Origin: Podospora anserina
Taxonomy: Eukaryota
Reading direction: 5' to 3'
Length of the DNA: 64,000 nt
Assembly (NCBI GenBank): GCA_017654855.1
Contig: CM030339.1
Span: forward strand, 1 to 64,000
How positions within the stretch are numbered: the stretch's first letter is position 1; each line of letters begins with the position of its first letter. Below the pieces are notes generated by a model. The model did not search any database and was not told where the DNA came from. It saw only the letters and a program-made list of their open reading frames with translations. A program made the translations under genes and the position numbers. Shown here piece after piece: positions 1-64,000 of this stretch.

Positions 1-172
1 ATCGATTTAGCTCCAGTTATCCAGGGTAGAGGGTAGGTAGGGTACTATGATTAGTACGTAGTACGTAGTGCGTAGTACGTAGTGCGTAGTACGTATGCAT
101 AGTCATAATTTAACATTAATATACGGGCTGACGGGCTGACTGGCTGGCTGGCTGGCCTACATACATAGGCAC

Positions 173-183
173 GGCGCAAGCTC
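173..183 (+). repeat. MUSE1-type ultra-short dispersed repeat GGCGCAAGCTC (representative copy; many copies on both strands, e.g. ~1176, 3265, 4551, 4676, 5818, 6584, 14626, 16898, 21118, 22845, 60861, 61415)
   Basis: The exact 11-mer recurs in spacers, introns, rRNA and ORFs. It matches the Podospora mitochondrial ultra-short element consensus. Confidence 0.9.
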
Positions 184-303
184 CTCCTCACACAAATGTA
201 ATAATACTAATAATTAATCTTATAGGTTAAAATATATTTGTTATATTAAAATATGTTAGCAATGTAACGTAACGTTATTATATAATAAGTATGTTAAAAT
301 ATA

Positions 304-314
304 TTAGTGATGTT
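304..314 (+). promoter_or_regulatory. Putative mitochondrial promoter TTAGTGATGTT upstream of the tRNA/rnl unit
   Basis: Fits the Neurospora-type consensus TTAG(A/T)RR(G/T)(G/C)N(A/T). The context TTAAAATATATTAGTGATGTT recurs before rns. Confidence 0.5.
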
Positions 315-599
315 GTTGTAATATTAAATTGTAATTCATAATTTAAATTTAGTTTAGTTTAGTAGGCTGGCTGGCCTACATACATAGACGCGGCGAAAGC
401 TCCTCCTCGCTATATATAAAGCAGACGAAGTAGAGAGCTTGCAGACGAAGTATAAATATCCGCGCGACGTAGTATGCATACTTCATACTTCGTCTAGTCT
501 TTTTAATGAGGCGGGTGATTATAGTCAGTTCACTGTAGCAGGAAACATTTAGAACTCTACTTCATATCCCGGAGGGATTAGAAGCCTGCCTATTTATAA

Positions 600-672
600 G
601 ATTCCTTGACTTAACTGGTTAAAGTGTATTTTTGATAAGAATAATATCAGCGTTCGAGCCGCTGAGGAATCA
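600..672 (+). tRNA. trnI: tRNA-Ile(GAT)
   Basis: Acceptor GATTCCT/AGGAATC, anticodon loop TTGATAA, T-loop TTCGAG. Confidence 0.93.
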
Positions 673-831
673 AAGAAGGTTAATTATTTAAAGCTTGCGG
701 ATATTTATACTTCGTCTGCAAGCTCTCTACATACTTCGTCTGCTTTATATAAAGCATACGAAGTATGTATGGCGGTATAGTATTAATATAATTAATATTA
801 TGGTTGTACGTTATTTACATTTCAGGATTAA

Positions 832-917
832 AGAGAATTGACCGAGTGGTTTAAGGTGGCTAGCTTGAGATTAGTTATGGTTAATCTCCATCATGGGTTC
901 GAATCCCATATTCTCTG
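832..917 (+). tRNA. trnS: tRNA-Ser(TGA)
   Basis: Acceptor AGAGAAT/ATTCTCT, anticodon loop CTTGAGA, long variable arm. Confidence 0.93.
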
Positions 918-1203
918 CATGCGCAAGCTCTACCTATATTAAAATTATAAACTGAAGGGCGAGGAGCCGAAGCCCATCTCTTTATTTATTTATTTGTGTT
1001 CCATATGAAATGAAGTACACTCCTTAGAAAGTATGCAGGCGTACCTTCACTCTTGAGGAGTATGCCTGCATACAGAAGTAGGCGGGCCGAAGTATGTAGC
1101 ACGGTTTGATTAGTTTATAGTTTTTACCTTCATTATATAGTACTAGGGTACAAACTCTCTTGGACTAAGGTGCAGGGCGCAAGCTCTAAATTTTATATTT
1201 TTA

Positions 1204-1277
1204 CGGGTTAGAGTCAGATTGGTTACGACATCTCATTTGGGATGGGATTATTCTGTGTTCGAGTCACAGTAACCCGA
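1204..1277 (+). tRNA. trnP: tRNA-Pro(TGG)
   Basis: Acceptor CGGGTTA/TAACCCG, anticodon loop TTTGGGA. Confidence 0.93.
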
Positions 1278-3180
1278 TATATTTACTCCTTGTGTAATAC
1301 ATGTTTGTATTTGGCAGGAAAAAAATTTTTAAGTTAAGTTAGAGCTTGCGCCTTTAGGCGTGGCGTGGCACAAACTCCTCCCCCTCGTTATAGCTATACT
1401 AAGGGTATAAATACAGTATTAATTTATTGTAGAAATTATAAAAATATAAATGAATTGTATATATCTTTTATATTATATCTAAGATATACAAGTATATAAA
1501 GAGACTATTATGGAAATACGTGCTATGTATTAAAGAGAGAAATTTAACTTATGTACATGAATAAAACATATGAACTCTTAGAGAAATTATTTAATAAACG
1601 AAGTGAATTGAAATATCTTATTAACTTCAGGAAAAAAAAAAAAAAACGAGATTCTATGATTAGTGTGAACTAAAATAGAGTAGCCTATATAAATAAGTAA
1701 AATGGCCTAAAAGCTGTTTGAATTTATGGGGAACCTTCCTCAAAGGCTAAATATAATACATGAGCGACAGTGAAAAGTACCGTGAGGGAAAATTTTTTTG
1801 AAATAGTAGTTTTATAAGCAGCTCAAGCTGATAATAAAAAAGCAAGAGCGTACCTTTTGCATAATGGGTCACCAAGTTAACATTAGATGCGAGCTAATTA
1901 TCTTGATTTGATAGATGACATGCATAGTTAAACCGATCATTAAAATAATGAATAGTGTCTAAAGTTAGACCCGAAGCCTAGTGATCTTACTATAGTCAGG
2001 GCTATAAAGGTCCGAACGGGTTATCGTTGCAAAGATATCCGAAGAACTATGGTAAGCGAGTGAAAGACAACACTGACTAGGATAGCTGGTTTTCTGCGAA
2101 ACCTATAAAAGTAGGCAGTTTAAGTAACATCTTAGTAGGTACAGAACTTTATCTCAGACAAGATGTATATTCTCATATGGATAAGTAAGGCGCGGCGCGG
2201 CGAAAGCTCTTCCTCGCTATTTATCTATTTATATGAAATACATTTTATTTGTATACATCGGGGGATCGTGAAGATTTTATCGGTGAGTATGTAGACTCGG
2301 AATGACAAAGATGGTTCTTGAATTATCGGACATAGAATGCTAAGGTTGTATGTCAAAAGGGAAACAGCCCAGAACAAAGAAATAGTTAAGGTTCCAAAAT
2401 TATTATTAAGTGAAATTAAGAGGGTTTTTATATAAGTCGACAAGAAGATAGGCCTGGAAGCAGCCATATTTTAAAGACCTCGTAACAGAGCACTTGTTAA
2501 ATCTTAAAAGCATCGAAAATTTATCGGATCTAAATAATATACCGAAACTTTGTCCACAAATGACCATAATAAATTAAGTTATGGTCATTTGTGGGGTAGC
2601 AGAACGTTGAGTTAATATTTGACTTTTCTTTTTTAAAGAAAAATATAGGACAACTCAAGTGATAATGGTGACATGAGTAACAAAAAAGAAGGGCTATGTA
2701 AATTATAATATAATATAATATTATATTATATGTTAAGCTCTCTCGCCTAAAGCTTATGGAAAGAGTTTTAAAAAAGTAACGGCCTCTAAGTTGATAATAC
2801 TTATATTATTGCGATGAGAAAATCTAATTACTTTAGACAACATTTAACCTTCAAGGCACGGGCAAGCACCTCGAAAAATTTATTTTTTTTTTTTTGGAGC
2901 TTGCAACCGCGCCTTGTAGGGAGTGAAAAATGTGCTGGAAAAAAAAGTAACCGATCTGATTTTCTTTATAAAACTAAGTGGGTGACACTACTCATGCATG
3001 CAAACTACTGCGTAGTTAAGCCAGCATGTAGTACGTAGTACCACTCGCTTAATTAAGGAAATAGGAGAAGGAAGTACCGTACCTAGAAACTGAAACAAGT
3101 AAGCTAGTAGAGAATACGAAGGCGTAATGAGGTAACAATCATAAAGGAACTCGGCAAACTAACTACCGTAACTTAGGGAT

Positions 3181-4724
3181 GTTTGTCCTCCAGTAATTTA
3201 AGTATTAACACTTAAAATTGACTGGTAATATATTGGGAAAATTTCAAAAACTACTTTTAACATAGGCGCAAGCTCTAGATAAGTAGATTTGAAGCGAAGT
3301 TTATTAGTATTTGTAGTCCCGACGGCGCGGCGCAAGCTCCTCGTCGGGGCAATGCAAGCTCTGCTGTAACCTTTTTAGCGGGGTGCGCAAGCAGGCGCAA
3401 GCTCGCAAGCTCTAAAAAAACAATAAATTCGTTCAACGACTAAGGCGTGAGTAATACAGCAATAATCGCCTTTTAAAACCCAACTTATCTTTACCTGTAA
3501 TATGCAAATAAAATAATGTCCAACAAATGAAGAATCAAGTAAATAAAAATTTTTATGAGTGAGTTGCTGGGTTTATAGATGCTGAAGGGTGTTTTCACAT
3601 AAAACGTAAAATAATGTCTAATAATAAAATTCGTTATTATTTTGAGTTTGTAATTAAATTACACATAGACGATGAAGCCGTTTTAAGGACTATTTGTCAC
3701 ATACTAGGTGTGGGACGAGTAGTACTAAGACCTAAATATAATACTTGTTCCTTTGAGGTAGGTTCTGAAAAGGAACTACGTATTCTCATCGATTTATTGG
3801 ACGAGTTTCAATTAATGGGTGATAAGTATTTAGATTATATTAATTTCAGGGAGGCTTTCTTTTTATACTTTGATCGTTCAGATTCAGTCACTGAATCTTT
3901 GAAGACCAAAATTGAAGAGATACGGGCCAACCATAATACAAAACGTGCATCTACTACTCTACCTGTCAATTATAAACGCGTAATTACTGATTATAAGTTA
4001 TTAGGGTTTATAGAAGGGGAGGGTAGTTTCATCGTACAGACACGGGGGTTAACTCCTAAATTTGAATTAGAGTTAACTTCAGCTCAAAAACCCCTTTTAA
4101 TAGATATTTGTGAATATTTGATGCTACGTATCCAACTAATAGCTGATGCGACACAACCTCTAAATCTACCTTCTAAAGGTGGAATTAAAATACGTGATCG
4201 TAAGGCTAAGGGTAATAGTAAACCTTCCGTGAGATTAGAAATCACAGGAATTGATTTTTTACACAATTATTTTAATGTGTTTTTAAGCAAATTAGAATTT
4301 TATTCTAGAAAGAAGGAGGATTTTAAAAGCTTTTGCTTTATTTGTAACAAATTATTTAGCAAAGCACACATTGATAATGAAGAAGTAAAAATTTTATTAT
4401 TAAGGCTTTCAGAGGGAATGAATGGAGCAAGATTATCTACAAATAAACTTACAGATAAAACATTAACCGATAAGATTATTTGCAGGGATGAAGAAACTCC
4501 TGATTCTTAAGAAAAATAAAACCCTTGAATATGAGATTTATATCACATAAGGCGCAAGCTCTCAATTCACTAATCGTGTACAGGAACATTATAATAGAAA
4601 ATTTTAGCGAAAACGGTAATAGATAATGAAGACATAGTCTGAACCATGTTGTAAAATATGGAAAGTTAAAGTTAAGGCGCAAGCTCTAATTAGAGCTTTC
4701 GCCTTAATAACTGATAACAAGTTG
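3181..4724 (+). mobile_element. Group IA intron, rnl intron 1 (~mL1699 site)
   Basis: Exon TAGGGAT^AAGG restored on removal. Core motifs TTCAACGACTA and GAAGACATAGTCTGAAC. Ends in G. Confidence 0.88.
3527..4510 (+). CDS. Double-motif LAGLIDADG homing endonuclease (rnl intron 1)
   Basis: Code-4 reading MKNQVNKNFYEWVAGFIDAEG ... LLGFIEGEG. Confidence 0.9.
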
Positions 4725-6543
4725 AAGGAGGGCTCATTAGTCTCGATTAATACGAGTAAAAAGGAAGAAGCATGAAATATTGTTGTACGACTGTTTAATT
4801 AAAACAAAGCACTTTGCATAAAGATGAAAATCTAGGTATTGAGTGTGATCTCTGCCCGATGCCGGCTGGTTAACGAATTAACTATATTGATAAAAGTATG
4901 GTCTTAGAGGAACCCCGGTTAATGGCGGCCTTAGCGTGAGGGTCCTAAGGTAGCGAAACGCCTTGGCCGTTAAATGCGGTCTTGCATGAATGATGTAACG
5001 ATACAACAGCTGTCTCTATGATTGACTCAGTGAAATTGGAATAGCAGTGCAGATACTGCTTACCTCTAGTTAGACGAGAAGACCCTATGCAGCTTTACTG
5101 TTACTAATTATTGAATATGATCCCGGCTATTCTGAGTGTATAAGGTAATTGATAAAATATAATTGAAACACCTTTATTATTCCATCATATTATAATTTAT
5201 TTATTTTAAATTTATCTTAGATTTTTATACTATGCACTACTAAACGTGCTAGTATGGAAATCAGTGTAGCTATATGCGGAACTAAATAAGAAAGTCAACC
5301 GAAATAAATAAATCAAACTACAAGGACGGCGCTATATATAGCTCGTCGTCAAAATACGTATCAGTATGGTGTGATAAGGCAATTTTGTGGCGCAGCTACA
5401 TAGCTGCACCGCTAGTTAGTTGACACCTCACTATGAAGTTACTAATTTACGAACTATAAAATTACGAAGTTAGGAACTTCGTAGTTTACTCATACCAATA
5501 CAATACGTATTTATAAGGTAGAACAATTGTTAGGAGACAGTTTATGCGGGGCACAGACCCCATAAAGAGTAAATGGGTGTGTCTAATAATAAAAAAAAAA
5601 AATTTATGTTTGCAATTTTTTATAGTAATCCTATATTTAATCATGTATGTTCTATTCATAGAATATAATATGAATGAATTCGATTCATTTATAATATAGT
5701 CCTTGGGTACAGTATAAAAATTATATATGTATTTTTGCAATATAATTTCCATGAAATTAGGAGGTAAGATTTTATTTATAGTGAAATTAGACGTAATAAA
5801 GTAAATATTATGAGATAGGCGCAAGCTCGAGACACAAGTTCTGGCGCAAGCTCTGGCACCTCGAGTTTGCACCTCTCTAATATTTTACTATAGTTATTAT
5901 TTAGTGCTGCTGTGCTTAAAATATTTAGCGCAAGCTAAATCTAAGCCTGAAGTATGCTACGCTTAAATTATTTTAAGTGTAAGCTTTTTAATAATAAAAA
6001 TGTTTGTTACTTATAAAGCTTAATGGCTTAATCTTGCCTTACTGTTTGATTAACAACAAATCTTACAGTCGCGTAAGCGGGGCATAGGATCACAAGATAC
6101 AAAAAGGAGAGATCTTGGATTATTGGAAAAGCTACGCTAGGGATGTTTGTCCTTCAATATTTATATTTATGTATACGAAGTCCGCATACAGACGTATAGA
6201 CATACATACTACGTTAGGGATATTTGTACAGAAGTATGTCTGCATAAATATCATACGAAGTATGAAATCGGCTTACGTACGCAATAAATAATTGATAATA
6301 TATTGGGTTAATTTCAAAAATTACTTTTAAGGCTGGGGTGATATATAGCTGTATACAGCTCGCTCTAGAAAAAAAGTAAATTTGAAGCGAAATTTATCTC
6401 AGCATTATAAAGCAGCTAGCTGCTTTACATAAAGATAAAATCGTTCAACGACTATAAGGTGAGTAATGCTAACAATAATCCTTTATTAATACCCAACTTT
6501 CTTTTTTTTTTTATATGTAAAAAAATAATAAATTATACATAGC

Positions 6544-7941
6544 ATGAATAATAAAACTCCAAAGTTTTTATCTATTTTTTTTTGGCGCAAGCTCTTAATA
6601 AAGATAATAAAAAAAAAATACCTTTTAAAAGTAAATCTGAAGTAGGAAAAAGATACTTTCCCCCTGTATCTAGGGAATGAAAAAATAGTATTTATGTATT
6701 TAATAAAAATAATATAAAAAATATGCCTATTTATGATTTAAATATTAATTTATTAATTAAAAAAAAGTTTTTTAATTTGTATTTTAATCCTAAATTTTTA
6801 TATAATAAATATAGATCATATAAAACTAGAAGTATTTCATTAAATAAAATATTTGCTAGTAAGGCAGAAGTAAAACATACTAATAATAAAGCAGTTATAA
6901 CTGTATATGTCTATAACAGAGAAAAAAATATCTTTATTAAAAAAAAAAAAAAAAAAAATTAAACAAAAATCTTTTTAATTTAATAGCTAAATTTGCAGTT
7001 ATTTTATATAAGAAGGAAGGGTGGCTGCATACGAAGTCTGGCTGCTTCTAATCCGGAGGATATGCAAACAAGCTATAGTTCTGATTTTAAGGATTTAGCT
7101 AAAGCTGATAACCAACCAGTAGCCCTACGAAGTCTGCAAGAAATTTTTAAATATGAAAAAACTCTAACTAAATCTTTTTTAATTAAAAACTTAAGACTTC
7201 TTAGAAAATATAAATTAAGACTAAATCTTAATAAATATAAATTTGAAGAAAAAAACTTTTATATAAATTGAAAAATTTTATAGTAAAATATTATAATAAG
7301 AAAGTTGAATTTAATATTGTAAATATTAGATCGGTGGTATTTCATAGTGATTTTTTCACTAATATTTTACTATCTAAATTAAAAAATAGAAGAGCTAATA
7401 TATTAAGAACGATGGATACTATTTTAAATAAGGTAGTTTTACCTAAAGTAAATAGAATAATAGAAAAAAAAGTTTTCATATAAAAGGTATAGATTTTAAA
7501 TTATTAGAAAATAAATATCTAAATACTAAAATAAGTTATATACTTAGAGGGGGCAAGCTCGATAAGAATTTATCTAAATTCTTAAATAAGTTATTTTATA
7601 ACGTTATGAGTGCCGCTGCCACAGCAGCAGCTTCACACCAGTGCCTTAATAAAGATTATTTAAAAATATATGAAATAATTTTTAATTCTATAAATTATAA
7701 AAATATGGGCGGTGTAAGATTAGAAGCTAAAGGTAGATTAACTAAACGATATAGAGCAGATAGATCTCAATTTAAAGTAAGGTGGAAAGGAGGTTTGAAA
7801 AACATTGATTCTTCATATAAAGGATTATCATCTATAAATATGAGAGGTTTTGTTAAACCTAATATTGATTATTCAATACTAGCATATAAACGTCGGATTG
7901 GTGCTTTTGCAGTAAAAGGTTGAGTGTCAGGTAAATCTTAA
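6544..7941 (+). CDS. rps3: Mitochondrial ribosomal protein S3 (S5/Var1-like), with homopolymer frameshifts
   Basis: Motifs YFPPVSREWKNSIY, SKAEVKHTNNKAVITVYVYNREK, GVRLEAKGRLTKRYRADRS, GAFAVKGWVSG. Confidence 0.9.
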
Positions 7942-8385
7942 TCTACATCAGCTACTTATAGTTCAGTTAATACGAGTATAGATTCATGGGCTGTCCCAGG
8001 ATTTTCTGATGCATAAGGTTCATTTAATATAACAGTTTATAATGATAATACTCGTTCTACTAGTTGAGCTATAAAATTACGTTTTAAAATTGAGTTACAT
8101 AATCGGGATTTACATATATTAAATGAAATTAAAAAATTCTTTAATGGAGGAACTATCATAACGGATGAAAATAGTCAAATTAAATTTGAGTCTTTAAAAA
8201 GAATTAGAGTTGATTATAAATCATTTTGATAAATATCCTCTAGTTACAAAAAAAATTTGAAGACTATCTACTTTTTAGACAAGCTTATGTAATGTTAAAA
8301 ACAAAAGAACATTTAACTGAAGTAGGTTTAAAAAGAAATACGTAATATAAAATTATATATGAATAAAGGAAGAGTTTTAAGTTAA
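7942..8385 (+). pseudogene. Degenerate I-OnuI-like LAGLIDADG endonuclease in frame downstream of rps3
   Basis: IDSWAVPGFSDA*GSFNITV...RFKIELHNRD...[14 protein letters not shown]...KEHLT. Confidence 0.8.
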
Positions 8386-9146
8386 AAAGCAATGTGGAAG
8401 CTATAAATAAAAAAAAAATAGCGGAAAATAATAGGTTTGTATTTAGGGCGTAAACTCGTACATTAATTTTAGGTACGAGCCCCATCTGGTGAAAAAAAAA
8501 AAGAAATGAAGAAATAGTCTGAACCCTTTTGTAAAAAATGGAAATAAATTAAAATGATAACAAGTTGAACAGGCTAATTTGCGCAAGAGTGTACATAATG
8601 AGTGCGCGGTTTGGCACCTCGATGTCGGCTTAACTTATCCTCACGGATGCAGAAACTATGTAGGGTACGACTGTTCGTCGATTAAAAAGTTACATGAGCT
8701 GGGTTAAATACGTCGTGAGACAGTATGGTTTCTATCTTCTAGAGGGAATTAGAATATAACAAGGATTAATCTTGTACGAAAGGAACATGGGGTACTGTTG
8801 TATACCCAAAAGGTATGCCAATTTTATTAACCTCTGGTTTACCTGTTGTTTATGTGCCTTGTATTAATTTCTTTTTTTTTTTTCGACGTCGTACGAAAGA
8901 AAAAAAAAAAAGAAAATGGGATGTTATAGTCACTAACTAAATAAATAACATAAGCATGGCAGGAAAGCTAAGTTAGTCAAAGATAAGTGCTGAAAGCATA
9001 TAGGCACGAAGCTTGTCTTGGGATATTTCTTAAATATACGTAATATAATATTACGTCATTAGGCTTAATTTGCAAGAATCTAGAGATTTTAAGGTATTAA
9101 GTACTAATTTTATAGTAAACTATATAATTGATATATTTTATTTAAA

Positions 9147-9217
9147 GCCGAGTTAGCATAAAAAAAATGCAATTGTTTTGTAATCAATAGAAGTAAGTGC
9201 GATACTTGCACCCGGCT
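9147..9217 (+). tRNA. trnT: tRNA-Thr(TGT)
   Basis: Acceptor GCCGAGT/ACCCGGC, anticodon loop TTTGTAA. Confidence 0.88.
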
Positions 9218-9228
9218 AGGAGTTATAA

Positions 9229-9301
9229 GGATTAGTAGTCAAGTGGTACGACATAGCTCTTTTCAATGCTACCATCGCAGGTTCGATTCCTGCCTAGTCT
9301 A
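9229..9301 (+). tRNA. trnE: tRNA-Glu(TTC)
   Basis: Acceptor GGATTAG/CTAGTCT, TTC anticodon, T-loop GTTCGATTC. Confidence 0.87.
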
Positions 9302-9471
9302 TTAGGTAGGCGCAAGCCTACATACATAATGGCGAAGTATATCGAGGAGCTTGCGCTATATATACAGCAGACGAATTATAAATATCCCTACGTCAGGCGC
9401 AGAGGTTTACATACGACGAGTTATATATATAACCCTACGTATGTATGCCCAGCACCGTCATTCTTTTTATT

Positions 9472-9544
9472 GAGGCTATAGCTCAATTGGTAGAGCGTAC
9501 TGCTCATAACAGTAATTATAAGTGTTCAAGTCACTTTAGCCTTA
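9472..9544 (+). tRNA. trnM: tRNA-Met(CAT)
   Basis: Acceptor GAGGCTA/TAGCCTT, anticodon loop CTCATAA. Confidence 0.9.
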
Positions 9545-9633
9545 TGGCTGTATATTCTGCTGCAGACGACTTCGTCGTGCGCTTTAACTTTTAAGTGTAC
9601 GACGAAGTCGTCTGCAGCAAAAGTTCTTAATAA

Positions 9634-9704
9634 TGCGGGTTGGTGTAATAGAAACATTTTTGGCTCATGCCCAAAAGACAAGGGTGCAAATCCTTTACCC
9701 GCAT
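9634..9704 (+). tRNA. trnM: tRNA-Met(CAT), probably initiator
   Basis: Acceptor TGCGGGT/ACCCGCA, anticodon loop CTCATGC. T-loop TGCAA resembles the Neurospora mitochondrial initiator tRNA. Confidence 0.88.
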
Positions 9705-9948
9705 CTGTATATAGATATAGATTTCAGGCTGGCTTGGCGGCTACGCCACAGGAAGTATGCGGCGCTATATATATCGCTATATATAGCGGCGCAAGCTCCT
9801 CCTCGAGCTTGCGCCCTCCTTCTTTAATATGTAATATGAGCATGCGCTTTAGCCTGGTGCGACATATAGCGCTGGGCACACAAGCTTCCTGACGAAGTAT
9901 GTCGGGCGCCATAAAATGTAAGGCTGCTCTTATTTATATCTTTATTAT

Positions 9949-10030
9949 ATCCGAGTGCTGGAATGGTAGACAGTGCAAGCTTAAGTTTTGCTGGTTAATA
10001 GCCGTGAACGTTCAAGTCGTTCCTCGGATA
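9949..10030 (+). tRNA. trnL: tRNA-Leu(TAA)
   Basis: Acceptor ATCCGAG/CTCGGAT, anticodon loop CTTAAGT, variable arm. Confidence 0.92.
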
Positions 10031-10142
10031 TTATATAGTTCTGGGTGCTATATATAGCGCAAGCCCCTCCTCCTCCTCAGGGTTGAGATGTTGCTACTTG
10101 CGCTAAATATTTTAAGCGTACGACGAAGTCGTCTGCACATAA

Positions 10143-10215
10143 GGGGATATAGTCTAATTTGGTAAAACGCTGACTTTGCACGTCGGATTTTCAGGTTCAA
10201 TTCCTGATTTCTCCA
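10143..10215 (+). tRNA. trnA: tRNA-Ala(TGC)
   Basis: Acceptor GGGGATA/TTTCTCC, anticodon loop TTTGCAC. Confidence 0.9.
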
Positions 10216-10218
10216 TAA

Positions 10219-10291
10219 GCCTGAGAAGCTCAATTGGTAGAGCAGAGCATTGAAGCTGCTTTGGTTGTAAGTTCAAGTCTTACCTTAGGCA
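10219..10291 (+). tRNA. trnF: tRNA-Phe(GAA)
   Basis: Acceptor GCCTGAG/CTTAGGC, anticodon loop TTGAAGC. Confidence 0.92.
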
Positions 10292-10300
10292 TAAAATATA

Positions 10301-10384
10301 ATGGATGTGCTGGAAATGGTAGACAGGAGCCGCTTAGGACGGTTTGGTTTAACGACTGTACAAGTTCAAATCTTGTCATCTATA
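10301..10384 (+). tRNA. trnL: tRNA-Leu(TAG)
   Basis: Acceptor ATGGATG/CATCTAT, anticodon loop CTTAGGA, variable arm. Confidence 0.9.
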
Positions 10385-10442
10385 TTTTATAATATATAGA
10401 AAATTTAGGCTGCAGCTACTAAAGCTAAAGCTCTTTATTGAG

Positions 10443-10515
10443 TATGTTGTGGACTAATGGGTAAGTCATAAATTTTTGGTATTTACAATTGAGTGTTCGA
10501 ATCACTCCAACATAA
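10443..10515 (+). tRNA. trnQ: tRNA-Gln(TTG)
   Basis: Acceptor TATGTTG/CAACATA, anticodon loop TTTTGGT. Confidence 0.9.
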
Positions 10516-10917
10516 TTTTTCTATCCGAGCTTGCGTCCTGGCAAAGTATGTCGGGGGGCGTGCGATATACCGCACGAAAAAAGATTAAATGGATTTTTCG
10601 TGCGGTATATCGCGCGCACAAGCTCAGAAAATTTATAATTAGGTTAGTAGTGCTATGTTTATACGCTACACAGGCGCAAGCTCTAATTATTGCTATAATA
10701 TACTTATATTTAAGCTGCAATTGTGGCTTCGCAGCTTCGCGTGCTAAAGTTCTAAAAAAAAAAATAAACCTCGTATTTATTATATAATAAATATTCTAAA
10801 GCTTATAGAGCTTGTGCGCGATATATACCACACGGAAAATATGAGAATACTAATATTGAGAAGGAGCTTGCTTGCGCTATATATAGCGCAAGCTCCTCCT
10901 CGCTCTTATTATTTTAA

Positions 10918-10992
10918 GGATAATATAGCTCAATAGGTAGAGCGACTGTATGTGGCACAGTAGGTTCTCTGTTCAAATCAGAGTATTGTCCC
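10918..10992 (+). tRNA. trnH: tRNA-His(GTG)
   Basis: Acceptor GGATAATA/TATTGTCC, anticodon loop ATGTGGC. Confidence 0.9.
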
Positions 10993-11300
10993 TTTATTGT
11001 TTTTAGGAGGAGGAGCGCGGTGCTATATATAGCACCGCGCTCCCTATCCTTTTTTTCCTTACGCTAAGGACTAGCACTACCTGCACACGATTTCTTGCGA
11101 CGTATACGCTAGTATAACTAAGTCGTACGTACTACGTACTCCTTATATATTTAGGGTGCTGGGCTTACATACGTACGGCTATATATATAGATCTATAGTT
11201 CGTCATCTGTACGCGACGTAGTATGCATTACGGTATGTATGCATACTACGTCGCGCGAGCTCCTCCTCGTGTGTGCGCAAGCTCTAATATAATAAAGTAG

Positions 11301-11371
11301 GCCCGGGTAGTTTAAAGGTAAAACCTTAATTTCATACGTTAAAGATGAGAATTCGATTTTCTCCCCAGGTT
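11301..11371 (+). tRNA. trnM: tRNA-Met(CAT)
   Basis: Acceptor GCCCGGG/CCCAGGT, anticodon loop TTCATAC. Confidence 0.88.
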
Positions 11372-11642
11372 AGTTGATTGGTTGGCTGATTGGTTGGTTG
11401 ATTGGTTGGTTGATTTTTAGAATGAGGAGTTTTTATATGTTTTTATAGGAGCTTGCACGACTTCGCCATATAAGGTGGTGGCAGACATACATATATGTCA
11501 CCGTACGTATGCGCCGTATTTATTTGAGTTATAACAGTAAAGAGCATCACATCGTTGCTTATTATTTAAGCAAGCTCGCTAATTATTAGCCGTTCAAGCT
11601 TGCTTAAAATAATAAAGCCTTAATTTTTTTTTTTTATATTTT

Positions 11643-13310
11643 ATGATATTTATAAGTATAATAGGATTATTACTGTCGAATGCCGTTACTTTAAGGCAGG
11701 ATATGTCGGTTAACTTCAACCGAATTGCTCTTATAGATTTGATTTATTGTATTTTACATGATACAATGAGTTTGTCTATAATTAATAAAGGTATTGGGCT
11801 ACATGGAGGTTTATTACATATTACTAATATAACATTAATATTTCATATATTTATTTTTTTTTTAAGTATATTAATATTACAATTAACGAGTTTCTACCCG
11901 AAAAGCCTGAATACCTGAACATTCATCATTAAAAGATATAATTTATCAAAAATTTTTAAATTATAGAACCAAAATTTTTAATAAAATGGGGGAACATATG
12001 AAAATTATCGAATATCCTTTAATATTATTATTTGTTATCAGTGGAGCAGTCTTTTTAATGTCTACGAATGATTTAGTTTCTATATTTCTTTCTATTGAAT
12101 TGCAAAGTTATGGCTTGTATTTATTAAGTACTATTTATAGAAATTCTGAATTATCTACAGCAGGGGGTTTAATTTATTTTTTATTAGGTGGTTTAAGCTC
12201 GTGCTTTATTTTATTAGGTACAAGTTTATTATATATTAATTCTGGTACTACAAGTCTGGATGGGCTTTATATACTTAATAGTATAAGTGATGTAAAAGAT
12301 GGTGCTGCGGATATGCCTGCTTTAACTTCATGGTATAAATCATATTATTTAAATTTTGCTTTACTAGTATTTAGTATAGGGTTTTTATTTAAAGTAAGTG
12401 CAGCACCTTTTCATTTTTGATCTCCTGACGTATATGATGCTATACCCACTATAGTTACAACATTTGTGGCTATAATAGCTAAAATTTCTATTTTTATATT
12501 TTTGTTAGAATTAGTTTATCATACAAATAATTATTTATCAGAATTTAGTTGAACATACCTTTTATTAATAAGTTCTCTTTTTTCATTAATAATTGGAACT
12601 GTTGTTGGTTTGACACAATTTAGAATTAAGAGATTACTTGCGTACAGTACTATCTCTCATGTAGGTTTTATATTATTAGCTTTAAGTGGTTGTAGTATAG
12701 AATCAACACAAGCTTTTATATTTTATTTAATACAATATTCTATAAGTAATTTAAATGTGTTTATTATAATAATTACTATAGGGTTTTCTTTATATGGTTA
12801 TATAACAACAAATAAAGAATATAAAGATTTATTAGATAAAAATAACTCTCCAATACAAGTAATTAGCCAATTAAAAGGGTATTTCTATATAAATCCTTTA
12901 TTATCTTTAAGTTTAGCTATCACAATTTTCTCTTTTGTGGGTATACCACCTCTAGTAGGGTTTTTGCCAAACAGATGGTATTAAGTGCTGCTTTAGATAA
13001 TGGTTATATTTTCTTAACTTTAATTGCAATACTTACTAGTGTAATTGGTGCAGTTTATTACTTAAATATAATAAAAAAAAAATTTTTCTATTTACCTGAT
13101 CATAGTATAAATCCTTCTATAGGTGAATTTTTATTTAAAAAGGGTTTAATCTTTGAAGCTGGGGATTTTAAGGGTAGAATTACACTTATATCTAGCCCTT
13201 TTTCTATTACAATTTCTATAATTACATTGGTAATATTATTATTTATATTTATGAATAAAGAATGATTAAGTATGGGTACCATATTGGTACAAGTTTTATT
13301 TAGTAATTAA
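11643..13310 (+). CDS. nad2: NADH dehydrogenase subunit 2 (homopolymer frameshifts)
   Basis: [46 protein letters not shown]. The TAA abuts the nad3 ATG. Confidence 0.95.
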
Positions 13311-14995
13311 ATGAGTAGTATGACATTATTTATTTTATTTGTATCTATAATTGCTTTACTTTTTTATTTATTAATTTAATATTTGCTCCTCATAATCCTA
13401 AAAATTGAACAGGGAAATCAATTAATTGGGTAAAACTATCAAATTCCGGGAAAACTTTAAAGCTTCTGATACTAAGCATTAATCGAAAGGTTAATTGTGG
13501 CTGAAGTAATTACTCAGGTATAGTAATAAGTCAGAAGATATACGAAAGTATAATAGGCAACCGCGGATCTAAGTCAGCTTTATTGTCTGTAAAAGAGCAA
13601 CGAGTATACGGTAGTTGTACTAATAATTTAGTATTAAGATGTACTCTAGTGGGCTTAGAAATAAGTTATCAGGCTAAAATCCCTTCTAACTCTATAAATT
13701 TTAAAAAGAAATTTCAGTACCTTAGAATCTAAACTAAATCCTTCATACATCTCGGGGTTTGTAGATGGTGAAGGTTCTTTTATGTTAACTATAATAAAAG
13801 ATAATAAATATAAGTTAGGTTGACGTGTAGTTTGTAGATTTGTAATAAGCTTACATAAAAAAGACTTAAGTTTATTAAATAAGATTAAAGAATTTTTTGA
13901 TGTAGGTAATGTATTTCTTATGACTAAGGATTCTGCACAATATCGAGTAGAATCTTTAAAAGGTTTAGATCTTATAATTAATCATTTTGATAAATACCCC
14001 TTAATAACTAAAAACAAGCTGATTATAAGTTGTTTAAAATGGCTCATAATTTAATAAAAACAAAAAAGTCATCTTACAAAAGAAGGATTATTGGAACTTG
14101 TAGCTATAAAGGCTGTAATAAATAATGGTTTAAATAATGATTTAAGTATTGCTTTCCCTGGTATTAATACTATTTTAAGACCTGATACATCGTTACCTCA
14201 AATTCTGAATCCTTTTTGATTATCTGGATTTGTTGATGCAGAGGGTTGTTTTAGTGTCGTAGTTTTTAAGTCTAAAACATCTAAATTAGGAGAAGCAGTT
14301 AAATTAAGTTTTATTTTAACTCAAAGTAATAGAGATGAGTATTTAATAAAAAGCTTAATTGAATATTTAGGGTGTGGTAATACAAGTTTAGATCCTAGAG
14401 GTACTATTGATTTTAAAGTAACTAATTTTTCTAGTATAAAAGATATTATTGTTCCATTTTTCATTAAATATCCTTTAAAAGGAAATAAAAATTTAGATTT
14501 CACAGATTTTTGTGAAGTCGTAAGATTAATGGAAAATAAATCGCATTTAACTAAAGAAGGATTAGATCAAATAAAAAAAATCCGTAATAGAATGAATACG
14601 AATAGAAAATAATAGTTAAAATCAAGGCGCAAGCTCTAAAATTTATAGATATGAGAAATTTAGCTTAAACGTATCAAGAGAAGTATAGCATATTTGAATG
14701 TGGTTTTCATAGTTTTTTAGGGCAAAATAGAACACAATTTGGTGTTAAATTTTTTATTTTCGCTTTAGTATACTTATTATTAGATTTAGAAATATTATTA
14801 ACTTTTCCTTTTGCTGTTAGTGAGTATGTCAATAATATTTACGGTTTAATTATATTATTAGGGTTTATAACTATTATAACTATAGGTTTTGTTTATGAAT
14901 TAGGTAAAAGTGCATTGAAAATTGATAGTAGACAGGTAATAACAATGACAAGGTTTAATTATTCTTCAACAATAGAGTATTTAGGTAAAATATAA
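13311..14995 (+). CDS. nad3: NADH dehydrogenase subunit 3; exons 13311-13399 and 14672-14995
   Basis: FAPHNP^[15 protein letters not shown]...YLLLDLEI. Confidence 0.93.
13400..14612 (+). CDS. LAGLIDADG homing endonuclease, I-PanMI-like, in frame with exon 1
   Basis: [30 protein letters not shown] ... [15 protein letters not shown]. The exon junction GCTCCTCATAATCCTTATCAAG is the target I recall for I-PanMI. Confidence 0.88.
13400..14671 (+). mobile_element. Group I intron (IC2-like) in nad3
   Basis: T^ and G^ boundaries restore the nad3 frame. Core AAAGAGCAACGAGT and GATGTACTCTAGT. Confidence 0.88.
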
Positions 14996-15252
14996 ATTTG
15001 GACTTTATTTTATAAAATGCCAATTTTGTACTTCTGCTGATTACTTAATTTGTACTTCGAGCTTACGCCGAAGCACGAAGTAGTGCTAATATTTAGCGAA
15101 AGGCAAAAAAAAATTTTTTTTAGGTGTAAGCCCTATAAATTGTAAATAATATATTATATACCTAGATATAGCTGTTTATGTTTAATATTAATAAAATTAA
15201 TGCGGGTGGCGGCATATGTTGGCTAGCTAAAAAGTCACCTTTTATTTTTTTT

Positions 15253-15322
15253 TTCCCATTAGCTCAAGGTAGAGCAGAATACTTCTAATATTACGGTTTT
15301 AGTTCGAGTCTAAAATGGGAAT
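15253..15322 (+). tRNA. trnR: tRNA-Arg(TCT)
   Basis: Acceptor TTCCCAT/ATGGGAA, anticodon loop CTTCTAA. Confidence 0.9.
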
Positions 15323-15505
15323 CATTATTTATCCTTATACTTTTAAAGTATATACAGTTATTATATTACTTTTTTACTGATCTGATATCTAGGGCTTTAC
15401 TTTTAAATTTATTTAGTAGATAATTCGCCCCCCTTTTCTTTACTCAGCCTGATTTTTTTTTCATGCTATATCTGAGTCTTCGTACGGGATATTTATACTT
15501 CGTCT

Positions 15506-15580
15506 GCGCTATATATAGCGAGGAGCTTGCGCTATATATAGCGAGGAGCTTGCGCTATATATAGCGCAAGCTCCTCCTCG
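15506..15580. repeat. Tandem/palindromic MUSE composite (GCGCTATATATAGCGAGGAGCTT x2 plus palindrome)
   Basis: Seen directly in the sequence. Confidence 0.85.
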
Positions 15581-15643
15581 ACATACTTCGTCAGTATGTA
15601 TGTATGCTTGCGCCCTCCTCGCTCTAAAGTATCTTAAAATATA

Positions 15644-15654
15644 TTAGTGATGTT
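15644..15654 (+). promoter_or_regulatory. Putative promoter TTAGTGATGTT upstream of rns
   Basis: Same 21-nt context as at 294-314. Fits the Neurospora-type promoter consensus. Confidence 0.55.
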
Positions 15655-15744
15655 ATTGTAATTTAATTTAATTTAATTTATAATATCATTAATTGATAAA
15701 GTGGTGTTAAATAAGGCGTGGCGCAAGCTCGCCTTTACTCACTT

Positions 15745-17515
15745 TAACCAAAGTTGAGTTTGGTGATGGCTCTGATTGAACACTGTCCAAATACTTGACA
15801 CATGCTAATCGAACGTTTAATTAAATTTTACAGTTGCAGTAAAGTTATTCTTTCCTTTCTGTAAAACTGGTTATTAAGGAGGTTTAAATTTAGGGTTTAT
15901 TCTCCTCTATTTATAAGGTTAATCTCTCTAAAGGGGTTTTTTAATTAAAAGTGGTGTACAGGTGAGTATTATGGTTTTTGTACTACCTAAAAGTAAAGGC
16001 AAATCCTTTATAGTAATAAAGAACGGTCATGTTCGCTTTTAGATGAAGATAAAAATCTCGGGGAAAGGTAGTTGTTAAGGTAATTGCTTAACAAGCCTAG
16101 TATTCTCTTAGTCGAAGCTGAGAAAGGTTGATCGACCACATTGGGGATGAAAAATCCCAAGGCAAACGAAGTACAGCAGTGAGGAATATTGGTCAATGGC
16201 CTAACGGCTGAACTGGTAACTTGGAAGAATGGCTCCATAAAAATGGAGTTAATCGATTTATCGAATAAAATTCTGTATACATACCTATAATGACGGTATG
16301 TACATCTTGTCTTGACCAATTGCGTGCCAGCAGTCGCGGCAATACGTAAGAGACTAGTGTTATTCATCTTAAATAGGTTTAAAGGGTACTTAGACGGTAG
16401 AATTTGCCTTAACGGGAACAATTTTACTAGAGTTTTATATAAGAAGATCTTACTCTAGAGTGTAGAGTTGTAATTCATTAATACCTAGGGGACTGGTAAA
16501 GGCGAAGGCAATCTTTTATATAAAAACTGACGTTGAAGGACGAAGGCTTAGGTCACAAAAAGGATTAGATACCCAAGTAGTCTTAGCAGTCAATTATGAA
16601 TGCCATAGGTTAGATATAGTTAAATACAAACAAGGGCGTAAGCTCGTATTAAATTTTACCATCTAGTCTATAAATGAAAGTGTAAGCATTTCACCTCAAG
16701 AGTAATGTGGCAACGCAGGAACTGAAATCACTAGACCGTTTCTGACACCAGCAGTGAAGTATGTTATTTAATTCGATGACCCACGAAAAACCTTACCACA
16801 ACTTGAATATAAAAAAATGCTATCTACTACCATCACTTATTTAAAGGTAGCGGCGCGGGGCGGCGAAAGCTCCTCCTCGCTCTAAATTTAAGTGTTAGGC
16901 GCAAGCTCTAAGATATATAGCTGGCTAAATATTATTTAGCTAACTATGCTTTTAGGTTATAGATTAATGCAAGTATTATACAAGTGTTGCACGGCTGTCT
17001 TCAGTTGATGTTGTGAAACTGTGGTTCGGTCCATGGAATTAACGAAAACCCTTGCTTTATTTGTAAATTCTAAAATAAAGCAGTTCACCTGTATATGGGT
17101 TATGATAAAAGGGATCAAGACAAGTCCTCATGGCCTTGATGTTGTGGGCTATAGACGTGCCACATGTACCTAAACAAAGAGATGCAAAAATGTGAATTTT
17201 AGCTAATCTCCCAAAATAGGATAAAATTAGATATGGATTGTAGTCTGAAACTCGGCTATATGAATAAGAAATTGCTAGTAATCGTGGATCACCATGACAC
17301 GGTGAATATAACTTCGGATTGGTACTAACCACTCGTCACATGCTGAAAGGAGTATGCGCAATAAGTTTGCTGTTCTGTATTAAACAAGAATAGATGACGG
17401 TGCAAGCTAGATTTTATTTTTAATATGGGGCTCTTCGTATGTGTGACTCTGATTAGTGTAAAGTCGAAATACGGTTCGTGTAGTGGAAGTTGCACGGGAC
17501 TTATTATACTTAACA
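15745..17515 (+). rRNA. rns: Mitochondrial SSU rRNA (ends approximate)
   Basis: GAGTTTGGTGATGGCTCTG, GTGCCAGCAGTCGCGG, GGATTAGATACCC, AAGTCGAAATACGGT. Confidence 0.95.
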
Positions 17516-17622
17516 ATAAAAATTTTTATGAAAATCCTCAAATCAAATTTTGATTGATTTTTATATATATATAGGAATATATTCTAAATATCACTTGTTA
17601 TATTTATTATATACTATATATA

Positions 17623-17710
17623 AGGAGAGTCCCGTTTGTTGGTATGACGGGTTAAGCTGTAAACTTAATGACTAATAAAGTCATCGAAGGTTCAATTCCT
17701 TTCTTTCCTA
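17623..17710 (+). tRNA. trnY: tRNA-Tyr(GTA)
   Basis: Acceptor AGGAGAG/CTTTCCT, anticodon loop CTGTAAA, variable arm. Confidence 0.9.
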
Positions 17711-17937
17711 CTATAAAGGGTGGACACACACGCCTTTATAAAAATTGGTTAGGCGTACTGCATACATACATACTGACGAAGTATGTATGTCTGCTATATA
17801 AATAAAAAAAAAATTTTTTATTAAAAGATAATAATATACTAGCCTTTTTGCTCAAAACAAAACAAAAAAAAAAAAAACAGAAAAAAAAAACAAATAAATC
17901 AAATCAAGTAAAAAAAAAAAAAAAAATAAACGATAAA

Positions 17938-18745
17938 ATGACTAATTTAATTAGAAGTAATTTTCAAGATCATCCGTTTCATTTAGTATCTCCATCTCCA
18001 TGACCCTTATATACTAGCGTTAGTTTATTAAATTTAGCTACTAGTGCTGCTTTATCTATGCATAATTTTAATAATAGTTATTATTTATTTTTATCTCTTT
18101 AATATTAGTTATTTCATCTATGGCTTTCTGATTTAGAGATATAATATCAGAAGCTACTTTATTAGGGGATCATACATTAGCAGTACAAAAAGGATTAAAT
18201 TTAGGTGTTATACTTTTTATAGTATCTGAAGCACTATTTTTTTTAGCTATATTTTGGGCTTTCTTTCACAGTTCATTGACACCTACTGTAGAATTAGGAT
18301 CTCAATGACCACCTATAGGTATTGAACCTATAAATCCTTTTGAATTACCTTTACTTAATACAGTAATACTTTTATCTAGTGGTGCAACAGTAACTTACGC
18401 TCATCACTCTTTAATTCATGGGGAAAGAAAAGGAGCTTTATATGGGTCTATTATTACTATATTACTAGCTATAATATTTACAGTATTCCAAGGAGTTGAG
18501 TATAATGTATCATCTTTTACTATTAGTGATGGTGCTTTTGGTACATGTTTTTATTTTGGGACAGGTTTCCACGGGTTCCACGTGATAATTGGAACAATAT
18601 TTTTAGCGGTAGCTTTATGAAGAATATTTGCTTACCATTTAACTGACAACCATCATGTAGGTTTTGAAGGTGGTATTTTATATTGACATTTTGTGGATGT
18701 AGTTTGACTTTTTTATATGTTTCAATTTATTATTGAGGTTCTTAG
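17938..18745 (+). CDS. cox3: Cytochrome c oxidase subunit 3 (two T-run frameshifts)
   Basis: [46 protein letters not shown]. Confidence 0.95.
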
Positions 18746-18785
18746 TAGATTATTCATCATTTCCAAATTAACACCAATATACAAA

Positions 18786-18857
18786 AGGATCTTAGTATAA
18801 TGGTAATACATGTGACTTTTAATCATTCGGTCATCGGTTCGAATCCGGTAGATCCTA
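18786..18857 (+). tRNA. trnK: tRNA-Lys(TTT)
   Basis: Acceptor AGGATCT/AGATCCT, anticodon loop CTTTTAA. Confidence 0.92.
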
Positions 18858-18992
18858 TATATAATGTATATTCTTAATTTTTTTTTTTTGTAGTACTACG
18901 TACGTAGTACTGCGTATTGCATATAGTATACTGCTGATCCCTTTGCATGCGAAGCCTAAATAAGTATGCCTACATAGCATTAAGCTAATGCT

Positions 18993-19064
18993 GCGATATT
19001 AGTCTAATTGGTAAAACGTCCATCTTCCAAATGTTCTTTGTGAGTTCGAATCTCACATATCGTA
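18993..19064 (+). tRNA. trnG: tRNA-Gly(TCC)
   Basis: Acceptor GCGATAT/ATATCGT, anticodon loop CTTCCAA. Confidence 0.9.
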
Positions 19065-19293
19065 TATTAAATTTACGGTGCAAGCTCTTTTACTATCTTT
19101 ATAGAAGGAGCACGGTGTACGTACGAAGTCGCCTGCAGCCACGTCATACCACACCGCACCACACTCACTTTATTTTGAGGAGGAGGAGGAGGAGCTTGCG
19201 CCTCGCTATATATAGCGCCGTATACATATAGACATACTTCGTCAGTACGTATGCAAGCTCTAAGCTCGATTTAGTGTTAAAAACTTAACTTAA

Positions 19294-19366
19294 GAATTAG
19301 TAACTTAATTGGTAGAGGGTTTCCTTGTCACGGAAGCAGATGCCGGTTCGATGCCGGTCTAGTTCG
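19294..19366 (+). tRNA. trnD: tRNA-Asp(GTC)
   Basis: Acceptor GAATTAG/CTAGTTC, anticodon loop TTGTCAC. Confidence 0.92.
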
Positions 19367-19375
19367 TACTTTATG

Positions 19376-19456
19376 GGAAAAGTTGCCATAGGTAAGGTAA
19401 GATATTTGCTAAATATTGTGTTTAAGCACCTGGGTGTTCGAGTCACCTCTTTTCCG
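19376..19456 (+). tRNA. trnS: tRNA-Ser(GCT)
   Basis: Acceptor GGAAAAG/CTTTTCC, anticodon loop TTGCTAA. Confidence 0.9.
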
Positions 19457-19495
19457 TTAGTTAAATTCCTTGTAAGGCGCAGCCTAGCACACATA

Positions 19496-19566
19496 AAGAG
19501 TATAGTTTAAAGGTAAAACAGAAAGCTTCAACCTTTAATTTCTTAGTTCGAGTCTAAGTGCTCTTG
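19496..19566 (+). tRNA. trnW: tRNA-Trp(TCA)
   Basis: Acceptor AAGAGTA/TGCTCTT, anticodon loop CTTCAAC. Consistent with genetic code 4. Confidence 0.92.
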
Positions 19567-19757
19567 TTCCAGGTGCAAGCTCCCTTTGGCTGTATAACTT
19601 TCTTAAATATTTTGGATCACTTCGAGCCTACACCTGGGAATAAATAACCCTATGGTTGATGATACTGGGTGGTGAGTATCACGTACAGACATACAGAGGA
19701 CGTACAGACGTATGTCTGTACTTATCCTCTTAATAATAAATATTAAAAATATTATTT

Positions 19758-20423
19758 ATGAATAATAACTATCCCTTATTTTGAATAAACGAAATTTTAA
19801 CAAATGGTTTTGTTGAATACATATTAGATATATTTTCAATAATGGCTTTTCTTACAGGAATATACGTTATTTTAACTAAAAACCCTATTGTATCCGTATT
19901 ATTTTTAATACTATTATTTGGAGGTATTTCCTCTTATTTGAATATAATAGGTCTAAATTTCATAGGTTTATCATATATAATAGTATATATAGGTGCTGTA
20001 TCTATATTATTTTTATTTATCTTGATGTTAATAAATATTAGAACAAGTGAACTTCAAAGTAATACTAGTAATAGTATTCCTTTAACAATATTTATTGGAA
20101 TTATATTTAGTAATTTTTTATTTCCAATGTTACCTTATGATATTGTCATGTTAAGTAATTTCTATAATAACTATTTTAGCGAGGATTTTTATACAATAGA
20201 TGTAAATATAAATGATAATAATTTGAATAATTTATACAATAATGTACTGTATTTTATGACTAGTGTAATATGGGATGGATCTGTAATAGACTTTAATCAT
20301 ATAACAGCTATAGGTAATATAATGTATACTATTTATAATATATGATTAATAATCGCTAGTTTTATACTTTTACTAGCAATGGTGGGATCAATTGTTATAA
20401 CAATAAAACAAAGAAAAATTTAG
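19758..20423 (+). CDS. nad6: NADH dehydrogenase subunit 6 (221 aa)
   Basis: KNPIVSVLFLI, YIIVYIGAVSILFLFILML, LLLAMVGSI. Confidence 0.95.
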
Positions 20424-20562
20424 GTGGGTGCAAGCTCGACATACTTCGTCAGTACGTCGGGAGAAGTATGTCTGTATATATGCGGCGCTATATATAGGGA
20501 GGCGCAAACTCCTCCTCACTCTATAATTAAAAAAAAAAAAATTTTTTTTTACCATAATTTAA

Positions 20563-20634
20563 AAGAAATTAGCTCAACGGTAGAGCAACCGTTTTACACA
20601 CGGAAGGCTATGAGTTCGAATCTCCTATTTCTTA
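20563..20634 (+). tRNA. trnV: tRNA-Val(TAC), copy 1
   Basis: Acceptor AAGAAAT/ATTTCTT, anticodon loop TTTACAC. Confidence 0.92.
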
Positions 20635-20898
20635 CAAGGCTGGTGCGATATGATTTTGCACCGCGCCTGGATAAAATGAGACTTAAAAAAAGATATAATA
20701 AATTAAAGTATAAAAGTAAAACACGATGCCCGTGTTATGCACGTAGGACGGCGTTGGACGTGCTTACTGCTGGTCTGCGGGCATTATATATATAATATCG
20801 ACGTGGGATATATAGACATACTTCGTCGTCTTACAGACGTACTGACTAAGTATGTCTGTATGCCTGCAGTTACATATTCATTAAAGTTTACACTTAAA

Positions 20899-20969
20899 GC
20901 CCCTATAGCTCAATGGTAGAGCATAATACTGTTAATATTATGATAGATGTTCGATTCATCTTGGGGGCT
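20899..20969 (+). tRNA. trnN: tRNA-Asn(GTT)
   Basis: Acceptor GCCCCTA/TGGGGGC, anticodon loop CTGTTAA. Confidence 0.92.
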
Positions 20970-21004
20970 ATGCCATTTAGTTAAGACTTAGTTGAAGATT
21001 CATT

Positions 21005-21035
21005 TGGTGGGATCTACCGGATTTGAATCAATGAC
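21005..21035 (-). pseudogene. Inverted 3'-half fragment of tRNA-Lys ending in an encoded ACCA
   Basis: The minus strand reads GTCATTGATTCAAATCCGGTAGATCCCACCA. trnK reads GTCATCGGTTCGAATCCGGTAGATCCTA(+CCA). Confidence 0.75.
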
Positions 21036-21483
21036 TTAATTTTTGACCTTTTCTTAACTATTGGCAGTGCTCGCTCGATATAAACAAACTATTAAAACAT
21101 GAAAAATAAAAATACTAGGCGCAAGCTCCCTTTGACGGGGTTAGCTCCGGGTGCGCAAGCTATGCAAGCTCTGGTGAAAAAATTTTTGGGAATAAGTAGT
21201 TGTTAAGGTAATTGCTTAACAAGTTTGGGGTTTCTTAAATCCTATAATAGCTTATAGGATAATAGACAGCTAGATGACGAGCTTGCGCCTGGTAATTGTT
21301 GTTACATATTGCATATAACTTTCTTAAGTACTCCAGACTAGTTTCGCCGTCATCATCCTCATCTATTTAGAGGATGATGATGATGGTGATTAACCTACCG
21401 GATGATTAGTATTACATACAGACAGACGTACAGACGTATGTCTGTACTTATTCTCTTAATAATAAATATTAAAAATATTATTT

Positions 21484-22375
21484 ATGAATAGTAACTATCC
21501 CTTATTTTGAATAAAGGAAATTTTAACAAATGGTTTTGTTGAAAATATATTATATATATTTATAATAATGGCTTTTCTTACAGGAATATATAGCATTATT
21601 GCAAATTTAATTAAATTTGTTATTAATTATATTAATATAAAGATTACTAAAATAATAACTCTAATAGAGAATTGATTAAAAAAAAAGTGACTCTTCATTT
21701 GTTTATTTTATTCTGCTTTTATATCTTTTACTTAATATACATATTTCACTAAATTTTGTTCTATATTTTAGAATAGTAATCTTAGGTTTTATCTCTATTA
21801 AAAATATGGAGATAAGTACATTAATATCTTTCATAGATTATATTTCAGAAATAATAGCTAATATAATAGATAGAAATACTTTAAAGATGGGTGGTACTGA
21901 TTCAGATTCTAACCCGTTAAGTCATGTTTATGAGTTTGCTAGTAAATCTTCTAAACCAAAAGAGGTAGAAAAAGCAATCCCAAATTTACCTGAAAATGTT
22001 CCTAAATACCCCGGTAAAATTGTAAAACCGGTACCTAATAATTTATTAGAAAAAAGAGGGCTATCATCTATGTCGGTTGAAATGCCATCTAATACTACAA
22101 ATCCTTCTGATATAGAAAGGTTAAATAATTTATTGGAGGATATAAAAAAATCTTTAGAGTTATATGATAATCAATCTCTAAAATTTAGAAAACATATATC
22201 TGAGGTCAATAATAATGACCCAAATTGTGTTTATGATCCTAGATCTAAAGAATTATTCAAGGATTATATTAAATTAGTTGATCTTTTAAAAGATCAACAA
22301 AAAGATATGGGGAATAAAATTATAAATGAATTAAAAAATATTGACCCCAATATAAAACATAAATATTTTAAATAA
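21484..22375 (+). CDS. Chimeric orphan ORF (~297 aa if one A/T-run indel near 21680-21730 is corrected): nad6-derived N-terminus plus unknown domain
   Basis: The first ~36 codons are near-identical to nad6. The 189-aa ORF 21806-22375 stays open upstream to ~21680. Confidence 0.65.
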
Positions 22376-23162
22376 TATTTATATATATTGTACGTCGTTT
22401 GGCTTACTTTATTCATTTTAGGTCGATGGGTATTGTGTACGAAGTCAGCATGACTATAAATCAACCTACTTACCAGACGCAAGCAGAACTTGCACCATAC
22501 TAGGCTGGGGGCGCTATATGTAGAAATGCGAAATCGACTAAAGGCAGGAATGCCCATTTGGTCATGGTCTGCGACCCGACTAAATATAATAAGAAATATA
22601 GTGATTTTTAGAAAAAGTTAACTTAGGGTAAAATATATTAAAAAGATAAAAATTTGGAATAATATGGAGAAAAATTAAAGGAATGAGCGATCGGTAAATA
22701 ATATTATATTAAATAATTAATTCTAAATTGCTAACTTACAAGTTTCTAAATACCCCTTTTTTGTAGAAATATATTTACAACATTTAGTTTAAATTAATCC
22801 ATATTAATAAAAAATTACATAAAGATCCTAGGATCTTTCTGGAAGGCGCAAGCTCTAAATTTATATAAATATATTTAATAAGGCGCGAGCTCATATGTTT
22901 GCATACTACTGCTACATATACGGCTGCTATACTTAATTAGTGATATGTTGTGCTTTTTTTTTATTTAAAGCGCAAGCTTTAAATTTAAGCTAAATATTTT
23001 AAGCACTGGCTTAAAAGCGAACTGCTGAGTGGAGCTTGCGCCTCCAAGTACATTATTGTAGGCGCAAGCTCCACTCATGACATTTTTTGGAGCTTGTTAT
23101 AATAAACTTATATTAGAATAGATAGATCAGGTTTTTAAATTAAATTTACATAAAAAAGATAT

Positions 23163-25646
23163 ATGAATACTTTATTTAATACTGTTAATTTTTGAAGATA
23201 TAATAGTAGTCCTCTAACTCAATTTGAAATAAAAGATCTAATAAGCATTGATACACCTATTTTAGGGAATTTACATATTTCTATCACTAATATAGGGTTT
23301 TATTTAACAATGGGGGCTTTTTTTTTATTAATTATAAATCTATTAAGTACAAATTACAATAAATTAATTGGTAATAGCTGATCCATAAGTCAAGAATCTT
23401 TATATGCAACTCTTCATAGTATCGTAGTAAATCAAATAAATCCTAAAAATGGTCAAATATATTTTCCTTTTTATTTATGCTTTATTTATATTTATTTTAA
23501 TAAATAATTTAATTGGGATGGTACCATATAGCTTTGCTTCTACAAGCCATTTTGTTTTAACATTTGCTCTTAGTTTTACTATAGTTTTAGGTGCAACTAT
23601 TTTAGGGTTCCAAAACATGGATTAGAATTTTTTTTTTTTATTAGTACCAGCTGGTTGTCCTCTAGGATTACTACCTTTATTAGTATTAATAGAGTTTATC
23701 TCGTACCTTGCGAGAAATATATCTTTAGGTCTTAGATTAGCTGCAAACATAAAAAAAATTGAGATTAGGTGCCTCATTTTGTTGTGTTAAAGAGCCAAAC
23801 TCCAGGGAAGCCCTAAAGCTCTAATAACTAAAGATAAGACGGAAACTTCTTACCTGGCCTCATTAATGATTGAGGGTATAGTAATATAATTAGAGATTCT
23901 AGTAATAGAAATGGGTGATCGTGGATCTAAATCAGTAATAATTTAAAAGATTATTGTAAAAGAGCAACGAGTAGACGGTTCTTTCATTAGTTTAAACTAA
24001 TGGTAAGGTGTACTCTAGTCGCCAGGAAAGCTGGTTCTTAGGAGAAACTAAGTAACCTAAGATTAAAGATATCACAATAGCCTATCCTTATTTTATAATA
24101 TTTAATCCCTTTGTTTTATTCCCTCTAGGGGCTTCGCCACCTACAAGAATAATAATAAAGAATCGAAAAGGAAAATAAAGAAAGAAAATAACTACACTAT
24201 CGTGTGTAGACTTATATAATCTTTCGATTATTTTCTCCGTAGTAACCATGAAAAGTCTATACTGTGACACTTTACAGAAAGGATAAAGTATATAAATACC
24301 TTTATATAAAGGGGACAAAGTTTATATATACCTTTAAAGAAAGGATAAAGTTGTGAACGACTTATATTATCTTTGGCTAAAAATTCTACTAAGAGATCTG
24401 TCATCTCAGATTATTTTCACGTATATAATGTGGGATCGCGTAGCATAATTTTTCAATAAAAATTATACCTTCTCTACGAATTGTTCCAGACCTATTGGCG
24501 TAAGAATGTTTTCAACTTCAAAAGTGACAATTCCTCTTCCGCTCTAGCTATTTTCTCTGATGCGGACATAGACAAACTAAATATTCTTAACTATGTTAAA
24601 GGTAAATCTGGAATTTATATGTGAACTAACAAATTGAATGGTAAGAAATATGTAGGGAGTTCTGTGGATTTAAGACGTAGGCTTTCGGAGTATTACAATA
24701 TAAACAGAATACTAAACGAAAAAGTATGCCTATTAACGTAGCATTATTAAAGTATGGTTACACTAATTTTACTTTAACTATCTTAGATATTTGCGACAAG
24801 GATAGTCTAATGTCTAGAGAAAACACTTTTTGAGTGTACTCCCCGAGTATAATATATTAAAAATACCCGGAAGCCCTTCTCGAGGATCTGGATGAAAACA
24901 TTCTGAAGCTACAATAGAGAGTATGCGTATAGCCGCATCTAAGACATTCAAATCTCCGGAATTTTTAACTAAATTATCTAAAGGTCAATCTAGTGGTATC
25001 GAAGTTGAGGTAACTGATTTGAAAACAAATACTACTACTACTTATCATGCCATTAGAGCTGCAGCCCGAGCTTTAGATATAGATAAGAGATATATTGAAC
25101 ATTACATTTACTTGAAACAAAATAAACCCGTTTTAGGTAGATATACTTTTAAATTAAACTTAAACTCAGATGAGGAAAGTAGAAATTTAATTCACAAAAG
25201 GTTCAGAAAACCTCTATGAAAGTAGAGGTTACTAACGTTGACACTAAAGAAGTTACAGTATATTCTTCTATTTCTGCTGCTGCGAAAGCATTAGGTTATC
25301 GTCAGCCCAGTTTATCTTTATACTTAAAAGAAAATAGAAGTAAACCTTTTAAAGGAAAATATTTATTCAAATTAGTAGACTAGAATACTGTGGTATGTGT
25401 TAATAAATAGCCTAATATAAGGATGAATTTGTTGAACGACTTTCAGGTCATATGCTGTTACATATTTTAGCAGGTTTTACTTATAATATAATGACATCGG
25501 GTATTATATTCTTTTTCCTGGGTTTAATTCCTTTAGCCTTCATTATTGCTTTTTCTGGATTAGAGTTAGGTATTGCCTTTATACAGGCTCAAGTTTTTGT
25601 AGTATTAACAAGTGGATATATAAAAGACGCACTTGATCTACATTAA
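23163..25646 (+). CDS. atp6: ATP synthase subunit 6; exons 23163-23750 and 25439-25646
   Basis: SPLTQFEI, NNLIGMVPYSF, SLGLRLAANI^LSGHML, LELGIAFIQAQVF. Confidence 0.95.
23751..25438 (+). mobile_element. Group I intron (IC2-like) in atp6
   Basis: AACAT^...GAACG^ACTT restores NILSGHM. Core AAAGAGCAACGAGTAGACGG and GGTGTACTCTAGTC. Confidence 0.88.
24361..25383 (+). CDS. GIY-YIG endonuclease with two NUMOD1-like repeats (atp6 intron)
   Basis: GKSGIYMWTNKLNGKKYVGSS, PEYNILK, VEVTDLKTNTTTTYHAIRAAARAL and VEVTNVDTKEVTVYSSISAAAKAL. Confidence 0.85.
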
Positions 25647-25892
25647 AATAAAATGCGGCAAAAGTTTTTAGTTTTTTAGAGTTTGCGCCCGTAGCTTTAA
25701 GACTTTATAATTTTTGTTTTTACCTGAAATGTTTTAGTTTATTACCTCCTGTATTATTTATATATGTGCGCATTAACACAGAAGTAAAGGATAGCCTTTT
25801 TAGTCTATTCAATATACACCTCATCTCATATTGAGGTTATTGGATAGTTTTTTCCAATTTGTGCCTTTTCTATTCCATTTCGTTTGTAAACT

Positions 25893-25933
25893 AAAAAAAA
25901 AAAACCACCTTTTTAAAAAAGGTGGTTTTTTTT
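25893..25933. terminator. Perfect hairpin A-run-CCACCTTTTT/AAAAAAGGTGG-T-run downstream of the RNA polymerase remnant
   Basis: Inverted repeat seen directly. Terminator function is inferred. Confidence 0.45.
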
Positions 25934-26124
25934 TAATTACTCTAAAGTAGTTAACCAAAAAAAAGGCTAAACCGCTTAAAGATAGTAATAAAAGACTACA
26001 ACTACAAAGGTAAACATAACTAAAATAAAAAGTAAATATAAACTACTTACATTAATAATATTAAATTAATTAAAATATATCGAAAATTACTCCTAAATAT
26101 TAGGAGTTTGTAGATCCTAATATA

Positions 26125-28015
26125 TTAGTTTAAAATGTAACTACTTTTCTTTAATACATTAAAATCAAAATCTGAAGGTACTATACCTATTACTTTTTGT
26201 ACATCAGGAAATTTTATAGGATCAGGAAAACTGTCACCAGTTATTTCTAAGGTTTCTTCATTAAAACAACCCTTATTTTGAGTACTACGAATATTTTTCC
26301 TAATATCATCATCTAATTTCAATAGGTATTTATCATCAGAGTATAATTTAATATAAGTTAATTTTAATAAACTAATAAGACATTCCATTTTATTGGCGGG
26401 TACTGCAAAACAATCATGGATTGTATAAATATTTTTAACATCAATTGATTCTTTAAAATAAAAGTCTAATAATAATGTTAGAGAAGCTGCATCTAATGAG
26501 TGAACTAAATTAGGCATAAATGCAGTAATTTGTTTTGAATTATTAAATTGAGTTTTATTTAGTACTTTCATAGAGAACTTTTTATTAGAATGGTTGAAAG
26601 GTTTTATCCTTACCTCATCGCGTATCATATAGCTTTGTCTAACTACTAAACCAGTAGGTAATGTTCATATGATTGGAATCTCTAATAAAGTACAAACTCG
26701 AGCAACTTGATCTAAATACTTAAGTAAAGATCTAATTTATGGAATTTTTCATGTAGTACTTTTCTTAATCCTTTACCTAATACAGTAAAATCTAGACTTT
26801 TTAACCGTATACTGGGTTCATTTTTATAAATATACCATTCTAAACTATTATCTTCTAATTCAAATCCTTCTCTTATATAGTTAATAAGAGAGAAGTTACT
26901 AACATTATAAGGTATTGTCATAATACCTTTTTTAATAATTTCTCTAATAATCTTCATATTAATTAATCTATTATATGACTCACTCTCCTTAGGTGTTAAG
27001 TTTTTATTTTCTAAAAGCTCTGTTTTTAAATAATCGATAAAACAAACAACTAAAAAGGTATAAAAATCTTTTGGTACATCATCTCAAGTGGATTCACTTA
27101 AATTTAATTCTTTACTTAAGTTTGAGTCTAAACTCAATAAAGATAAGTGCTGAAATCCATTACATGTAGCATCCATTTGAATAGGTAAATATGTATCAAA
27201 TCAACTAACATCATGGTTATCCAAACAATTTAAGTATCTGTTATACTCAATACAAAAAAAGGCTAGGAATAAAAATTTATTCTTAGCTTCTTTAATTAAT
27301 TTACCATTACGATAATTTTTTATATTATTTAGATTTTTGTCAACTCATTTGATTCTATCATTTGCTGATAACTTATCTAAACCAAAGCTAGAACCTCCAT
27401 ATATTTTTAAATAACTTAAGGCAATATAATCTTTTTTATACATTCTACCAGGTTTACTAAACAGTAATAAAGATTTAGCTAAATCTGTTGATTGATAATT
27501 TAAATATTCTGGAGTACAGTATACTCTACCTCTAAAATCTGCATTTACAGGTATAAAAAATTCAGGAATATTTCTAAATATTTCAGCTAATCCTAGTATA
27601 TTTTCTTGAAGTTCTTTTTTAGCTAAAAAACTATCTAATTCCATTTTTTCTTTTTTAGTTAACTTAGATTTTTTAAGTAAAGGATGACTATATCTAGGAT
27701 CTATCAATTCATTTTTAAAATAATCACTACCATAAAGTTCAATAAAATCTAATACATCTGTATTAATTTTATATCCTATCGAACTTAAATTATTTACTAA
27801 ATCAAATATTTGATTAAAGTGTAGGATTTGAGTATTATCACGCAGATTTCACTTTTCTTTTACAATATTCTCATTTATATATAGATCATTACTTAGATAA
27901 CCTCCATTTACCCTAGTTGTATAAGGTTTAGGCTTTACTATCATAGGTATTTTTTTTGGTAAAACAAATAGTGTTCCATCTTCTGGCAATACCTTTAAAA
28001 TCTTTTTAGTAGGTT
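26125..28015 (-). pseudogene. rpo: 5'-truncated T7-like single-subunit RNA polymerase from a linear mitochondrial plasmid
   Basis: [22 protein letters not shown] (motif A), REIIKKGIMTIPYN (motif B), AFMPNLVHSLDA, TIHDCF (motif C). Confidence 0.9.
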
Positions 28016-28866
28016 TTCAGTTATTAAGGGTAATACCACGTCTTTGTACTGTGATTAGATGTGATATTGAAGGACCACGCAATAGTGGTGAATGTTTTCA
28101 AACCCCTCTATTTTTATTTTTGTCTAAATTTATACCTTTTAGACAAAATCAGTTAAGCCCTTGGTGAGGCAAAATGGTACAAAATAGTTTTTTTTAGAGC
28201 TCACACCCTTAAAAAAACTATGGTACTTAATCTGAAATCGAAGGGTCAGCGATTAAATATTATTTTTATGAAAAATTACATACGGAATATATGTAGTCCA
28301 CTTTAAGTAAATTTTAATTATCTAATGAAACTAAAAGTATACCTTTCATAAGGTAATGCGAGAGTATTTACGTATAAACACGAACCTTTTTAAGATTTGG
28401 ATTTAGTATATAAATACTTGGGTATTATACACTAAATATTTATTAGGGGTTGTTTTATCAGAAAATAACCACAAATTTTTAAAAAAATTTGTGAGAGTAT
28501 ATAAAGCTAAAATCCATGATTTTCAATTTTCTACTGCTTTAGAGAAAAATTCAAAAATTGGATCTTTAGAGATGATAGACTACTCTCTAGATATGTCCCA
28601 AATTACAAGTTGAAATCCTACTCTTCTCGCTTTAATATATAACATTAGCGAGCTCTATAGATTTAAAGGAAGGAGACTATTTTATTAAATCGCTAGTTAT
28701 TCCTCTTAATTATGCAATAGGAGGTACAGGGTAGTGTGGCCACATATGCTCCATTCTTGTTTTATTTATTCCTATATCCTGTTAATTATTATATAAATTT
28801 TAATAGTATTAAAATTTTATAGAAATCTTAGAATATTAAAAAATCTACTTTTTTATCGTAACTTAA

Positions 28867-28938
28867 AAGAAATTAGCTCAATGGTAGAGCAACCGTTTTA
28901 CACACGGAAGGCTATGAGTTCGAATCTCCTATTTCTTA
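28867..28938 (+). tRNA. trnV: tRNA-Val(TAC), copy 2
   Basis: Identical to 20563-20634 except one D-loop base. Confidence 0.92.
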
Positions 28939-29122
28939 TAAGGCAGGTGCGAGCTCTATATTTATAGCTCGCACCTAAACATGATTAAATTTAGGTGCGT
29001 TCTCTAAATATATTGATATATATTATAAAGTTTTGTGTAGTTTATAGTAGGATGCTTGGTTTGGTTTAATTATCTTTATTATTTTTTTTTTCAATTTAAA
29101 TTTATTTTTTTTTTACACACCC

Positions 29123-32100
29123 ATGAGAATATTAAAAGTCATCCTTTATTGAAATTAGTTAATTCCTATCTTATTGATGCGTCACAACCAAGTAACATAA
29201 GTTATTTATGAAATTTTGGTTCTTTTTATTATTACTTTGTTTAATTATACAAATTATAACAGGTGTAACTTTAGCCATGCATTATAGTCCTAATGTATTA
29301 GAAGCTTTTAATTCTATAGAGCATATGTACTCGTAATGTGCTCTTTAAATCGGGTTAAATTGCTGAAAACCCCCTGATTATCAGGGGACAATCAGCAGGT
29401 AAGTTGATCGGCATAGGGATACCCTAAATGTCGATTATCATCTTCAGAGACTACACACTTGACACCTATCAAGGTGATGATATAGTCCAAATTTTACTGC
29501 AAAGTAAAACAAGAATGATTACCTATCTATGCCTAAATGATGTAGGCATAACTTTATTATTATTTATTTTCGTATCAGGTATTAAAAAATAAAATGGGAT
29601 TACGTAAATTTTCTAGTATAACAGTACGGGATACACAAAATGAATCTTTTAATAATAACAATAGTGTAAATAAAAATAACGAATTTTTACATTGGTTTAG
29701 TGGGTTTACTGATGCTGAGGGTAATTTTTTAATAAGCATAGATCGTAATTATGTCAAATTAAGATTTAAAATTAGTTTACATATAGATGATCTAAAGTTC
29801 TTCAAGTTATTCAATCAAATTTAAACATAGGTAGAATAACCGTAGAAGAAGTTAGAAGTCGCTGTTCTTTCATTGTAGAAGATATTTCAGGTATTAATAC
29901 AATATGTTCTATATTTAATAATTACCCCTTACATACTAGTAAAAAACTAGATTTCCAAGATTTTTATGAAGCTTTGCTAATTAGAACTAAAGAAAAATTA
30001 TATCTCCCACTAATTTAGAAAAAATATTATGCTTAAAAAATGGTATGAATTCTAAAAGAGAAATATTTACGTATGATATAACAAAATCTCAAATTATAAT
30101 AGACCCTAACTGATTTATAGGTTTTATGGAGGGTGAAGGAACTTTTGGTATTAAAACAGGATCATCATTGTATTTACAAGTAGCTCAAAAAATACAAGTC
30201 AGGAATGTTTAAATGGAATAACTAATTATTTAATTGCTTTATCCAACAATACTAAATACTTTCATACTCAAAGTAATAAAATATTACCTTTAAATGTTAC
30301 AAGTGCAATTAATGCTAAAACAAGTGTAGTATCTTTGGTAGTGAGTAATATAGATGCTCTATATTATTATATTTTACCTTTATTGGATGAATCTAAATTT
30401 TATAGTCGTAAATTCGAAGATTTTAAATTATGAAGAATGGCTTTAATATTGAAAATCCGAGGATATTATTATACACTTGAGGGTAAAAATCTATTCTTAG
30501 AAATATCAGAAATTCTTAATAAAAGATATAGTACACAACTGTGTCGAGTGAGAATGTTAAGGAAATAATTAATAATATTAGCAAAAAAAGTTTGAAGATA
30601 TTATAAAAAAGATTCTCCTTTTGATATAGAGTTAGATATACCGCACACTGAAAATGTACGTAAGTTTAGTATAGCTAATAGATCTGAAAAGCCTAAAACT
30701 GTATATATTTATACAAATGAAGGTTTAATAGAAGGATCTCCTTTTTACTTCGTATAGTGCAGCACATTTTAATTTACTTGGTATAGTGAAGTACCCCTTC
30801 CCTTCTTTAAAACACTAAATCTTTGATACTAATAAACTTAATAAAGACAAATATACTCTAATAACCTAGATTGTCGACGTCTAAAATATTAAGGAAGTGG
30901 GTCGCTTACTTAAATTAAAGCCGCCCTTCCTTTTTTATTTTTATCTAGAGATATAGTAGATAAATATTTCATTTTTAATTATTATGGTTATTTACGTGTA
31001 CGGTTTCATATTATTTATTATAATTCCTTTATTATCTTATTCTAACGCAGATACTGCAAAAGAGGTAATTATTAAAGAAGTTAAAGGTAAAGCTGGTATT
31101 TACCGTTGAATTAATAACAATAACGGTAAATGCTATGTGGGAAGTTGTGTTGATTTATCTAAACGTCTTTATAGATATTATAGTTTAGCACATATTACTC
31201 AACAATCTAAATTTAGTTTAATATGTAAAGCTCTACTTAAAAGAGGTTACTCCTCTTTTACTTTTGAAATTTTAGAGTATTGTAATAAAGAAGATGTTTT
31301 AATTAGAGAACAATATTATTTAGATTTATTGAAACCGGAATATAACATTTTAAAATTGCGGGTTCACCTCTTGGTTATAAACATACTGAGGAAGATAAAG
31401 AAAAAATGAGAGGTCCTAGAAGTTTAAATCCAGAACATTTAGCTAAAATTAGATCACATATTTCTAAACTTAATGCTAAAAAGAGCTATTAGTTTTGTTG
31501 TTAATGATCTGGAGAAAAGACTTTGACTGAATTTTCTTCACTACGTGCCGCAGCTAGAGAATTGCATATTGCAGAAGTATCTATCAAAAAATATTTAAAT
31601 AATTCTAAATTATTTAAAAATCGTTATATTTTTTACTTCTAAAGTAAATAAATAATAAAAAGGATAAAATTAATTTAGGTTAATTAAATCCTAGTAGTAA
31701 TACTTGTAATCGTTATATAGATACAAATAGATTATATAAAAATAAATATATTTTTCCTCTAATCCCATAGATAGCGCGTCTAGGTGTTAGCTTATAGTAG
31801 ATAGATTTCATCTGTATACGATTATGAGAGATGTAAATAATGGATGATTAGTACGTTATTTACACAGTAACACAGCTTCAGCTTTTTTTTCTTAGTGTAT
31901 TTACATATAGGAAGAGGAATGTATTATGGATCATATAGAGCTCCTAGAACATTAGTTTGAGCTATAGGTACAGTTATACTTATAGTTATGATTGTAACTG
32001 CTTTCCTGGGTTATGAATATAGCCCAAAATGGTTTAATATAAGTAATAAAGAAAATATAATAAAGCATAATAAAATAAACAATCATAGACTGTTTAATAA

Positions 32101-35079
32101 AAGCATAGTTAAAAGAGGATATTGTACAGGCCGTCCAAAAGATAATATTGAAATTTCTGAAAGACTAAAAACAATTATTCAAGAATTAGGTTTAAACCCT
32201 GTATATGTTTATGAAAATTTAAATTTAGAAGATACTAGAAAACAAATTTTAAACGATACTAGAGGTTTAAGCGGTATATATATGATAGTTAATAAAGTAA
32301 CTAAAGATTATTATATAGGTTCTGCGTCGACTAATAGATTTTACGCTAGATTCAGTAATCATGTTATTTATTTCAGAGGAAGCAAAAATAGTTAAATTAG
32401 CAATAAAAAATATGATTTAATAAATTTTGCTTTTTATTGTATTAGATTTATATCCTAATATTGTTACTAAGGAAAATAAACAAAGAATTATTGGATTTAG
32501 AAGATAAATATTTAAAATTGTTAGTACCTAATTATAATATTTTGACAGAAGCAGGTTCTAGTTTTGGTTACAAACACACTGAGATTGATCGTCAAAAGAT
32601 GAAAGATATTTATAGTGACGCTAGACGTGAAAGAATCGGTAATCTAAACAAAGATAAAAAGCTTTCTCCTGAAACCATAGAAAAATAAGAGAAAAGGCTT
32701 TAAATAGACCTTCTATGTCTGATGTAACTAAACAAAAGTGTATAACTAATACAAGACCTGTTGTGTTGTATAATTTAAATGGAACTGTTTACGGTGAATA
32801 TTCTACTATTTTAGATGCAGCTAAATCTATAAACTGTGACGAAAAAAACTATTAGAAGAGCATTAAAAACAGAAAAAGATTAGTAAAAAGACAATGAATA
32901 GTAAAAAGATTTCAAGTAAATAGTTATTTTATTATCAAGGCTGCGCTATCCTTTGGATAGTGAAACAGCTAAAGCTCTTTATTATACTTTATTTTTATAT
33001 TAAATTATAGTTCCATGAGTAACAATCTTTTTGTAATCTTTATAGAAAAAAAAAGATTAAAGTGGTATATCCCGACAGGGATATAGAATAGTCTTTATGA
33101 TTATTTGGCAATGTTAGTGAAAACGATCAAAGAAGTTTAAACTTCAAGATCGTCGGTTATATAAATGATCGCGACAGACTGGGTCACTAATGGGTGGCTG
33201 AAATGCTGCTTAATGCACAGGCGAAACTTTTGGTTAGGTGCAAGCTCTTCATTTAACTAATAGAATATACGAATTTAAAGTTATTCTAGCTTATTATCTA
33301 TATATAATAAGTAAGTTTGTATGTTCTGCCTTACGGGCAAATGTCCTTATGAGGTGCTACGGTTATTACTAACCTTGTTAGTGCTATACCATGAATCGGA
33401 CAAGATATTGTTGAGTTCATTTGAGGAGGTTTTTCTGTTAATAATGCTACTTTAAATAGATTCTTTGCTTTACATTATCTATTACCTTTTATATTAGTAG
33501 CTTTAGTGTTAATGCATTTAATTGCACTTCACGATACTGCAGGTTCAAGTAACCCTTTAGGTATTTCAGGTAATTACGATAGAATAACATTTGCTCCTTA
33601 TTACTTATTTAAAGATTTAATTACAATTTTCATCTTTATTTTTGTTTTAAGTTCATTTGTTTTCTTTATGTCTAATGTTTTAGGTGATAGTGAAAATTAT
33701 ATAATGGCAAATCCTATGCAAACTCCTGCAGCTATTGTGCCTGAATGATAAAGTAAAATAAATGTCATTCTAAAAAATTTCATGAACTGCTGGGAACCCT
33801 TTTTAATTTAAAATTAAAGACGACAATCAGCAAGAAAGCCTTTTATTAAGCTAGTATATACTAAGTTAATTAAGGAATCTTCAGAGGCTATGCACGAGAC
33901 AATTAAAGGCGCTTTGGAGCTCGCGCCTTAATTGAAGAGATAGTCCGATCATGGTAGTGATACTATGAATTTAACACACCATCAATTGATTTATCCCCTA
34001 TATTATTCTTTATGTATAGTTCAGTATTATTTGCTGCACGTTCAACCAAAGGAATAACTCGTTTATCTCCTGCTGAAAGAGCTTCAAAAATTACCTGACG
34101 AAGTAAAGGAAATATTAATAGGGATTTTACTTGGTGATGCCCACATAGTAAGAAGATCACCAACTGCTAATTCTAGATTAGTTTATGCTCAAACTGCCAT
34201 AAAACATAAAGAATATTTCGATTATGTATTTAGTTTCTTTTACCTTTTTGTGCAAATGACTATAAACCCCAATCTAGACTAGTAGTGGACAATAGCACTA
34301 AAAAATATACAGTGCTATATCATTCACAACTATGCAACTTCCTTGTTTTAATGTATATAGAGAATTATTTTATGATTTAAATAGAAAAAAAAAATAGTTC
34401 CCGAAAATATAAGAGAATTGTTAACTCCCCGTGGTTTAGCTTTTTTGAATTATGGATGACGGAAGTAAACAAGGTAGCGGTTTACATATAAGCGTTTATG
34501 GATTCTCTAATACAGATGTCGATAAATTAATGTTTACTCTACAAGATAAATTTAATCTTAAATGCTCTATACATTATAACAGGGATAATAAACCCTGTAT
34601 TTATATATTTAAAGAATCCATGGATACTTTAATAACTTTAGTAAAACCTTATTTTATTAAAGAAATGTTATATAAATTAGATTATAAAGCTGTCATTTTA
34701 TAAGTTTCCCTTTGGGGTATAACCTAATTGACCCATTGATTTATTACCTTTCTATGCTATATTAAGATCTATACCTAATAAATTATTAGGTGTTATAGCT
34801 ATGTTTGCTGCTATTTTAGCAATAATGCTATTACCTATAACAGATTTAGGTAGATCAAAAGGTTTACAGTTTAGACCTTTAAGTAAATTTGCTTTCTGAG
34901 TTTTTGTAGTAAATTTCTTAATCTTGATGAAATTAGGAGCTTGTCATGTGGAAACTCCATTTATAGAATTAGGGCAATTAAGTACAGCTCTATATTTCGG
35001 TCATTTTATAATAATTGTACCTATAATTAGTTTAATTGAGAATACTTTAGTTGATTTAAACACTATGAGTAAGGGATAA
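29123..35079 (+). CDS. cob: Apocytochrome b; exons 29123-29324, 31821-32011, 33320-33749, 34739-35079
   Basis: SYLWNFGS, EH^[12 protein letters not shown]^[20 protein letters not shown]^[11 protein letters not shown]. Confidence 0.95.
29594..30870 (+). CDS. LAGLIDADG endonuclease (cob i1 ORF1, frameshifted)
   Basis: [12 protein letters not shown] and [13 protein letters not shown]. Confidence 0.85.
30984..31655 (+). CDS. GIY-YIG endonuclease (cob i1 ORF2)
   Basis: [37 protein letters not shown]. Confidence 0.85.
32012..32923 (+). CDS. GIY-YIG endonuclease in frame with cob exon 2
   Basis: [39 protein letters not shown]. Confidence 0.88.
32012..33319 (+). mobile_element. Group ID intron cob i2 (cob393 site)
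   Basis: Core GATCGTCGGTTAT, CGACAGACTGGGTCAC, GCTGAAATGCTGCTTAATGCACAG. Ends AAGTTTG. Confidence 0.9.
33750..34738 (+). mobile_element. Group IB intron cob i3 (cob823 site)
   Basis: Core GAACTGCTGGGAA, AATCAGCAAG, CAGAGGCTAT, GAGATAGTCC. Confidence 0.87.
33965..34703 (+). CDS. LAGLIDADG_2-type endonuclease (cob i3, frameshifted)
   Basis: [12 protein letters not shown] and WIMDDGSK. Confidence 0.82.
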
Positions 35080-37285
35080 AAAAATAAGTATAAGTGTACT
35101 TAGCAAACCGTGAAAGGCTATATGAAAATGATTAATTTTTTAATATGAAAATGATAAAAAAAAAAAAAAATAAACGCTAATAGGTCAACTCTCAAAGGTA
35201 TTGCATTTATTTAAAACTAAATAGAAAAATCAAAAAATTTTTTTTATTTAATCCTAAGAGCATTCGCTATTAGAATATGGGAGAAGCGGAATAAGGCTTT
35301 TTTAAGCTAAAACTTTAAAGCCCATTAGGAAATTTAAGGATTATTATTAGTTAAGAAATTGGTTAGATGTGTAGAGTTATACGTTTCATTTCATTTCATT
35401 ACTAACTCTTCATTCCCCTGTGCTATTTTTTTATCCCCTTATTTTTTGCCCTATAGCTCAACGGTAGTACCTCAAAGAGGCGCAAGGTCATGCGGCTTAT
35501 CTACGCTAAGTTTAACCAACCCTTTTAAAATTTGTTGGAAGTAAACTAGTCATGTATGCCGAATATAGAATATGTTTTCTAGAAGAGGAAAGCCACATAG
35601 AAAATTCTCAAATAAACCTCGGGGAGTAAAAGTAATTGATGATAAAAGAGGGTGATCCCGTAAAAAACGGTAAACAACTAAAAAGCATTATAAAATTTTT
35701 AGGTCTAGAGCTAGAAATAATAAAAACCTGAGTTGAATGAAAACTAAGATAGAGAACCCGTAAGGAAGCCTCATTAGAATAGGGCGATCCTCATTCACTG
35801 CTAGTATTTCTACAAATAGAGGTGGGATAAAATAAGACGAAAAGCAGGTATACTAACACTATATGATGAATTAAAGAAAAATTATAAATATGATGTTAAA
35901 CAGAAGTAAGTCATGTTTTGGTGGTAATAAACAAGCCCAATATATAAAAATATAGAAAAAGAGTTTGTAAGCATTACGATCAAAGAGTAACTTTATGCAA
36001 AAAATAAGTTTACAATCGCAATATTTTGTTAACCCTAGTATAGCAAAAGCTATTAATTTTTAAAAAGTCCCACACATGATGTAAATGTGTCATATGTTAA
36101 TGCATGGGGTTTTAATTATTAATTATTACAAGAAAGTAAGATAAGAACTCCAGAAATATTAAGCGAATTTTCTAGTGCGGAAGTCGAGGTAAAATATAGG
36201 TTATATAAAGGCTAGTGATGCACAGGAAGTAAAGATGAAAATACTTAAGAATGAAATGACTACACAGGAAGCCCGTGCAAGACTTAGGACTATTTTTGGA
36301 CCATGAACATAAAATTTATTTTTTGTAAATAAGTAATAATTATTTATTTTTGTATAAGTTATATTATAACTAGTTTTTAGTCAAAATAGGTGCAAGCTCG
36401 CTAATTTATTTTATATCGATAAATTAAAGGTTTTTTGTCATGTACTCTAATTTCTATAAAAATAAAACTAAATAAGTAATGGTAATATATATAAAATTCA
36501 TTATTTATTTAATCCTTTTAAAAGGTTTAATAGAAAGTGGAGAAATCATTTTTTTTTTATACGTTTAAAAGAAAAGGGAGAAGCCTTAGTTTTTGTAGCT
36601 AACTAGTTTGATTATTTTATAATAATTAAAGATTTTAAGTTAAAGCCCATCTTATATTTAATTTTTTATATTAATTATATAATAAAAACATTTAATAAAA
36701 TTAATGTTTTATTCTAATTATTAAATTATATAAAAATTTAAATTAAAAAAAAAAAGACTTAATATTTAAAATTATAATCAATAATTATAATTTTAAATAA
36801 TTAAAAATATTGTATGTTTACAAGTCACATAATTAATAGAGTGTATATGGTATATATACTATAAGGGGCATAAGAGGACTCACAAAATATCAAGGTATTT
36901 TTACATATTATTAAATTATTGTGATCTAAAGAACAACAAATGCTAATTAAATATTTAATGAGAAATTAATTTATAATAAAAACAATAGATAGAGTAAACT
37001 ATCTTTAGAAATTCTATTGAATAACTATAGAAAAGTGAGGCAGATTGAGGTGTAGCAGTGTTATGCGTAAATTGAAGAGTAAAAGGATTACCTGTGTCCT
37101 TGCAAAATAAATACAGACATCTCCATCAAACAAGTTAACTGTGTGATTAGTAAGTAAACTGGTAGTAGCTAATTGAAATCTAAAAAATAGAAAACCTAAG
37201 ATAGAAGTGAAGTGTTTACATTATAAAATACATTAACGCTGATCTGTAGGCTAGAGCGGATCGAAATCGGAGAGCCTACCATAAA

Positions 37286-37356
37286 AGATTATGAAGTAAA
37301 TGGTTTACACTTTGATTGCAAATCTTAAGTAATAGGTTCGATTCCTACATAATTTT
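37286..37356 (+). tRNA. trnC: tRNA-Cys(GCA)
   Basis: Acceptor AGATTAT/ATAATTT, anticodon loop TTGCAAA, T-loop GTTCGATTC. Confidence 0.88.
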
Positions 37357-37734
37357 CGTGAAAAATATATTTAATGTCTTGGCTATTACAGTTTAATAAA
37401 ATATTAATTGATGTAGGAAAAATATTTTATTAAGGCGCGAGCTCGAAACAATAATTGTTCGTCTGTGTATAGTGGTTATATATATTTATAGTATATTATA
37501 TTACGACCTTGTGTCGTATTATGGTATGACGCGGTGGCATACGTACGAAGTTATTCGCCATGCTCTCTTTGTGTTATATTATAACTATATTAACTATATT
37601 ACTATAAAAAAATAGCTTATGCAAGAATAACAAAAATAAAGTTTGTCTGAAAATGATGTCGATTGTCTTGTTGTATCTCAAAAAAAATAAAGTAGCATTA
37701 TTAGATGAAGCTAACAATTTAAAAAGACAAACTA

Positions 37735-60720
<22,986 letters not shown>

Positions 60721-60730
<10 letters not shown>

Positions 60731-61747
60731 GTTTAAAAGAGACTATTTTTGCTATTAAGGGTGTCTTAATAAAATGAACTTTAACTAGTAAACGTAAAGC
60801 CCAAGCTCATATTGTAAATACTACCTTAAAAAGTAGTATCTTACATAAATTTAAAGGGGATGGCGCAAGCTCCCCTGGTCAAATTAACAAAGTCATCTAA
60901 TTGATAAATTTCTCTACTTCTGGTCGTCTATTAGCATTAACAAGAGGTCCAAATAATAATCCTAATCTTTCTAATTCTAATAACCCTGAATACGAAGAGA
61001 CTATGGCTGATTCAAATTCTGATCATCCTAATGATGATCAAGCATCATTACAATTATCATAAACAGTACAAGCAGGTCCTGAAGGGGGGGATGACGAGAT
61101 GACTCGTCCTGTTGGGGAAGCTTCTACCGAAAATCTTAATCGCTATTTATCTTCTATACGAGCTGATGAGAGGATCATCAAAATAGGGACAACTTAGAGA
61201 AAGATGATCATAGTTTGATTGGTATGTATTAAGGTCGTAAAAGAGATATCACGGAAGAATTAATAAATAGAAGGGAAGATACATCCAAATGGATAAAAGA
61301 TATACCTGTAGTTCCCAGGACAAGGGCTGAATCTGAATCTACCCATGAACCTATACCATCTAGCAGTAGGAGTGAAGCTATTGGTGAACCTGTACCATCT
61401 GACAGTAAATTTGAGGCGCAAGCTCCTAATTGTGAAGCTGAAGCATCAAATAACAAAAGAAACGTTGGAGATGGAGAATCTGCACAACCAGCTAAAAGGG
61501 TCAAAGAAAGATTCTGACGACGATAATGGGTAAGGGGTCTGGTTCTGGATTTTGGGGGGGTGGTTTTGGTGGAGAGGGTAGTTCAGGTGGTGATGGTGAT
61601 GGTAATGGTAATGGTAATGGAGATCCTAATATATCAAGTGGATCAACAGCAGCTAAATTTATTTCGGAACTAGTTAATAAATGACCCAAACTTTTTATTT
61701 TATTCAATTATATTTTAGAAAATATAGCGGATATTATAAATTTCTAA
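60721..61747 (+). pseudogene. Decayed orphan ORF overlapping the cox1 stop (acidic and Gly-rich, hydrophobic C-terminal tail)
   Basis: Near-continuous frame with a few stops and indels: ...NFSTSGRL...DSDDDNG...GGEGSSGGDGDGNG...LFILFNYILENIADIINF*. Confidence 0.6.
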
Positions 61748-62208
61748 TAGTCTCTTTTATTTATGTTAAACCCTATAAGTTATATTAATAACTGACAGCG
61801 CGGTGCTATATATAGCGCCGCGCCGCCTTCTATTATATTGTATTGTATTGTATTATATTATATAATAAATTTTACAGTGCTATTATACGCCGTACGACGA
61901 AGTCGTACTATTTTATTAACAGAGGTTATATTCTAAGGTTAATGATAATCATAGCTAGCATACTTCATTGTAAAGCACAAGCTCGGTTATTATATTTTAG
62001 TGGCCGATGATAACCATAGTTATGTGCGAGGTAGGGGCACATAGCATAGTATGCTATGTATATAGCATTATGTAGTATAAGCTTGCTTTTATTTATGTCG
62101 CATGATGATCATACAGGCATACAGACATAATTCGTCAGTACGTCATGCAAACATATGTACTGACGAAGTATGTCGAGGAGGAGGTCCTCCTCCTCCTCTA
62201 AATAAAAA

Positions 62209-62279
62209 GGTGTGTTAGTTTAATGGCAAAACATGGCGCTACGGACGTTGTTTTATAAGTTCGAGTCTTATACACATCT
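62209..62279 (+). tRNA. trnR: tRNA-Arg(ACG)
   Basis: Acceptor GGTGTGT/ACACATC, anticodon loop CTACGGA. Confidence 0.88.
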
Positions 62280-62627
62280 GTAATGTCTTATCCTACCATA
62301 TAATATTCTGGATTTTTAAGTTTTAGTTTTAGACGCAGAAATATATTTTAAGGCGCGAGCTCTAAATGTAATAGTAGCCCTCTACTACTTCGAGCTTGCG
62401 CGCCCGGCTCAGTAAAAAAAATTTTTTATGTGCATAAACATGTATGTGGATAAATAAATTTAAATATGTTGCAGTCTGTGCGCGTAACTTTTTAAGTAAT
62501 AAATTCATAACCAGGAGATGCATCATAATGGTGGGTATCATTTAAATGAGCGTGGTAGGGGCTTATTTATTATACCGCACGGTATAAGGTTACTTTAAAT
62601 AATTTACAAACTTTTAATATTTTCGCT

Positions 62628-62866
62628 ATGAATATTACCTTAATACTTTTTTTAATAGGAATTTTAGGATTCGTATTAAATAGAAAAAATATTATATTAA
62701 TGCTTATTTCAATTGAAATAATGCTATTAGCTATAACATTCCTAATATTGGTAAGTTCACTTAATATGGATGATATAATCGGTCAAACTTATGCTATTTA
62801 TATAATAGTTGTTGCAGGTGCAGAATCTGCTATAGGTTTGGGTATTTTAGTTGCTTTCTATAGATT
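62628..62866 (+). CDS. nad4L: NADH dehydrogenase subunit 4L exon 1 (gene continues beyond the window)
   Basis: MNITLILFLIGILGFVLNRKNIILMLISIE...AGAESAIGL...YRL. Confidence 0.95.
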
Positions 62867-64000
62867 AATTAACTCTCCTGATAAAAATCCAAGATCAAAT
62901 TATTCTTATTCACATTTTAATTTATTACCTACAATTTCACGGCGAAGTCGTAATTTAATCCAATCAAGGAATTATTCTAGCCTTTCGCCTAGGACTAGCG
63001 CTGTATGCAGTGTTAGATCAGAGGGTGAAAGGAAAATAGTTTTAAATCCTTCATTTATAAGTGGGTTCTCTGATGCTGAAGGTTCTTTTGTTGTAACTAT
63101 TTTAAATAATCCTAGATATAAAATAGGATGAAATGTACAAGCTAGATTTCAAATAAAGTTACATGAGAAAGATAGAGCTTTATTATTATTAATTCAAAAT
63201 TATTTTTATAATGTTGGATATATATCCACCCTAAAGGGTGGATCTACGGTTGAATTTAGAGTTAGTGATATAACTAGTTTAAATAATATAATTATACCTC
63301 ATTTTGAAAAGTATACATTAATAACTAATAAATATAAAGATTTTATAATATTTAAACAAATTGTATCGTTAATGTCAGAAAACAAACATACTACTTTAGA
63401 AGGGTTAAAAGAAATTTTAGAATATAGAGCATCTCTTAATTGAGGTTTATCTAAAAATTTAAAGGAATCTTTTCCTTCAATAGTACCAGTTAAAAGAGTC
63501 GAAATTGAGGATAATATATTAAGTAATTTACCTTCTAACTGAGTAGCTGGTTTCTCAGCAGGAGAATCCAATTTTTTTATAACTATATCTGGTAATAAAG
63601 TATGATTACGTTTTTCTATAGCTCAAGACTCAAGAGATATATTGTTATTAAAAAGTTTAGTTGAATTTTTTAATTGTGGTTATATAGCTCAATATAAAAA
63701 CCGTAAAGTATGTGAATTTATAGTTACAAAAATTAATGATATAATTATATATATAATTCCTTTTTTTGAAAAATACAAAATTGAAGGTTCTAAATATAAG
63801 GATTATGTTAATTTTAAAGAAGCTGCTATTCTTATTAAGAATAAAGAACATTTAACTGAAAAAGGTTTAAATAAAATAATAGAATTAAAAAATTCTATGA
63901 ATAAAAATGATTAATATTTTCTTGATTAAAAGGAAGTTTTCATCTTGATCACCAAAGGCGAAGTGAACCTTCGTCTAGTCTTATACAAGGCGAAACTCTC
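62867..64000 (+). mobile_element. Group I intron in nad4L (truncated by the window) with in-frame LAGLIDADG ORF to 63914
   Basis: LNPSFISGFSDAEGSF and NWVAGFSAGE. Confidence 0.87.

Follow-up and report, generated by a model that had tools for sequence, protein, structure and literature searches.

[quoted passage not shown] Because homology between the two loci stops at the mature 3' end of the tRNA, the best reading of the piece is a fossil cDNA of mature tRNA-Lys that would have been joined into mtDNA. We put the probability of this reading at roughly 55%, judging from sequence comparison. The CCA tail of a tRNA is normally added to the RNA only; here it is present in the DNA of the copy and absent from the source gene. 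The analysis covered a window of 64,000 nucleotides, in which the fragment and its source are placed as follows.

21008 to 21040, minus strand: copy of the 3' part of trnK, with the anticodon stem end/variable region, the T-arm, the 3' acceptor strand and the discriminator A (at 21008)
21005 to 21007, minus strand: CCA, immediately past the fragment's discriminator, where TAT stands in the gene
18786 to 18857, plus strand: trnK(UUU), the source gene, called by ARAGORN, without an encoded CCA

A CCA-tailed piece of trnK

On the minus strand, 21035 to 21008 departs from the T-arm, acceptor and discriminator of trnK at 4 of 28 positions. A repeat search likewise pairs 18825-18855 with 21010-21040 as an inverted match of 31 nt (26/31, 84% complementary), so that the count of 24 in 28 and the coordinates given by a sequence-only reading of the window are correct. 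Its claim that CCA stands in the fragment where the gene has TAT is also borne out by the sequence of both loci: the gene ends with the acceptor strand AGATCCT and the discriminator A, and the DNA then reads TATATAATG. The fragment has no 5' acceptor strand and its T-stem is weakened. Even with E allowed up to 10 it is missed by the Rfam tRNA model, and with the same limit Rfam finds only trnV and trnN over 20400-21700. We found no description of the fragment in the literature searched, which comprised main texts other than the 1990 genome paper.

To judge descent from trnK, the 3'-terminal 31 nt of every tRNA called by ARAGORN (24 in all) were compared with the window, and the best ungapped match outside tRNA genes was scored. 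Lysine reaches 25/31 and the other 23 tRNAs 18-22, which makes it the sole outlier among the 24 called 3' ends. The window was also shuffled 100 times with its dinucleotides preserved: the highest score of any of the 24 tRNAs was then 20 to 24 (24 once), and lysine alone scored 18-21. A match no better than that to shuffled sequence had been named in the sequence-only reading as fatal to its claim, but none of the 100 shuffles equals the real one. The fragment is thus a true derivative of trnK, since its match beats all the shuffles and the other 23 tRNAs. When all tRNAs of the window were compared with the window by BLAST, no other tRNA piece appeared at E<0.003; a D-arm-like match of 19 nt lies at 35449-35467 (E=0.003).

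Some tRNA genes of the window deserve a comment of their own. The ARAGORN call at 9229-9301 has an anticodon of four bases (tttc), in a place occupied by an ordinary trnE(ttc) in relatives; this reflects either an anticodon loop of 8 nt or a one-base error in this version of the sequence. Two further genes, trnT (9151-9211) and trnC (37288-37356), are evident by similarity to relatives and uncalled by ARAGORN; the T-loop of trnT is unusual, in relatives also.

The ends of the homology are sharp. When the two loci are aligned locally, only 26 nt are included; towards the 5' end, similarity ceases at about tRNA position 40. Its 3' limit is the mature 3' end, and it does not run on into the genomic flank of the gene: in a test anchored a priori the flanks score 2, and 55% of 4000 random 30-mers do equally well; in a local-alignment test the score is 1, and shuffles give 2.6+-1.5. 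Once the gene's TATAT and the fragment's CCA are set aside as a replaced block, 9 of the next 11 flank positions match. This match has a null of 3% over 49 offsets at length 11 and of 28% at length 14, and its length was chosen post hoc, so that we treat it as a weak caveat.

The differences between fragment and gene may also carry some history. In an alignment of trnK from close relatives the T-stem has T50-A64, and position 1 is mostly G, with C72 or T72. The gene of the window shows C50-G64 and A1-T72, and the fragment combines T50 with G64, a T.G wobble intermediate of the compensatory change, and C at position 72, as in most relatives. These two differences fit a copy of an earlier trnK allele; alternatively, independent changes within the fragment would account for them in an equal number of steps. 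The derived A of the GATCC acceptor is common to the fragment and the resident gene.

Encoded CCA in other runs and in relatives

The CCA is intact in three sets of contigs independent of the window. In run X8 (organism B, possibly DNA) an 877-nt contig covers 20605-21482 with 0 substitutions, and its indels, at 20785 and 21176, both lie outside the fragment. In run X19 (organism C) a 606-nt contig covers 20899-21501 with 5 substitutions, at 20997, 21140, 21185, 21257 and 21273, none of them within 21005-21040. The contig of run X16 over 20981-21425 has 0 substitutions. Run X1 (organism A) has no contig over 20941-21176 and is therefore neutral. Because the contigs of organisms B and C carry it unchanged, the CCA is not a sequencing error, and it is common to these two near-identical organisms.

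The same runs touch on two other points. Near trnK, at 18708, 18878 and 18888-18889, all four runs (organisms A, B and C) differ from the window by one inserted T, a 2-nt deletion and two substitutions; since they share these differences, errors in the window version are suggested rather than polymorphism. The X16 contig, from a run guessed to be RNA, begins at 20981 after adapter letters, 11 nt past the 3' end of trnN, and 20981 may be a discrete RNA end.

How unusual is an encoded CCA at this place? On the minus strand of the window CCA makes up 1.0% of trinucleotides (1.2% after A), and none of the 24 called tRNA genes is followed by it. For relatives we fetched 80 related fungal mitochondrial loci via nad6, which together with the window make 81 sequences and 879 tRNA genes with at least 6 of 7 acceptor pairs. 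CCA follows the discriminator in 2 of the 879. Both are trnK, in L015 and L017, one sequence of a distant relative seen twice, whose nad6 is 62% identical to that of the window (67-69% for the closest loci). That relatives encode CCA in trnK, which the sequence-only reading had named as a refuting finding, is thus true of one distant sequence, and CCA is absent after 59 of the 61 trnK genes in the 80 loci. In L015 (1733-1878, and also in L017) the encoded CCA directly abuts trnG; it is the only CCA-encoding tRNA gene among the 879.

All 80 loci are distant and are arranged differently at the place of the fragment, and the sequencing runs come from near-identical organisms, so that neither source offers an empty site. 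BLAST of 20636-21425 and of the fragment against them returned trnN and a piece of rns only; the fragment itself gave two 18-nt matches at E=0.095, neither at a tRNA end, and hence no counterpart. We also scanned for recurrence, comparing the last 20 nt of every tRNA with its own sequence in the 81 sequences (at least 16/20, genes excluded; P. anserina by the window, all but ~36 kb of its genome). CCA comes next in only 1 of the 32 matches, the fragment of the window, so that the search for further tRNA 3' ends with CCA, which the sequence-only reading had suggested, yielded none besides this one. Relatives do contain further tRNA pieces, most of them from the 5' part or else free of CCA; the clearest one from a 3' part belongs to trnW in L049, where ATG comes next. 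A pattern scan of viral contigs for the 3' end of trnK gave 0 matches.

A scarred neighbourhood and the competing explanations

The fragment does not sit in quiet DNA. Its surroundings contain the following features.

20898 to 20970, plus strand: trnN, 34 nt from the fragment; it stands after nad6-trnV here; the five closest loci have it between trnY and the gap that precedes trnK
21178 to 21223, plus strand: copy of an internal piece of rns, 46 nt, matching 16051-16095 at 89%; the piece is conserved in relatives
15748 to 17511: rns
21396 to 21590, plus strand: second copy of the stretch upstream of nad6 and of its 5' end, 195 nt, matching 19663-19864 at 90%; it opens a chimeric ORF
20536 to 20648, plus strand: first copy of trnV with flanks, a direct repeat of 28838-28952 at 92%
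28838 to 28952, plus strand: second copy of trnV with flanks, the gene at 28867-28938
26125 to 28193, minus strand: remnants of a plasmid-type (phage-like) DNA-dependent RNA polymerase in two frames (PF00940, 3.9e-17 and 2e-32)

The closest loci (L001, L004, L006, L007 and L008) share the gene order trnY-trnN-(gap)-trnK-trnG-trnD-trnS-trnW-nad6-trnV-trnI. Upstream of trnK the window still has cox3 (18078-18800), and the two trnV copies bracket a rearranged block. The trnN beside the fragment has no CCA, and the 34 nt between it and the CCA do not resemble the trnN 3' flanks of relatives. Low-depth joints occur in run X1 at 20454>21196 and at 20455>20836, the latter also in X8 and probably running through inverted GC-rich repeats. 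The region is recombination-scarred, and most of its pieces bear no sign of an RNA intermediate. The window fits the start of the P. anserina mitochondrial map: in PMC1864894 the map agrees with it for orf c/atp6 near 22.6-23.0 kb, trnM-nd2 at ~11.3 kb and trnC-co1 at ~38.4 kb. Two other features of the area can be recorded here. A family of GC-rich palindromic repeats, at 20435-20530, 20808-20866, 19186-19257 and 62114-62177, flanks tRNA genes and gene ends, and a chimeric ORF of 83 aa (21484-21735) duplicates the nad6 N-terminus in its first ~36 residues.

Such a setting invites an explanation at the level of DNA. Illegitimate recombination or replication template-switching may have pasted an inverted trnK piece into a break-prone region after nad6-trnV, the same process having moved trnN and copied the rns, nad6 and trnV pieces; on this view the CCA would have arisen as a flank by chance, or through tandem slippage by 3 bases at the CC-A that ends the copy. 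We hold this route to be the main rival, less likely than not. It accords with the short duplicates within 600 nt, the second trnV 8.3 kb off and the polymerase remnants at 26.1-28.2 kb, and also with plasmid integration in P. anserina, which, as PMC1864894 reports, makes new short direct and inverted mtDNA duplications with junctions that cluster here. In fact, only the CCA argues for RNA, because this mosaic of DNA-level duplicates offers the fragment a credible route without reverse transcriptase. Even the CCA has a possible source in slippage: it follows 2 of the 28 genes that end in CC plus A (1 of 19 distinct sequences) and none of the other 851, and the trnK of L015/L017 has the same CC-A ending as the fragment, which hints that such an ending may gain a second CCA through a 3-base slip. 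Yet tandem triplets past tRNA ends are not enriched overall (17/879). The DNA-level route also needs two coincidences, a copy whose limit falls no more than one base from the mature 3' end, and a CCA next to it, the latter with a chance of ~1%, or up to ~5% in a CC-A context. Finally, a DNA copy could have carried genomic flank with it, and the a-priori test found no significant homology to the 3' flank of the gene, leaving the 9/11 flank match as a faint point in favor.

Two other explanations weigh far less. In the first, a plasmid would have picked up trnK, either with CCA or lacking it, and then integrated and decayed, leaving a scrap on the strand of the RNA polymerase remnants. These remnants are indeed on the minus strand, and capture of mitochondrial tRNA genes by plasmids is described in PMC9925561. 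However, 5 kb separate them from the fragment, with atp6 on the other strand in between; the three adjacent ORFs tested (20424-20795, 21484-21735 and 21806-22375) contain no plasmid-like domain; and the fragment shares the derived acceptor A with the resident gene, all of which makes an arrival by plasmid improbable. We give still less credit to a chance resemblance or a functional tRNA-like signal. In its favor, contigs of run X16, guessed to be RNA although no run is recorded as such, extend over 20981-21425, from one strand or the other; against this, the real match stands above every shuffle, the fragment with its missing 5' acceptor strand and weakened T-stem goes unrecognised by Rfam, no counterpart is conserved in the 80 loci, and the fragment is antisense to all identified surrounding genes except the minus-strand polymerase remnants.

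A proposed retro-copy of tRNA-Lys and its known counterparts

Reverse transcriptase domains are present in the compartment, in frames that are interrupted in this version of the sequence. The two RT genes claimed for the window by the sequence-only reading are found, with RT/maturase domains at 39164-40138 and 43642-44259.

38321 to 40138, plus strand: coding region of a group II intron reverse transcriptase and maturase (Intron_maturas2 1.9e-48 and RVT_1 1.2e-05 in 39164-40138)
43250 to 44259, plus strand: second reverse transcriptase coding region, N-terminal part of RVT_1 (6.9e-18 in 43642-44259)

The first region precedes the earliest exon piece of cox1 that was detected (residues 34-63, in ORF 40415-41041), and PMC8065454 states that the protein of the first cox1 intron has RT activity. 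Both frames are split into pieces of 139-324 aa (code 4), which may be due to sequence errors or to genuine decay. A precedent for the chemistry comes from retroplasmids. According to 10.1101/792986, the retroplasmid RT initiates at the 3' CCA, accepts DNA primers of unrelated sequence and switches to mitochondrial tRNAs, and both this source and PMC9925561 state that its products enter mtDNA.

To explain the fragment we propose that an RT active in the mitochondrion started at the 3' CCA of a tRNA-Lys that had already been processed and tailed. Among the RTs seen here, only those of the resident group II introns are candidates, and the RT of a lost retroplasmid is another possible author. The likely primer would be the free 3' end left in the DNA by a break shortly downstream of trnN, near plus-strand position 21004. 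On the plus strand the complement of CCA directly abuts unrelated DNA, as would be expected of priming from a free DNA 3' end. Synthesis would have run for ~35-40 nt and halted near the 3' side of the anticodon stem, possibly at a modified base of the anticodon loop, and the far end of the cDNA would then have been joined to the other side of the break. This would account for the antisense orientation of the copy to the genes, and the copy would now be functionless. No target-site duplication or other RT signature was seen at the fragment.

How firmly can this be held? Of the earlier claim that the piece is a retro-copy of a mature tRNA, the trnK origin, the boundary at the mature 3' end and the CCA absent from the gene all stand, and the authorship of an RT is what we infer from them. 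Against the proposal, the case is single and sits among DNA-level duplicates (the rns piece, the nad6 5' copy and trnV) that lack any RNA hallmark. A retro-copy is thus, by a modest balance of probability and short of demonstration, the better of two live explanations. A more specific version, in which a group II intron RT copied a host tRNA from its CCA end and the product served as break filler in the main mitochondrial chromosome of Podospora and became fixed, is tentative, with a little less than an even chance of being right. In a bolder version the entire local mosaic, with the moved trnN, the rns piece and the nad6 5' copy, might have been stitched together by RT template switching.

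Ageing in Podospora is the classic case of mtDNA destabilised by a mobile intron that encodes an RT. To our knowledge, direct sequence traces of an RT acting on other RNAs are scarce. If the proposal is true, a fixed, CCA-tailed tRNA scrap would mean that such events reach the germline, and a tRNA 3' end followed by CCA would be a simple signature with which rearrangement junctions could be screened, both in senescent cultures and in other fungal mitogenomes. If intron RTs made the filler, the fragment would be the first germline fossil of intron RTs acting on host tRNAs, and these enzymes would join in the repair and rearrangement of mtDNA in a wild-type fungal genome. If the fragment is a DNA-level accident, it adds one further scrap to a known recombination hotspot.

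The same hallmark logic, a CCA that is absent from the gene and points to an RNA intermediate, applies in other settings. Nuclear processed tRNA pseudogenes carry an encoded CCA, and yeast captures cDNA at double-strand breaks, where a short cDNA likewise serves as filler at the repaired break. The compartment and the enzymes are different, however, and flanking duplications or poly-A are neither expected nor seen here.

Within P. anserina, the duplications made by integration of pAL2-1-type linear plasmids share the species, genome region, size class and orientation with the fragment (PMC1864894), and plasmid polymerase remnants are near. Those, however, are DNA copies, which would bring the own flank of the gene and not a CCA. 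The closest counterparts are the Mauriceville/Varkud retroplasmid RT inserts of Neurospora, which, according to 10.1101/792986 and PMC9925561, also belong to Sordariales mitochondria and also place a mitochondrial tRNA in DNA with its post-transcriptional CCA; their RT, as in our proposal, initiates at the tRNA 3' end without a matching primer, and it begins at the penultimate C. The link to this type of RT, which the sequence-only reading had drawn, keeps its precedent in the literature and serves only as an analogy. No retroplasmid sequence was seen beside the fragment: the three flanking ORFs tested contain no RT domain, and no long frame adjoins it. In contrast to the Neurospora inserts, the fragment is 5'-truncated, fixed in the main genome and common to two coded organisms, and the only RTs seen here are those of group II introns. 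Even so, the fragment is probably a new example of the process known from the Neurospora retroplasmids.
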